Shown piece by piece: positions 1-46,410 of a stretch of 46,410 nt of DNA (positions are counted from its first letter, which is position 1; each line of letters opens with the position of its first letter). The stretch lies in IMG/VR virus record IMGVR_UViG_3300010376_000055, positions 1 through 46,410 of that record. The stretch is one strand, 5' to 3'. Origin of the DNA: a virus (lineage: Duplodnaviria > Caudoviricetes). Made by a program: the position numbers and the translations under genes. Under the pieces are notes generated by a model. It had not been told where the DNA came from, made no database searches, and saw nothing but the letters and a program-made list of their open reading frames with translations.

Positions 1-246
1 CTGCTTCGCCTTGTTCGATTCGGAAGTGATTTGCTGGATGGCCGGCGCGTTGGCTCTTGCGAGTGCTGCCGGGTCACCCGAGGAGAGTTTGCCGTAGTAC
101 GAAGTGGCCTTTTCGAGCCCTGGGAGTGACAGATTGAAGAGCGTCGAGCCCTCTTTGGCCGACTGCTGGCCCGTGGCTGACATCACGTTGGCGAGGTTCG
201 CCTGTGCTTGTTGGAGGTAATCGCTCTCCCCGCTTGGTTTTCCGAT
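1..246 (-). CDS. Probable DNA-ejection/internal virion protein, N-terminal part (runs off the window); predicted ATC start
   Basis: Open frame (M)GKPSGESDYLQQAQANLANVMSATGQQSAKEG...ARANAPAIQQITSESNKAKQ, A/Q/S-rich and helical. GAGGT lies 8 nt before ATC at 246. In-frame TAG at 279-277 with no ATG/GTG/TTG between it and the ATC. Position after tail and GNAT genes is typical of podovirus ejection proteins. Confidence 0.6.
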   Translation of the reverse strand, partial: MGKPSGESDYLQQAQANLANVMSATGQQSAKEGSTLFNLSLPGLEKATSYYGKLSSGDPAALARANAPAIQQITSESNKAKQ

Positions 247-323
247 TGGAGTGTACCTCGCTCTCTCCCAATGAGGCTACCGCTCTCAATCGATTATTTC
301 CATACGATTGTGCTGAAGACTAT

Positions 324-395
324 TAGAATAGGGGTGTCGGGTGCTCTAACACCCGGCTCACACCAACATCGGAGGCTAGTCCGATATGACACCCC
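324..395 (+). promoter_or_regulatory. -10 box plus structured leader of the HNH-AP2 gene
   Basis: TAGAAT at 324-329; AGGGGTGTCG pairs with TGACACCCCT spanning the ATG; GGTG-CTCTAA-CACC hairpin; ATCGGA/TCCGAT hairpin over the GGAGG SD. Confidence 0.55.
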
Positions 396-898
396 TCTCG
401 GAAGAGTATTTCACGATCCCACTCACTCGCGGACTTTCGGCTCTTGTGAGCCCTGAAGACTATCCGCTTGTCAGCCGTTTCAAGTGGTACGCAATGAAAA
501 CCAAAGGCAAGTTCTATGCCGTTCGAAAATCATCCATGAAGGACGGGAAGCGCCGACAGATTCTCATGCACCGCTATCTTCTTGGATTGCATTTTGGGGA
601 CAAGAGGCAGGGTGACCATGCTGACAATACCGCAACACTGGATAATCGCCGGAGCAACATTCGGATTGCCACTTGCACGCAAAACTCGTGGAATTCTGCT
701 ATGAAGACCTATAACAACATAGGGCTCAAGGGCGTCAGTATCGATAAGAAGGCGTCTGCGTTGCATCCGTACAGGGCACGAATAACGGTGGACAGAAAAC
801 AAATCTTGATCGGCTATTTTGCCGCTCCAGAATTAGCGCACGAGGCATACATAATCGAGGCGAAGAAGCGTTTTGGAGAGTTCGCCCGTTCGGCCTGA
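386..898 (+). CDS. HNH homing endonuclease with C-terminal AP2 domain
   Basis: MHRYLLG...GDHADNTATLDNRRSNIRIAT HNH motif; KGVS...YRARITVDRKQILIGYF...AHEAY...FGEFA AP2 motif; GGAGG SD. Confidence 0.9.
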   Translation: MTPLSEEYFTIPLTRGLSALVSPEDYPLVSRFKWYAMKTKGKFYAVRKSSMKDGKRRQILMHRYLLGLHFGDKRQGDHADNTATLDNRRSNIRIATCTQNSWNSAMKTYNNIGLKGVSIDKKASALHPYRARITVDRKQILIGYFAAPELAHEAYIIEAKKRFGEFARSA

Positions 899-1495
899 TT
901 ATTCTGGCACTGCCACACCATTCTTCGCCGCCCACGCTCGGAAGACTGGTAGAAAGTCAATGATGTCGAGTGTGGCCACGAGGGCCGAAACGAGCTTGCC
1001 GTTGTGGAAGTGAAACTTTGGAACGATTGCGGTAGGGACAAATCCCAGCTTTTCGGCGTATTTGATCGCCATCTTGTTTTCGGCAAGCATAACGCCGTGA
1101 ATGACGTTGATCTTGAGGCCGGTCATCCAGTAAGCGATGCCGAGCATGCCTAGATTGAAGACCTGTCGGCTCGGCTTAAAGAACGCGAATCCACACAGGG
1201 CCGCGCGCTCGTTGTCCACGCCTTTCGGCATCTCAACCCAGCAGTATCCAACCGGCTTCAGGTCCTTCTTTTCGTCCACTTCGCAGAGCACTTGAAGAAC
1301 CTTCTTATCGGGAGCGAACATGCGAATGAATTCGTCGTGGGTTGGAACGTCACCACAGAAGACAAGCGAAAGCCGTCCAGCGGACTGCGTCTCGTAGTAG
1401 AGATGCGAGAGCATGCCGTCGCGGTAGACCTGAGAGCCTTCGGTGAACGGCATCACGACGGCCTTGTCGGTCATGTACTCCCAGAGTTGGGTCAT
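899..1495 (-). CDS. GNAT-like acetyltransferase (virion-module associated)
   Basis: PVGYCW and HGVMLAENKMAIKYAEKLGF match the GNAT N..A..Y.KLGF motif; sits beside ejection genes. Confidence 0.6.
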   Translation of the reverse strand: MTQLWEYMTDKAVVMPFTEGSQVYRDGMLSHLYYETQSAGRLSLVFCGDVPTHDEFIRMFAPDKKVLQVLCEVDEKKDLKPVGYCWVEMPKGVDNERAALCGFAFFKPSRQVFNLGMLGIAYWMTGLKINVIHGVMLAENKMAIKYAEKLGFVPTAIVPKFHFHNGKLVSALVATLDIIDFLPVFRAWAAKNGVAVPE

Positions 1496-1761
1496 AGCTC
1501 TTTGCCTTTCCGGCTCATCGCCTGGGCCACGAGCCCCTTGTGCACTCCCATCAAATGCGCGTGTTGCTGCTTGACGTGTGCTTCGAACTGCTCAAGGCTC
1601 CCGTTGTAGCGGTCTCGGAGCATCTGTGCGTCGATGCCGTACTGCTTTATCGGGCCTTCGTACGTCACGCCGTCGAGCTGGGAAACCGAGTAGATGTGAT
1701 AGGTCACGTAGCCGGTTTCCGAGTGTACCTGGACGTCTTTGACGATGATCTTGGCTTCCAT
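1492..1761 (-). CDS. Hypothetical protein
   Basis: 89 aa ORF, GGAG SD, ATGA overlap with the next gene. Confidence 0.7.
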   Translation of the reverse strand: MEAKIIVKDVQVHSETGYVTYHIYSVSQLDGVTYEGPIKQYGIDAQMLRDRYNGSLEQFEAHVKQQHAHLMGVHKGLVAQAMSRKGKEL

Positions 1762-1781
1762 GGTTACTCCAAAATTTGGAC

Positions 1782-2714
1782 TCAGAAGAAACTTCCGGCC
1801 GTCGGGCTTCCTACAATCGGGCTTCCGCCGCCGCCCGACTGAGCGACCTGTCCTCCGGAAGCCGTGACCACTACCACGGCCACGATCGCGAAGCCGTCAA
1901 AGTTCACCTGCAGCCGGTTCTGAAGCGTGTCGGCCGCGAACGGACCCAAGAGGCTTACAAACGTCGTCCGCTTCTTGACGGCGTAGTAATACACCCCGTT
2001 CACCTGAATGTTGCCGCTGGTCTCGGTTCCCGAGGCCCCTGGATCCTGCCACTCAAGCACCGCCCCGCCCGAGGACGAAGAGATGATCTGGAACGTTCCT
2101 GCATAGCTCGGATTAGTCGCCGGGGCGACTGTCATGATCTCACCGGCCACAAGCCCCGTAGCGGCTCCGTTGTACGTGACGACGCCTCCCGAAACGGCAA
2201 GCGACGTGATCGCGTACTGGGCCGGTAGGGAAAGAAGGTCCGTTCGGCCCTGCAGCTTCACCGAGGTTCCGTCGGCGAACTGGAAGATGCCCGAGGGCAG
2301 GGAAACCTGCACTCCTCCGGAGACGTTGGTGATCGTAGGAAAGAGATTGTTGGCCGAAGGGGGAGCGCTCATCAAGTCGTTGAGCCAGCTTGACTGCTGT
2401 TCCCGCTGGGTCTTGTTGTTCATCTGCCGGTAGCTCTTGAGCGGAGTCGCCTGGTTCGATTCAAGCTGCGGAGCCAGAGCGGCTGCCGAATACCGGCTGG
2501 ATGCGATTGCGCTCGAGATGACATCGTCAGGATCGACTGGAGCGCCGACTCCCTTGATGTTCTTTCCCTTCATGTTGATGTGGTCGGCGAACTCGATTTC
2601 ACCGTTGTATCCGGAATGATAGTTGATCGTATCCGTAAGCTGGTTCAACCACTGCTGGAAGTCGGGGTCGACTCCGTCAAAGTTGCGCTTCGGGAGTTGA
2701 TTCGGGAGAGGCAC
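1782..2714 (-). CDS. Putative tail/virion structural protein; probable leaderless GTG start at 2714
   Basis: Long ORF with INMKGKNIKGVGAPVDPDD (fibre-neck-like motif) and a beta-rich C-terminus; TG-n-TATTCT lies 6 nt upstream of the GTG. Confidence 0.6.
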   Translation of the reverse strand: MPLPNQLPKRNFDGVDPDFQQWLNQLTDTINYHSGYNGEIEFADHINMKGKNIKGVGAPVDPDDVISSAIASSRYSAAALAPQLESNQATPLKSYRQMNNKTQREQQSSWLNDLMSAPPSANNLFPTITNVSGGVQVSLPSGIFQFADGTSVKLQGRTDLLSLPAQYAITSLAVSGGVVTYNGAATGLVAGEIMTVAPATNPSYAGTFQIISSSSGGAVLEWQDPGASGTETSGNIQVNGVYYYAVKKRTTFVSLLGPFAADTLQNRLQVNFDGFAIVAVVVVTASGGQVAQSGGGGSPIVGSPTAGSFF

Positions 2715-2748
2715 GAGGGAAGAATAGCATGTATGTTGCAAATAGGGT

Positions 2749-2776
2749 AAAAGGCCGTGGATTCCGCCACGGCCCT
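2749..2776 (-). terminator. Rho-independent terminator
   Basis: GGGCCGTGG-CGGAAT-CCACGGCCT followed by TTT. Confidence 0.7.
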
Positions 2777-2887
2777 ATTCTTGCCAGCCGTACACAGCAG
2801 GAATTTAATGGTCAGCTCAGAGGGTAAATTGGGGTAGGATGCAGCTACGCAGACAATTTGACAGGACTGGCTGTTGGCAGGATCATA

Positions 2888-3106
2888 TCACGGTTCTTCC
2901 GGAACCGTGAATCCGGACAACTTGAAGTTCATCCGCGGGTTGACCACAATGACATTCGCCGCAAAGTAGTAGAAGTCCTCGAAGGCCAAGTGCCTAATGG
3001 TTTCAAGGTCTGGACCGGGATCTAGGAACACCGCCGGTTTGGCAACCGCCGTGACCACTGCACCGGCAAGCGACTTAAGGAATGATCGGCGGTTCATAGG
3101 CTCCAC
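2888..3106 (-). CDS. Small protein with twin-arginine-like N-terminus
   Basis: MNRRSFLKSLAGAVVTAVA motif. Confidence 0.55.
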   Translation of the reverse strand: MEPMNRRSFLKSLAGAVVTAVAKPAVFLDPGPDLETIRHLAFEDFYYFAANVIVVNPRMNFKLSGFTVPEEP

Positions 3107-3504
3107 TTCGAAATCTCTTCAGCCTTACGCCTTGTTTCAATGTGGGGAGTACCGAATCCGGAAGAATCTTTCTGCATCCGGTCAATCTCCGCTTCGCATT
3201 CAGAAATCCGATTCAGGTAAAACTGTTCGACCCATACATGGTCGAATATCGTTCTTCCTAACGACATCCGTTGATGCATAAGGTGATACGGTTTTTGGGG
3301 ATCAATGACAATGCAGTCTACTCTGAGCTTCCGCTCGATGCATAGACGCCGGAATCTGTCGGCCTGCATCACGTCAACAAAAACCACTCTGTCTCCGTCC
3401 TTGACCGACTCAAGGAGTGTTGTGGTTCTACCGGTTCGACGGCAAGAACGGAAGTAAATCTCGGCCACGGCCCTGATGGCGTTGCCGATTCCAAAGTGAT
3501 CCAT
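3094..3504 (-). CDS. Hypothetical protein with degenerate P-loop-like motif
   Basis: GGAGG SD before ATG 3504; RRTGRTTTLL followed by RVVFV and IFDH. Confidence 0.6.
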   Translation of the reverse strand: MDHFGIGNAIRAVAEIYFRSCRRTGRTTTLLESVKDGDRVVFVDVMQADRFRRLCIERKLRVDCIVIDPQKPYHLMHQRMSLGRTIFDHVWVEQFYLNRISECEAEIDRMQKDSSGFGTPHIETRRKAEEISKWSL

Positions 3505-3747
3505 TGACCCTCCAAATAAAACCGGCGGCTGCATCATCACCGCCGGGTACTGCGCTGTACGGGCCTTGAACTCCGGCTACTCGTCGGCATACGTCTTAGC
3601 TCTTTCTCTAACGGATGCTCGCTAGTCCCTTGCGGGAGGCTCCTTCCAACGTATCTGAGGAGCGCAATCCTGCTCGAATTTCGCCTCAAGTGTCGTGTTT
3701 CTGCGGTACTTTGCAGGGAGGCCACGACTGCCCTCTCGGTGGAATCT

Positions 3748-3822
3748 TGGTTCCGGGGGCGGGACTCGAACCCGCGACCTGAGAGTTATGAGCCCTCCGC
3801 GCTGCCACTGCGCTACCCCGGT
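3748..3822 (-). tRNA. tRNA-Met(CAT), initiator (fMet)-like
   Basis: Full cloverleaf ACCGGGG TA GCGC AGTGGCA GCGC G GAGGG CTCATAA CTCTC AGGTC GCGGG TTCGAGT CCCGC CCCCGGA A CCA; A1xA72 mismatch, A73, GGG at 29-31, encoded CCA. Confidence 0.92.
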
Positions 3823-3855
3823 TCACAACAACAGTAGCCTATGTTGCAGGTGGCG

Positions 3856-4596
3856 TCAATTCGGTCGGCGGATAACTCTTGCGGGAGTGAATACTGCACG
3901 TTTTTCATCCCAGCCTAAAACCTCAATGCGGTCCCGGATCAACCCGTACTTTAGACCGCTTATATCTGACCACTCTAAGAGACACCTGGTTTGTCCATCG
4001 ATGGTTATCAAATAGTTGTTCCGGCGATTACGCGCCTGCTCTTTTCGTGTCGCCCATCGACAGTTGGAAGGTTCATAGTCCCCATCGTTATTTATTCTAT
4101 CGAGTTGGTGACCGGGAGACGGCCGTTTTCCCATATCAAGCAGAAAGTTCGCGTATCCATCAGTGCCCATCCAACGATGGCATACACGTATTCCGCGTCC
4201 ACCATAATCCAGGTATCTATTTGCGCTCGGATGACAACATCTTCTGATCATCATCCTCCAAACACCTCGCTCAGGGTGCTGCGAACAATAGTTCCTAGAC
4301 TCCTGCCTTCTCTTTTCAGGATCTTCCCAGTACCTATCCGCTCGCTTCTTTTTGCTTTCCTCGCGATGCGCCTCGTGCCATTCCTTAATTCGTTTCCTGT
4401 AAGCCGCATGAGCCTCAGGGGTGGATGTTACTTTTGCTCTATAGTTTGTGAGCCACCGATCACCGTTCTTCTTCCAATTCCTTCTAGAACTTTCTCGCTT
4501 GCATTCTGGGCAACCCTTCAGATCTCTGCTGTAGAAATGAAGTCCGTTGCGACATAGTTTGAATGGGAGTGGTACAGTGTTTTCGGAGGGTGTCAT
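3856..4596 (-). CDS. HNH endonuclease (YGGRGI family)
   Basis: YGGRGIRVCHRW...LDRINNDGDYEPSNCRWATRKEQARN; N-terminal CRNG/CPEC zinc motif; GGAG SD before ATG 4596. Confidence 0.88.
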   Translation of the reverse strand: MTPSENTVPLPFKLCRNGLHFYSRDLKGCPECKRESSRRNWKKNGDRWLTNYRAKVTSTPEAHAAYRKRIKEWHEAHREESKKKRADRYWEDPEKRRQESRNYCSQHPERGVWRMMIRRCCHPSANRYLDYGGRGIRVCHRWMGTDGYANFLLDMGKRPSPGHQLDRINNDGDYEPSNCRWATRKEQARNRRNNYLITIDGQTRCLLEWSDISGLKYGLIRDRIEVLGWDEKRAVFTPARVIRRPN

Positions 4597-4657
4597 GCTC
4601 GCTCCTGTAAGCGGGTAGGCTTCGTCCGGTGCTACAACACCTGACACCCTTATTCTA
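4587..4657 (-). promoter_or_regulatory. -10 box plus structured leader homologous to 324-395
   Basis: TAGAAT at 4657-4652; AGGGTGTCA pairs with TGACACCCT at the ATG; GGTG-TTGTAG-CACC hairpin; CGCTT/GAGCG hairpin over the SD. Confidence 0.55.
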
Positions 4658-4665
4658 AATCCATT

Positions 4666-7600
4666 TCAGTTTGGGACAAGCATAGTTTTTTCATACCCAC
4701 GCCCGACACAAACGACCTTAAACCAAATACACGTCTCTTCCCACAACTGGAAATCCTCATCTGAAGTGCCAACTATCCGAATCATGCGATATAGAACCGC
4801 CGGCAATCTTTGCCGCATCGATTGGCGTATACCCCCCGTGGAAGGCAGTGTGAATGTAAATCTAGGCGCGTTAGCCCCATCATACGAGACGCGAACGGTG
4901 ATAGGTGCTGTTGACGTGTATTCATAGAAAGAGTCTCGCGCGAATTTACAATCTGTGCTTCCTTGAGACAACCAATAGGTATCGAAGCTCTTCCGCGTCT
5001 TCGCGAGAGGGATTGCCCTGATCGAGCACTGCCACAGGTACACGCGCGCCGTGCAGCTCCCGGTGATTTGGAGTGAGCACTTGTAGAAGTCGAAGCCGTC
5101 TCCCGCGTTGAGAGTGAAGTTGATCTTTTCTCGCTCGGTTGACGAGAACGTTCCGATGACTTCAGTGGTTTCCCCGTCGTCAAAGAGCAGCGTGGCCGTC
5201 AGGGTCTCTCCGTTGGTGTTAGCGTCAATCGTCAGCTCGTTGTAGTTCTTTTGAATATCCGGCATGCCCTGGTTCTGATAGCCGGATTGGAGATCGATGG
5301 CGATTGGAGAATGAATGATCGACAGCCCGTCCACGCTCGGCTGTTCGTCGTAGCCGAGGTTCTGCCGGTCAAGGTGGATAGACCCGAAAGAATCTCCGTA
5401 AGTCAGGTAGTTGACGTCATCTTCAAGGAAGATACACTGAGCGTCCGCATCGTCATTCCTCCAGCGCTTGTACTGGGTGTGCGCGATCTGGCGGTGACGG
5501 TTTCCGTCAACACCGATATAGCTGAAGAACAGCATGTTGTTCCAGTACGCGCCCACGGTGCTCGATAGTTGAGTCTGGTCGGCCTCTACGATCGGCGTTT
5601 GGCCGATGCCTTGCCAGATGAACTCGACATCTTGGGTAAGGTACGTGGACTCTCCGCCGGCAAAGAAGCGGATCCCGTCGATCGCCTGGTAGTAGACTCC
5701 CGCCTCGGTGAGGATGAAGCCGTGCGGAGCCACGCAGCCGAACTTTGCGGCCGTAGGGTAGACCGTTGGGCTTCCGTTCGCGTTCGTCCCTGGCGCAATA
5801 GCCCACCAGAATTTACGAGTTGAGACGAAGAGGTTGCCTTTGATCTTAATGACGCAAGTAATCGGGTCATCCGGGGTTCCTACCTCGATGTTGTTCGCGG
5901 CTCCCACGGCCTGCGGGTTGTTCTTGGTGCTCCAGTAGAGAAAGTGCGGGTTGTTCTTGTCCCCCGCGTACCACATCTGCCCGTACGCCTCGGCGATGAT
6001 GGTCACCGGCAAACCGATCTGAGCGACCGCCATCACGGGTTCGTTGGCAAGATGGGTATTCTGCACGAAGGCCGTGAAGTGGTCGCCGAATACTTCCTGC
6101 ACGATCACGGTTTCGAAGTTGTTCTGGATGGCTGTCGGCGTCCCCAAGGTCACAAGCTGCCGAACCGAGATATTCGCCATCGAGACCGGCGTCACACTGA
6201 CCACCTGGTTCGTAGTGCTGATCGCGTTTATAAGTGTCGTGTTGACTGGGTCTGTAAGATCGCTGGTTACCGGAACATCGTTCACAAGCGAGAGGAAGTC
6301 TGAGCCCTGAATGTCGGCGTCCGAACTCGTGTCCAGATAATTGATCGTTCCGCCCAGTCCAATATTGATCGGAATCGTGTCGACCCTTCGCCAGTTGTCC
6401 CCGAGAGTTCCTCCCTTTCGGTAGAGGCGGGCATGCGTGATCTGGGTATCGACGTAATTGATGTTTCCCGGCCCGAAGGCCGTGAGTGTCATCGAAACCT
6501 GAATCGGCTGTCGCCGCGGTGTGACCCAGTTCGTGTTTGACGGGTAGTTGACGTTCGTCATTTCGGCTGAGCCGTTCGACTCTGTGCCGTCGTTCGCGTT
6601 GTAGAACGTCCAGCGGTAGTCGTAGGCCACGCCGCCGAGTGAATCTGGACCAGCTCCTCCGAACAGCAACAGGGAGGCCACGGTGATCGTCACCGAGGTC
6701 TGGTCGTTCGTGACAATCGTGATCTGGTAGCCATTGACGTTTTGCCAGTTGAAGACGGGATCCGAGAAGTCGGCGCGACCGCTTCCGGCAAAGTCGGAAA
6801 GTTGGAACAGGAACGGCGTCCAGCTATTCAGGCCGCTGTTTAGCCCGGCAATTCCGCTGGCATCGTTGCTGTAGACTCCGATCGCGTCCGAGAGGATTGC
6901 GTCGGTCGCGGCCGTAGCCGGCTGGTTCACCGTGTTCAGCAGGTTTTGAAGCGGACCCTGAGCGATGACCTTGTAGAAATAGTCGGTATTGAAGGACCCG
7001 TCCCCGCAGTCGAACTTGATGGTCACCGAGTTGATTTGCGTCGGGTCGCTTATTTGCATCAGGATGCCGATGTAGTCGGCCTGGGCAAGCGTCGTCGGCC
7101 ACGCAGAGATAGGCGTTCCGCCAAAGGACTTGGCCACGGTTGCCGTGGTGCTCGCCGGGACGGTTGCCTGCAGCGCGCGGCCCGTGACGATGGCCCCTAT
7201 GGGGTGAGTCGCCGTGAACTCCGCGATGAACCCGGTGGAGGTCACCTGAAGAACGATTACCGTTTCAGCTCCAATTGTCACTAGCTGGAACGGGAAGAGC
7301 ATTGCCGGGTTGGCAACCGACACGGCATTCACGCCGATAGCCGCCGCAGAAGTCAGCGGCGTCGAGAAGTAATTCAGGATCGATGGGGTGACTACTCCGG
7401 TCAGAGTGTAATCGGCAGTCGTGCCGGTGTAGTTGTCGAGAATGATCTCATCCGGCGCCTGGGCCTGTGCGATCGCGGGGTACTGCGGCTGAAAGATTCC
7501 GTTCTGCTGGGGAGTCGCGTAGCTGCCGTTGTCCTTGATCATCCCCGCCGCGTCGGCGATGAACATAGTCGGAGCGCTCGAAAGGTCTGGCCGGTAGATC

Positions 7601-7953
7601 GCGGCCATCCACGGCTGGCCGCTCATGGTGCTGGAGATTTGGCTGTAAGCTGCAGGCCCGGGTCCGGTCTGGCGGAAGAGCCCGGTTCCAGCTCCGCCGT
7701 AGCGCCAGGTCTGTCCAGCCAGCCCTCCCAGCTTGAAGATTGAGTGTACGAGCCCGGGAAGGGGTTTCGGTACGGTTCCGGATTTGTTGAGAAGAGTACT
7801 GCCGAGGCGCTGAGAGAACGAGTTCTCGGCAAGCTCTTCGAGGTTGTCGAGATTCAGATAGGATTCGGGATCGAGCGTATCGTCCGCAGGTCGGGCCTGT
7901 ATACCTTTGGAACGAAACAGAAACGGGAACTCGCGATACACCTGATCCGGCAT
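4666..7953 (-). CDS. Large tail protein (tail tubular B / P22 gp10-like DNA-stabilisation, beta-propeller type)
   Basis: 1095 aa; N-terminal LNLDNL...SQRLGS pattern, LYWS...P and GCVAPHG..GVYY..DGIRFF repeats typical of podovirus nozzle proteins. Confidence 0.7.
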   Translation of the reverse strand: MPDQVYREFPFLFRSKGIQARPADDTLDPESYLNLDNLEELAENSFSQRLGSTLLNKSGTVPKPLPGLVHSIFKLGGLAGQTWRYGGAGTGLFRQTGPGPAAYSQISSTMSGQPWMAAIYRPDLSSAPTMFIADAAGMIKDNGSYATPQQNGIFQPQYPAIAQAQAPDEIILDNYTGTTADYTLTGVVTPSILNYFSTPLTSAAAIGVNAVSVANPAMLFPFQLVTIGAETVIVLQVTSTGFIAEFTATHPIGAIVTGRALQATVPASTTATVAKSFGGTPISAWPTTLAQADYIGILMQISDPTQINSVTIKFDCGDGSFNTDYFYKVIAQGPLQNLLNTVNQPATAATDAILSDAIGVYSNDASGIAGLNSGLNSWTPFLFQLSDFAGSGRADFSDPVFNWQNVNGYQITIVTNDQTSVTITVASLLLFGGAGPDSLGGVAYDYRWTFYNANDGTESNGSAEMTNVNYPSNTNWVTPRRQPIQVSMTLTAFGPGNINYVDTQITHARLYRKGGTLGDNWRRVDTIPINIGLGGTINYLDTSSDADIQGSDFLSLVNDVPVTSDLTDPVNTTLINAISTTNQVVSVTPVSMANISVRQLVTLGTPTAIQNNFETVIVQEVFGDHFTAFVQNTHLANEPVMAVAQIGLPVTIIAEAYGQMWYAGDKNNPHFLYWSTKNNPQAVGAANNIEVGTPDDPITCVIKIKGNLFVSTRKFWWAIAPGTNANGSPTVYPTAAKFGCVAPHGFILTEAGVYYQAIDGIRFFAGGESTYLTQDVEFIWQGIGQTPIVEADQTQLSSTVGAYWNNMLFFSYIGVDGNRHRQIAHTQYKRWRNDDADAQCIFLEDDVNYLTYGDSFGSIHLDRQNLGYDEQPSVDGLSIIHSPIAIDLQSGYQNQGMPDIQKNYNELTIDANTNGETLTATLLFDDGETTEVIGTFSSTEREKINFTLNAGDGFDFYKCSLQITGSCTARVYLWQCSIRAIPLAKTRKSFDTYWLSQGSTDCKFARDSFYEYTSTAPITVRVSYDGANAPRFTFTLPSTGGIRQSMRQRLPAVLYRMIRIVGTSDEDFQLWEETCIWFKVVCVGRGYEKTMLVPN

Positions 7954-7977
7954 GCGGCTAGAATAGCCGCCAGAAAA

Positions 7978-8232
7978 TCACCGCGCTACATGAATCAGCG
8001 CTTTCGGCCCTTCCTTGACCAGAGCCTTGCAAAGACAGGAGCCGTCCCACCATGCGTATTTAGCATTCGGGTCGAAGTACGGGCGGAGGAACGTAGGCCT
8101 GGTTACGTTGAACCAGAACGAGAAAGCAAGACTGTCCATGACAATCTGCTCGCCGATCGAGAGCCGTACACGCACTTCTCCGCTCGGTGAACGGTAGTAG
8201 CTCTCTGTCAGCATGACTCTCTCTTCGCTCAC
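7978..8232 (-). CDS. Hypothetical protein
   Basis: 84 aa ORF coupled (GTGA) to the upstream gene, GAGG SD. Confidence 0.5.
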   Translation of the reverse strand: MSEERVMLTESYYRSPSGEVRVRLSIGEQIVMDSLAFSFWFNVTRPTFLRPYFDPNAKYAWWDGSCLCKALVKEGPKALIHVAR

Positions 8233-8570
8233 GGTTCCTCCACGAGCAGCGGCATCTCGTCAGGTTTCACAACTTGAAGATGACTGGGAGCAAGCGGCGT
8301 TCCGAAGGTCAGCAGGGTTAGGACCACATCCGCACCTTCCGCGATTGCCTTCCGCTCTTCGTCCGTGAGCCTCCAGCGGGACAGGACCGGCTGCGATGGC
8401 CGCTTGATAGCGACCACTTCGGCAAGTCGCGTGTGACCGGCCCACACTTTCCATATCTTCTCTTCCGTGTTGAGATACACGGCTGGAAGCGGGATGTACT
8501 CCTGCTGCTGTTCGCCGTAGACCTTCTCTATCGGCTGAGACCCAGGCATTACCGGCGAAACTGGCTCCAT
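8229..8570 (-). CDS. Hypothetical phage protein
   Basis: GAGG SD; YGEQQQEYIPLPA...SRWRLTDEERKAIAEG pattern seen in small phage proteins. Confidence 0.7.
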   Translation of the reverse strand: MEPVSPVMPGSQPIEKVYGEQQQEYIPLPAVYLNTEEKIWKVWAGHTRLAEVVAIKRPSQPVLSRWRLTDEERKAIAEGADVVLTLLTFGTPLAPSHLQVVKPDEMPLLVEEP

Positions 8571-8572
8571 GG

Positions 8573-9292
8573 CTATCCTCGTATTCTTCGATCGTACTCC
8601 TCAGAGCCGATGGCAAATCCCCAGATGAGCTTGAAGGTATCACGGTCCAGATCGGCCTGGGCAAGCATTTCCCTGCGTTCGCTTTCAGGAACGCTTGGGT
8701 GGCGCCACGCCGCCGAACCCCAGTGCCAGCACTGAATATCGGTCTGGCAGCCGCGGATTCCCACTTCCCTCATCCGCATCTTCAGATCGCAGTCCGAGGC
8801 GTACATGAAATAGCGCTCATCATAGTACGATCCGTAGGCTTCTTTGATCGCATCGTGCGCCCATTTCCTAAGGAGCATTACCGAGAAATGGGGGTCTTCG
8901 TGGATCATTTTGGCGATGCATGGGGGAGGGTCTTCAACCGGACAGTCCATGTGGGCCGCGACCATGCCGCGCGGGAAGCGAAGGAGCTGGCTGTAAAGGT
9001 TCGTGGGGATGGCCGTGTCGTTGCAGACTCCCAGGACGTAGTCGTGCTTCTTAAATATTTCTGGGAGAACTTCATTAGCTAGGGCAATCGGAGAGCGGTT
9101 CTTCTCCTCCCTGACGATTTGCACCGAAATATCGGTCTTGTACGCGAACCACTCAAACCATTCCTGGGTCCCGTCCGTGCTGCCGTTGTTGATGAGCCAT
9201 AGGTCAACGGGAATGTCCTGCTTGCAGACGCTCTCTACGGCCTTCTGGGTAAGCTCGAGGTTGTTGTACGCGGTGATAGCGACGGCGTTCAC
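8573..9292 (-). CDS. Glycosyltransferase family 2 (GT-A)
   Basis: AITAYNN...LINNGSTDGT; YDERYFMYASDCDLKMR; GTG 9292 with GGAGG SD, overlapping the upstream stop. Confidence 0.85.
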   Translation of the reverse strand: MNAVAITAYNNLELTQKAVESVCKQDIPVDLWLINNGSTDGTQEWFEWFAYKTDISVQIVREEKNRSPIALANEVLPEIFKKHDYVLGVCNDTAIPTNLYSQLLRFPRGMVAAHMDCPVEDPPPCIAKMIHEDPHFSVMLLRKWAHDAIKEAYGSYYDERYFMYASDCDLKMRMREVGIRGCQTDIQCWHWGSAAWRHPSVPESERREMLAQADLDRDTFKLIWGFAIGSEEYDRRIRG

Positions 9293-10533
9293 TTCAAACC
9301 CTCCCTGAGCCATTTTTCCCAAGTCTCCCATGCCCCGGTTTCCCAGAACAAACGTTCGTCCAGATTTCGCTGAAACTTATCGGGACAATCTTTTAGATCA
9401 ATAATTCTTCCGGCCCACTTGTTGGGATCTGAAACGGGCCGTAGATTCATGTTTTCGTATCGCCAGGCATCGGCCACAATGCGATTCGACTTCGCGACGA
9501 ATTCGAGAGCGCCGGCATAATCCACGGTCAGAACCGGGACGCCACAGGCAAGGCTCTCGCTCATTGGAAGTCCCCAGCCTTCGCCAGCTCCGATCCCCAG
9601 AGTGCAGTCGCAAGCCGCGTACCACCATGACATCTCTTCATCGGTAAAGTCCCGATCCGTAAATATGACTCTCCCGTAGAGACCCATGGCCTTATGGAGC
9701 TCAATCAAGTCCCAGGCTCCGTCCTGAAGTTTGTTCGTGTGGGCTAAGAGTCCAACCTTCATTCCCACCCGTTCAAGGATTGAAACGGTTTGGAAGGCAA
9801 GACCCCAGTCTTTACGGGGAGTGTTTGTGGCATTGACGCCGATCAGAAACGCCTCCGGGTCGAGCCTGTACGGCTTCTCTTCCCGAACTAGACGGGCTGT
9901 GAACGTGTTGCGCGATTCCTGCCGATCCCGCTTGAAGAAGATCGATCCATCGGTTCCGTGGGGGAGGGCATAGCATTTAGGAACCGGGGGAGCCTTAACC
10001 TCTCTGAACTTTGGCTGGACGGACTCGATGGTCGCTTCGATTATTTTTGCACCCCAGCCCGTGTAGGCCACGTAGCGATCGCACATTTGGATCGTTCGAC
10101 CTTCTTCGCGTGAAACCCTCCCGCCTGGGCCTACCGAGTCGATAGGAATGTACGACCAGACCTTCACCCTTCCTGTCTGAAGAAACGAGCGCAGCGGACC
10201 TTCTGGGAGGATCGTAGGCCGCGTCAGCCAGTGCAGCCAACTTATGTTCCAGATCGTCAGGATGATGCCTTCATCGCCCCCAGCAAAGTCCTCCCAGATG
10301 TCCGGAAGACCTGGAAGAGTCCAACCTTTCATCTCGGTGATGATGTACTGCTGCCAGGGGAAGCGCAGCGAAGTGTTGCCGCCGAGCGTATAGGACCCAA
10401 TCCGGAAAGTGGCCTCGTCGGCGTCCTGCATGTTGAACATCCGGATACCGACTTCGCGGAGTACCCGGCCCATGCCGGTTGAGCCTGCTGGATTGTCGCC
10501 GAGAAGAAGGCAAGGAATCGGTTTCGAGCCCAT
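9289..10533 (-). CDS. Glycosyltransferase family 4 (GT-B)
   Basis: GDNPAGSTGMGRV, NTPRKDW, GEGWGLPMSESLACGVPV (EX7E motif). Confidence 0.88.
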   Translation of the reverse strand: MGSKPIPCLLLGDNPAGSTGMGRVLREVGIRMFNMQDADEATFRIGSYTLGGNTSLRFPWQQYIITEMKGWTLPGLPDIWEDFAGGDEGIILTIWNISWLHWLTRPTILPEGPLRSFLQTGRVKVWSYIPIDSVGPGGRVSREEGRTIQMCDRYVAYTGWGAKIIEATIESVQPKFREVKAPPVPKCYALPHGTDGSIFFKRDRQESRNTFTARLVREEKPYRLDPEAFLIGVNATNTPRKDWGLAFQTVSILERVGMKVGLLAHTNKLQDGAWDLIELHKAMGLYGRVIFTDRDFTDEEMSWWYAACDCTLGIGAGEGWGLPMSESLACGVPVLTVDYAGALEFVAKSNRIVADAWRYENMNLRPVSDPNKWAGRIIDLKDCPDKFQRNLDERLFWETGAWETWEKWLREGLK

Positions 10534-10716
10534 CAGTTCCCCATTTTTTCGTTTCTCAGGGTGAGAATATCATGTTGGCAGATTTTTGTGTGGAGCTAGG
10601 GTTTTCCCTAGCCTAAATATGTCATTCATAACAATTTGCTATGTGGAAAACAACCTTCTGCCAACAGAACGGTTCCAAGCCTATCAATCCCTTGCGGGAA
10701 AACGGAGGATCTGAAA

Positions 10717-11373
10717 ATGCTAAGAAAAGGAGCTGAAGCTGTCCCGTTGGAGAAGCTTTCCTTCTGGGAAGAGCTTGAGCAGGATGACCAGTCAACTATG
10801 CGGAAGGCGACTGAGGCCGCCAATGCCGCGTATGGGCGAGAGAAGGAATCTCGCATGGAAACCGGAGAGAACCTCTTCTCTGTTCGCAGAATCGTCAAGA
10901 CCGAAAAGCGCTGGCTGGAATACTGCCGCACGCAGCTCGAGTTCTCGATCGCCACGGCGTACCGTCGCATAGACGAATACAAGAAAGTCCACAGGCGGCT
11001 CCCCAAGCCGCTAGTGGCCGTAGCGAAGGAACTCAAGATCAACATCTCGCAGCGGTTTATCGAGAAGAACCCTCCTCCGGAAACAGATGACCGGAGCGAG
11101 ATGATCAAGTATCTGGAGCGGGGAAGCAAACCGCAAAGAAAAGTGGTGACTCTGGTCAACCACGAGAAGTCAGCCAGAACGGCGTTTCACGCCTTCGACC
11201 TTCAGTTCCGGCGCCTCAGCTCCAGGTCAAGGCCGTCGTTCGTCAACCGGCATGTCGGCATGATCATGACTCTGGCCGGCATCACCCACAAACAGGTGTT
11301 CGATCCGGTTGCGGTTCCTGAAAGCTTCCACATCCATCCAGGGAGACCGCGAATCAGGCCAAGGGCGGCCTAA
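10717..11373 (+). CDS. DUF3102-like HTH DNA-binding protein
   Basis: METGENL..VR....EKRWLEYCRTQLEFSIATAYRRI pattern; GGAGG SD before ATG 10717; one of only two plus-strand genes. Confidence 0.55.
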   Translation: MLRKGAEAVPLEKLSFWEELEQDDQSTMRKATEAANAAYGREKESRMETGENLFSVRRIVKTEKRWLEYCRTQLEFSIATAYRRIDEYKKVHRRLPKPLVAVAKELKINISQRFIEKNPPPETDDRSEMIKYLERGSKPQRKVVTLVNHEKSARTAFHAFDLQFRRLSSRSRPSFVNRHVGMIMTLAGITHKQVFDPVAVPESFHIHPGRPRIRPRAA

Positions 11374-11648
11374 GCTGGGGGAAGGATTGGGGTCGCGTCA
11401 GGCGGCCCCTTTTCTTCGTTAAGGATCACAAGTGAGATTTCGTGAAGCTGGTGAGCAACTACTGCAGACCACAATGCCTCGTCTCTGGGCATCAGATCCA
11501 GCGGTATCTCTAGCTCAACTTTGATGTTCAACTTCCGCTTTGGGTAGATCGTTACAGACGGTCCGACGTGACCCTCAATGCCGTTGGGTTGTCTGTATCT
11601 AATGTGAAAGCGGTTGAATGCCTCCATACGTCTAGCGGACATTCTCAT
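11370..11648 (-). CDS. Hypothetical protein
   Basis: 92 aa ORF, ATGA-coupled to the DUF5131 gene. Confidence 0.55.
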   Translation of the reverse strand: MRMSARRMEAFNRFHIRYRQPNGIEGHVGPSVTIYPKRKLNIKVELEIPLDLMPRDEALWSAVVAHQLHEISLVILNEEKGPPDATPILPPA

Positions 11649-12394
11649 TGTTCACCTGCCGGGAACTGGTGAATCAAGAGATCGGCCGGAATGAGCTTCT
11701 TCCCGGCATTCGGAGTCAATCCCCCGAACTGCTTCATGAAGAACGGTATGTTTAACTCCTGGCACTCGGCCAACAGGTCACGAGCCCACTTCTCTTCCAT
11801 CGGCCTACGACCGTGTCCGCTCTCCCCTCCGAAGATGATCCAGTCGGGACGCATGGAGAGGTTGCGCATCGTAACCGGTCCGAGAGCTGGCTCGTAGCTT
11901 ACCCAGAACTTCAGCCCTCTTTCCATGGCGTCTGCGGCGACGATTGGCAAGCGGATGTCGTAGAACTTCTGATCCTCGCACGTTGTCCCCAGCCACACGT
12001 TGTCGAATACAAACGACTTGGGAAGATACCGGTGATACCGCTGAGGCCGCTTCGTGAGAAGCTGCCACGTCAGGCAGGGAGTCTCGAAGATCAACTGCCA
12101 CAGACGCTCTCGCGCCCCTTCCGGAGCTTCGTCGTCCATGATGTCGCACATCGATCCACAGAACACCCTATGCTGCTTACCGGTCTTCGAAGCCTCGTGG
12201 TTCCACTTCCGCGGTTCCTCCCAGTGCTTGAGTCCGAACGTCCTGCGAGGCGCTCCCTTGCCCCAGTGATCGCCGCCGACCCGCTTGTCGAATGTCTCCG
12301 CGTAGCAGTTGTCGCAGCCTGGGGACACTTTCGTACAACCCCACCAGGGGTTCCATGTACTATCAGTCCACGCTATCCCTGTGTTTTTACCCAC
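11645..12394 (-). CDS. Phage Gp37/Gp68 (DUF5131) radical-SAM-like protein
   Basis: IAWTDSTWNPWWGCTKVSPGCDNCYAE, LLTKRP, WIIFGGESG, FFMKQFG. Confidence 0.93.
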   Translation of the reverse strand: MGKNTGIAWTDSTWNPWWGCTKVSPGCDNCYAETFDKRVGGDHWGKGAPRRTFGLKHWEEPRKWNHEASKTGKQHRVFCGSMCDIMDDEAPEGARERLWQLIFETPCLTWQLLTKRPQRYHRYLPKSFVFDNVWLGTTCEDQKFYDIRLPIVAADAMERGLKFWVSYEPALGPVTMRNLSMRPDWIIFGGESGHGRRPMEEKWARDLLAECQELNIPFFMKQFGGLTPNAGKKLIPADLLIHQFPAGEQ

Positions 12395-12830
12395 GGTCGT
12401 GAATCTCCCTTTGATGGTGATAGTTGCAGAGAGTCACACCATTATCGACGTCGAATCGCAACTCTGGAAATTCAGCGTAACTCTTACAATGGTGAGCCTC
12501 AAGATTCCCGCCTCCGGTATATACGGTGCAGATCAGGCAGGTGAATGCATCGCGACTAAAAACCGCCAATCTCCAAGCTCTATACTCCGGCGTTCCACGG
12601 TCTCCCTGTCTCTTAACCTTTGTTCCACCCTTCCACGCATAATGAGACTCCCCTCTCTGCGTGGCCGACTTTGTCCTTTCGCTGATAATGGACCTAGTAT
12701 CAGCAGAGTGCCTTAGTCCGAGTCTGCTTCCCGGTAACCCGAGTTCGCGACGAAGAGCCCAGCCTGCGCGCATTCTAGCCTTTGCCTCGTCGGACATTTT
12801 CGAACCTTTTAACATGCGGTATCCGTCCAA
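12387..12830 (-). CDS. HNH endonuclease with NUMOD3-like N-terminus
   Basis: HSADTRSIISE, HYAWKGG, WRLAVFSRDAFTCLIC..LEAHH...RFDVDNGVTLCNYHH. Confidence 0.88.
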   Translation of the reverse strand: MDGYRMLKGSKMSDEAKARMRAGWALRRELGLPGSRLGLRHSADTRSIISERTKSATQRGESHYAWKGGTKVKRQGDRGTPEYRAWRLAVFSRDAFTCLICTVYTGGGNLEAHHCKSYAEFPELRFDVDNGVTLCNYHHQREIHDRG

Positions 12831-12845
12831 CTGATTCCTGTCGTC

Positions 12846-13049
12846 TCACCCATTTTTCACCTTCCTCAATGCGCGCCGGTATGCTTCACGGACTGCGTAG
12901 TTGTGGGTTTCGCTGGTCATGCCAATCGAGCCTTCCACGTCGAAAGCAAGGAGATCGTACAGCTCGGCGTCGTTGGCCTCTTCGGCCTCCGGAGGCATCT
13001 CCTTGACGTCCGTAACCGGAATGCCTTCGTAGCGGATTAGCTTCGTCAC
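12846..13049 (-). CDS. Hypothetical protein
   Basis: GTGA-coupled ORF with GAGG SD. Confidence 0.5.
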   Translation of the reverse strand: MTKLIRYEGIPVTDVKEMPPEAEEANDAELYDLLAFDVEGSIGMTSETHNYAVREAYRRALRKVKNG

Positions 13050-13300
13050 TGTTGCCTCGGGTCTACCCACCGGTTAACCGGCAAGGGGGTTGCGCACAGC
13101 ATCTCGATGTACGCCGCTCCCCGCTCGGTACATTCCCAGTCGTTCGGTCGAGCCTGATCCCGTGGTGCCTTGCATCGCAACAGTTCCAAGTATTCCAGCC
13201 GATCAAGTTCGCCCTCAGACACATCCGCACGAGCACTTGGAATCGCATAGAAAGAAATCAGCGACAAAATATCACCCGGCGTTACCACTCTCTCACTCAT
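13046..13300 (-). CDS. Hypothetical (winged-helix-like) protein, leaderless
   Basis: TTGGCA-17-TACTCT-6 nt-ATG; LEYLELL...WECTERG. Confidence 0.55.
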   Translation of the reverse strand: MSERVVTPGDILSLISFYAIPSARADVSEGELDRLEYLELLRCKAPRDQARPNDWECTERGAAYIEMLCATPLPVNRWVDPRQQ

Positions 13301-13359
13301 GTTGGCAGAGTACACCTGATTTGCAACAATGCCAAGTTGGTCCAAATTTTGGAGTATTC

Positions 13360-13750
13360 AGCCATAGGGACGGCCTTCCCTCGGGGATCTACCCCTAGAG
13401 TGGCCCTGAATTCTTAGTGTGTCTTACAGCTTCTTAAACCAGAGAGAGACTTAGTCTTTGAAAGAGGGGTTCTACGCCCTCATCCCCATGGGACCAGGAC
13501 GCAGCCGTCTGTGATGGGATCAACTACCCACTCGTTGCCTGGAATTTCGTCTCGTCTCAGCTTTATCGGTGCCAATGCCCGTAAGCTGTGAACCTCAAGC
13601 GGACCGTTGTTTTTCGGTAATGGAGTTCCGCGAACCAACCGTCTTGCCTCCGAAGGCAGGAATAGACACACGTTAGCGCGTCACTCGGAAGACGGGATGA
13701 TGTGCGTGATCTAACACGCTGCAAAATCCGTTCTCCCAGATTCCGTGACT
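13360..13750 (-). ncRNA. Candidate ~390-nt structured non-coding RNA
   Basis: TTGTCG-17-TATTCT promoter (13784-13756); no credible ORF; many hairpins (TGCCT-TCGG-AGGCA, CAGCTT/AAGCTG, CCAGG/CCTGG, GTTAG/CTAAC); 3' end uncertain. Confidence 0.5.
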
Positions 13751-13811
13751 TGCGCAGAATAAATCGTCAGATTTAATCCGACAATAGCAAAATGTGGACT
13801 ATAATTTTTTT

Positions 13812-13912
13812 GTGGGCGGCCCCGCCTACGCGCGCTGCTCCGGACCCGGGTTCCGTGACAAGTTCCCTTCCTGAGAGCCCGCCCACAAATCCCCGCGAAA
13901 GCGGGGTTTTTT
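13812..13912 (+). ncRNA. Candidate ~100-nt small RNA
   Basis: TATAAT at 13800-13805; closing stem GTGGGCGG/CCGCCCAC; terminator CCCCGC-GAAA-GCGGGG-TTTTTT. Confidence 0.65.
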
Positions 13913-14795
13913 ATTGCTCGGCCATTTGCAGGTTGGGATCCTCGATCGCTTCCAGAAACATATTCGATATGCGGACTCCGAACTCGTAGCGGGCTTGGAA
14001 GTATTTCGCGAGCCCTGGATTCCTTCCCTCGCCGTCCTTCGAATATGCGAAGCTGAGCGTCTTGAACAGGGGATACAGCAGGAACGGATCGGGGATCAGG
14101 AACCCGTCCCCCAGTCCCATCTTGCCTGGCTGGCGCTGCTGGTACACGAGCTCGATCGGCGTCGTGTTGTTCGCCCTCGGCCAAATCCCGAACTGGAGCA
14201 AGCCGGTCTTGTCGCGGAAGTACACCTTGGGCCCTACGGCGGCCTTCAGTTGCCAGCGGTAGTCCGTCATGTCGAGATTGGCCTGAGACGTTTCCCTCAG
14301 CGGGTAGTTGTTCACGGCCATGCGCTCCGGAACCATGCAGTCTGAGGGCAGATTGCCGTTCTGCGCAGTCGGCAGCACGGTGATATCCGCGATGTTGTAA
14401 ACCAGAGGGCAGGCCGTAAGGAAGTCGTTTACGGCCGTAGACAGGTATGTCAGCATTTCATCCTGAGTGAATATCTGGTCCTGATTGGCCCGGTAGGGGA
14501 ACGTGGCGCCGACGATCGGTTCGCCGGCTGGATGCGCGTTCACGAAAACAGCGGTGAACGAGGTCCCTGGAACCACAGCCGTAATCGTGACCACTTCAAG
14601 AGTGCTTACCGTGGTTCCCACGCAAAGCTGCGCGCCCACGTACATCGCTTCATCCCAAACCGGAACAGTCTGCGAACCGACTCCGATGCCGCCCACAGGA
14701 ACCGACTGGTTCACCGGATTCTGAATCAGCTTGTAGCTGGCATCCGTCAGGAGATCGTTTGCGATCAGGAATCCGACACCTTGAACGACTGGCAT
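13911..14795 (-). CDS. Head-tail adaptor / tail tubular A-like protein
   Basis: FTQDEMLTYLSTAVNDF, LPSDC, GPKVYF...FGIWP, IPDPF...AYSKDGE; leaderless-type start. Confidence 0.65.
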   Translation of the reverse strand: MPVVQGVGFLIANDLLTDASYKLIQNPVNQSVPVGGIGVGSQTVPVWDEAMYVGAQLCVGTTVSTLEVVTITAVVPGTSFTAVFVNAHPAGEPIVGATFPYRANQDQIFTQDEMLTYLSTAVNDFLTACPLVYNIADITVLPTAQNGNLPSDCMVPERMAVNNYPLRETSQANLDMTDYRWQLKAAVGPKVYFRDKTGLLQFGIWPRANNTTPIELVYQQRQPGKMGLGDGFLIPDPFLLYPLFKTLSFAYSKDGEGRNPGLAKYFQARYEFGVRISNMFLEAIEDPNLQMAEQ

Positions 14796-14833
14796 GCAAT
14801 CATTCTCAGCCGCTTGAGCTTAGGCGTCCACGA

Positions 14834-15123
14834 GAAAAGCCGCCCCAACCACTGGCGGCTCTTCCGAATACGACGGAGGAATCAATTAAAGCGACCATAG
14901 CACAAAAGCCATTCCCCGAATACTGGAATGGCTATCGTGCAGGTTTCCATCACCAAAGAAGTTACCAAGACTATAACATGAAAAGGCTGCTCGCCAACCA
15001 CTCGAGCAGCCTGTCTCCCTTTGATCACAGCATCGTTAAGTGGACTATAACACGAAAGCCGCCCAAGTTCTGAGCGGCCTTCGTTCCTCAAAGGAGTCGC
15101 AGTGTCAACCTGCCGAGATTGTA
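14834..15123 (-). repeat. Tandem array of four promoter/variable segment/terminator units (candidate sRNA cassette)
   Basis: -10 boxes at 15123, 15049, 14975 and 14899 (period 74, 74, 76), three with extended TG; each followed by 25-32 unique nt, then a GC hairpin and T-tract. Confidence 0.75.
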
Positions 15124-15600
15124 CTACGATCCGAACGCGAGCTTCACGCTCGAAAGAACCGGAACCGGAACCACGGGTGTAACTGTTACCGCCTGGGTGT
15201 CGCTGAAGGTCTTGCCGTCCGGCGTGGTCACCGTGCCAGTGATGTTCGCCGTGCCGGCTGCATCTGCGGTAACCGTCGCTGTGATGCCGTCCGCGTTCAG
15301 CGTTACTGCCGCGACCGCTGAATTGTCGGTTGAGTACGCATAAGTCGACCCTGCCGGGATTGCGATCGGAGACCCGTTCTGATCGAAACCCTGCAGTTCT
15401 GCCGTTGTCGTCTGGCCTGCGACCAGAGACGTGCCGCCCAATACAAACGTCATAATCCCTCGCTCATTGAATGGCCATGTCGGCCAAAATCGGTGTTGAA
15501 GGTAGGTCCTCGTCAGAAAGCTGAGCTTCACGCTCGCAAGCCGCTTCCTGTGATGGTGCCTCATAACTGCATTCTCTTCCTCAAATGCGAAATCTTCCAT
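15124..15600 (-). CDS. Ig-like (Big_2-type) domain protein
   Basis: YSTDNSAVAAV...ATVTADAAGTANITGTV; start uncertain (15600, 15564 or later). Confidence 0.7.
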   Translation of the reverse strand: MEDFAFEEENAVMRHHHRKRLASVKLSFLTRTYLQHRFWPTWPFNERGIMTFVLGGTSLVAGQTTTAELQGFDQNGSPIAIPAGSTYAYSTDNSAVAAVTLNADGITATVTADAAGTANITGTVTTPDGKTFSDTQAVTVTPVVPVPVLSSVKLAFGS

Positions 15601-15627
15601 GAATAATTAACCCTCCGCATGCGAGAA

Positions 15628-16371
15628 CTATACCGCAGTTCTTGGGTTTGGCTTGCCCTGCGCGCCGAAGGCTCCAGTAAAGATGAGGTCGTCCAGACGG
15701 CCCTGGAAGGCCGATAGGTCCTTGATGTCGTACATATACGACTTATAAACAATCTCCGCTTCCTCGGCCTCGGCTCCACCTTCCTTCGCGCGCAGCATCG
15801 CCGCGGCGTACTTCGGGAAGGCTGATGTGAACTCGTTCTGGAAGGGTACTCCCTCGTTGCCGGTGTACGGCCTGTACTCGTTGACCGGGCTCACGATGAA
15901 GTCCATCGTCACATCCGAGTCGATCGAGAGTTGGGGATAGATTCCGAACAGCGAGATGCCCAACGGGAACCACGCCTTAATCTGGGTTGCCGGGTCAGCC
16001 TGCTGCCAGCTCGGTGTCATGTTGTCGAGAGCCTTCATCGACGTCTTTCGGATCTGGTACGGCGCTCTCATCCGGATCGGCGCCAGCACGCCAAGCGGAA
16101 CGAGGTTTCCTCCGTATCCGCCGTCCCCATACCCTCCAGAGCCGTAACCGCCGCCGCCGGCCTGAATGTTGAACCAGGTGTTTCCGGCCGTAAGCGTCAC
16201 TCTCAGGCTCGCAAGCTGCACAACTCCGGTGACCATCGCAGCTTCGAACATCCCCCACACCAGCTCGGTGTACACTTCGCCAGTCAGGTTCCAAAAGATA
16301 GGGCCGGGCTGATCAGGACAATTCTCCTCTATTCTTCCAAGCACATCCGGCAAGAGCTGTGAAAGGATCAT
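15628..16371 (-). CDS. Head-tail adaptor / tail tubular A-like protein with GYG insert
   Basis: LFGIYP, VPFQNEF...YAAAMLRAKEG; resembles 13911-14795; GGGGYGSGGYGDGGYGG insert. Confidence 0.6.
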   Translation of the reverse strand: MILSQLLPDVLGRIEENCPDQPGPIFWNLTGEVYTELVWGMFEAAMVTGVVQLASLRVTLTAGNTWFNIQAGGGGYGSGGYGDGGYGGNLVPLGVLAPIRMRAPYQIRKTSMKALDNMTPSWQQADPATQIKAWFPLGISLFGIYPQLSIDSDVTMDFIVSPVNEYRPYTGNEGVPFQNEFTSAFPKYAAAMLRAKEGGAEAEEAEIVYKSYMYDIKDLSAFQGRLDDLIFTGAFGAQGKPNPRTAV

Positions 16372-16676
16372 TCGCTCACCGCTTCCGAGGTTCTATCTCG
16401 GCCCAATAGGATCACGCGAACCATATCGGCCCGATTGTTGCATCCGATTTTGTCATAGGCCGATCGCATGTAGTTCTTGACTACCTGCTCCTTGATCCCC
16501 ATCTGTACGGCAATGTCGGCGTTTGTGCAGCCGTAGACTGCAAGATCAACGCACTTCGCCTCGCGAGCGGATAGTCCAAACCGTCCCTCTGCACTCTTGC
16601 CACTAGGAATCTCGGCTCCCAGTCTGATTGAAACCTCAAGAAGAGTTCCGCATTTAGGGCAAAGGATCTTCGGCAT
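16368..16676 (-). CDS. LuxR-type HTH regulator with N-terminal CxxC
   Basis: LSAREAKCVDLAVYGCTNADIAVQMGIKEQVVKNYMRSAYDKIG. Confidence 0.88.
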   Translation of the reverse strand: MPKILCPKCGTLLEVSIRLGAEIPSGKSAEGRFGLSAREAKCVDLAVYGCTNADIAVQMGIKEQVVKNYMRSAYDKIGCNNRADMVRVILLGRDRTSEAVSE

Positions 16677-16685
16677 CTTCTCTCC

Positions 16686-18638
16686 TCAATGGTCAAGCGG
16701 GTGAGGGTACTGATAAGGAGTATACGTTGGAGTAGAAGGCCATCCGCTAGCTCCGCAGACATAGAGTACGCCCTGGCCACCGCTTCCGGAACTGTTCCAG
16801 CTTCCCTGATCTGTTGCCCAGTAAGCTACGCCCTGCGTGCAAGTCGACGGACGGGCCGCCAATGTTCCTGAGCCTGTTCCCGGTCCGGTGGACGGGTTTC
16901 CTGTGAACGTCCGCAGGTTTCCGGAATTATCTGTATCGCGGTAGAAGTCCCGGTTTTCTCCAATTAGGTTGGAGGTCGCATCGGTAAGTCCGACATTAAC
17001 TCCGCAATTTCCGCTTGGACAGGACCACGTGTTGCCCCATAGATAAATTGGCTCCGAGGCCTGATTGGGATACTGCACGACGCAGCTCCCGGTTCCGGCT
17101 GTATTCGAGTAAGAACACCTGGTTCCGCCACTTACGCAGCCGCCGGGATAACTTCCGCTGAGAAGCCAACCCGCACCGCGGCCTGGTTGATCGAGAACTG
17201 GATAGCCCTCTGTGTTTGTGTTTCCATCCCACGGGCTCGGTACGCTAGCATAGTCCGATCTGCGGACATCCGGAAGGAACAGGTTGTTGATCGCCGTCGT
17301 GCCGTTGTACATGAAACCCTGGCTCGAGCTTCCGCAGAGATCGTAGTTGGTTGCGCCATTGAAATGATCATTCACTAAGTCCAAAAAGTTCTTCCAGCCA
17401 GCCGAACCCGATGGCGCCGCGTTGTTGTTGAAGATCAGCGCCGTTCCTCCGGTGATGAAGTCCACATTGTATGAAGGGTTTCCGCTCCCTGAATCAAATA
17501 TTCCGGTGAAGGTATTGTTGTAGATTTCCATCGCGCGGCCCGACCGTCCGGAGCCGTTTCCGGATCCTGTCGCATGAACCTGAAGGCTTCCGGAAGTGGA
17601 GTTGTTGAAGCGAACAACCATCCTTCCGCCGAGCCAAAGGTCATTGATAAAGCCGTTCCAGAAGTCTGCAACAAAGGTGTTATTTTCGAGGTACAGGTAT
17701 TCATTCGTTCCAAAATCCGGACCATGCGACCAAGCTTGATCTCCCTGGCCTCCACTGTCCCCAAAGCATTTGCCCGTTAGCTCACGAACCGCATTTCCAG
17801 TTCCGTGCGTCTTGTAGATACCGTGATCAACGGAACCCCAGATGCAGTCGCCCATATTCGCAAGAGTCGCGTTGCCGTTACTGGTCGCTGGATTGTAAGT
17901 CGTCTGATCTAAGGTGACGTGGTCAAGACGGAAGTTCGAAGACAATCCGTTGATCGAAAGCATGCCGTTATACTTGGCATTGTTGTCAGGGAGAGAAGAA
18001 TCTCCCTCAAAGGTAATGCCGGCCATTCTGTATGTCGTGCTTGAGGACCCAGTGGTGACTTCAAAGATCGGGTTGTTGTTCGCTACATCATCCTTGATCA
18101 CCGTCTGATTGTTTCCTCCGGGTATCGTAAGGCTGCCAGCTCCCAGGACCGAAAGGTTTGTGTTTCCGGAAGGAACATCGCAGGTAACGTTCGTCGTCCA
18201 TGAAACTCCTCCGGTACAGGCCGGAATCTGCAGTACCGTCGTCGTGTTCGTCAGAAGATTGCAGGCGGCCTGCACATCGGATGCCGAGCAGCTCGCGGCT
18301 GTCACCGTGGTCCCCGAGGCGAACGTGGCCGTAACCGTAGAAGTCCCAGAGATCGAGAACGAGCACGAACCAGTACCGCTACAGTTTCCGCTCCAGCCAG
18401 TGAACGTGGATCCGGAGTTCGGCGTCTCCGAACACGTGACCGTTGTCCCAGCCGCAAGCGTGGTTGTCCCTGTCGCGCAATTCGCCACGTTGTTGATTGT
18501 TCCGCTTCCCGATCCGGCAGTGTTGACCGTCAGGCTATAGAGAACCGTTCCGGCCGCAAGGGCCCCAGTGTGCCCGGGAGACTGCACTTGCGCGAACGCC
18601 GTAACTGAGAGAAGAGCCCAGAGAATTGCAAGTCTCAT
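16686..18638 (-). CDS. Signal-peptide protein with InlB B-repeat and pectin-lyase-like beta-helix
   Basis: MRLAILWALLSVTAFAQ signal; PNSGSTFTGWSGNCSGTGSC B-repeat; YLENNTF, VVRFN, EIYNNTF beta-helix rungs; ATGA-coupled. Confidence 0.75.
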   Translation of the reverse strand: MRLAILWALLSVTAFAQVQSPGHTGALAAGTVLYSLTVNTAGSGSGTINNVANCATGTTTLAAGTTVTCSETPNSGSTFTGWSGNCSGTGSCSFSISGTSTVTATFASGTTVTAASCSASDVQAACNLLTNTTTVLQIPACTGGVSWTTNVTCDVPSGNTNLSVLGAGSLTIPGGNNQTVIKDDVANNNPIFEVTTGSSSTTYRMAGITFEGDSSLPDNNAKYNGMLSINGLSSNFRLDHVTLDQTTYNPATSNGNATLANMGDCIWGSVDHGIYKTHGTGNAVRELTGKCFGDSGGQGDQAWSHGPDFGTNEYLYLENNTFVADFWNGFINDLWLGGRMVVRFNNSTSGSLQVHATGSGNGSGRSGRAMEIYNNTFTGIFDSGSGNPSYNVDFITGGTALIFNNNAAPSGSAGWKNFLDLVNDHFNGATNYDLCGSSSQGFMYNGTTAINNLFLPDVRRSDYASVPSPWDGNTNTEGYPVLDQPGRGAGWLLSGSYPGGCVSGGTRCSYSNTAGTGSCVVQYPNQASEPIYLWGNTWSCPSGNCGVNVGLTDATSNLIGENRDFYRDTDNSGNLRTFTGNPSTGPGTGSGTLAARPSTCTQGVAYWATDQGSWNSSGSGGQGVLYVCGASGWPSTPTYTPYQYPHPLDH

Positions 18639-21600
18639 TGGAAGGTCACGTTCCACGTCACGGAGGACGGCGTTATGTTCGAACCTGTCGGGTTGCAGAT
18701 TTTGTAGTTGAAGGCGTTTGTGCCTGGCCATGCGTTGATCTGCAGGCCTCCGACCGAACCGTAGCCGGTGGAACCGGAAGTGTCCGTCGTGCCTGTGAAG
18801 GAAACCGCCAGCGGCGTCCCTCCAACCGTCACGGGCCCAAGGTTAGCCGTGCAGGTGCCTGCGTTAACCGTCGTCGTTCCTGTCGTCACCTGGGTGGCCG
18901 CAATCAGCGGTCTGCCGTTGACTGTGGTCTGATACCAAGCCGAGTCGCATTCTCCCTGTGTTGCCGTGGCGTTTCCAAATACGCAGTTCGCGGTATTCGA
19001 GAAGAAGCTGTTGAAGCCTACCTTTGTGTTGGTTGGAGGGTTGGCGCTGATTCCAGCCAGCTCGATCGCGTTGCCCACGCCGCCGAACTTGTTTTCGACA
19101 ACCTGGTTCTCCTGTGTGTTTGTCGAGTTGTCGGACAGTATGAGCAGGCCCTTGATGCAAGACTGGGTCGCCACGCCTCCCGAGCACGTCGTTATGGGAG
19201 CGATTGTCGGTGTGTCGAATTGCGCACCGAGGAAGATGTTGCTGCGTCCGGAAGCAACCATGGCGCCGATCGCGCACGAGGTTTCCGTAACCGACCATTG
19301 CATCGAGTTCGAATACTGTCCAAAGTAAGCGCCGATTGAATCAACCAGAGCCGAGCAGCTTACCTGGCCGCTCAGGAATTGAACGTGGTTCACGGTTGTC
19401 GTGCTCGATCCGGACTGCGTATAAACCGGAACACTGACTGTGTTCGACTTGAGAGCGAGGACTGTGCCGTTCTGTGTAAGCGATAGCCCCGGGTCAAGCC
19501 ACATCAGGATGCCGCCCGAATCGATCGAGTAGGTCGCTGAGGAGTTCGTAGTACCCTGATAGGCCGTCGCCAGTGTAATGCTCGTTGTACCGCCGACGGA
19601 GGCGATTTCGTACGGGTATCCTGCAACCCACATGAAGCCCGGAACCATGGATGACGTCCAGGTGGTTCCTGAACCGGTCACCGACTTCGAGCCCTGAGTG
19701 ATACTCACCGTGCCGGTGGTATAGACGGACTGCTTCAGGTTGAAGCCGCTGATGTCGTTCAGATAGAAGTTCGACTGGTTGGTGATGCGGAAGCCGGACT
19801 TCAGGAGATTGTGATTTGTGCTCGTATCGGAGAACTGGATGTGCTCCATCCGCGCGCTCTGGGGATTGGTGCTCGAGCCGGGATTGTCGAACCAAAGAAT
19901 CTCGTTGATGGCCTGATCGGTCACAAACTGTACGCAACCGTTTCCGGCACTGTTCGATGTGAACCCGTCTCCGATCATCGTAATCAGTGCGGCGTTCGTA
20001 ATGACTGGAGCGTTGAAGTAGTACGTTCCGCACGGGAAGTGCAGCTCCGGGGATCCGTTTGTTCCAAGGCCGTTGAAGAACGCCTGCAGAGCCGTGGTGT
20101 TCGTTGTTCCCACGGTCCCCGAGTTGTTCATGGCAAGGTCTTTGACGGCGTCCTTGCCGCGTTGCGTTGTCGCGTTCAGTGTGACGCTGCCAGTGGTTCC
20201 TCCCCCCGTCAGCCACGTTCCAGCGACCACGGCAGTAATCGTTCCTCCGGTTCCGCATCCAGCTCCGGTATTCGATACCTGTCCGGAGGTGTTGATCTGG
20301 AGGCAAGCCGTTCCTGACCCGGCTGCGGCTCCGGTGTCTGTCAAAGCAGAGAAGGCACCCGAGGCCGGCGTCGTGCCTCCAATCGCCGGGGGCGAGGCAA
20401 GGAACGTTGCCAGGTCAATCGACGTAGGCGCGATCGCTGAGCCCGACGGCTGCCATCCGAGGAAGAATGTATGTCCCGAGGTCGTGGGGCTCGCCAGAAA
20501 GGCCGTGGTGTTCGCCGCGCTCTGGTATAGAACCGAACCGGTGGCTCCCCCAGTGATCCCGCCCGAATCGCCTGTCGTCGTGTTTGCGAGAGTAGCGCTC
20601 GATGCATCCACAAGCTGGCTGCTTGAGTTCGTTCCCACGATTGTCTTCGAGGCCGGTATCGCAAGCCCATTAACCTTCGCCACGCCGGGATTGGGATAGG
20701 TCCCCGAAAGGTCTCCTCCGGCCGATCCGGTTGGAGAACCGGCTGGCGGTGTGCACGAGCTTCCCAGTGTGCAAACCGTGCTATTGACTGTTATGGTGCT
20801 GTTCGCCAGCGCGGCGTTCGGAATGGCCGATGCGCTTACCGATAGAGTAGGCGTGGTCGTGGACGTCGCGACTGAAGGAACGAGCCAGGTGGGCCAGCTT
20901 CCCGAGCTTGCGATGAAGTTCGTAACCGACCCTCCGCCTGAACCTGATCCGGTGAAACTGCAAGTCGTTCCGGTGCAGGAACCGGCGCCAGCCGAGAAGC
21001 TGAAGGTGAATCCTCCGCTTTGTCCGTTAATCGAGAACACGCAACCGGTGTTCGATATGTTTCCGGAGGAGTCGATCTGGAGACAAAGCGTTCCTGAACC
21101 CGCCGCCGCGCCGGTATCCACAAGGGACGTAAACTTTCCGGCTGCCGGAGTTGTTCCCCCGATCGCCGCCGGAGAAGCCAGATACGTCGCCAGATTCGTC
21201 CACGTAGGCGCAACCGCCGCGGAGGACGATACCACTTCGCTCATGACATACGTTCCGTTCGTCGTCTGGGGAGCGAGGCCTGAGAACGTATTGTTCGTTC
21301 CGGAAGCCGAGTAGTAAGGAACCGCAAACTGGGCCGCTGTATTGGTCACTTGGAGCGCCGTCCACGAAAGCGTCGTGCCGTTCGATGTGAGCGCGCCGCT
21401 TGCCAGAGAGGGGATTGTAGCCCCGTGGATGCCGCCTACGGTCATCGCAAGAGACCCGGCAGAGTTCGTCACATCTCCGGTGTGCGCCGGTTCTGCGGCT
21501 GCCGGTAGAGTCGCTGTGAAGGCCACTGTGCCGGCGGTGTCGTACAAGAGTCCTGTCGTCGCCGCCGTCGTGATTGACGTGCCGAATGCGGACCCAGTGG

Positions 21601-22834
21601 AGGTCACGATGCCAGCTCCAGGGTAGGACGCAAGGTTCGTGGCCGTGGTCGCATTCTGTACGGCAGTCGATCCGAGCGCAGTTGAAATCTGGGATCCGGT
21701 GGCCGCTGCCGGAGCACCTGACGTCGAGAAGAATGCCAGGCCCGAGAACGGCGTCACGCCGCTGATCGTATTCGCCGATCCGGCAGCCGAGTAGTAGGCC
21801 GGTGAGTACTGGCTGGCGTTGTTCGTTGTCCCTGCCACGGTACACGTCGATCCCAGCGTGCACGTCGTTCCGTTCACGGTCACAGATGCATTCGCGAGCG
21901 CGGAGTTCGGGATCGCCGATGCCGCAACCGACAAGGTCGGAGTCGTCGTAGACGTGGCCACGGTCGGAACCAACCAGGTCGGCCAATTTGCGGAGTTCGC
22001 GATGAAGTTCGTTACGCTTCCCCCGCCGGACCCTGACCCGGAAAAGGTACAGGTGGTTCCGGTGCAGCTTCCAGCTCCAGAAGCAAAACTGAATGTAAAC
22101 GCTCCCGAGGTTCCATTGATCGTTCCCACAACTGCCGTGGTTGCGGCCTTGCCGTTCAACTGCGTCTGAATCGAAGATGTCGGATCGACGAATCCGAAAG
22201 TCGTGGGACTCACGCCATCAACCGTGAGTCCGCTCACCGTGGTTACGGTTCCTCCCAGAGTCAGGAGAGTTGAACCGAGTGTGAGCGTAGCTGTAGAAGA
22301 TGCCTTCCCGTTTAACTGACCCTGAATGGACGCGGTTGGATCGACAAATCCCATCGTGGTCGGAGAGACGCCGTCGATCGTCAGGCCTGATACTGACGTC
22401 GTCGTGGACGATGCATTGATCGATGTAGATCCCAAGGTGAACGGGAATCCAGAGCCCCCTGTGCCCGTGCAGAACTGAAGAGACCCGCCGGCCGTTCCGG
22501 TTCCGGTCTCGCACAGAAACTTTGTCGTCGTGGTCGTATTCGGAGCAAGAAGAGCTGTGATGTTTGGACCCGATTGATACGGGACCGAGCCGAGCGATCC
22601 TCCCAGGAGATTCGTCGTCGTGCCCGAGTTCCCATTGATGCTGGCCTTTAGCGGATTCGGAAACTGGGACGCTCCGCCCATGTAGGAGTCGATCACCGTG
22701 AAGTTGTTATTGAGGGCCGTGTTCCAGTTCTTCGTGCCTTGCGCTGGAAGAGCCAGACCGATGTACGGAGTGCTCTGCGACAGCGCCGGAGCTACAAGGC
22801 CAAACACTACAAGTAGAATTCTCAGACATTTCAT
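18635..22834 (-). CDS. Large repetitive fibre/tailspike-like protein with signal peptide
   Basis: 1399 aa, S/T/G/A-rich; TPYIGLALPAQGTKNWNTALNNNFTVID fibre N-terminus; NTTALQAFF...HFPCGTYYF pectate-lyase-like start. Confidence 0.75.
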   Translation of the reverse strand: MKCLRILLVVFGLVAPALSQSTPYIGLALPAQGTKNWNTALNNNFTVIDSYMGGASQFPNPLKASINGNSGTTTNLLGGSLGSVPYQSGPNITALLAPNTTTTTKFLCETGTGTAGGSLQFCTGTGGSGFPFTLGSTSINASSTTTSVSGLTIDGVSPTTMGFVDPTASIQGQLNGKASSTATLTLGSTLLTLGGTVTTVSGLTVDGVSPTTFGFVDPTSSIQTQLNGKAATTAVVGTINGTSGAFTFSFASGAGSCTGTTCTFSGSGSGGGSVTNFIANSANWPTWLVPTVATSTTTPTLSVAASAIPNSALANASVTVNGTTCTLGSTCTVAGTTNNASQYSPAYYSAAGSANTISGVTPFSGLAFFSTSGAPAAATGSQISTALGSTAVQNATTATNLASYPGAGIVTSTGSAFGTSITTAATTGLLYDTAGTVAFTATLPAAAEPAHTGDVTNSAGSLAMTVGGIHGATIPSLASGALTSNGTTLSWTALQVTNTAAQFAVPYYSASGTNNTFSGLAPQTTNGTYVMSEVVSSSAAVAPTWTNLATYLASPAAIGGTTPAAGKFTSLVDTGAAAGSGTLCLQIDSSGNISNTGCVFSINGQSGGFTFSFSAGAGSCTGTTCSFTGSGSGGGSVTNFIASSGSWPTWLVPSVATSTTTPTLSVSASAIPNAALANSTITVNSTVCTLGSSCTPPAGSPTGSAGGDLSGTYPNPGVAKVNGLAIPASKTIVGTNSSSQLVDASSATLANTTTGDSGGITGGATGSVLYQSAANTTAFLASPTTSGHTFFLGWQPSGSAIAPTSIDLATFLASPPAIGGTTPASGAFSALTDTGAAAGSGTACLQINTSGQVSNTGAGCGTGGTITAVVAGTWLTGGGTTGSVTLNATTQRGKDAVKDLAMNNSGTVGTTNTTALQAFFNGLGTNGSPELHFPCGTYYFNAPVITNAALITMIGDGFTSNSAGNGCVQFVTDQAINEILWFDNPGSSTNPQSARMEHIQFSDTSTNHNLLKSGFRITNQSNFYLNDISGFNLKQSVYTTGTVSITQGSKSVTGSGTTWTSSMVPGFMWVAGYPYEIASVGGTTSITLATAYQGTTNSSATYSIDSGGILMWLDPGLSLTQNGTVLALKSNTVSVPVYTQSGSSTTTVNHVQFLSGQVSCSALVDSIGAYFGQYSNSMQWSVTETSCAIGAMVASGRSNIFLGAQFDTPTIAPITTCSGGVATQSCIKGLLILSDNSTNTQENQVVENKFGGVGNAIELAGISANPPTNTKVGFNSFFSNTANCVFGNATATQGECDSAWYQTTVNGRPLIAATQVTTGTTTVNAGTCTANLGPVTVGGTPLAVSFTGTTDTSGSTGYGSVGGLQINAWPGTNAFNYKICNPTGSNITPSSVTWNVTFQ
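20260..22450 (-). repeat. Internal duplications in the fibre gene
   Basis: A ~95-aa block (INGxSGxFTFSF...WPTWLVP...CTLGSxCT), a ~50-aa block (LATxLASPxAIGGTTP...CLQI) and a ~45-aa block (TLGST...GFVDPTxSIQxQLNGKA) each occur twice; coordinates approximate. Confidence 0.85.
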
Positions 22835-22859
22835 TCGATCACCTGTTGCTCCAATCGTT

Positions 22860-25800
22860 TCAATTCACCGTTACCGGGGTAACTTGATACGTGCATGTGG
22901 TCAGCGTTGGATAGGTTCCCGCTGGAGTTCCATTCAGCGTAAACGTCACTCCGGTAGTTGTCGGGGTTGGTGGAAGCCAGTTCGTTTCCAACCCCACGCA
23001 CGACAAGGTAACAAACGGAGCTAGCTTGTACGGGACAAGCCAGGTATGAGTGACCGTAGGATTGGCTGTTCTTGTATCGTCGTTCTCGACGAAGGCGAAC
23101 TGTCCGAAGGTGTCGCCGGAATTCATCGTCCAGCCCTCAAGCCCGGCAACTGACGAAGTAACGACGCCTCCCCATCCCGAAGAGAAGGTGAACTGGGGAA
23201 AGGTGTGGGTATCGTAAGGCCATGGATGCGTGGTCAAAGAGTTAGGCGCAGGCGGCCACGAGTATGTAGTCCCGGCCACGTTGAACGACATCGGCGGGGT
23301 GGCGTTGTCGCCGCCGGAAGCATTCGGGAACGTGTTGAAGTCGCTCGTGAAATTGGTCGGTAAGTTTGAGAAGCTGTACTCCACGAAGAAAGGACCGTAT
23401 CCGATCTGATTGCCCTTCGATGTGAAGTTTGTGATGGTTCCGCTGTTGGACAATATCTGGACGCCCATTATGCTCGAGTTCGTCAGGTTGAATGTTGCAG
23501 GCGTTCCAATCTGCCAATTTATTCCATAGGTTGTCGGGGCTCCGTACACCCAGCTCGGCGTGTAATAGAGCGAATTCGATATGTTTACCGTCGATCCCGA
23601 CGCGATGCCGGTAGGCAGGACAAAATTGCCGTTGTAGTTGCTGATGTTCAAATTTGTCGTGTAAGTTGAATCCCCTCCAAAACCTCCGTTCCCTGTTGTC
23701 CACTGGCTTTGATCCCACCATTCATCTACACCCACAGCATAGATTGTTCCAGCAAGGCCTATGCCGCCAGGAGCGCAGTTGATGAATTTGGAGTTTGTGA
23801 CCTGACCAGTAAGCGGAGTCGGATTCGTACCGTTGTGCCCCGTGAACGCTGTGCAGGTTCCGTTTCCTGTTATCAATGTGGCCGGCATCTGAACGATCAA
23901 TCCCGAGAAATTCAGAAACGAACTCGCGGGTGGCTGCCAGTTCCAAACAATCGGCGCCGGGCATCCTATGCTGCAGGCCACTACCGGATAGTAGGCTCCG
24001 CTGATGACAACATTTCTGAACGAAGTGTTGTAGTTAATCCATGCAGTATGAAAATTGCCGTCGGTCATCAGCACATCATGTACGGTTGATACGGCGGGGG
24101 CAGTGAAGGCAAAGTGTCCATCGGATCCCCTGACCCATATTCCCGATACATTCTCTCCGGCCGTTCCGCCGCATGCGCTTCCTCCAGTACCGGTACAGTT
24201 GTAAGGTCCTGAATAGCTAGGAGCCTCGTACAGGTTGCCGTCGCTGTTGGGATTTGTGCTTCCGGTCGGGTGAATGTAAACAGTGCAGTTTGATGTGCAG
24301 GTGCTTGCGCCTGTACCGGTGTTGAACGACGGATCGTAATATGTTCCAGGGTTTGACTCGACGTTTGCGATCGATGTCTGAAAGGCCAGAGGAACACCGT
24401 TTTCGTAGACCTGAAGGACGGTCGTGGGATTATCGCTTGGCGTGTACGTGAAGAAATACGTGAAAGAGTCCCCAAGGTTCAGAGTGAAAGACGAAATCAC
24501 AATATTCGCGTCCAGCTCGGGACGGGTTCCATAGCCATAAGCCGAAATGGTATTTCCGCCCGGCGGGGTGAAGTCTCCGCGCCAGTGAGAATTGGCTGCA
24601 AGCGAGACTGAATCATTCGCCGACATCACTCCTTGCAGGTGCGTCAAAGTCTGGAACGGTGACCCGCACGCGCCTGTGTTAGAGTCCGAACCGTTCACCG
24701 AGTCCACGGCCCATTTTGCATTGCAACTGTTGAAATAGATTGGCCCGGTCTGAACGACCCAGGTGATCGTCCCCGTGGTCTGGTTCCACCAATACGCGAA
24801 GTTCTCGCACTGGAAGAAGAACCCCAAAGACGGAGAGCTTCCGTTGATACTGCACCCATCGCTGACGACTGGGGTGGTTGTCGTCGAGATCGGCTGGGGG
24901 CATCCGGTTGTGGTGAGGCCCTTCGTGGTACTTGTACAAACTGGCGTCCCTGCTACCGATGTTAGAAATGTCCCGTCCGATCCAGCGACTTTGTTTCCTG
25001 TTCCTCCCTGTCCATCGACTAACATGGCCTGAGTGGTAGCTACGTTCCCTGAACTGTAGAGCACTCCAGCCGTTCCGTTGGGATACAAGAACGGACCTTG
25101 TGTCACGGCAGTAAGTGCCGTTCTTACAAACAGTCCTGCGTTTGTCAGCCAAAGATCGCCTTTTACTGGAGAAGTCGGGGCTGAACCTGGATTTCCGAGA
25201 TTAAAACCAGCACCACTCGATGAGCTTGCCGGGACTATAAGCTTTCCTGTCAGGGTTCCTCCCGTGGTAGGAAGAGCCCCGAGAGTGTTGTAGCTCAACG
25301 TCACTGCAGACCCGCAAGTGAACGTCGAACCGGAGGCCGCGCCCGATCCGGAGTTGTTCATCGTCAGCGCATTCGAACAGGTTCCGGCGGCGTACTGAGG
25401 AACGTTCAGAGTGTTTCCAACCAGAGTCGCTGCTCCGCTCGAGCCGGTTGTGGTAACGGTCAGAGCGCCCTGATACACGGGGATATTGAGAGTGTTTCCA
25501 ATAAGGGTAGCTGACCCGGTCGATCCTGTCGTCGTAAGAGATAAACTTGCCCCTCCTCCTCCGCAAGCCGCCCAGGACGTCGCATAGCATCGAAACGAGT
25601 TGTCGCTGATCCGGTAGTACATATTCCCCGGTGTCGCCTTCACTTCGGCGTCTACATAAGCCGATGCGAGAAGTCCTCCGGTAACGTTTGGTGCTACGAT
25701 GACGGCCGCAATCTGCGAGCTGATGTCCTGACTCGATCCCTGAATAGGAACGTTTGTGCAGTACGTGCGCGCGGAAGAGATGGCCGGCGTCACGCACACT

Positions 25801-26081
25801 TGCCACGTTGAGTTCTTGGGGACAATGAAATTGACGTCGTTGACCGCGCTGATCGAGAACGCGCCTGAACCATCGGCCGTCCCCGAATACGACTGAGTGA
25901 AGACTTGTCCGCTGGTTGTGTACGGCTTGCCTGGCTGAGAGCCCACGAATGTCACAGTGTAGGGAGCATTCGCCCACGCCGTCGACTGAGAATCTGTGAT
26001 TGTCGCGGTAAGACTCGTGGTTTGCGCCGAGGAAACCATCGCAGACAGGCCGATCAACAAACTTGCGATCAGGGCCTTCAT
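22860..26081 (-). CDS. Large fibre/beta-helix protein with signal peptide
   Basis: MKALIASLLIGLSAMVSSAQ; LTTTGSxGxATLxGNTLNxPxY twice; VDSVNGSDSNTGACGSPFQTL (DUF1565-like) preceding a beta-helix. Confidence 0.75.
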   Translation of the reverse strand: MKALIASLLIGLSAMVSSAQTTSLTATITDSQSTAWANAPYTVTFVGSQPGKPYTTSGQVFTQSYSGTADGSGAFSISAVNDVNFIVPKNSTWQVCVTPAISSARTYCTNVPIQGSSQDISSQIAAVIVAPNVTGGLLASAYVDAEVKATPGNMYYRISDNSFRCYATSWAACGGGGASLSLTTTGSTGSATLIGNTLNIPVYQGALTVTTTGSSGAATLVGNTLNVPQYAAGTCSNALTMNNSGSGAASGSTFTCGSAVTLSYNTLGALPTTGGTLTGKLIVPASSSSGAGFNLGNPGSAPTSPVKGDLWLTNAGLFVRTALTAVTQGPFLYPNGTAGVLYSSGNVATTQAMLVDGQGGTGNKVAGSDGTFLTSVAGTPVCTSTTKGLTTTGCPQPISTTTTPVVSDGCSINGSSPSLGFFFQCENFAYWWNQTTGTITWVVQTGPIYFNSCNAKWAVDSVNGSDSNTGACGSPFQTLTHLQGVMSANDSVSLAANSHWRGDFTPPGGNTISAYGYGTRPELDANIVISSFTLNLGDSFTYFFTYTPSDNPTTVLQVYENGVPLAFQTSIANVESNPGTYYDPSFNTGTGASTCTSNCTVYIHPTGSTNPNSDGNLYEAPSYSGPYNCTGTGGSACGGTAGENVSGIWVRGSDGHFAFTAPAVSTVHDVLMTDGNFHTAWINYNTSFRNVVISGAYYPVVACSIGCPAPIVWNWQPPASSFLNFSGLIVQMPATLITGNGTCTAFTGHNGTNPTPLTGQVTNSKFINCAPGGIGLAGTIYAVGVDEWWDQSQWTTGNGGFGGDSTYTTNLNISNYNGNFVLPTGIASGSTVNISNSLYYTPSWVYGAPTTYGINWQIGTPATFNLTNSSIMGVQILSNSGTITNFTSKGNQIGYGPFFVEYSFSNLPTNFTSDFNTFPNASGGDNATPPMSFNVAGTTYSWPPAPNSLTTHPWPYDTHTFPQFTFSSGWGGVVTSSVAGLEGWTMNSGDTFGQFAFVENDDTRTANPTVTHTWLVPYKLAPFVTLSCVGLETNWLPPTPTTTGVTFTLNGTPAGTYPTLTTCTYQVTPVTVN

Positions 26082-26107
26082 TGCGATTTGTCCTCCAAAT
26101 TTTGGAC

Positions 26108-26641
26108 TTAATTGACCTCGGCTGAAGCGTAGTATGCGTCTCCCGATGTTCCGACAATCCAGAACTCGGAAGTTCGGATCGCATCCTGGCCGATATGGTT
26201 TGCGAGCCTGTAGACGTTCGGCTGTGTACCGGCCGTCGTCTTATCGAGCTCGTAAAACGCCGTACCGCCTCCGGTGTTTGTCACCGTCGAGTCGGTTCCG
26301 AGAATCATCGCTGCAGCTCCGCCGCTCGCCGGTTGGATCGAGATGTCCATGCATGCGATGTCGAGCATGATGAGCGAAGTGCTGACCGCCGAGTTGACCG
26401 CCGCTCCTCCCTCCGACTGGCAATTCAGAACGGTTGAACTGGCTATGCCGTTAATCAGGAGAACACTCTGCGTCGTGCCGGGATTGACGATGATGCGATC
26501 GCCAACCTGATACTTCGTCGTGCTCGCAACGGTCACCTTGTAGAAGCCGCCGGTCAGCACTCCAGTGAAGGCCGCGGTGAGAGCATCCCCGAATACCGGC
26601 ACTGCTGCGCTTCCAAGCGTTGTTTTCCCCCAGGCTCTCAC
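26108..26641 (-). CDS. Putative virion structural protein
   Basis: 177 aa beta-rich ORF, GTGA-coupled. Confidence 0.65.
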   Translation of the reverse strand: MRAWGKTTLGSAAVPVFGDALTAAFTGVLTGGFYKVTVASTTKYQVGDRIIVNPGTTQSVLLINGIASSTVLNCQSEGGAAVNSAVSTSLIMLDIACMDISIQPASGGAAAMILGTDSTVTNTGGGTAFYELDKTTAGTQPNVYRLANHIGQDAIRTSEFWIVGTSGDAYYASAEVN

Positions 26642-26847
26642 GGGCAGTTTCCTTTCTTGGTCACTTCAAACGTGCACTCGTCGCCCCAGCTACCGACGCG
26701 CGTACGGCTTTGAACCTTCTTGAGGTCGTACGACGTATCGCGCGGAATAGCCGTCGTCTGGTCAAGGTCGTCCTGAGTCGACGGATACCGGCGCTGTTCG
26801 GTCTGGGGCATATTTCCGCCGCTCGGATTTGGACCCTTCTTCTTCAT
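26638..26847 (-). CDS. Hypothetical protein
   Basis: GAGG SD, 69 aa. Confidence 0.55.
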   Translation of the reverse strand: MKKKGPNPSGGNMPQTEQRRYPSTQDDLDQTTAIPRDTSYDLKKVQSRTRVGSWGDECTFEVTKKGNCP

Positions 26848-26855
26848 AACGCCTC

Positions 26856-27215
26856 TCAGTTCCCGTGACGTTCAACCAGGTTGGCGATCTCCCGATACTG
26901 CTTCGAACCCTGCCACGGCTTAACCTTGGGGGGATCGTTCCACTGGCTCTCCATGTGGTTTGCCGCGTGATTGGAGCAGCCGTACTGCCGCTCAAGCTCT
27001 CGCAAGTGCGACAGGCTCTTCACATGAATCGCCTCTCCGTTGAAGTGAGTAGTCGTGAACTCCCAGAGATTCTTGCCCTCGTTGAAGACCGTGGGGATAT
27101 AGAAACAGTCCTTGCAGAACCACTCACGCTTCTCCCGCGAGTAGATGAACTCTCCTCCCCGAGGCTCCGTGTGCTTCGGGCATTGAGAGTTCGCGCAACG
27201 TTGATTGAGTGCCAT
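26856..27215 (-). CDS. Small Zn-ribbon-like protein
   Basis: CANSQC...WFCKDC; SLSHLRELERQYG; GGAGAGG upstream of ATG 27215. Confidence 0.6.
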   Translation of the reverse strand: MALNQRCANSQCPKHTEPRGGEFIYSREKREWFCKDCFYIPTVFNEGKNLWEFTTTHFNGEAIHVKSLSHLRELERQYGCSNHAANHMESQWNDPPKVKPWQGSKQYREIANLVERHGN

Positions 27216-27271
27216 TTTCCAAAAAACCTCTCCTGAATTATCTGGCCGCGAAAGTAACGCCGCCACACAAA

Positions 27272-28264
27272 TCAGACATCGTGAGCCTGTGCGAAGAATG
27301 ATCCGGTTCCGGCAAGGTTACCGTCCTCGTTGCCGTAGTCCCACGTGACGTCGGTCTGATCCATTCCCTGATCCTTCATGCGGGCCTGCTCCAGGCGCAC
27401 GAGGAACTCCTGCTGCTTATCCCGGGCTACCGACAAAGCCGAGGCGATGTCGTAGTTCGGATTCTTCTTTGGCTTGTATTTCAAGGCATCCGGAACGCCG
27501 CCCAAAACTATCAAGTCGGTTGGGATCCACGCGAGCACGGTGTCTGATTCGTCATCGAGATTCGGAGGCTGGGTGTAGGCCTCAAACGGGAACGTCTGCT
27601 GCGCGATCGGCGTAGGCCACACTTCACACAACATCTGACCGTCCGGCGTCTGGCCGCGCTTCGCGATCTTGGTGGCCCAGCCGAGGGCCGTTCTCCAGGG
27701 ATCGACCGCATTCAATGTCTGGATGTTGCAGTCCACGTCCATCGGCCAACCGAAGAGCTGGTTCACTGCCCAGATAAGCTTCGAGACGTTCTGACCGAAC
27801 GTCACGTACGCTTCAAATATCTGGTAGCCGCCGTTTGAAGTGGACGGTCCAACGTAGTTCGTGTCAAGAGTCAAAACCTGATGCGCCACATCGACCGCTG
27901 CGATGGTCTGGTAGCCGGCGGTGAATGACGGCCGAAACTGCAAGCCTAAAAGCTGTGGGGTCCATGCGGTTCCTATTCCCTGAACGCTTCGGCTGTTCGT
28001 CGTCAGATTCACCTGGCCGGTGGCCGTGACGTTCGGAACGCCGATTTGACCTTTGACCTTGAGTCCGTACCAGTCGCAGTACCCGACAACCGCGCGGTAT
28101 TTGTTGTTGATGATGCGACCGGCTTCCTGGGGATCGAGATTCGGGTTCCAGCCCGTCAACTCACGAAGCATCTCGCCATAGTTCAACTGCGCCGTAAACG
28201 GCTGTTGGAACGGACTAGGGCCGGTCTGGTTCGGGAACTGCGGATTAGAGAAGATTACCGGCAT
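27272..28264 (-). CDS. Head-tail adaptor / tail tubular A-like protein
   Basis: LNYGEMLRE, EVWPTP...YTQPPNLDDESDT..WIPTDLIVLG; position downstream of the capsid. Confidence 0.7.
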   Translation of the reverse strand: MPVIFSNPQFPNQTGPSPFQQPFTAQLNYGEMLRELTGWNPNLDPQEAGRIINNKYRAVVGYCDWYGLKVKGQIGVPNVTATGQVNLTTNSRSVQGIGTAWTPQLLGLQFRPSFTAGYQTIAAVDVAHQVLTLDTNYVGPSTSNGGYQIFEAYVTFGQNVSKLIWAVNQLFGWPMDVDCNIQTLNAVDPWRTALGWATKIAKRGQTPDGQMLCEVWPTPIAQQTFPFEAYTQPPNLDDESDTVLAWIPTDLIVLGGVPDALKYKPKKNPNYDIASALSVARDKQQEFLVRLEQARMKDQGMDQTDVTWDYGNEDGNLAGTGSFFAQAHDV

Positions 28265-28573
28265 CTACTTTCCTTGAGTGTTTTCGATCAGCTCGTCGAA
28301 GTTCTTCCGCATCGTCAGAACTTCCTTGAAAGTGTCTCCGAACGGAATACCCAGCGCAACCGCTTCATCGTGACTGCGAGTTGCTTCATAGATTCCCCTC
28401 AATTGCTCCTGTGCGTCCTGAAGCATCCGGCAAAGCACGTAGATGGCTTGCTTGTTTGGAATCAACAACTGAGTCCGGATCTTGTCGATGGTAAAAGTAC
28501 TCAAATCCGGAACGTTCTTGTCCACGCCTTCAAGCGGTACGTCCACAATCTCCGGGCCGCTATTCGCTGCCAT
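28265..28573 (-). CDS. Hypothetical protein
   Basis: GGAGG/AGGA SD, helical 102 aa. Confidence 0.6.
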   Translation of the reverse strand: MAANSGPEIVDVPLEGVDKNVPDLSTFTIDKIRTQLLIPNKQAIYVLCRMLQDAQEQLRGIYEATRSHDEAVALGIPFGDTFKEVLTMRKNFDELIENTQGK

Positions 28574-28790
28574 CTTTCCTACCTCCCGTTGTTCCAAAGG
28601 CCCATCCTGCAAAACCGCCGGACAGTGTCGTCAGTCCCCCAAGAAGAAAGGGAAGACCGTAGCTGCTATGCTCTTCGACTTTTGCGACAGCGATGATTGC
28701 CACGAGGGCAGCCAGGAGAATGAGCAATATAAAACCGAATCCGAGCTTCAGGAATGGAATCCAGCCCGGGTCCGGTGGGTTCTTCCACAT
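28560..28790 (-). CDS. Small two-TM membrane protein (holin-like)
   Basis: Two hydrophobic segments and a charged C-terminus. Confidence 0.55.
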   Translation of the reverse strand: MWKNPPDPGWIPFLKLGFGFILLILLAALVAIIAVAKVEEHSSYGLPFLLGGLTTLSGGFAGWAFGTTGGRKDGSE

Positions 28791-28792
28791 GG

Positions 28793-29666
28793 CTACCTCC
28801 GCGAGGCCGTCTTGCGCTTGGCTGCCGGGCGGCTGTCCGTGATCTTCCGCCAGTCCTTCTTCTGGTAGCGAGAAGTGTCTTTGCCGCTCGTGTCGGCCGC
28901 GCGCACCTTCGAGCTCGACCCGCTCGACTGGTTGGTCCTGGCCGAAGCCCGGCTGGCCGCTTGTCCGATCCGATCGCTCGCGCTCCTCATCGCCTTCTTG
29001 CCGCGGTCGACCGCATTGCTGATAGCTCTGCCGGCTGAGCGTCCGCTGTATAGATCACCGATCGATCGAACGGTGTTGCGCGCTGTATCGAGAATGCCGC
29101 TTGCGTCCTGACCCATTACCGTTTACCTCCACTTTTGCGGTATGTCTTCGAAGCCATTCGACCCTTTGGAAGTCGCTTCATTGGCTTCCCTGCATCGGCC
29201 CTGCGATTGTTGGCCCTGACCGTCTCGTTGTAGTTCGACCGTCTTCCGCGAGTTGCATCCTCGATCTGGTGCATGGGCTTTTCGCGCATAGTTCTTACGG
29301 TGTCGGTCATCATCCGCAGTTTTTCCACTACTTCCTCCCGCGACTGGTCATGCCCATCCCAGACCGCTTCATCAGGCGCTCCACCTTCTTGCGCTTACCC
29401 TTCGGGATAACCCGCTCACCTTTCTTGAGCCGCGCATTCCCGGTTTTCCGGACCTTACCGCCTTTGTGGTATTGCACTGGTCCGATCCTCGAGGAAGCCT
29501 GCGCCCCGGCATCGGACATCATGCTTCGGCCGGAAGACGACAGGCTCGATCCCCCAGCGCGCAGTCCGGCCTTCAACCCGCCGCCACGCGAGTCCTTGCC
29601 CTGCTGCACCTGGCGCTTGGTATCCGCAACCGTGTCGCTCAAGCTTCTGCCATCGTCGTCTGCCAT
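28793..29666 (-). CDS. Three consecutive small Arg/Lys/Ser-rich ORFs (28793-29116, 29116-29328, 29328-29666)
   Basis: Coupled ORFs with SDs; very basic; YHKGGKVRKTG.A.LKKGERVIP motif in the third. Confidence 0.65.
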
Positions 29667-29681
29667 CGCATTCCCTCAAAC

Positions 29682-29706
29682 GAAAAGGCGGCCTTTTGAG
29701 CCGCCC
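29682..29706 (-). terminator. Rho-independent terminator after the capsid cluster
   Basis: GGGCGGCT-CAAAA-GGCCGCCT followed by TTT. Confidence 0.6.
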
Positions 29707-29728
29707 CTCGGTGATTGCCCCAAAGGGC

Positions 29729-30061
29729 TTAGAGTCCGACGCAAAGCAACTGGAAGGCAAAGGCTGAAAGGTCGGTGTTCGCCCCGACTTCGACAAGCTG
29801 TCCAGTTGTTCCGTTCTGCTGCAACACCTTCACCTTTGAAGTGACCGGGTTGAACTTCAGAACGTAATCGCTGGCATCGCCAACCGAGATCGCGAAGATG
29901 ACCTTGTCCATGCCCACGTTGCCTGCTGACGGGGGTATCCCTTCCACGAGATACCCGTTCGTCGCGTAATCGGAAATTGCCGGCTGGAGGGTTACCAGCT
30001 CTCCTCGCAAGTTGCCGATAGAGAGATCACCATCCGCGTTCTTCGTTACTGTGTACGCCAT
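29729..30061 (-). CDS. Putative minor capsid/decoration protein
   Basis: 110 aa beta-rich; DYATNGY...EVGANTDLS; GGAGG SD. Confidence 0.65.
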   Translation of the reverse strand: MAYTVTKNADGDLSIGNLRGELVTLQPAISDYATNGYLVEGIPPSAGNVGMDKVIFAISVGDASDYVLKFNPVTSKVKVLQQNGTTGQLVEVGANTDLSAFAFQLLCVGL

Positions 30062-30073
30062 CGGCGCCCTCCG

Positions 30074-30676
30074 CTAGATGATGTCGCAATCCATCAGGAT
30101 GTCGCACAGGCTGCTTGCGACCGCCGTCAGGGCCCTTCCGAAAGGCTTGTAGCCGGGTTGCGTACCTGCCGCCACACGACCGTTGGTGAAGTTGCCAGCC
30201 GCGCCGATGATCCAGTCGCCTGCCACAATCGCCGCCGGAGATACCGAGCCCTGCACGAGACCGGCTACAGCGATCAGGACTTGCGATCCCTGGAGAATAG
30301 CCGCCGTGAGGGTCGAAACCGATGTCGTGTTGACCATCAGGTATCCGGCTGGAGTGTTCAGGCCGCCTATGGACTCCGTGCTGACTCCTGACACTGTGGT
30401 GAACGTTTCATCCGTCCAGTAGACCGGAGCCGGAGCCGCAGCGGGTGTCGGCTGCGCTGTCGACTTGTACTGCACGAGCATGTAGATCGCCGGGGATCCC
30501 GAGGGATTCGACTTCGTAATGTTCGTGCTGTAGAAGAGCCGTTGGCCGAGGACCTGGTTTTCACCGAGTCCCTGATATGCCGTGATCGCCCCAAGGCCGA
30601 GGGTCGGGTTATACAGGTACGTCAGAGCCGCGCCTGTATCGATCTGCATCAACTGATTTGCTGGTCCGAGCCACAT
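30074..30676 (-). CDS. Putative capsid decoration/cement protein
   Basis: Directly downstream of the capsid; IAVAG...AGDWI...FGRALTA. Confidence 0.65.
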   Translation of the reverse strand: MWLGPANQLMQIDTGAALTYLYNPTLGLGAITAYQGLGENQVLGQRLFYSTNITKSNPSGSPAIYMLVQYKSTAQPTPAAAPAPVYWTDETFTTVSGVSTESIGGLNTPAGYLMVNTTSVSTLTAAILQGSQVLIAVAGLVQGSVSPAAIVAGDWIIGAAGNFTNGRVAAGTQPGYKPFGRALTAVASSLCDILMDCDII

Positions 30677-30703
30677 AGTCGATAGTCTCCCTTCGCTCGC
30701 GCC

Positions 30704-31684
30704 TTAGAATCCTGAGAAGCCCAGGTTGAACATCAGTCGCGGAGCAGCAACGACCATGTTGCCGCCGAACAAATACTGTCCAGCGACGTCGTCCGTGTTC
30801 TGCGCTTCCTTCCATCCGGTGAACCCGAACTGATACTTCGGCACCGTGGTCACGTACAGGTACACGTAGTTCGTGTTCAGGCCGTACATCTGCCCGTTTC
30901 CTGCAAGGACCGAAAGGTACTGATCGACCACAACCTGCGCGCCGTTCCAGAAGAAGCTCCGGAAGCCCACATGGACGTCCGAGGTCTCATCGTTGAAGCG
31001 CTGCTGCGGCTGCAGCTTGTTCCAGAACGCATCCCAGACCGGCTGCGTGGTAACCAGCATGTCCGGCTTTTCCTGGCCGAACCATGAGGCACCGAATGCC
31101 GTCTGCACCGCGCCGAGCGAGAAGGCCGCCGGTGACGCCTGATAGGCGTTGATACCGGTGTTCGCTGTCGAAGCGATGTCGGTTCTGGTAATGCCGCCGT
31201 AGGTTGAGTAGTTCGCCGGGATGTTGATCGCGCCGGCAAACCCGTCGAGATCGATCGTAGAACTCAGTGAAGAGTTCCCCAGCAGGCCGCCGTCCCCGTA
31301 GAGGTTGGTCGCGAGCAACTGGCTCATCGTGCCCGAAGCGTTGATCATCTTCGAACCGACGAAGCTCATGGCCGCTTGCGATCCACGGTTGAGCACCTGG
31401 TCAATGCCGTAGATCGTGACGTTCACGTAGTAGTACTTCAGGTTGAACTGAAGCGCTGTGTCCGTCTGTACGGCTGTGGTGTCGAAGGCCTGGCCACGCT
31501 GGAAGGCAGAGCCCTTCAGCGGTGCGTACATGATGTTGTGGCGAATGGTGAGGCCGCCTTCAAACTCAAAGCGCCTCTTGTTCTTCAGGCGCGTGAACGG
31601 AGGCGAATTCTTGAACACGTTGTCCGTGAGGTACGGCGTGATGAAGTCATTCGTCTTGCCAGTAAGATCATTCCATGTCAGGAT
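30704..31684 (-). CDS. Major capsid protein (HK97 fold), predicted ATC start
   Basis: (M)LTWNDLTGKTNDFITPYLTDNVFKNSPPFTRL; GG..I...I.Y, LYGDG, DGF..AI, YGGITR, PDMLVTT motifs; frame open to TAG upstream; AGGGT 6 nt before ATC. Confidence 0.85.
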   Translation of the reverse strand: MLTWNDLTGKTNDFITPYLTDNVFKNSPPFTRLKNKRRFEFEGGLTIRHNIMYAPLKGSAFQRGQAFDTTAVQTDTALQFNLKYYYVNVTIYGIDQVLNRGSQAAMSFVGSKMINASGTMSQLLATNLYGDGGLLGNSSLSSTIDLDGFAGAINIPANYSTYGGITRTDIASTANTGINAYQASPAAFSLGAVQTAFGASWFGQEKPDMLVTTQPVWDAFWNKLQPQQRFNDETSDVHVGFRSFFWNGAQVVVDQYLSVLAGNGQMYGLNTNYVYLYVTTVPKYQFGFTGWKEAQNTDDVAGQYLFGGNMVVAAPRLMFNLGFSGF

Positions 31685-31707
31685 ATAGCTACCCTAGAAT
31701 CTTAGAC

Positions 31708-32238
31708 TTAGCTCGCTATCTCGAGACCGGTAGACTTATTCAGTCTTTCGATCTCCAGCTTCATCGCATGACGCTTGGCAATTTCCGCATCAGTGAGAGG
31801 CATCTGAATGATTCTGCCTCGCCCGTCCCTCACTCTAATCTCTCGAGATAGCTTGAGAGACATGAACGAGAGTCCAACTTCAGCCTGCGCCTTTTTCATG
31901 ATCATGTACGGTAGGCAAGCTTTCAAAAGTGTTTCTGCCATCCGCTCATTCATCTGCCAGCGCATAATTGGCTTCTTCCCGAGATGTTTTGATTTCTCGT
32001 ATTTGACGTAGTACACGCTTCCGTCAAACGTGGATTTAAGCCAATTCATCAGTCGATGGTCCGTGTTGGATATAACGACCGACAGTCTGTACTGAGGCGT
32101 TTTATGCCTCCCGTGCAATCCCGTCGCCACGTTGATGTAGATTGTGCCTTCACCGTCGATGTACGCAGCGAGCCGGGCCTTATCGATCTCCGATACGGCA
32201 TCGATCATTGCTGCATAATCTTTGCGAGTGACTGGCAA
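31708..32238 (-). mobile_element. Single-motif LAGLIDADG homing endonuclease gene between scaffold and capsid
   Basis: RLAAYIDGEGTI, VVISNTD, LPYMIMKKAQA; TTG start with GGAGAGG SD; lower GC than neighbours. Confidence 0.88.
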
Positions 32239-32434
32239 GTTCGTCTAGCCTCTCCGCCCCTCCGGGCAAGGATTTGTGTTTTACAAATCGGCCGACTTCG
32301 GCCGTTTCCACCAAGCCGGGCGGGTTCTGCTTTCGCTTCCCATCCCTTGCTCATCCCTGCTATCCCGTTGGGTTCGGCTATGGTTTGAGGACCACGCTTC
32401 CCATTCGTTCGCAGTGCAGCGGTTTTAAGTTCCG
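32239..32434 (-). promoter_or_regulatory. Structured intergenic leader with repeated GGGAAGC/GCNGAACCC internal-loop motif
   Basis: Motif at 32402-32370 and 32341-32322; hairpins CGGCCG-AAGT-CGGCCG and GATTTGT-AAAAC-ACAAATC. Confidence 0.55.
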
Positions 32435-33376
32435 CTAAAACTTTCCTTCTGCTTGCATTGCCTGGGCGGCTTTGACGGACTGAGCCTTGATCTTGTCCTC
32501 AAAGTTTTCTCCACCCGCGCTAGCTGCCAACGCAGTTTGCAAAGCTCCAAGCGGTTCGTCAGCCGGGGGAACGTAATCGGTTCCTCCGCCTCCACCTGGC
32601 ATTCCGCGGCGAGCATTCAGCCGCTTCTGCACTTCCGCCTCGATCTGAGCTTCCCTGGTCTTCGCTGCCTTGATCGGAGCCAAAAACTTTTCTTCGATCT
32701 GGAACGGATTGAAAATCTGCTCCTTGACCATCAACTCGAAGAGCTGCTTCTGCTCTTCCTCGCCCCACGGCTTTCCGGTTTCCTTCTCCCAGTGCATTGC
32801 CACGATGGCATTGCCGGTTGAAAACCCTGAGACCTTGGGGATCGTGTTCTCGTTGAAGTCCTTTTCCTTGGCTGTCCAGTTTTCGTCGAACACGCCCTGT
32901 GCCATCTTCTTGCCTTCGGCTTCATACAGCGCCTTGATTTCTTCCTTGGTCGCTGTGCCGCCGGCCGCCTGAACGATTTCACGAACGCGTCTGTCGAGCT
33001 CTTCGGGTTTCATGTCTCCTCCAATGGCTGCCTTTTGGGCTTCCGCCAGATCCGCTTCCAGTTTCGATTTCATCTGGGTCCAGGTCTCTTTGCCGTCCGC
33101 GTCAACCAGACCGGCATCTTGCAGACCCTTCCATGTCGGCTCGGCGTCTTCCCACCAAGTCTTCATCTTTTCGGACCATTCGAGGTCAGTGGCATGCTTT
33201 TCCCGCTCCGTCTTCAGCTCGTTCATGTTGCGGCTGTAGTCGGCCTGACGCAGTCCGTCGTCTTTCAACGTCGTCCATTCCGCCGCCAGGTCGGGATGCT
33301 TTGCAAATGTGTTGTCTAAGAGCTTCCTCTCGTCGGCACTGAGCCGGGAGATCATTTCACTGAAAAGTAGTGCCAT
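32435..33376 (-). CDS. Capsid scaffolding protein
   Basis: GLRQADYSRNMNEL motif, charged coiled-coil, located between portal and capsid. Confidence 0.8.
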   Translation of the reverse strand: MALLFSEMISRLSADERKLLDNTFAKHPDLAAEWTTLKDDGLRQADYSRNMNELKTEREKHATDLEWSEKMKTWWEDAEPTWKGLQDAGLVDADGKETWTQMKSKLEADLAEAQKAAIGGDMKPEELDRRVREIVQAAGGTATKEEIKALYEAEGKKMAQGVFDENWTAKEKDFNENTIPKVSGFSTGNAIVAMHWEKETGKPWGEEEQKQLFELMVKEQIFNPFQIEEKFLAPIKAAKTREAQIEAEVQKRLNARRGMPGGGGGTDYVPPADEPLGALQTALAASAGGENFEDKIKAQSVKAAQAMQAEGKF

Positions 33377-33448
33377 TTCCCTCATCCCTTCCCAGCTTCC
33401 CTTTTGGGGTTCCGTTGGGGTCCGGTGATTGGGCCTTGCCCGTTGTTG

Positions 33449-33799
33449 TTATCCCGGCATCTGGCCGGGACTCATCGAAGGCACGGGCATTGAAGACGGC
33501 CCGGGCCCTTGCGGTCCTTCCTTCTGGGGTGGTGCCCCAGCGGTGGACTGCGGTCCCTGTTGCTCTGACATTGCCGCGCCCATATCCAAGATCGCGAGTG
33601 CGCGCATTACGTACGAACGGAACTTGTCATCGTTCACGCTCAACAAAATTTTCTTTGCGGTATCGGTCGCCAACCGGGCCGGGCTCTTGTCCATGCCCTG
33701 CATCATCTGCCCCATTCCGGCTCCAAAGCCGGGTGCGCCTGGAGGGCCCATCTGGGCCTGCGCTTGAGGAGAGACCGGTGGCTGAGGGATTGGGGGCAT
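33449..33799 (-). CDS. Pro/Gly/Gln-rich small head-module protein
   Basis: 116 aa, coupled to the upstream ORF. Confidence 0.65.
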   Translation of the reverse strand: MPPIPQPPVSPQAQAQMGPPGAPGFGAGMGQMMQGMDKSPARLATDTAKKILLSVNDDKFRSYVMRALAILDMGAAMSEQQGPQSTAGAPPQKEGPQGPGPSSMPVPSMSPGQMPG

Positions 33800-34006
33800 T
33801 TACTTGTTCCCGTACTCCCCGTTCTGAAGGTTGCCGCTCTTCGTGTTCACGCTGGTGCCGCGCGGCGTAACCGTGGTCATGTCGCCTTCGTCGGTGAAAG
33901 TTCCGACCTGGTCGAACTGACCCTTCAGAAGCTTGGGAGAGCTTGTTGGCTCGTGGTGACCGCCGCATCCTACGATGGCCGACATCCCGCTCATTTTCTT
34001 CGCCAT
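33800..34006 (-). CDS. Hypothetical protein
   Basis: GAGG SD, 68 aa. Confidence 0.6.
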   Translation of the reverse strand: MAKKMSGMSAIVGCGGHHEPTSSPKLLKGQFDQVGTFTDEGDMTTVTPRGTSVNTKSGNLQNGEYGNK

Positions 34007-34099
34007 TTCTGTGCCCTCGTTTGCTCCGTTTTTGAAAGATGGGCGGGAGTAACCCCGCCCATGCCTTTTGGTTGTGAACCCGGCTTTCCGGGCTATGGC

Positions 34100-34174
34100 C
34101 TAACGGCGTCCGCCGCGGACATGCTTGCCGCGCCGCTTGCCGCGCTTCGCCTTAACTTCGTAGTTAAAGTCCAT
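34100..34174 (-). CDS. 24-aa highly basic peptide (not in the ORF track)
   Basis: AAGGAGG SD, 5 nt, ATG; MDFNYEVKAKRGKRRGKHVRGGRR*. Confidence 0.65.
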   Translation of the reverse strand: MDFNYEVKAKRGKRRGKHVRGGRR

Positions 34175-34293
34175 GGGATCCTCCTTCCCCGAATAATCGC
34201 CCGTAATGGGTTTTATTTCGCCGATGTTCCGGTTGCGGCCTCCACCGCTGGTGCGATCCTCCGGAGAAGAAGCTCCGAGGGGTCTCGCGAAGC

Positions 34294-34440
34294 AAAAGAA
34301 AAAGCCGCACGGGCTAACTGCTCCCGGCGGCTGCTCGGTTCGCTCCCTTTCGGGTGAACCGTTCGATGCCTCACTGCTGACTATCTTTAATCCTGAAGCT
34401 TTTTTCTTTCAACAACAATTTTTACTTGTACTGTTTTTTC
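34294..34440 (-). promoter_or_regulatory. Putative head-operon promoter followed by hairpin and terminator-like structure
   Basis: A-rich UP-like tract, TTGAAA (34412-34407)-17-TAAAGAT; CGGTTC..CCC-GAAA-GGG..GAACCG hairpin; AGCCGC/GCGGCT stem followed by TTTTCTTTT. Confidence 0.5.
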
Positions 34441-34600
34441 GACTCGCGGAATATACCGAGAACTCCCCCGTCGCGTGAAATCTTCACTGTAATTTCGCTC
34501 TCGACCCGGTGATCGCGCGCGTCGTCCCTGGCCTGCTTCAGTGCCAGAAGGATGATTGGGAGGTCGTTGTTTTCGAACTTATCGTCCGACTGCTGGCCCA

Positions 34601-36436
34601 TTATTTATGCCCCTTCGGCGGTGCCAGAGCGCCCACCTGCGCAAGCTGCTTCGCCTCTTCGATAAGCTCCTGATCGTTCTCTTCCTGGTTGATGTTCCAG
34701 TCGATGATCTTGAAGAGCTTCTTGCGGGAGAGGTCTCTGTTTTTCCTGAGAGCAAAGGCGATCTGAGTCTTGTCCTGTCGAGCCACGTTCAACAGCGTAG
34801 ACTTGTCGCATTCATACCGGATTCTCCGGACAAAGGCTTCCGAGTTGATTCCTTCCGGAATCAGCGTTCCAACCGGCTCCTCGATGTCTTCCTTCGCCAG
34901 GCCTTCCTCGCCGAGCATCTCGGTGCGGTATCCGGAGTCGTGGAACTGAAGAGACGTTCCGGTCCACATATTGCCGAACTCATCGACCGATCCTTCAATG
35001 TTTCGTCCCATCAGCCGGATCGGCGTCGACTTCGAGAACGTGATCCTGTCGAGCGTGTCTCCTCCTGGAACCTGCTTCTTTCCAAGCGCATCGTCCATCG
35101 CCGAACCGCCGGACATCCGGTTCATCGACTTCTGGATCATGCCGAGCGCATTGAACACGTAACCAGGTATGTTCGGGGGTTGCTGCCACTGGGGCGGTGT
35201 GGCCGCGTTTTGCGAGTAAGACACCTTCAGGTTCGGCTTGGCCGAGTCGATCGCGCGCAGCGAGTCGGGGTGGATCGCGGACTTAGACGCCATCAAACCC
35301 GGTCTAACGGCCTTCTTCACGGACTCGAGCAATCCCTGGAACAGCGCGTTCAGAACATCGGTCTGCTTCATCCACGGGCTTACTACGCTCATCGCGTATT
35401 GCTGCCATGGCACGTCGTAAAGCGCCAGAGGAACGAACGGCTTCTGCCGGTGGAAGTAGGGATTTGGCTCGTCGTAGAGAGTGATTCGGTTGGCCCTGAT
35501 GATCAGCCGGCCTCGGGGATACATCTTCTGCTTCGGTTTGACCCAGTATCCCCACGCGGCTCCGGCCGGTCCCATCCAGATTGTATTGGGAGAATCGTTG
35601 ATCGCGTCGTCCTTCATCCAGTATTCGACCACTTCGGCCTTTGGATAAACGCTCTGGATGCCGTGCCGGTCATCGGCTCCCAGCATTCGCTTGGCGCCAG
35701 GCGATAGAGCTTCGAACAACTGGGGCATCACCGTCGGAGGAGCGCCCATGTTCATCGTGTACGTGCTCTTCATGGTATCGGCATGCACGTACTTTCCCAT
35801 GGTCGGATACGCCCGTTTGATCCAGTTGAGCGTCCGGTCCTTCCGGTAGATGACGCATTCGTCTTTCTGGTAGTCGGCTCCCAAACCCACGCGCAACAGG
35901 TTTTTGGCGTGAAGCACTTCCATCGAGATGTCGGCGTCGGAGTAGTCTCCCGAGTCGCCTCTTGCAAACGGATCCCAGTAGCACTTCACCGGGGCCGTCG
36001 TCAGCATGGCGTACATCGTCCAGTAAGCGTTCTTCCGAACGAAACCGGTTTGCCTAGCCCAGACCTTCGAAAGTTTGTTCTCGATCTCGGCGATCTTCGA
36101 ATACTGCCCAGCCGTGTCCTTGATCTCCCACATCGGCTTGATGTCGGTCAGAAGACCGATGGTTTCCCAGAAACAGGAGAGCAAGTCGTTTAGGACAGGC
36201 CGCGCCCGGTAGCTCGGCATCTGCTCTTTCCACTGGAGGCCCAGCAGATAGTCGATGGCGTTGTCCATCTCTTTGAGTTCAGGGATGTCCTGCTGAAGAC
36301 CTTTACCCTCTTCAAGGCACTGGTCGCAGAAGGTTCCCAGCTTCTCGTAGTACTCGCCTACGTACTTTTTCGATGGAGAATTCGAGTCACTTGAAGCGTT
36401 CGGGACCCGTTCCGACATTTCAACGAGCGTTGCCAT
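34601..36436 (-). CDS. Portal protein (P22-like)
   Basis: 611 aa; DYLLGLQW, KCYWDP, VVEYW, LYDEPNPYFHRQKPFV; follows the terminase; leaderless-type start. Confidence 0.85.
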   Translation of the reverse strand: MATLVEMSERVPNASSDSNSPSKKYVGEYYEKLGTFCDQCLEEGKGLQQDIPELKEMDNAIDYLLGLQWKEQMPSYRARPVLNDLLSCFWETIGLLTDIKPMWEIKDTAGQYSKIAEIENKLSKVWARQTGFVRKNAYWTMYAMLTTAPVKCYWDPFARGDSGDYSDADISMEVLHAKNLLRVGLGADYQKDECVIYRKDRTLNWIKRAYPTMGKYVHADTMKSTYTMNMGAPPTVMPQLFEALSPGAKRMLGADDRHGIQSVYPKAEVVEYWMKDDAINDSPNTIWMGPAGAAWGYWVKPKQKMYPRGRLIIRANRITLYDEPNPYFHRQKPFVPLALYDVPWQQYAMSVVSPWMKQTDVLNALFQGLLESVKKAVRPGLMASKSAIHPDSLRAIDSAKPNLKVSYSQNAATPPQWQQPPNIPGYVFNALGMIQKSMNRMSGGSAMDDALGKKQVPGGDTLDRITFSKSTPIRLMGRNIEGSVDEFGNMWTGTSLQFHDSGYRTEMLGEEGLAKEDIEEPVGTLIPEGINSEAFVRRIRYECDKSTLLNVARQDKTQIAFALRKNRDLSRKKLFKIIDWNINQEENDQELIEEAKQLAQVGALAPPKGHK

Positions 36437-36487
36437 CTGGTTAAGAGTAATGCCCCCTCGGATTTTGCTTCCACACGAATCGTCGGC

Positions 36488-37108
36488 CTAGAACCAATTC
36501 TCCTTAACGCCGTTGATCAAGTTCTTCTGAGCCCAGAAGTCTACAGGCTCGTTTGAGTCCTGTGCCCTGGACTCGGCCTGCTCCCACACTTCGGAGAGAT
36601 CAAGCGCTACCCAGCCCGGCTTTCCCTGCTCATAGGTCTCCAGTTTGTCGGTCGCGATCTTCGCGTCAAGCTGCGCAATATCCCTATCCTGGGTCGCTGA
36701 AAACACGAGCCCGAATAGTTCCGCGGCGGATGATGGTTCCTGCTTTAGGAGCTTGCCCATGCGCTTCACATCCGACTGGGGAACCACGATCGGCTCGCCC
36801 TCAGCGATCATCTCGATGAACCCGGCTACCGTGACGTCAAGCCTTCCGGCATACCGGGTCTTGAGCTTCTCGTGAACCGCAAGAGGCAAGGTCACCTGCA
36901 TCGTCGATCGCGCGGTCTGCTGGGCAATCATCGGGGCAGGACCGTTGAACTCCATTACCGGTCCCAGTTTCTTGAACTCCATCACATCGACCCACACGTG
37001 CGAGCTGTTCGCGGTGCAGACGATCTTCGAGTCTTCGGCTACGATCTGGCTTCTCCGGCCCTGCGCTTTGCACGAAGGGCAACTGTACTCAGTGGCAACT
37101 CTGGGCAT
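36488..37108 (-). CDS. Hypothetical protein with N-terminal Zn ribbon
   Basis: CPSC...CTANSSH; AAGGA SD. Confidence 0.7.
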   Translation of the reverse strand: MPRVATEYSCPSCKAQGRRSQIVAEDSKIVCTANSSHVWVDVMEFKKLGPVMEFNGPAPMIAQQTARSTMQVTLPLAVHEKLKTRYAGRLDVTVAGFIEMIAEGEPIVVPQSDVKRMGKLLKQEPSSAAELFGLVFSATQDRDIAQLDAKIATDKLETYEQGKPGWVALDLSEVWEQAESRAQDSNEPVDFWAQKNLINGVKENWF

Positions 37109-37120
37109 TGGATTTCCTTT

Positions 37121-39271
37121 CTATTCCGCCATCCATGAAGTTTCGCTTTCCTCGGTGTCCTCTTGGTTTGCTTCGTATTCGGCCATCAGCTCGGGAGTGA
37201 TCTGCTCGGACGGAATTCCGTCTTCCTGCATCTGGCGCGCTACGCCGTCCTTATCGAAGATCGAGTGGTCTGTGTTCTGAAAATCTGACGGGATCCGGAA
37301 CTTCTTTCCGTTCACTACCAGGTCGGCCTTCGCGCCGGCTTTGCGCACGATCTGCGAGTGGATGATCTTTTTGGCCTTGAACTCGGCTTCCCCTTGCGAC
37401 TTGCATACGAACTGGACCACGCCGTTGCGGTCCAAAATTTGGAATTCGTTTGCGTCCTCCGGCTCCTTCTTTGCCTGGGAGCTTAGGTTGTCTTGGAACT
37501 CGCCCTCGTGCGCGCAGTACTCGGCGATCATCAAGGCCATCACGTAATCGTCGTGCGCTCCCTCTCCATCCGCCCCGTCCTCGGTAAAGTCGCGGAATTC
37601 GTCAATCGTCTTCGCGTCGGGAATCTCGATCGCATTGCAGCGCATCACTTTGTCCATCTTCGAAATCAGGGCACGCTTTGACTTGTAGTCTGTAAGCCAG
37701 CCCACGATGTCGGTGATGAAGTGCTTCATGCGGTCCATGCGCTTGAACCGGTAGATGTTGTCGTACTCGTGCATACGCATCAGGATCGAGTTCGTGCTCA
37801 TGCCCATGGCGTTCACTTCGACAGCCGCCATCGCGTATTCGTAGTACGTGCAGAGAGCGAGAACGATCTCCGCCAGGTCTTCTGGATTGATCAGACCGTG
37901 CCAGCAGGCAACCTGAACGTCCGGGTCCTGAGTCTTTGAAATCTTCAATACCTGACAGCAGGAGTAGTCTCCACCTGGGTTCCCCAGCGAAACGTCCACT
38001 CCGACGCAATAGCTCGATCCCCGCATCGGCTTTTCCCATACGCTCAGCCGGTCATCGAACTCCGGATACGGAAGGTCTTCTTCGGGTCCAACGTCGCGCA
38101 TGATCAGGTGCGGACGCTTCTTCTCAAACTCGTATCGAATCTCTCCAATCCACTTCGGGTTGGCCGTACGCTTTGAGAACTTGTTGATGATTCCTCGCGG
38201 GATGGCCGTCAAGGCCGAGTTCTGAAAGCTCTCCTCGGCATTCGACGTGTACTCCTGTGAGAACAGCATGTCGTCGCCGTCGGTGGCCGTAAACTCTTCT
38301 TTCGTCTTGCGCATCCAGTTGAAGGTCTCGTTTGTGATCAGATACGATTCCTTCTCGAAAACCTGCTTGCGCATCTCCGTCTCTTCCGGAGTAAGAACGA
38401 AAACCGTGGTCTTTGCGATCGGCAGAGAGTAGGTCTTCGGCCTCCGGTAGAACGGGATGAATATCGGGTTCCAGTCGATCGATCCCTGCTCGGCCCGGCG
38501 CCACAGGTTATGCCACGCATCGTTGCGGCCGTTGGCTGTCGATCCCATGACATAGAACCCGTCTGACGCCTGGAAGGACCTTAGCAGCGACTTTGAAAGC
38601 TGGGAGGCATTGTTCCAGAACGCCAGCTCATCGAGCATGCCGCACCGGAACCCCTGCCCACGGCCCACTCCTGAAGGCCGGTTGGCGTTGTCCGCGTACA
38701 CCCAGTTCTTCAGGCCTGGCCGTGTCGCTCTCAGGATTTCGTCCTGCTCGTCGAAGTTGTAAACCGCTCCGGTCTGGTGAATGTTTACTCTCGGCTTCAT
38801 CCACCAAGGCAGGAAGTCGAAGGCCGATTCGTACATGCCCATGTTGTACTTCGCGCCTTTTTCGTCCTGGCTCACGATGATCGCATCGGTGTGCTCGAGC
38901 TTGATCGCGGTCTTGTGCAGGAACTCCCCGATCATGTACGTGGTGTATCCCATGCGCCGGGCCTTCAGCACCATGGCGCGCACCTTGCCCTGAGTCTTCT
39001 CGAGCTTCCTCAGCTCATCGTGAAGGATTTCCTGGGAATCGAAGAACGGATAGAGGCCCTGGAAGCCCTGATCCTCGGTACGGATCGCGTAGTAGTTTGA
39101 AAGGAAGTACCGAGGCTCGGTTATGCACTTATAGAATTCGTCGTCGAGCCAAGCATTGTCGGCAGCGGTCAGATAGGCCCGGGCCTCATCATCGGACGTG
39201 TATTTCGACCGGTGATGGTCGAGTATCTCGATGATCTCTTCGAGGTACGGATTGGCCCGGGTGATCGCCAC
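37121..39271 (-). CDS. terL: Terminase large subunit
   Basis: LKARRMGYTT (Walker A), GRG..F...MLDELAFW (Walker B), GSTANG, GVDVSLG...DYS nuclease motif, HDDYVMA. Confidence 0.95.
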   Translation of the reverse strand: MAITRANPYLEEIIEILDHHRSKYTSDDEARAYLTAADNAWLDDEFYKCITEPRYFLSNYYAIRTEDQGFQGLYPFFDSQEILHDELRKLEKTQGKVRAMVLKARRMGYTTYMIGEFLHKTAIKLEHTDAIIVSQDEKGAKYNMGMYESAFDFLPWWMKPRVNIHQTGAVYNFDEQDEILRATRPGLKNWVYADNANRPSGVGRGQGFRCGMLDELAFWNNASQLSKSLLRSFQASDGFYVMGSTANGRNDAWHNLWRRAEQGSIDWNPIFIPFYRRPKTYSLPIAKTTVFVLTPEETEMRKQVFEKESYLITNETFNWMRKTKEEFTATDGDDMLFSQEYTSNAEESFQNSALTAIPRGIINKFSKRTANPKWIGEIRYEFEKKRPHLIMRDVGPEEDLPYPEFDDRLSVWEKPMRGSSYCVGVDVSLGNPGGDYSCCQVLKISKTQDPDVQVACWHGLINPEDLAEIVLALCTYYEYAMAAVEVNAMGMSTNSILMRMHEYDNIYRFKRMDRMKHFITDIVGWLTDYKSKRALISKMDKVMRCNAIEIPDAKTIDEFRDFTEDGADGEGAHDDYVMALMIAEYCAHEGEFQDNLSSQAKKEPEDANEFQILDRNGVVQFVCKSQGEAEFKAKKIIHSQIVRKAGAKADLVVNGKKFRIPSDFQNTDHSIFDKDGVARQMQEDGIPSEQITPELMAEYEANQEDTEESETSWMAE

Positions 39272-39897
39272 TATTCATCGTCCTCGTCGTCACCCTCTTC
39301 CTCGTCGAGATCGTCGTCATTATCTTCCGGAGTCTCGTCGCGGTCCAGGTGATCCGGAACCGCCGCGGTCTCAGCCGGCAAAAGGTTCGCCTCAGCCGCC
39401 TTCTTTCTGAGCCGGGCGAGTCTCTCTTCCGTCGTCTCGGCCTTCGACATCACTACTGTGGCATTGTTGTTCTGTTGGTTGTTGTTGACAACGGCCACTG
39501 GAGACTTCGGCTGTAGTCCGATCATCAACTCCTTGACCACACGCGAGGCGTCAAGCTGAGTCGACTTGTCGTCAACCTGGATGTCCTCTTCCTTTCCGGT
39601 CTTCGAGTTCTTTACGCGCACGATATTCTTCGCGTTCAGGAGCCTGTCGAGCGTTCTCTTCATCTTCGGAGCCGTCTCGATGACCACATTCCGGATGGCG
39701 ATGTCCATCTCGGTCTGGGAGTTCACCTGCCGGAAGATGCGAACCTCTTTGATCGAGTTCCGAACGGTGGCGACCGACACGTGCTCCTCGGCCGCGATGT
39801 CCTGATCGGTGTCGCCGCGCTCCCGCTTCAAGAACCGCATCAGGTGCCTAGGGTCTGATAGGTTTACCCCGACCGGCAATTTAGCGACTTTCTTCAT
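39271..39897 (-). CDS. Probable terminase small subunit
   Basis: N-terminal HTH (DQDIAAEEHVSVATVRNSI), VNNNQQNNN, acidic tail; immediately upstream of terL. Confidence 0.65.
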   Translation of the reverse strand: MKKVAKLPVGVNLSDPRHLMRFLKRERGDTDQDIAAEEHVSVATVRNSIKEVRIFRQVNSQTEMDIAIRNVVIETAPKMKRTLDRLLNAKNIVRVKNSKTGKEEDIQVDDKSTQLDASRVVKELMIGLQPKSPVAVVNNNQQNNNATVVMSKAETTEERLARLRKKAAEANLLPAETAAVPDHLDRDETPEDNDDDLDEEEGDDEDDE

Positions 39898-40379
39898 TCA
39901 GCCTCAACCATTCTGCCTGGGGGCGGCTCGGCCGGAGGATTGATCTCAATCCCCGACTCGCGAAGCTTTTCGTGGAGATCGGCTTCGAGGACATCAGTCT
40001 CGTTTCCAGTCGTGTCTCCGGTTTCTACTTCCGCATCCTGTTCGGGCTCTTCCGGCTTAACTGCATACATCCGGTAGTCCGGAGGCGGGAATCCAGCCGG
40101 TGCGCGCGGCGTGGGAGGCGTGGGAGGCGTGTTCGCTCCGCCCACGGCTTCCCATCCCTGGGGCTCCGTAGCCGGAGGAGTGGGGTTCCACTGCGTAAGC
40201 CAGTTCCGAATCTCGCGGAAGTCGCCCTCGAAGGCCTGGGCCGTCTGAACGGCCTTGTTCAAGGTGTCGGTCAGCTTGCTGGCCGCCGTAAACACTCTGC
40301 GTCCAAACCGCATGAGCTCGCCGATCGCGAGTCCGATAACCGCTCCACTAACAGCAAAAATAACCGCGTTTTCCGTCAT
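39894..40379 (-). CDS. Membrane-anchored Pro-rich/acidic protein
   Basis: N-terminal hydrophobic helix; ATGA-coupled. Confidence 0.6.
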   Translation of the reverse strand: MTENAVIFAVSGAVIGLAIGELMRFGRRVFTAASKLTDTLNKAVQTAQAFEGDFREIRNWLTQWNPTPPATEPQGWEAVGGANTPPTPPTPRAPAGFPPPDYRMYAVKPEEPEQDAEVETGDTTGNETDVLEADLHEKLRESGIEINPPAEPPPGRMVEAE

Positions 40380-40600
40380 GGGATCACTACCGGGGAACCG
40401 TCTGTGCGTACGCCCTTCATCTCGCCGTTCAGGTAGACGTTGGTCTCGATCCGGTAAGAGCAGCCGGTCTCAGCGTTGGTGCATGAGTACTCGAGATGCG
40501 TCACCCCGCGTTTGTTCTTGATGATTTTGGGTTTCAAAACGGTTCCGCACTTCTGACAGATTACGGGGCTTGCTATCAATGGAGCGTGGTCTGGAAACAT
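40376..40600 (-). CDS. Small Zn-finger protein
   Basis: CQKC...CTNAETGC; GGAGGAG SD; overlaps the 3' extension of the deformylase frame. Confidence 0.65.
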   Translation of the reverse strand: MFPDHAPLIASPVICQKCGTVLKPKIIKNKRGVTHLEYSCTNAETGCSYRIETNVYLNGEMKGVRTDGSPVVIP

Positions 40601-41141
40601 CGTTCTCCTCCGCGCGAGCTTGCCTCGCGGTTTTCCAATCGTTGAACTTGGTCAGCACTTCTCGTCGTCTCCTGTCCGGAATGCGATCGATGAAGAACGT
40701 TCCGTTCAGGTGATCGATTTCGTGCTGCATGATGCGCGCCGACATCAGCCGGAACGTGTAGGGCTTTTTCTTGTCTGGGAATTCAAGCGAAGCGGCTTCA
40801 AGGTCTACGTACTCTAATCGGGGAACCATGCAGAGATTACCGGCTGGGGGGATACTCAGGCATGCCTCTAAGCCGTCAATCTCTTTTCCGTACAGCCGGG
40901 TGATCTCCGGGTTGATTAGGGTTATGACCGATTCATCGTCAAGCTGGGCCATGACCACCTGCTTGAAGATACCGATCTGGGGAGCCGCAAGCCCTACTCC
41001 TCCGAACTGGCGTATCGTCTCGAACATTCGAATCGCCAACTCCGGCAAGCTATCGTACTCCCAAGGCATAACTGGTTCAGATACCACATTGATCATGGCT
41101 GGCCCGTATATGAGAACCGTGGCCCTAACTGGTACTTCCAT
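40470..41141 (-). CDS. def: Peptide deformylase
   Basis: All three motifs present: GVGLAAPQIG, EACLS, QHEIDHLNG. Confidence 0.93.
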   Translation of the reverse strand: MEVPVRATVLIYGPAMINVVSEPVMPWEYDSLPELAIRMFETIRQFGGVGLAAPQIGIFKQVVMAQLDDESVITLINPEITRLYGKEIDGLEACLSIPPAGNLCMVPRLEYVDLEAASLEFPDKKKPYTFRLMSARIMQHEIDHLNGTFFIDRIPDRRRREVLTKFNDWKTARQARAEENDVSRPRSIDSKPRNLSEVRNRFETQNHQEQTRGDASRVLMHQR

Positions 41142-41150
41142 AGGGGACCC

Positions 41151-41624
41151 TCAAGGAACTGCGATTTTTCGCCCCTGAATGTTATGCTCGGCGCGCATCA
41201 GGGACTCCAGAACCGGAGGGAGCGGTGAGCTACACATCAGCTCGATTCTTTGCTTATCCGCTACCGTCCATTGTTCCAGCAACATCTTATGAACAACGCA
41301 GATCCCGCCCTGCTTTCCGGAGCGGCAGTCGCAACCTAGAAACGTGTCCAGGCGCTCCTTCGCATGCGGTTGCCAGACTTCATCCTCTTTCCAAATTGGC
41401 CCAAAAAGATAATCGGCCACAAACGGGCCCTGCCCGTCCATGCGCCTTCCAACCGACCTTCCCATTGACCAGACACCAAACGGAGTCTGAACACCCGGCA
41501 CGATGATGTACGCGGTTTCGAGCCACTCGGTCGAGCCTTCCGACACCCTAACATCGACCTTGACCGGAGCCGGCTCTTCCTTCTTGTTCGAACCGCGGCG
41601 ATCGATAACTTCAAAACTCGACAC
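41151..41624 (-). CDS. Hypothetical protein
   Basis: 157 aa, MSSFEVIDRR, CDC...CVVH. Confidence 0.65.
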   Translation of the reverse strand: MSSFEVIDRRGSNKKEEPAPVKVDVRVSEGSTEWLETAYIIVPGVQTPFGVWSMGRSVGRRMDGQGPFVADYLFGPIWKEDEVWQPHAKERLDTFLGCDCRSGKQGGICVVHKMLLEQWTVADKQRIELMCSSPLPPVLESLMRAEHNIQGRKIAVP

Positions 41625-41808
41625 AGTAGTTTCCCTTTCCGTCGCTTTGGACCTGGTCGCCGGGATGCATGTGGTACGCGAATACCAGCTCCGGGTGGGA
41701 GTCTTTGCCCTTGGTTACAGCATAGAGCGCCACAACCGGACCATTGACGTCTACCAGCCCTGACTGTACTTCGCGCCTGGCTCCGTTCTTGATTGTGAGT
41801 GTAACCAT
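41611..41808 (-). CDS. Hypothetical protein
   Basis: 65 aa coupled ORF. Confidence 0.55.
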   Translation of the reverse strand: MVTLTIKNGARREVQSGLVDVNGPVVALYAVTKGKDSHPELVFAYHMHPGDQVQSDGKGNYCVEF

Positions 41809-42086
41809 TAGTTGACTGGTCCCCCTTTATTGATCAGATCGCTCATCGGTCCCACTTCCGCAGTTGTCTGAGTTCTCGACTCTAGGAGCCTTACGATAGA
41901 AAGCTTGGCCATGTCGAGCATGCCCAGAAGTACCGTAGCGCTGTTTGTGTTCTGCAGAGTCGTTACCCCGATATGCTTATCGACAACCACGAGCACGGCC
42001 TTTTCGGGGTTCTCCAAGATCAGACGGTGAACGCCGTCGGCAAAGGCCTTTAGAAGCTCCATTTGTTGATCCGTAAATTCCTTCAT
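41808..42086 (-). CDS. Hypothetical protein
   Basis: AAGGA SD and ATGA coupling at 42086. Confidence 0.55.
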   Translation of the reverse strand: MKEFTDQQMELLKAFADGVHRLILENPEKAVLVVVDKHIGVTTLQNTNSATVLLGMLDMAKLSIVRLLESRTQTTAEVGPMSDLINKGGPVN

Positions 42087-42313
42087 TGGGTCCTTGTCGT
42101 GTGCACGGCGAAGGTTATGCCGTCCTTCTCTTTTAGCTGTGGGTGGCATGGGCAGTCCATCTTCAGCTCGTGGTAGCCCATGTTTATCGTCTCGCCTTCA
42201 ACCGAACAAGGGACGACGTGCGGCATGCGGTCTTCAAGCTCCGCGCGCGTCGTTCCGGATGCGAGAGGAGCGATTTTCCCTACGCCGTCCCTTGTGAATA
42301 CGAACCACATCAA
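42083..42313 (-). CDS. Hypothetical protein
   Basis: HVVP...HELKMDCPCHP His/Cys motif. Confidence 0.55.
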   Translation of the reverse strand: MMWFVFTRDGVGKIAPLASGTTRAELEDRMPHVVPCSVEGETINMGYHELKMDCPCHPQLKEKDGITFAVHTTRTQ

Positions 42314-43089
42314 TTGGGCCTCTGGCTTGCCTGGAACATACGGCTCTGGGCGAGTAATCCGTCAAGGTCCAAACCCGTAGGACTCTTGCCGGTGTTCTGG
42401 TCTACGAAGTCTTCGGTGATCACGACGTAACCTTCATCGAGCGTCCCGAGCAGGAACCGCCAGCTTGACGGTATCCATAGACCCCAGGTTCCGATCTTCC
42501 CTCCAGCCGCGCCTTCCCCGCACTGGATTATGCAGTGTCCTCCGGCGATCGGTAGATTGGTGGGATCGAAGTTCCAGTTGTTGACGTTGATCTCGGCCTG
42601 CTTCGGGCAGTTCATGCCAAGGTAGAGCCCACCAAAGGTGTAAGCCGCAAACCGCATCTGCGCCACGCTCGAGATGTCGACCGAGGCGTACCCGGCGATC
42701 TTGTGAACCACATTACCCAGAGTGATTCCGGTTGCCTGCCAGTAGTTAAGAAGGTCGGTAAGAACGGTGCCGTTGTCGGTTGAGGGATCGTCTGACTTGA
42801 ACCCGGTCACAGCCGTGTAGAGGTTCAGGGTGTCGGCCTTGGTTGGAACGACTCTGCGTCCCACGTTGGCCTGTTGAGCCTGGATCAGGTGCATGGCTCC
42901 GGCCTCGGCGCAGCAACCGAACTGGTCGTTTCCGAGGATGTCCATGTCGGATGAGGGAACCGCGAACTCCCAACCCTTTGCCGGGACCGTAGGCCAGGCG
43001 ATTGCCCGGTCGAGAAAGTCTCCGAGAGCTGGCATCATCATGTGGCGCTTGGGGGCAAGCTTGCCTCCCTTGAACACTTCAAATGACAT
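42310..43089 (-). CDS. Papain-like cysteine peptidase
   Basis: LGNDQFGCCAEAG (Cys), GGHCI (His), TWG. Confidence 0.75.
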   Translation of the reverse strand: MSFEVFKGGKLAPKRHMMMPALGDFLDRAIAWPTVPAKGWEFAVPSSDMDILGNDQFGCCAEAGAMHLIQAQQANVGRRVVPTKADTLNLYTAVTGFKSDDPSTDNGTVLTDLLNYWQATGITLGNVVHKIAGYASVDISSVAQMRFAAYTFGGLYLGMNCPKQAEINVNNWNFDPTNLPIAGGHCIIQCGEGAAGGKIGTWGLWIPSSWRFLLGTLDEGYVVITEDFVDQNTGKSPTGLDLDGLLAQSRMFQASQRPN

Positions 43090-43096
43090 TCTGACC

Positions 43097-43207
43097 TCAC
43101 TCGTCGAATGGATTGATGGCGTTATTGATTACATCCGCGTAGATGCGGGCAACGATGATAATGACTGCCAAAAAACCAGCTCCAATCAGAATCACCGTTG
43201 CCCACAT
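43097..43207 (-). CDS. 36-aa single-TM peptide (not in the ORF track)
   Basis: GGAG/AAGG upstream; MWATVILIGAGFLAVIIIVARIYADVINNAINPFDE*. Confidence 0.5.
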   Translation of the reverse strand: MWATVILIGAGFLAVIIIVARIYADVINNAINPFDE

Positions 43208-43250
43208 GGCCCTTTATCTCCACCAAGCCTTCTAGTGTCCCCGAGGGTTT

Positions 43251-43790
43251 CTACTCTGCCAGCATTTCCTCTGGCAAACCGAGATGCTTGACTTCGTCGT
43301 TCCAGACCGTCTTGTACTGGTGCTGGGGGGAGTGGAAGATCGAGCGCTTGAAGCCGGGAACCAGAGCCTCGACGCGCGCGGCGGTGTCTGCCGCAACGTG
43401 AGCCGCAAACTGTCCCTGAGTCTCTTCGGCGCTGGCTGCTGCGGGAGTCGGAGTCGGAGGATTGACCGGAAGTGGCGCCGGGGAGTTCGCGCTGATCACG
43501 CCCACAACCGCGGTGAGGCCGGCGAGGATGATATTGACCAAGGTCTGAATGCTCGCCGGGATCGGAAGAGAGCTGACGGCCGTCTGAAGAACACTCAATG
43601 CCTGTTCGACTTCGGTAGCCACGTTTCCGGGGACCCAGCTCTGCAATGCCGTGAGAGCGTTGTTGTACTCGGTGATGACGGTCGTAAAGATCGGATCGGC
43701 TGAAAGACCCAACTGCTTTCCGAGGGCTACGATGGTCGGCTCAATCGCGGTCAGAAGATTGATCGCGGTCTGCTTTGCGTTCTGACACAT
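43251..43790 (-). CDS. Hypothetical helical protein
   Basis: AAAGG SD; amphipathic helices. Confidence 0.65.
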   Translation of the reverse strand: MCQNAKQTAINLLTAIEPTIVALGKQLGLSADPIFTTVITEYNNALTALQSWVPGNVATEVEQALSVLQTAVSSLPIPASIQTLVNIILAGLTAVVGVISANSPAPLPVNPPTPTPAAASAEETQGQFAAHVAADTAARVEALVPGFKRSIFHSPQHQYKTVWNDEVKHLGLPEEMLAE

Positions 43791-43849
43791 ACCTTTCACT
43801 CCTTTTGGGTAACGTTCAAGAGAACTGCCAACACAAATCTACCACTGAA

Positions 43850-44473
43850 TTACAAATTCAGGGCAGCGCGCACCACAATGCCGAACAGGTGGTCCTTCAA
43901 CCTCTGGTTGATGGGAAGCTGAGAGTAGGGCAAAAAGCAGGGGTGCTCCTTCTTCTCAACGTCCTTGACCGGGCCGTATTTCCAGCCTTCCGCCCTCTTG
44001 TAATCGAGCCATTTCTGATGGCTCTCTTCAGAGGTTATGCTCGGGTTTGCGATGATCCCCATGACCCCGGTTCGAACCGACTGCTTCAGGATTTCCGGAG
44101 CATCGTCCCAGTGGTCTGCTGGATCCCCGATCGCCACGCACAACTGGAAGTTCGCTTCCTGCGCGGCTCGGGAGGCCTTCTCAAGCCACTCGGACTTCAG
44201 AACGTTTCCTGCCTCAAACTGCGGACCCGGAGAGAAGCTGAAGTAACCATCCGTATACCGGACGAAATACCATCCGTCCTGGGGATTCGGTTTTCCTTCA
44301 AGTTCGTGGTTGGTGATGATCTTGTTGGCGTACCCATCTTCTTCAAACGCCAGCTCGATGTCGACTGTACTGCGGTGAATCTTCCGGATCTTCAAGGCGT
44401 AAACCGTCTTGACCGACCGGTACTCGGGCATCGCTCTCAAACCGACGTGCCCCACTTCTGAGGTTGCTCCCAT
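43850..44473 (-). CDS. RyR-domain phage protein with a DUF2829-associated-type N-terminus
   Basis: ESHQKWLDYKRAEGWKYGPVKDVEKKEHPCFLPYSQLP; GWYFVRYTDGYFSFSP. Confidence 0.8.
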   Translation of the reverse strand: MGATSEVGHVGLRAMPEYRSVKTVYALKIRKIHRSTVDIELAFEEDGYANKIITNHELEGKPNPQDGWYFVRYTDGYFSFSPGPQFEAGNVLKSEWLEKASRAAQEANFQLCVAIGDPADHWDDAPEILKQSVRTGVMGIIANPSITSEESHQKWLDYKRAEGWKYGPVKDVEKKEHPCFLPYSQLPINQRLKDHLFGIVVRAALNL

Positions 44474-44495
44474 TTCCTTCTTTCCTCCCTTGCTT

Positions 44496-44801
44496 TTAGT
44501 CGTCGTGTTTCAAGTCTTTTCTCTCGGAAGGCGGAATGAATCCGACCTTCTTGTGGTTCGGATCGATGATCCAGGCGATCTTGTCGAGCTCGTGCTTGTT
44601 GGGCTTGGACTTGTCCTGAAAGTCCGAGCACTGCGACACCGGTCCGCGAAGCCGCTGTGGGTGATTGCTCATCGTGCAGCACAGATGCACTTCGCTGTCA
44701 TCGATCGCATATTTGCGACCGTGGTAGTTCCAGCACTTCAAGCACAGATTTTGCCGGGAGTCGGAAGCGGCCCGAGACCGCTCCCCGATGATCACAAACA
44801 T
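44496..44801 (-). CDS. Cys-rich hypothetical protein
   Basis: GGAG SD; CLKC, VSQCSDF, KVGF. Confidence 0.65.
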   Translation of the reverse strand: MFVIIGERSRAASDSRQNLCLKCWNYHGRKYAIDDSEVHLCCTMSNHPQRLRGPVSQCSDFQDKSKPNKHELDKIAWIIDPNHKKVGFIPPSERKDLKHDD

Positions 44802-44803
44802 GG

Positions 44804-45124
44804 CTACTCCAAAGAAACCCGCATCGACGGCACAATGAGCTTCGGCAGCTTCAGAACCTTGAAGACGTTGTACTGCTTGCAGGCGATGTTGTCGCAAGTG
44901 ATGATAACGAACTCCTGCTCGGGAGAGTACTCAGTACTCATGTCGTTATCGATGTAACTCTCTTGTGAACTGCCCGGTGAGCAAGAGTTGTAAGACTCAA
45001 GCTGCGCCTTTCGCTGCGCTTTTGAAAACTTGTTAACTGTCAAATTTCCAACATGAATAGACATCTTGCAGCTCGGACACTGGATGTGCGGAATTGCAAG
45101 CACTGTTTGGTCGTTCGACGGCAT
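44804..45124 (-). CDS. Zn-ribbon hypothetical protein
   Basis: CPSC...CDNIAC; AGGAGG SD. Confidence 0.6.
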   Translation of the reverse strand: MPSNDQTVLAIPHIQCPSCKMSIHVGNLTVNKFSKAQRKAQLESYNSCSPGSSQESYIDNDMSTEYSPEQEFVIITCDNIACKQYNVFKVLKLPKLIVPSMRVSLE

Positions 45125-45708
45125 TACTTTCCTCCTTTTCGTTTATCGATCAGCTTCTTCAAATCCTGGGTATTGATCAGGTTTTGAATGATGATGTCCC
45201 GAAGCATCCTCTGTTCATAGAGCATCTTCTGCCACTCTTTCTCAGTGACCTCGTGAATGTCCGGAACGCACTTGTCCGGTGGGGGAGTCGTGCAGGACGC
45301 ATAGCAAGTCCCGGTAGTCGTGTCGCACTCAGCCGGTCCACAATTACCCGGCCAATGCTCGACGTGCTCGTACTGCGCGCAGTGCAACTCCTTCTTCTCC
45401 AGACCCAGGGGCACGTATCCCTTAGCCACAGCCGCGCGAACCAAATCCTGCCAGTCGTGCCCGTTTGAGAGAGTGCAGTTGTCGAGCGAGTAATCCAGCC
45501 GCCGGCAGTGACCGATCACATCGTTGCCGTCCTGAATCAAGACCCGATTCTCTGGCTCACCCACAAACCGGTAGTCGTGCGCCTTCTCCGTCCCCTGAAT
45601 AGCCGGAGCCTGGTTCGTCACATTCAAGTGACCCCCAATCGTTACTGCCTGGCTCTGGCCATGCACCATCTGACCAGCCAACAAAACCACCAAAACAGGA
45701 TTCAGCAT
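45124..45708 (-). CDS. Secreted Cys-rich hypothetical protein
   Basis: Hydrophobic N-terminus; several Cys. Confidence 0.55.
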   Translation of the reverse strand: MLNPVLVVLLAGQMVHGQSQAVTIGGHLNVTNQAPAIQGTEKAHDYRFVGEPENRVLIQDGNDVIGHCRRLDYSLDNCTLSNGHDWQDLVRAAVAKGYVPLGLEKKELHCAQYEHVEHWPGNCGPAECDTTTGTCYASCTTPPPDKCVPDIHEVTEKEWQKMLYEQRMLRDIIIQNLINTQDLKKLIDKRKGGK

Positions 45709-45723
45709 CCAACCCCCCCCCCT

Positions 45724-45927
45724 CTATTGCGACTTGATCCTTGAATAGTTCAACTTCCCCGATAGGGCCTCCTCGAGGATCTCCTGGCGAACCTCCTCCG
45801 GAACCGACTCTTTCCAGACCATAATCGTTTCGCCGTCGTCATTACCGAAGATCAGACCGATGCATGAAAACCCCCGCGCTTCCAGCAACTCCAAAACCGT
45901 CCGTGGATCCACAAAACACCCCCCCAA
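45724..45927 (-). CDS. Hypothetical protein
   Basis: 67 aa ORF; start uncertain. Confidence 0.45.
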   Translation of the reverse strand: MGGCFVDPRTVLELLEARGFSCIGLIFGNDDGETIMVWKESVPEEVRQEILEEALSGKLNYSRIKSQ

Positions 45928-45955
45928 AACCGCTTAGCGAGCGTCAGCGAGCGCC

Positions 45956-46261
45956 CTACCCCTCTTCCCTCGCCCACAAACACTCACCTACCACTGCCCT
46001 CGTTACCAATCTCCCATTCAACACCCGCTTCAGCTTCAATACCTTCAATACCGGGTCGTACTCCCAACCATGCACCACTTCCGTCTCCGGCTTCATCCCC
46101 TTCCGCTCATGCTCCGCACTGTAATACTTCACCTTCACCATCTTCAAAATCCCGTCCGTACTCTCCTTGCTCACGTCTATTTCCCTCCCCTTTTCTGCCA
46201 ACACAATAACAGCATTTTTAAAATTTGGGTGAAACCACGATTTCTCAGTTTGAGAATTCAA
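45956..46261 (-). CDS. Hypothetical protein
   Basis: 101 aa ORF in a purine-skewed region; start uncertain. Confidence 0.45.
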   Translation of the reverse strand: MNSQTEKSWFHPNFKNAVIVLAEKGREIDVSKESTDGILKMVKVKYYSAEHERKGMKPETEVVHGWEYDPVLKVLKLKRVLNGRLVTRAVVGECLWAREEG

Positions 46262-46410
46262 AATTGCAGAATTTCAAAAAATCATTTTGTGTTCGCTGGG
46301 CCAGTCGCGTAGCGACAGGCGGCACCCCCACCCCCTTCTGGGCCGCGGGGGAGTGTGGAGGGAGTGGGGAGCGGCGGCGGCTGGCGGCGGCCGGGGCGGG
46401 GCGGCGGGGC

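Follow-up and report, generated by a model that had tools for sequence, protein, structure and literature searches.

We found that the main feature of the locus studied here, which the earlier note had missed, is a predicted long RNA that belongs to an uncatalogued, widespread and highly constrained family. It is encoded divergently from a small RNA that very probably acts on it in trans as an antisense regulator, whatever the long RNA does. Our best explanation, which we hold tentatively, is that the long RNA could be an RNA-primed or RNA-activated origin of replication with a trans-encoded, RNA I-like inhibitor. Comparison of sequences shows the family and how it folds, the divergent arrangement of the two genes, and changes in the small RNA that match those in its target; that the two are transcribed, pair in the cell and prime or inhibit replication through an RNA-DNA hybrid is inferred.

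The window, that is, the whole 46,410-nt stretch of DNA that was analyzed, is part of a tailed phage with portal, terminase and major head protein genes and a CheckV completeness of 48%. Its features are listed below by window position, and two DNA runs compared with the locus showed no variants.

13911–14795, minus strand: upstream neighbor, a virion structural gene, used as the query for finding related phages.
13812–13912, plus strand: predicted small antisense RNA gene (~100 nt), a stem plus terminator, a design that recurs in seven other loci.
13891–13912, plus strand: terminator hairpin (13891–13906) and T run of the small RNA, from the terminator scan.
13830–13859, plus strand: antisense segment of the small RNA, from cofolding and duplex scoring.
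13778–13805, plus strand: promoter-like site of the small RNA (−35 box 13778–13783, −10 box 13800–13805, 16-nt spacer; 10/12 consensus matches).
13756–13784, minus strand: promoter-like site of the long RNA (−35 box 13779–13784, −10 box 13756–13761, 17-nt spacer; 8/12 consensus matches).
13360–13749, minus strand: predicted long structured non-coding RNA (~390 nt), with an uncertain 3' end and conserved features that stop near 13369.
13714–13749, minus strand: stretch to which the small RNA is predicted to pair, namely the initial ~35 nt of the long RNA, within its unconserved leader.
13599–13641, minus strand: subfamily-specific 5' domain, a predicted pseudoknot, from the alignment.
13565–13583, minus strand: conserved subfamily hairpin, read from the alignment and uncounted.
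13442–13558, minus strand: helix enclosing the core (13549–13558 with 13442–13450), seen by eye and uncounted.
13490–13548, minus strand: family core, from covariation over the core alignment.
13369–13382, minus strand: purine run and 3' strand of the long-range helix, pairing with 13503–13509 and resembling a ribosome-binding site.
13340–13354, no strand assigned: palindrome just past the long RNA, with four copies in the window.
11645–13303, minus strand: downstream neighbors, namely two small ORFs without a family assignment, an HNH endonuclease (12387–12830) and DUF5131 (11645–12394).
40470–41141, 31708–32238 and 3748–3822: respectively, peptide deformylase, a LAGLIDADG/HNH-type gene adjoining the major head gene, and tRNA-Met, also carried by the window.

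As a single query, the upstream protein found no viral loci, and an alignment of its relatives succeeded, leading to one other phage (L065/L066/L083) with a stretch 70% identical to the locus (E 2e-11). Patterns of shared motifs gave 15 and 61 viral loci and then 120 more from an estimated ~160 stretches, overlapping the earlier sets, and a pattern search of GTDB gave 88 stretches. The patterns matched 189 distinct strings, of which a structure filter retained 126; another 29 were brought in by hand, for a total of 155 distinct cores. Family members occur both in phages and in integrated elements, chiefly those of Acidobacteriota and Planctomycetota. By record title, the 56 GTDB members divide into 21 Acidobacteriota, 29 Planctomycetota and 6 others, and the RNA is present as one copy per genome in the 10 genomes checked. 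Neither the long nor the small RNA had a match in Rfam, apart from a sub-threshold ctRNA match on a terminator; the models without a match included hammerhead, HDV-like, twister, group I/II, RNase P, GOLLD, ROOL, OLE, and HEARO. A phage collection and a plasmid collection (PLSDB) likewise gave no sequence match. We found no description of the family in the literature searched, which did not extend to the alignment archives and PDFs of PMC10690425, where it could be listed; its loop motif is absent from the searched supplements of PMC2864571 (one in part) and from the readable tables of PMC10690425. Two other papers, PMC10520033 and PMC10085705, were set aside as not relevant in the portions available. 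Likenesses to hammerhead blocks, HDV, group I, RNase P, and glutamine-II, considered by eye from consensus features, were rejected on helix order.

The core of the long RNA is built of a 5-bp helix (13538–13542 with 13494–13498), a 2-bp helix, and a 5-bp hairpin with an 8-nt loop (13519–13526), two bases of which take part in covarying tertiary pairs. In an alignment of 78 cores, pairing holds in 99.2% of cells, and 167 cells show a change in both partners, as compared to 35.9 in shuffles (0/500). One core helix pair is A-U in 39 cores and G-C in the other 39, the first tertiary pair, between a loop base and a distant base, is A-U in 70, G-C in 8 and broken in none, and the second is G-C in 52, C-G in 14, G-U in 7 and broken in 5. 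While the invariant letters of the core were partly imposed by the search patterns, the covarying letters were not. In the window's subfamily, represented by 18 full-length members, 19 of 30 pairs change on both sides; in the long-range helix, which forms a pseudoknot and spans ~130 nt in the window, all 7 of 7 pairs do so. Within the 5' domain, pairing of 13628–13631 with 13599–13602 covaries, and pairing of 13636–13639 with 13606–13609 is conserved with no covariation. A conserved motif at 13450–13455 adjoins the core-enclosing helix, as seen by eye.

Several features beyond the 3' end were recorded alongside this fold. A 22-codon ORF on the minus strand (13297–13365) begins immediately beyond the long-range helix, overlapping the beginning of the gene that follows, and no conservation was seen in it. 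The HNH, DUF5131 and small ORF neighbors are not kept beside the RNA in other loci. The palindrome (13–15 bp, intergenic) recurs in the window at 1768, 13341, 26094, and 37431 and in many loci between L064 and L114, including relatives without the RNA, and is probably a repressor or other protein site unrelated to the RNA.

The small RNA gene and its target are separate divergent genes that do not overlap and lie 59 nt apart. The earlier note had proposed, from a gapped direct repeat, back-to-back promoters and a plus-strand RNA of ~100 nt with closing stem and terminator, that two RNAs pair in trans from the 5' end of the minus RNA, and the observations behind it were confirmed. Both repeat copies (13715–13749 and 13831–13859) are present with exactly three A-to-G differences within the paired blocks, and a repeat search returned the 15-nt block (13735–13749 and 13845–13859) at 87% identity. 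The plus RNA has an 11-bp closing stem (13809–13819 with 13879–13889) and a folding z-score of −3.8. Both promoter-like sites are in the sequence as described. That of the plus RNA passed the consensus scan; the minus promoter-like site fell under the scan threshold and went unlisted, its support coming instead from related loci, in which the −35 and −10 boxes are equally spaced from the repeat; from this site, the predicted start of the long RNA is 13749. In the cofold that the note had suggested as a check, the plus RNA and the first 45–100 nt of the minus RNA are predicted to form helices of 15, 4, and 9 bp with a net gain of 8–20 kcal/mol, amounting to 28 bp with four G-U pairs. The duplex scored −51.8 kcal/mol against −27.1 ± 3.7 for shuffled targets (0/2000 as good), and in a contig-wide search the best non-self partner of the antisense segment was this target (−50.0), with the next unrelated site at −41.0.

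Related loci point in the same direction. The layout of L066 matches that of the window, with terminator, small divergent gene, promoters and long RNA in place, and its repeat has another sequence in both copies, with one wobble pair. Picked by eye, the small RNA was seen in 7 of 27 other subfamily loci (L065, L120, L132, L263, L294, L396, and L331, the last being the weakest case). There it is an element of 58–81 nt, usually with a closing stem of 9–13 bp (weak in L065), situated 14–61 nt from a target that begins 4–7 nt after the −10 box. In an 8 × 8 cross-comparison of loci chosen by eye, the cognate duplex was best in 7/8 rows and 6/8 columns, and the net cofold gain averaged −8.3 kcal/mol for cognate pairs versus −2.0 kcal/mol, with nil gain for three of the eight cognate pairs (L294, L396, and L331). 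A pattern of the literal repeat had 63 viral matches, none of them homologous, indicating that the sequence of the repeat is not conserved, and two generic self-alignment screens had no power, as the window itself did not exceed the null. Antisense and target sequences change together, with complementarity kept across related loci. Given this retained complementarity and the cognate specificity, the two-RNA switch suggested by the earlier note is supported, and the covariation that it had asked for is strong in the long RNA and is accompanied by the matched antisense and target changes. Candidates for a tandem, same-strand antisense gene noted by eye in L298 and L229 failed a shuffle test (500 shuffles). 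Same-strand inverted complements of the 5' region of the long RNA also lie upstream of the core in L203 and L313 (0 and 5 of 500 shuffles, respectively), and could represent either an antisense gene in tandem or an extended cis hairpin, the latter perhaps sufficing for L203.

Genome context provided the lead to replication. A related SF2 helicase was found in 80 loci, and the RNA core lies downstream of it in 25 of them. Among 28 more distant helicase loci inspected, the first or second ORF is a zinc-finger/Toprim primase-like gene in 15, and L488, from this distant set, has the RNA in place of the primase-like gene; in 14 loci of the close clade, a different non-coding element occupies the slot. 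A primase of alignment A6 was found neither in 11 helicase-RNA genomes nor in 7 genomes picked for lacking the core; where tested, an A6-type primase is absent whether the helicase slot is filled by the RNA or by the second element. No RNA core was found in 35 control genomes, including 10 distant-helicase genomes. Where tested, primase, RNA and second element are mutually exclusive in the slot. Given that the helicase-RNA genomes are mostly one clade, a quick tree indicates that this exchange rests on about two events. The second element (L442–L446, L455, L456, L458, L460, L461, L464, L472, L474, and L475) is ~300 nt long with many hairpins, lies ~370–700 nt after the SF2 helicase and a PD-(D/E)XK gene, had no Rfam match in the loci scanned, and is a candidate second class of origin RNA. 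In L465, ~370–640 nt past the helicase, the 5' part of the RNA is kept and the core pattern is missing, which marks this locus as either a third variant or a degenerate one.

In 11 of 21 phages, mostly near-complete, the RNA is no more than 10% of genome length away from the GC-skew minimum, and in 8 of 21 no more than 5%; for the maximum, the 10% count is 5 of 21. For the minimum, the expectation from other gaps or small ORFs was 5.0–5.6 of 21 (P 0.002–0.008), and seven records in this set were without their last 0.5–2.5 kb. The RNA is near strand switches in 12 of these 21 phages, and after gene-strand correction the count was 6/21, which is not significant (p 0.23). A primase was present in 4 of 27 near-complete carriers. 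Pfam primases were found in 2/27 carriers versus 8/22 controls (p 0.03), the controls being unmatched and the contrast weaker once A6 is counted. Family A polymerase was not rarer in carriers (7/49) than in controls (5/37), an insensitive family search with phrog_678 gave 2/49, and searches for Toprim_3 and DnaB added little.

In bacterial genomes, copies of the RNA sit in small integrated elements, some of them satellite-like. Within 3 kb of the RNA, an integrase or resolvase was present at 14 of 29 loci, capsid or terminase genes at 4 of 29, and a replication-type domain at only 2 of 29 (103 of 146 ORFs scanned). Taken together, the exchange in the helicase slot, the skew minimum and these small integrated elements, mostly with no replication gene recognized within 3 kb, point to replication. 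Six small integrated elements of Planctomycetota (L321, L339, L346, L377, L388, and L391) carry a gene for a 360–510-aa ParB-domain protein directly upstream of the RNA, along with an integrase and sometimes a capsid gene, and possibly represent an undescribed satellite type. Elsewhere, short genes just downstream of the RNA (L193:2773–3051 and L149:1625–2053) match the C-terminal part only of replication-initiator families and apparently lack the DNA-binding N-terminus.

In the lineage of the window, the RNA would probably be an accessory second origin. The window's closest relative, G006, encodes DnaB and a homolog of an O-like initiator at a distance of ~43 kb from the RNA, which there lies far from the skew minimum (0.41). 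The RNA is absent from all three relatives that are at least 90% complete, and no replication gene was clearly swapped for it among them; no recognized Rep protein was found in the window, a record 48% complete. Along with these relatives, the origin reading is opposed by the carriers that have a primase, the family A polymerase counts, the strand-corrected skew, the small number of exchange events, the loci with nil cofold gain, the many members without an antisense gene, and the lack of an overlap like that of RNA I with its primer.

According to the origin model, both RNAs would be transcribed from the back-to-back sigma-70-type promoters, and the nascent long RNA would fold, stay hybridized to its template and be extended by host enzymes, as is ColE1 RNA II. 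By pairing with the 5' end of the long RNA during transcription, the small RNA would block priming, and the outcome could be copy control, silencing when integrated, or exclusion of like elements. It is also conceivable, and in our view distinctly unlikely, that the invariant core with its double pseudoknot has catalytic activity or itself brings in the host replisome, the RNA gene replacing the primase gene; in that event, the family would be a third, independently evolved group of RNA-started replicons, braked by a trans-encoded RNA and spread over phages, satellites and integrative elements.

The strongest competitor, which we consider rather unlikely, is that the long RNA is a trans-acting RNA or ribozyme whose role lies outside replication, be it catalysis, binding of a protein or ligand, or toxicity, and that it is silenced by pairing with the small RNA and RNase III cleavage, in the manner of a type I antitoxin. 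The invariant unpaired bases and tertiary pairs of the compact core would suit such a role, with the invariance partly imposed by the search, as would the accessory presence of the RNA among relatives and its varying gene context with no dedicated partner protein (no neighbor cluster covers more than 11 of 133 loci, for ORFs of at least 45 aa), and the divergent layout with ~20 nt of complementarity matches the portion of the tisB/istR-1 account available to us (PMC4147584). However, this reading leaves the helicase-slot exchange and the skew minimum unexplained, known ribozymes are unmatched, and the antitoxin-like partner is missing in most members. Alternatively, the long RNA could be a cis-acting leader of the operon behind it that hides a ribosome-binding site within the long-range helix or directs antitermination and is flipped by the small RNA in a C4/CI-like way, which is unlikely. 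Consistent with a leader, a conserved purine run (13375–13382) lies just before a start codon at 13365, the terminator scan found no terminator 3' of the long RNA, and crude ORF calling over 122 loci placed the first downstream ORF on the strand of the RNA in 78, at most 80 nt away in 31. By the same crude calls, this ORF is convergent in the other 44 of 122 (with named genes at G009, L151, and L156), the downstream genes have no common family, and blocking the 5' end gave no consistent shift of the predicted fold in a model without pseudoknots, all of which argues against a leader.

The two remaining alternatives concern the small RNA and the repeat. The bipartite structured RNA raised by the earlier note, in which the two RNAs would be halves of one molecule like two-piece tmRNA or tracrRNA/crRNA, could draw on the stable predicted 28-bp duplex beginning at the predicted +1, yet it has become highly improbable: the duplex lies in the unconserved leader, varies from ~13 to 28 bp among loci, and seems to be replaced by a cis hairpin in L149 (by eye). 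A blind pairing screen found no family-wide enrichment at z ≤ −3 (7/153 loci versus 4/132 control windows) and left the antisense gene undetectable in most members, with a modest excess within the 28-locus subfamily (4/28, the window included, versus 4/132 controls, p 0.03). Given that most members are without the small RNA, which appears to be a co-evolving add-on of one subfamily, it fits a regulator rather than a structural half. That the repeats are protein-binding DNA sites flanking divergent promoters, or a chance duplication, is scarcely credible. Here the G-U wobbles have to be considered, which the earlier note had taken as a sign of selection on the duplex: they are present, but their polarity favors the proposed strands in just 5/8 loci, A-C mismatches occur in L120 and L132, and in 7/8 loci, folding of the small element is equally good or better for the opposite strand. 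Against DNA sites, the sequence of the repeat is wholly different between loci, yet both copies change together; the gap lengths of the copies differ; one copy is always inside the closing stem and the other 4–7 nt past the −10 box; and in the window, L065 and L263, the T-run terminators are oriented for antisense transcription.

If the origin reading holds, phages and satellites would carry a third family of RNA-started replicons, one that can trade places with a primase gene and has as its brake an RNA from a separate gene. Such a family would explain how some phages with no recognizable initiator or primase replicate, and could offer vector origins for Acidobacteriota and Planctomycetota. 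Even if that reading fails, the long RNA represents a new and widespread class of RNA under strong constraint, with a core that resembles a ribozyme and a partner in trans that co-evolves with it. Given that Lacipirellula limnantheis, Bythopirellula polymerisocia, and Tundrisphaera lichenicola are cultured carriers, the family is testable.

RNase P matures C4 and CI antisense RNAs from a precursor, and the transcripts that they target are read from the same strand. Similar to P1 C4 and P4 CI, which the earlier note had named as analogues, the small RNA described here is a small phage RNA with a long closing stem and predicted trans action through short complementary blocks; in contrast, its target is a divergent transcript, and it has no Rfam match, the Rfam family in question being RF01695 (listed in PMC2864571). 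The long RNA resembles GOLLD, ROOL, and OLE in being a large, pseudoknotted, uncharacterized bacterial or phage RNA, and differs, as far as the available part of their description goes (PMC12286853), in its smaller size, the lack of an Rfam match and the antisense partner in one subfamily. In the type I toxin-antitoxin system tisB/istR-1, as the accessible sections of PMC4147584 describe it, a divergent small RNA is complementary over ~20 nt to a long and structured 5' portion of its target, well away from any start codon. While the divergent small RNA and limited complementarity to a long 5' region are shared, clustering of ORFs of at least 45 aa found no conserved small toxin ORF, the downstream ORFs differ, and the long RNA is conserved as a structure rather than as a message.

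Closer parallels are found among replication origins. In Ceduovirus (phage c2), three unrelated origin types share one slot, and a non-coding PE1 transcript arises from an early promoter, according to the part of PMC7150918 available to us. Here, too, alternatives occupy one slot, namely primase, this RNA and the second element; the hosts differ, an antisense partner is not mentioned in that part of the Ceduovirus account, and the likeness is one of description rather than direct comparison. Two RNA-started replicon families were known in 2010, when the marine RNA-based (MRB) plasmids were described, both with an overlapping antisense RNA (PMC3035462, in the portion available). Like ColE1 RNA II/RNA I and the MRB replicons, as that portion presents them, the locus combines an RNA of several hundred bases with a small RNA complementary to its 5' end, has no protein gene, and has cognate-specific pairing among relatives, which is predicted here. 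In those systems, RNA I is the opposite strand of the same DNA and fully complementary, as far as that account extends, whereas here the antisense gene is separate and its complementarity is gapped and includes wobbles; moreover, the carriers here are phages and integrated elements rather than small plasmids. The locus would thus work like the ColE1 and MRB replicons and is placed like the Ceduovirus origins, but with a non-overlapping antisense gene and no sequence or model match it belongs, by these comparisons, to neither group. Of the analogues put forward by the earlier note, ColE1 RNA I/RNA II nevertheless fits the context best.

Follow-up and report, generated by a model that had tools for sequence, protein, structure and literature searches.

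The minus strand of the DNA analysed here (46,410 nt, hereafter the window) carries a tandem array of four short units which, judging from its regular layout, is a real element that appears to be under selection. We see roughly even chances that the array encodes four separately transcribed, trans-acting base-pairing small RNAs (sRNAs) of about 53-60 nt. The array and an Ig-domain gene together occupy a moron slot that is flanked on either side by a head-tail adaptor gene. The features of the region, with promoter elements as read from the sequence, are as follows (units numbered U0 to U3).

15628-16371, minus strand: conserved structural-region gene of the upstream flank, probably adaptor-like judging by position
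15627-15632, minus strand: -10 box TATAGT, putative moron promoter, which overlaps the stop codon of the upstream flanking gene
15124-15600, minus strand: structural protein with an Ig domain, 158 aa (109 aa if started at 15453), phrog_215 (E 6e-5)
15118-15123, minus strand: U0 -10 box TACAAT, not TG-extended, abutting the stop codon of the Ig gene
15055-15111, minus strand: U0 predicted RNA of ~57 nt (5' segment 15111-15080, hairpin 15079-15057, short T tail)
15044-15052, minus strand: U1 extended -10, TG-T-TATAGT
14981-15037, minus strand: U1 predicted RNA of ~57 nt (5' segment 15037-15013, hairpin 15012-14984)
14970-14978, minus strand: U2 extended -10, TG-T-TATAGT
14904-14963, minus strand: U2 predicted RNA of ~60 nt (5' segment 14963-14934, 9-bp hairpin 14933-14907)
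14894-14902, minus strand: U3 extended -10, TG-C-TATGGT
14835-14887, minus strand: U3 predicted RNA of ~53 nt (5' segment 14887-14861, 7-bp hairpin 14860-14838)
14802-14830, minus strand: family-conserved promoter TGGACG-17-GAGAAT, 6 nt before the adaptor ATG (leaderless)
13911-14795, minus strand: 294-aa gene for the head-tail adaptor-like protein of the downstream flank (225 relatives; PF24175)

An earlier sequence-only reading of this DNA had described four minus-strand units with a 74/74/76-nt period, and this description is confirmed: the -10 boxes start at 15123 (TACAAT), 15049 (TATAGT), 14975 (TATAGT) and 14899 (TATGGT). The boxes of U1-U3, not that of U0, have an extended TG-n motif upstream, and every box is followed by 6 nt and then an A (15111, 15037, 14963 and 14887 for U0-U3). 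The unique 5' segments measure 32, 25, 30 and 27 nt, and the hairpins (15079-15057, 15012-14984, 14933-14907 and 14860-14838) contain 9, 10, 9 and 7 pairs; their T tails comprise just 3-4 T, so that read-through is likely. Each of the four units thus has, by sequence, its own promoter and its own terminator, and at the three junctions within the array the terminator stem-loop overlaps a sigma-70-type promoter. The earlier reading placed each terminator in the -35 region of the next promoter; the distance from the loop to the following -10 is 13, 18 and 16 nt, which is too variable for a fixed -35 element. A TTGGCG inside the U1 hairpin is found 16 nt upstream of the U2 extended -10. The 5' segment of U1 has a purine-rich end and is followed by a 10-bp hairpin with a 9-nt loop, and that of U2 is predicted to be mostly unpaired, with a U-rich start. 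The promoter of U0 is the weakest of the four and sits behind the stop codon of the Ig-domain gene; given this poor promoter, the U0 RNA could derive from the 3' end of the Ig-gene mRNA. No ORF with a Shine-Dalgarno sequence (SD) is present inside any unit, and small ORFs within the units were for that reason rejected as genes. A TTGACA in U0 was likewise rejected as a promoter element, as it has no -10 partner.

In 2000 dinucleotide shuffles of positions 14826-15130 we obtained at most two terminators and at most one promoter-terminator unit, against four of each in the actual sequence. Our script located 12 sites with a hairpin followed by TTT in the whole 46-kb window, 4 of which are the array hairpins; a terminator scan tool flagged U1 alone, and other terminators of the phage are equally short in the T tail. 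The folding z-scores of the four predicted RNAs are -2.9, -1.8, -2.1 and -1.6. When U1-U3 are placed in loop register, all 21 pairs over 7 positions are Watson-Crick while 6 of the 7 positions vary between units, which bears out the earlier observation that the stems vary in sequence yet stay paired. What had been called a constant 3' hairpin keeps its shape and its loop while its sequence differs between units: no more than two of the six hairpin pairs align above shuffles (H0-H3, p 0.002; H1-H3, p 0.04). The same is true of one pair of 5' segments (V0-V2, p 0.037), the other five of the six being no better than shuffles, and the four copies as a whole are too divergent for a good alignment. 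Despite this heavy divergence, no stem or -10 box in the array has decayed. The loop motif AG-nnn-TYGG is present in all four hairpins (shifted and partly paired in U0) and in 0 of 379 distinct terminator-like hairpins of relatives, a count to be read with the caveat that the motif had been derived from the array.

The window, a linear record, is estimated to represent 48% of the complete genome. The phage is a member of a ~100-kb soil phage family, the complete relatives of which measure 97-108 kb, and the runs in which window DNA occurs are soil metagenomes. Nearly all genes of the window lie on the minus strand; they include those for the terminase, a P22/SU10-like portal, the capsid and an internal virion protein, as well as four homing-endonuclease genes, peptide deformylase, glycosyltransferases and tRNA-Met. 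The nearest cultured counterparts of the capsid are 25-31% identical. Neither the adaptor nor the beta-helix protein of the phage was found in GTDB genomes; in an Atlas look-up with the ORF at 16686-18638, Acidobacteriota was the commonest phylum in two of the three top clusters, a weak lead by which the host is possibly a member of the Acidobacteriota. One Logan contig covers the array region with zero differences and is possibly the source of the window DNA; a second run gave zero cover over the array.

PF24175 is the precomputed family assignment of most of the listed relatives of the downstream adaptor-like protein. The two flanking adaptor genes are directly adjacent in several relatives and separated by other inserts in others, which identifies the space between them as a moron insertion site. 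A conserved TAGAC-17-GARAAT promoter is predicted to restart transcription behind the inserts, and in 6 of 10 distinct promoters of this type, the window copy included, the ATG is located exactly 6 nt past the box; this spacing of leaderless genes supports a transcription start at +7 in the array units. Relatives of the Ig-domain protein are ordinary Ig-like proteins; the gene gave no tblastn match in 21 relatives, and no locus for it was found in IMG/VR. An 18-nt direct repeat (94% identity; 15139-15156 and 15523-15540) lies near both ends of the Ig ORF and codes for SVKL twice.

The array is a singleton in sequence, and its layout recurs singly or in tandem in relatives. Search of the whole window against Rfam at the gathering threshold returned only tRNA-Met, and lowering the stringency to E 10 for positions 13300-15700 yielded three weak matches, all outside the array. 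A BlastN search with the array as query gave a best E of 4 in INPHARED and PLSDB. Four IMG/VR pattern scans retrieved 28, 8, 37 and at least 120 stretches (about 170 estimated for the last), and folding and stem tests detected no hairpin array of this kind among the matches listed; locus L092 was rejected as an array, since it repeats an unrelated hairpin-promoter exactly and in tandem. Searching 3.64 Mb of family loci (overlaps included) yielded no sequence homologue of the array; relatives whose loci include upstream sequence showed no array in the corresponding slot, and 21 whole relative records likewise gave none. Within these 3.64 Mb, L037 (5880-6160, minus strand) is the only place where extended -10 boxes separate terminators in tandem; here a terminator is followed by two units with a period of 68 and then by a leaderless gene; six other tandem hairpin pairs in the family loci were not scored as units by the detector. 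The L037 units consist of TGC-TATACT or TGC-TATAAT, 6 nt, A, 21 or 19 nt, a hairpin and a T run. A TTGACA-5-TGTCAA palindrome is located upstream of this tandem, with leaderless genes downstream. Single units were found at L030, L131 and L450, and L047/L050 contain diverged homologous units that retain promoter and paired stem along with a portion of the 5' segment. Altogether a strict detector identified 15 distinct units in relatives, 9 of which start with A, although some of the 15 are probably due to chance.

The earlier proposal of four self-contained small-RNA genes holds as the best, still predicted, reading, with intact promoters and terminators and a layout shared with relatives. We favor it because promoter and terminator are intact in 4 of 4 units, whose cargo is non-coding and about as long as a seed. 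A stack of promoters would need no terminators, because the next gene has its own promoter, and a bare stack of terminators would not require promoters. In the sRNA reading, the host sigma-70 polymerase would start at the A located 7 nt after each -10 box, and transcription would end, at least partly, at each hairpin, the T tail of which runs into the next promoter. The unique 5' segment is predicted to be the base-pairing seed, and the 3' hairpin with its U tail would serve as terminator and stabilising scaffold. The seeds of U3 and U0, which complement an SD, spacer and start codon, may block ribosome loading on particular host mRNAs, whereas U1 and U2 could pair with coding or 5'-UTR sites or act as anti-sRNAs mimicking mRNA, the weakest part of the proposal. 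Because the AG-nnn-TYGG loop is shared and the seeds are unrelated, a single mini-gene was likely duplicated in tandem to give the units, the seeds of which then diverged.

The complement of the U0 segment reads as the SD AAAGGAG, 5 nt and GTG, and nucleotides 2-13 of U3 are the complement of an SD region ending in GGAGG-AATCA-AT (5-nt spacer), so that in both cases the SD-to-start spacing in the complement is correct. In U3 these nucleotides are predicted to be mostly exposed, and in U0 the anti-SD is predicted to be fully paired in a small hairpin of its own. Anti-SD pentamers are thus present in two of the four segments against an expectation of 0.06 (p about 0.001, post hoc); U1 and U2 contain none, and no segment has an SD pentamer on the sense strand. 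The complement of the L030 segment reads AGGAGG-7 nt-GTG, and among the 15 unfiltered units of relatives an anti-SD pentamer is found in 3 (expected 0.95, p about 0.05). Nucleotides 2-13 of U3 also match real gene starts, GGAGGAATCAATG, in two relatives (L055/L064 and L134). Target searches were negative: the longest exact matches within the window (10-12 nt) are within shuffles, a gapless G-U-aware scan of the window and 21 relatives placed everything within 15 shuffles, and a duplex scan, together with 51 own gene starts, yielded no target beyond shuffles. The description of the segments as guide-like or targeting is accordingly not borne out in the window or the 21 relatives. A 16-nt match in G017 across the U0 start is sense to a capsid gene (E 0.24-0.5) and was taken as chance. 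Against the sRNA reading stand these negative searches, the short T tails, the absence of anti-SD pentamers from U1 and U2, the weak replication of the anti-SD in relatives, the self-pairing of the U0 anti-SD, and the occurrence of the terminator-promoter junction in front of leaderless ORFs at L030 and L037, as in the PeSL cassettes discussed below.

Phage sRNAs with known targets are few and come mostly from enterobacterial prophages. The closest resemblance, as far as the accessible parts of the papers cited here extend, is to the AgvB/AsxR class, the 'anti-sRNAs' of lambdoid E. coli prophages, which are 51-60 nt long, owe their specificity to a variable 5' end, have a conserved 3' part and occupy a moron site (Tree et al. 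2014, PMC4104026). The array RNAs are similarly predicted to be 53-60 nt long, with a variable 5' portion and a 3' Rho-independent terminator, and lie in a moron slot; this match in size, design and position supports the sRNA reading. In the AgvB/AsxR class, however, about 42 nt at the 3' end are conserved in sequence and 14-18 nt make up the 5' part, whereas the array conserves hairpin shape and loop, with 5' segments of 25-32 nt; and the former genes are dispersed over prophages in convergent pairs, unlike the four head-to-tail units with overlapping promoter and terminator. The AgvB/AsxR 3' sequence has no counterpart in the array by Rfam match or similarity to INPHARED DNA, and the hairpins diverge within the array itself. 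By this comparison, the array resembles the AgvB/AsxR class without being a member of it by sequence. Tandem arrangement, ~60-nt RNAs and a promoter for each copy are shared with the NsiR1 array of Nostoc PCC 7120, and divergent tandem sibling sRNA copies can differ in their targets (PMC9045159). The NsiR1 copies, in the account available, are identical or nearly so and chromosomal, in contrast to the phage-borne array with its unrelated 5' segments (5 of 6 pairs). PreS of lambda (~88 nt) and VpdS of VP882 (~50 nt) are trans-acting phage sRNAs whose pairing with host or phage mRNAs involves Hfq (PMC12197685); these are single genes with known targets, as opposed to four units. The accessible text of that phage sRNA review mentions neither 'tandem' nor 'array', and our literature search, outside of which most subscription papers and supplements fell, found no phage array of unrelated seeds. 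The statement that the array is not a described element was too strong all the same, given that prophage sRNAs, NsiR1 tandem arrays and PeSL cassettes are in print.

PeSLs provide the main rival explanation. In T4-type phages these cassettes, in which a stem-loop terminator overlaps a sigma-70-type promoter, recur within a variable region, and in the published portions at hand they are stem-loop and promoter cassettes that shuffle small ORFs (PMC2839356, PMC4122927). The array could consist of gene-less PeSL-like terminator-promoter cassettes, each of a kind that would normally front a small leaderless gene, here duplicated or having lost their cargo, with transcripts that are by-products, serve insulation or are relics; we regard this as unlikely, yet deserving serious weight. 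The repeated overlap of terminator and promoter is common to both, and relatives have the junction before small genes: in L030 and L037 the hairpin, T run, -10 and 6 nt lead to ATG genes. The slot is moreover an insertion hot spot, and the target searches in the window and 21 relatives gave nothing above shuffles. However, PeSLs as described there end in an SD and start codon, absent from the array units, and rely on recombinable shared sequence, whereas the array has non-coding cargo and little shared sequence, its junctions being too dissimilar for homologous shuffling (4 of the 6 hairpin pairs no better than shuffles). The tight segment length of 25-32 nt, the A at +7 in 4 of 4 units and the intact stems and -10 boxes also speak for the sRNA reading over this one.

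A second, rather improbable explanation is that the RNAs bind a protein through the AG-nnn-UYGG loop or the U tail, as decoys (of Hfq, ProQ or a Csr-type protein) or as protein-loaded guides. It draws on the presence of the loop in all four hairpins while the stems diverged, at no constant distance from the next -10 and with no occurrence among 379 other family terminators, on the single GGA in each of the four 5' segments (joint p 0.03, post hoc), and on the incompleteness of the genome, in the missing part of which a partner gene could lie. Yet recent duplication suffices to explain the shared loops, the L037 units lack the loop, and a single GGA per RNA would be a poor design for a Csr sponge. 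No RNA-binding, Cas, Argonaute or TnpB family is represented among the 60 window ORFs, and a complete relative with a Ro60/TROVE gene has no array; nothing supports protein-loaded guides.

Self-regulation, in which the RNAs would silence genes of their own or of related phages, for example U3 acting on the HNH gene starting at 12830, is still less probable. U3 nucleotides 1-11 form an unbroken duplex across the SD and TTG of ORF 12387-12830 (-23.4 kcal/mol), the best start for U3 among the 51 window gene starts, the U3 seed matches the L055/L064 and L134 gene starts, and about half of the genome is unseen. On the other hand, this pairing does not exceed shuffles (p 0.06-0.12; 0.21-0.36 when the anti-SD is kept fixed) and does not rank among the eight best duplexes across the genome; for U0 and U1 none of the 51 starts stands out as a target, and the best own start of U2 (p 0.01) is a loose duplex in 1 of 12 tests. 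The idea of four RNAs for four HNH genes was rejected, U3-12830 being the only such pairing and not significant.

Racr is a phage RNA anti-CRISPR. Such RNAs exist in phages (10.64898/2026.06.03.729762, accessible part), and the size of the units and their outline of a variable segment and a hairpin are crRNA-like, but a CRISPR-related reading as a mini-array or crRNA mimics is largely refuted, in agreement with the earlier reading, since there is no constant-sequence repeat and no Rfam CRISPR-repeat match even at E 10, each unit has a promoter and terminator, no cas gene occurs among the 60 window ORFs, and no protospacer-like match was detected (best E 4 in INPHARED/PLSDB and 0.24 in relatives).

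Several other elements of the window and its relatives were noticed. A fifth candidate non-coding RNA (13812-13915, plus strand) is convergent on the adaptor gene, with a TATAAT ending at 13805; its ends pair into a long stem, behind which comes a strong terminator whose T run counts 6 T (z -3.2, 0 of 200 shuffles). It matched no Rfam family at threshold and has no homologue in relatives. A stretch of about 200 nt at 13446-13640, where genes are sparse and small ORFs and an HNH gene follow downstream, is 70% identical to G002 (E 4e-11) and is a candidate for a structured RNA or for a 63-aa ORF (13480-13671). At 3513-3820 (minus strand), tRNA-Met (CAT) is followed by ~230 nt up to a terminator; the region is 69% identical to G003 (E 2e-31), and a conserved non-coding RNA behind the tRNA is possible. 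Two HNH genes (325-395, plus strand, and 4660-4590, minus strand) have a common leader, TTAGAATA-GGGTGTC ... ATGACACCC, the 5' end of which can pair over the start codon, so that cis translational repression of homing endonucleases is probable.

The near-palindrome TCCAAA(A/T)TTTGGA (13-15 bp, mostly intergenic) occurs in the window at 1768, 13341, 26094 and 37431, at up to 9 copies per 20 kb in close relatives and directly upstream of the L047 and L050 units, and none was seen in more distant relatives; it is likely an operator or a recombination site. The complete relative G001 encodes a Ro60/TROVE protein (L128:14415-15767) and an Acb2/Tad1-type anti-defence protein (L128:10223-10603). In a more distant clade, a conserved promoter-RNA-terminator unit lies antisense to the capsid region (L420 ~2738, minus strand; also L421, L424, L426, L427, L430, L432, L440 and L449), and its middle complements the sequence just upstream of its own -10.

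If the sRNAs are expressed and pair with different host RNAs, a ~100-kb soil phage stacks unrelated seeds on a minimal scaffold, and at about 75 bp per gene this would be the smallest layout with terminator and next promoter overlapping. If the units are instead empty PeSL-like cassettes, the finding is an ordinary one. A long shot among the possible elaborations of the sRNA reading is an expandable multiplex silencing cassette, in which a scaffold of extended -10, A at +1, free seed and hairpin is duplicated and re-seeded and a dedicated protein of the host or the phage recognises the AG-nnn-UYGG loop. Each unit would then shut off a different host defence or regulatory RNA, and the array would be a natural programmable RNA-silencing array without CRISPR or Hfq ancestry. 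The U0 seed implies a target start of SD, 5 nt and GTG, followed by Ser-Thr, and the U3 seed implies GGAGGAATCAAT. These two seeds complementary to ribosome-binding sites are exact search strings for host genes and could reveal defence genes and name the host.

Follow-up and report, generated by a model that had tools for sequence, protein, structure and literature searches.

A four-unit array between structural genes of a soil phage is likely an unusual set of small RNA genes

The window analyzed here is the whole of a 46,410-nt phage record that is 48% complete, with about half of the genome missing. Its source is a soil podovirus-like phage, half assembled, and its minus strand encodes a terminase, a portal, an Mx8-like major capsid protein, and virion genes. 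Between two of the structural genes stand four interlocked promoter-leader-terminator units on the minus strand (14830-15126), and these raise the question of what the array makes and with what its products might pair. A sequence-only reading had proposed that segments of the array are antisense to translation-initiation regions, AUU- and AUC-type starts included, and that the RNAs silence specific host or competitor mRNAs, possibly that of infC. The parts of the region, taken in the direction of the minus strand, are as follows.

15124..15453, minus strand: gene for an Ig-like structural protein, the upstream flank (phrog_215; RibLong match below cut-off)
15118..15126, minus strand: U0 promoter, -10 TACAAT with no TG extension; a consensus match only, overlapping the stop of the Ig-like gene
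15080..15111, minus strand: U0 leader, +1 A at 15111; the complement has an SD, 5 nt, and GTG, and two small hairpins are predicted over the anti-SD
15050..15079, minus strand: U0 terminator hairpin (15057-15079) with a U tail that enters the next -10; predicted by folding, z -3.8
15044..15052, minus strand: U1 extended -10 promoter TGTTATAGT, fused with the U0 tail; a sequence pattern
15012..15037, minus strand: U1 leader, +1 A at 15037; without an anti-SD, best pairing inside a CpxR/OmpR-like gene
14979..15011, minus strand: U1 terminator hairpin (14985-15011) with U tail; predicted by folding
14970..14978, minus strand: U2 extended -10 promoter TGTTATAGT, with TTGGCG 16 nt upstream, within the U1 hairpin
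14934..14963, minus strand: U2 leader, +1 A at 14963; the complement has AGGT, 4 nt, and ATC, a weak SD
14903..14933, minus strand: U2 terminator hairpin (14907-14933) with U tail; predicted by folding, z -4.3
14894..14902, minus strand: U3 extended -10 promoter TGCTATGGT; a sequence pattern
14861..14887, minus strand: U3 leader, +1 A at 14887; predicted single-stranded 5' end, anti-SD UCCUCC
14830..14860, minus strand: U3 terminator hairpin (14838-14860) with U tail, the end of the array, with no -10 afterwards
13911..14795, minus strand: conserved virion structural gene, the downstream flank (phrog_399; 225 homologs)

Every unit follows one plan: six bases separate a -10 hexamer from an A, a leader of 26-32 nt that varies between units comes next, and a GC hairpin with a T tail closes the unit. 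The A, which we take as +1, stands exactly 7 nt past the -10 hexamer in all four units (15111, 15037, 14963, and 14887), and the period is uniform at 74-77 nt. At the three junctions, the T tail leads straight into TG-n-TAT(A/G)GT, the promoters of U1, U2, and U3 being of the extended -10 type. A hairpin, a T run, and TGnTAnnnT follow one another in this way three times in the window, every one inside the array, versus once in 20 codon-block-shuffled windows combined. The predicted RNAs are 55-62 nt long (∼60), with folding z-scores from -1.6 to -4.3 (-3.8 for U0 and -4.3 for U2) and with the 5' ends of U2 and U3 predicted to be open; the T tails are short, at 3-5 T. The stems differ in sequence from unit to unit with their pairing preserved, and the hairpins have their ends and part of the loop in common: the loop AGUGGUUGG occurs in both U1 and U3, and U0 and U2 have a related one. 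One GGA per unit lies near the hairpin, mostly outside the loops. The four leaders are unrelated to one another; the units have 56% mean column identity, and the longest repeat within the array is 15 nt in two copies.

Judged from its letters, each unit has its own promoter, an intrinsic terminator, a length between 50 and 150 nt, and no ORF, as an sRNA gene should, and we consider the array likely to be an unusual set of such genes. No credible plus-strand gene or promoter overlaps it, as cis-antisense RNAs would demand, and no plus-strand promoter was found near it. Rfam gave no match to the array at the gathering level and, by E-value, just weak chance matches; a BLASTN search against phages and plasmids returned nothing better than E 3-4.

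Several other elements lie in the same neighborhood. The structural gene behind the array has its ATG 6 nt after a -10-like hexamer (14795-14807, minus strand), as do several relatives, and from this sequence it is likely leaderless; genome-wide, the relatives show no enrichment of leaderless spacing, with 43 cases at 6 nt versus 26-47 at other spacings. An 18-nt hairpin-like repeat is found on both sides of the Ig-like gene (15139-15156 and 15523-15540). On the plus strand, positions 13778-13916 hold a promoter (CCGACA-16-TATAAT), a structured RNA of ∼105 nt (z -3.3), and a strong terminator; this element has no Rfam match and adjoins the end of the structural gene, where the relative L021 carries an array of its own. 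The stretch 13447-13641 is non-coding, is 70% identical over 203 nt to loci L002, L003, and L022, and is probably a conserved structured RNA. Farther away are a single tRNA-Met(CAT) (3748-3822, minus strand), versus clusters of 24-29 tRNAs in four relatives, and a peptide deformylase gene (40470-41096, minus strand). A conserved virion gene at 1-246 (minus strand) has an ATC start, and its orthologs in relatives start with ATT, GTG, TTG, or ATG; the SD of this gene sits within a small hairpin in the window and in each relative. The hairpin-held SD and the odd starts suggest a conserved translational restraint.

The build is not confined to this phage. Its relatives, recovered by an alignment scan of viral contigs where single-protein scans recovered none, are soil and peat phages of ∼100 kb (among the related loci, L019 is the window's own contig). 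None of the nine related genomes examined whole, of 10, carries the array, nor do other related loci except L021, and the array site is a variable insertion point among the relatives. L021, whose flanking gene is 61% identical in amino acids, carries an array of three such units on the other side of the same structural gene, on the opposite strand and with other leaders. The +1 A lies at the same distance in the two L021 units that have a clear promoter, and the hairpin loops are not common with those of the window. A different non-coding element of ∼300 nt lies elsewhere in L021 (6170-6450, plus strand), is common to L059 and L041, and has a promoter upstream with its -35 inside a palindrome. 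No array variants were present in the contigs of sequencing run X1, and those of X2 do not cover the array.

Scans of IMG/VR with the junction pattern gave no further soil-phage array among the matches listed. The same build stands behind the lysins of Streptococcus phages (L123, L133, L153, L217, and L235) and Staphylococcus phages (L131, L157, L172, and L177), and also in L503 and L507. These post-lysin arrays reach six interlocked units, exchange units between phages, and are partly common to the S. thermophilus phages DT1, 2972, and Sfi21. Rfam gave no match to their units, and a self-target was lacking in each of four complete Streptococcus and Staphylococcus phages. One Staphylococcus unit gave 15 matches in 151 Bacilli genomes, below the control count, and the complement of this unit is an opposite-strand promoter motif. 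The uniform period, the intact promoters, and the different leaders in the two soil-phage arrays point to selection on the RNAs.

In which host such RNAs would act can be approached only through the genes of the phage. No prophage relative was found in GTDB, and homologue searches with the window's deformylase and LuxR-type protein indicated no host. In three genomes of the candidate host order, the LuxR-type gene reaches 46-47 bits, compared with 32-39 bits in two further Acidobacteriota genomes and 29-35 bits in four unrelated genomes, with no match in a fifth of the latter; these scores weakly favor Acidobacteria as the host phylum. The candidate order, that of G043, is one that we take to be Terriglobales, judging from IF3 sequences. 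Hfq is present in all three genomes tested of this presumed host order, where it may bind the RNAs.

The leader complements hold the motifs from which the idea of start-site targeting arose, and the letters are as reported. The complement of U0 reads AAAGGAG (15090-15096), 5 nt, and GTG TCA ACC from 15102; that of U3 reads GGAGG (14875-14879), 5 nt, and ATT (14885-14887); that of U2 reads AGGT (14941-14944), 4 nt, and ATC ACC AAA GAA from 14949; and U1 indeed has no SD-start pattern. The description of the array as antisense to initiation regions accordingly fits U0 and U3 in form, U2 weakly, and U1 not at all. The AUU placed at the 5' end of the U3 RNA is present as ATT, but its last T faces the promoter-fixed +1 A, and because that A is common to all units, AUG fits the U3 complement as well as AUU does.

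With SD-start criteria set post hoc (a start of NTG or ATH, 4-9 nt past the SD), an SD of at least 5 nt plus a start occurs in two of the four units, U0 and U3, with P = 0.0008 by mononucleotide shuffle, 0.0025 by dinucleotide shuffle, and 0.0029 against random window segments. A loose 4-nt SD raises this to three of four (P = 0.0006-0.0023 with the same three controls); U2 qualifies only in this form, for which the single-unit chance is 7-18%. Canonical starts only leave one of four (U0, P = 0.02-0.05). The L021 leaders show the pattern in none of three units, and the pooled values are P = 0.007 (2/7) and 0.012 (3/7). All four complements are also open coding frames (FLKGVAVST, SPFDHSIV, QVSITKEV, and PNTTEESI). 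The anti-SD of U0 is predicted to be folded into a small hairpin and that of U3 to be largely open; from these motifs, occlusion of ribosome-binding sites by the array RNAs is possible for U0 and U3.

Our preferred reading, to which we give about even chances, is that the host polymerase would make a separate RNA from each unit, ending at the hairpin, whose free leader would pair with an mRNA encoded elsewhere and block ribosomes or trigger decay. Transcription would start from the extended -10 promoters with a sigma-70-type host polymerase and would terminate at each hairpin, with the U tail also serving as the upstream portion of the promoter that follows. Hfq may then bind the U tail, both stabilizing the RNA and helping it to anneal. 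By this prediction, the unpaired 5' leader would bind a host mRNA in trans and reduce what is made from it, either through ribosome occlusion (possible for U0 and U3) or through a duplex within the coding sequence that leads to cleavage. The proposal that these RNAs silence host or competitor mRNAs gains from the sRNA anatomy and its recurrence; its infC part is unsupported, and no recurring start-site pairing was found in the genomes searched.

CRISPR mini-arrays and crRNA-like regulators also have a regular period and variable segments between structured elements, as the array does with its 26-32-nt segments. Unlike a CRISPR array, it has no near-identical repeats, has a promoter and terminator for each unit, and is accompanied by no cas gene anywhere in the window. 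Closer parallels are the trans-encoded phage sRNAs lambda PreS, VP882 VpdS, P1/P7 c4, and BTP1 STnc6030, among which c4 blocks translation around the ribosome-binding site and PreS and VpdS use Hfq (accessible text of PMC12197685). Like these, the array RNAs would be short and protein-free, and theirs pair with host or phage mRNAs; unlike these, which in that text are single genes, the array has four unrelated leaders (three in L021) that are interlocked and have candidate targets only (PMC12197685). The words "tandem" and "array" are absent from the accessible text of PMC12197685; the supplementary table of 38 uncharacterised phage sRNAs that belongs to this review could hold such units. The FopS small RNAs of Bacteroides likewise come in several copies and are connected with polysaccharide and envelope genes, but they are host-encoded paralogs from another phylum, whereas the array leaders are not paralogous and have no Rfam match (PMC11697453). 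No description of such arrays was found in a literature search confined largely to the main texts of openly available papers, nor in the accessible parts of PMC12637031 and PMC2864571.

Ribosome occlusion would call for start sites complementary to the leaders. In 181-251 genomes from the likely host order, in nine related phages, and in the window itself, no such target recurred. Within the window, the reported absence of a target was borne out by an ungapped wobble search, the best scores of which (9-12) are at chance level. The U3 SD-spacer-start 13-mer has 43 exact matches in 38 of 251 genomes versus 3 for its control, an excess as expected for an RBS-like word; in these 251 genomes, the matches at gene starts belong to unrelated genes, none recurring between genomes and none infC. 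The 13-nt seed of U0 gave 16 matches versus 10 for the control, none at an SD-led gene start, and the exact U0 17-mer gave 10 matches in GTDB, scattered over phyla and again none at an SD-led start. The U3 22-mer with up to 3 mismatches gave two matches in 151 Acidobacteriota genomes, neither a start. The check that the sequence-only reading had called for, of the leaders against start regions, returned no RBS pairing above shuffles in infC starts, in those of the sequenced half of the phage and of its relatives, or in inferred-host starts.

One candidate of this kind was considered and rejected. The SD-ATG of a solo cas1 in two element copies in G358 pairs with U3 at -27.8, and the 17 other parsed cas1 loci reach only -6.7 to -17.4 (19 of 30 loci parsed, of which some windows may miss the start), so that the pairing is likely due to chance. 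The two copies are inverted, casposon-like elements with a solo Cas1 of ∼510 aa (G358:C1:2808000-2834000, L551-L552), and homologs of this Cas1 were found in 27 of the 201 candidate-order genomes.

The RNAs might instead cover start sites of the phage itself, in the half of its genome that is missing here, or of close competitor phages. The contig is 48% complete, the U0 and U3 complements resemble real start regions, and the top start-site pairings of U0 include two virion-gene orthologs in the relatives G001 (-29.0) and G002 (-28.7), both of which start with GTG and have the SD enclosed in a hairpin. The window's own ortholog, however, pairs with U0 at only -21.5; across 2294 canonical and 728 alternative start regions from the nine relatives and the window, no leader did better than its shuffled versions; the exact U0 16-mer has nine matches in IMG/VR, seven of which lie within a single unrelated helicase, with no match at the start of a soil-phage gene; and the lack of self-targets in the four complete Streptococcus and Staphylococcus phages tells in the same direction. 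We regard targets of this sort as rather improbable.

Pairing in trans with host mRNAs, as we prefer to read the array, may also fall inside coding sequences, and it is there that the longest pairings were found (20-mer matches rescored with G-U allowed). Leader 20-mers with up to 3 mismatches were matched to 181 candidate-order genomes with a reversed-sequence control, and matches were counted by eye: 28 versus ∼60 for U0, 21 versus 12 for U3, 61 versus 27 for U2, and ∼80 versus 9 for U1. The contexts inspected were those of all U0 and U3 matches, 30 of the 61 for U2, and 37 of the ∼80 for U1. The excess, which appears on both strands, stems from codon-like composition, and the candidate stretches described below were picked after the fact.

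Nucleotides 3-21 of U1 pair near codon 190, at the motif PFDRSID, with one orthologous response regulator in 6 of the 181 genomes, with duplexes of -34 to -38 kcal/mol versus -47.6 for a perfect one. The best NCBIfam matches of this regulator are CpxR and OmpR, both below cut-off. Chance would give 0.15 matches of 19 pairs (fourth-order Markov, 181 genomes), and the six matches are orthologs and so amount to one event; an 18-nt match in G262 with a non-pairing transition is about as close as that of U1, as judged by eye. Nucleotides 2-25 of U3 form 24 contiguous pairs, 4 of them G-U (-40.8), in one of the 181 genomes (G336), near codon 150 of a melibiase/PKD gene directly upstream of a TonB-type receptor; 0.009-0.076 such sites are expected by chance under the same model. 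Unit 3 of L021 has an exact 18-mer match (0.049 expected by chance) that extends to 21 contiguous pairs with wobble, in the 3' end region of an asparagine-synthase-type gene within a glycosyltransferase cluster (G330), which we read as encoding a surface-polysaccharide amidotransferase. This gene makes up 6 of the 30 loci retrieved out of 60 matches to the unit. U0 and U2 have no credible target among the 181 genomes, and in the three best genomes, the other two L021 leaders did not exceed the control.

The longest duplex of U2, 23 pairs with 0.014-0.15 expected, falls within an Ig-like gene on the non-coding strand. Because this wrong-strand duplex is equally long and rare, the pairings of U1, U3, and L021 unit 3 are leads only, and each of the three candidate partners would sooner prove a coincidence than a target. 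As leads, they would point to host envelope remodeling, for example against superinfection. None of the three comes from a genome flagged as unpublished. We hold as tentative, and on balance doubtful, the wider picture in which phages of several phyla carry swappable batteries of antisense RNAs, which here would silence host envelope functions, namely a CpxR/OmpR-like regulator, a sugar-uptake locus, and, for a relative, a capsule amidotransferase, by pairing with coding motifs or start sites and so provide a protein-free, multiplexed means of takeover or superinfection exclusion.

The cassettes themselves, and not the RNAs, could be what is maintained: the units may be PeSL-like cassettes without their genes, or stacked insulating terminators between structural modules, with the RNA as a by-product. 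PeSLs (promoter-early stem-loops) of the T4-like phages RB49 and phi1 are also repeated fusions of a terminator hairpin and a sigma-70-type promoter that occupy variable sites as swappable cassettes, joining promoters to terminators and shuffling cargo (accessible text of PMC2839356). In the same text, PeSLs end in an SD and a start codon, flank ORFs, and have a -35 box; unlike them, the array has a 26-32-nt cargo without an ORF, no sense SD-ATG, and three of four promoters of the extended -10 type (PMC2839356). The variable insertion point, the patchy distribution of the array among relatives, and the weak target evidence speak for this explanation. It leaves unexplained why two independent arrays should have a uniform period, intact promoters, and different leaders, and four promoters are superfluous for insulation. 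We give it a small chance.

Smaller still, in our judgment, is the chance that the RNAs are protein decoys, namely Hfq, CsrA-type, or polymerase sinks in which the leader sequence has little weight. VpdS of phage VP882 does compete for Hfq (accessible text of PMC12197685), each RNA has a U tail and one GGA near its hairpin, and the loop AGUGGUUGG of U1 and U3 has its related form in U0 and U2. The loops differ, however, from those of L021, the single GGA is mostly outside them, no Rfam family is matched at the gathering level, and a decoy has no need of four different leaders.

The original appeal of the locus came from infC, and it is this proposal that did not hold up. In E. coli, infC has an AUU start codon, and translation from leaderless or non-canonical starts is opposed by IF3; U3 (or U2) would occlude the AUU or AUC start of the host infC, lower IF3, and favor phage genes that are leaderless or start with AUC or AUU. 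A motive could be seen in the ATC-start virion gene at 1-246, the leaderless-looking gene behind the array, the tRNA-Met(CAT), and the deformylase, and in Acidobacteriota the usual infC start is GGAGG followed after 5-7 nt by ATT, ATC, or ATA, which is the generic shape of the U3 complement. We fetched 79 Acidobacteriota infC loci, parsed 74, and made 40 shuffles per leader; the set includes two loci from G011 and G060, genomes flagged as unpublished, and the outcome is independent of both. At these 74 starts, shuffles did as well as or better than the best duplex in 5 of 40 cases for U3, 10 of 40 for U2, 19 of 40 for U0, and 2 of 40 for U1, and the best U3-infC duplex reaches -21.2 versus -35.6 for a perfect one. 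No leader pairs with the infC starts better than its shuffles, none of the 43 exact U3 13-mer matches is infC, the AUU depends on a promoter-forced +1 A, and leaderless spacing has no genome-wide enrichment; infC is very improbable as the target. Hardly credible is a last explanation, that the SD-start motifs are plus-strand starts of tiny genes of 62 aa (ATT 14885) and 26 aa (GTG 15102): both frames are open over those lengths, but there is no nearby plus-strand promoter, there is no homolog in the related loci and genomes (best E 0.38), and the 62-aa frame crosses three hairpins whose T tails are all minus-strand.

Pattern searches across phage genomes can recognize the grammar of the array, in which a terminator tail is fused to the next -10 and is followed by a +1 A and a short leader that varies, and the S. 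thermophilus dairy phages that carry the same build offer a direct test system. If our preferred reading of the units as trans-acting antisense RNAs is true, each leader would name a host gene that is worth silencing to the phage, and the array would be an RNA-only route to multiplexed host control. It would also provide a first handle on the conflict between phage and host in uncultured soil Acidobacteria.
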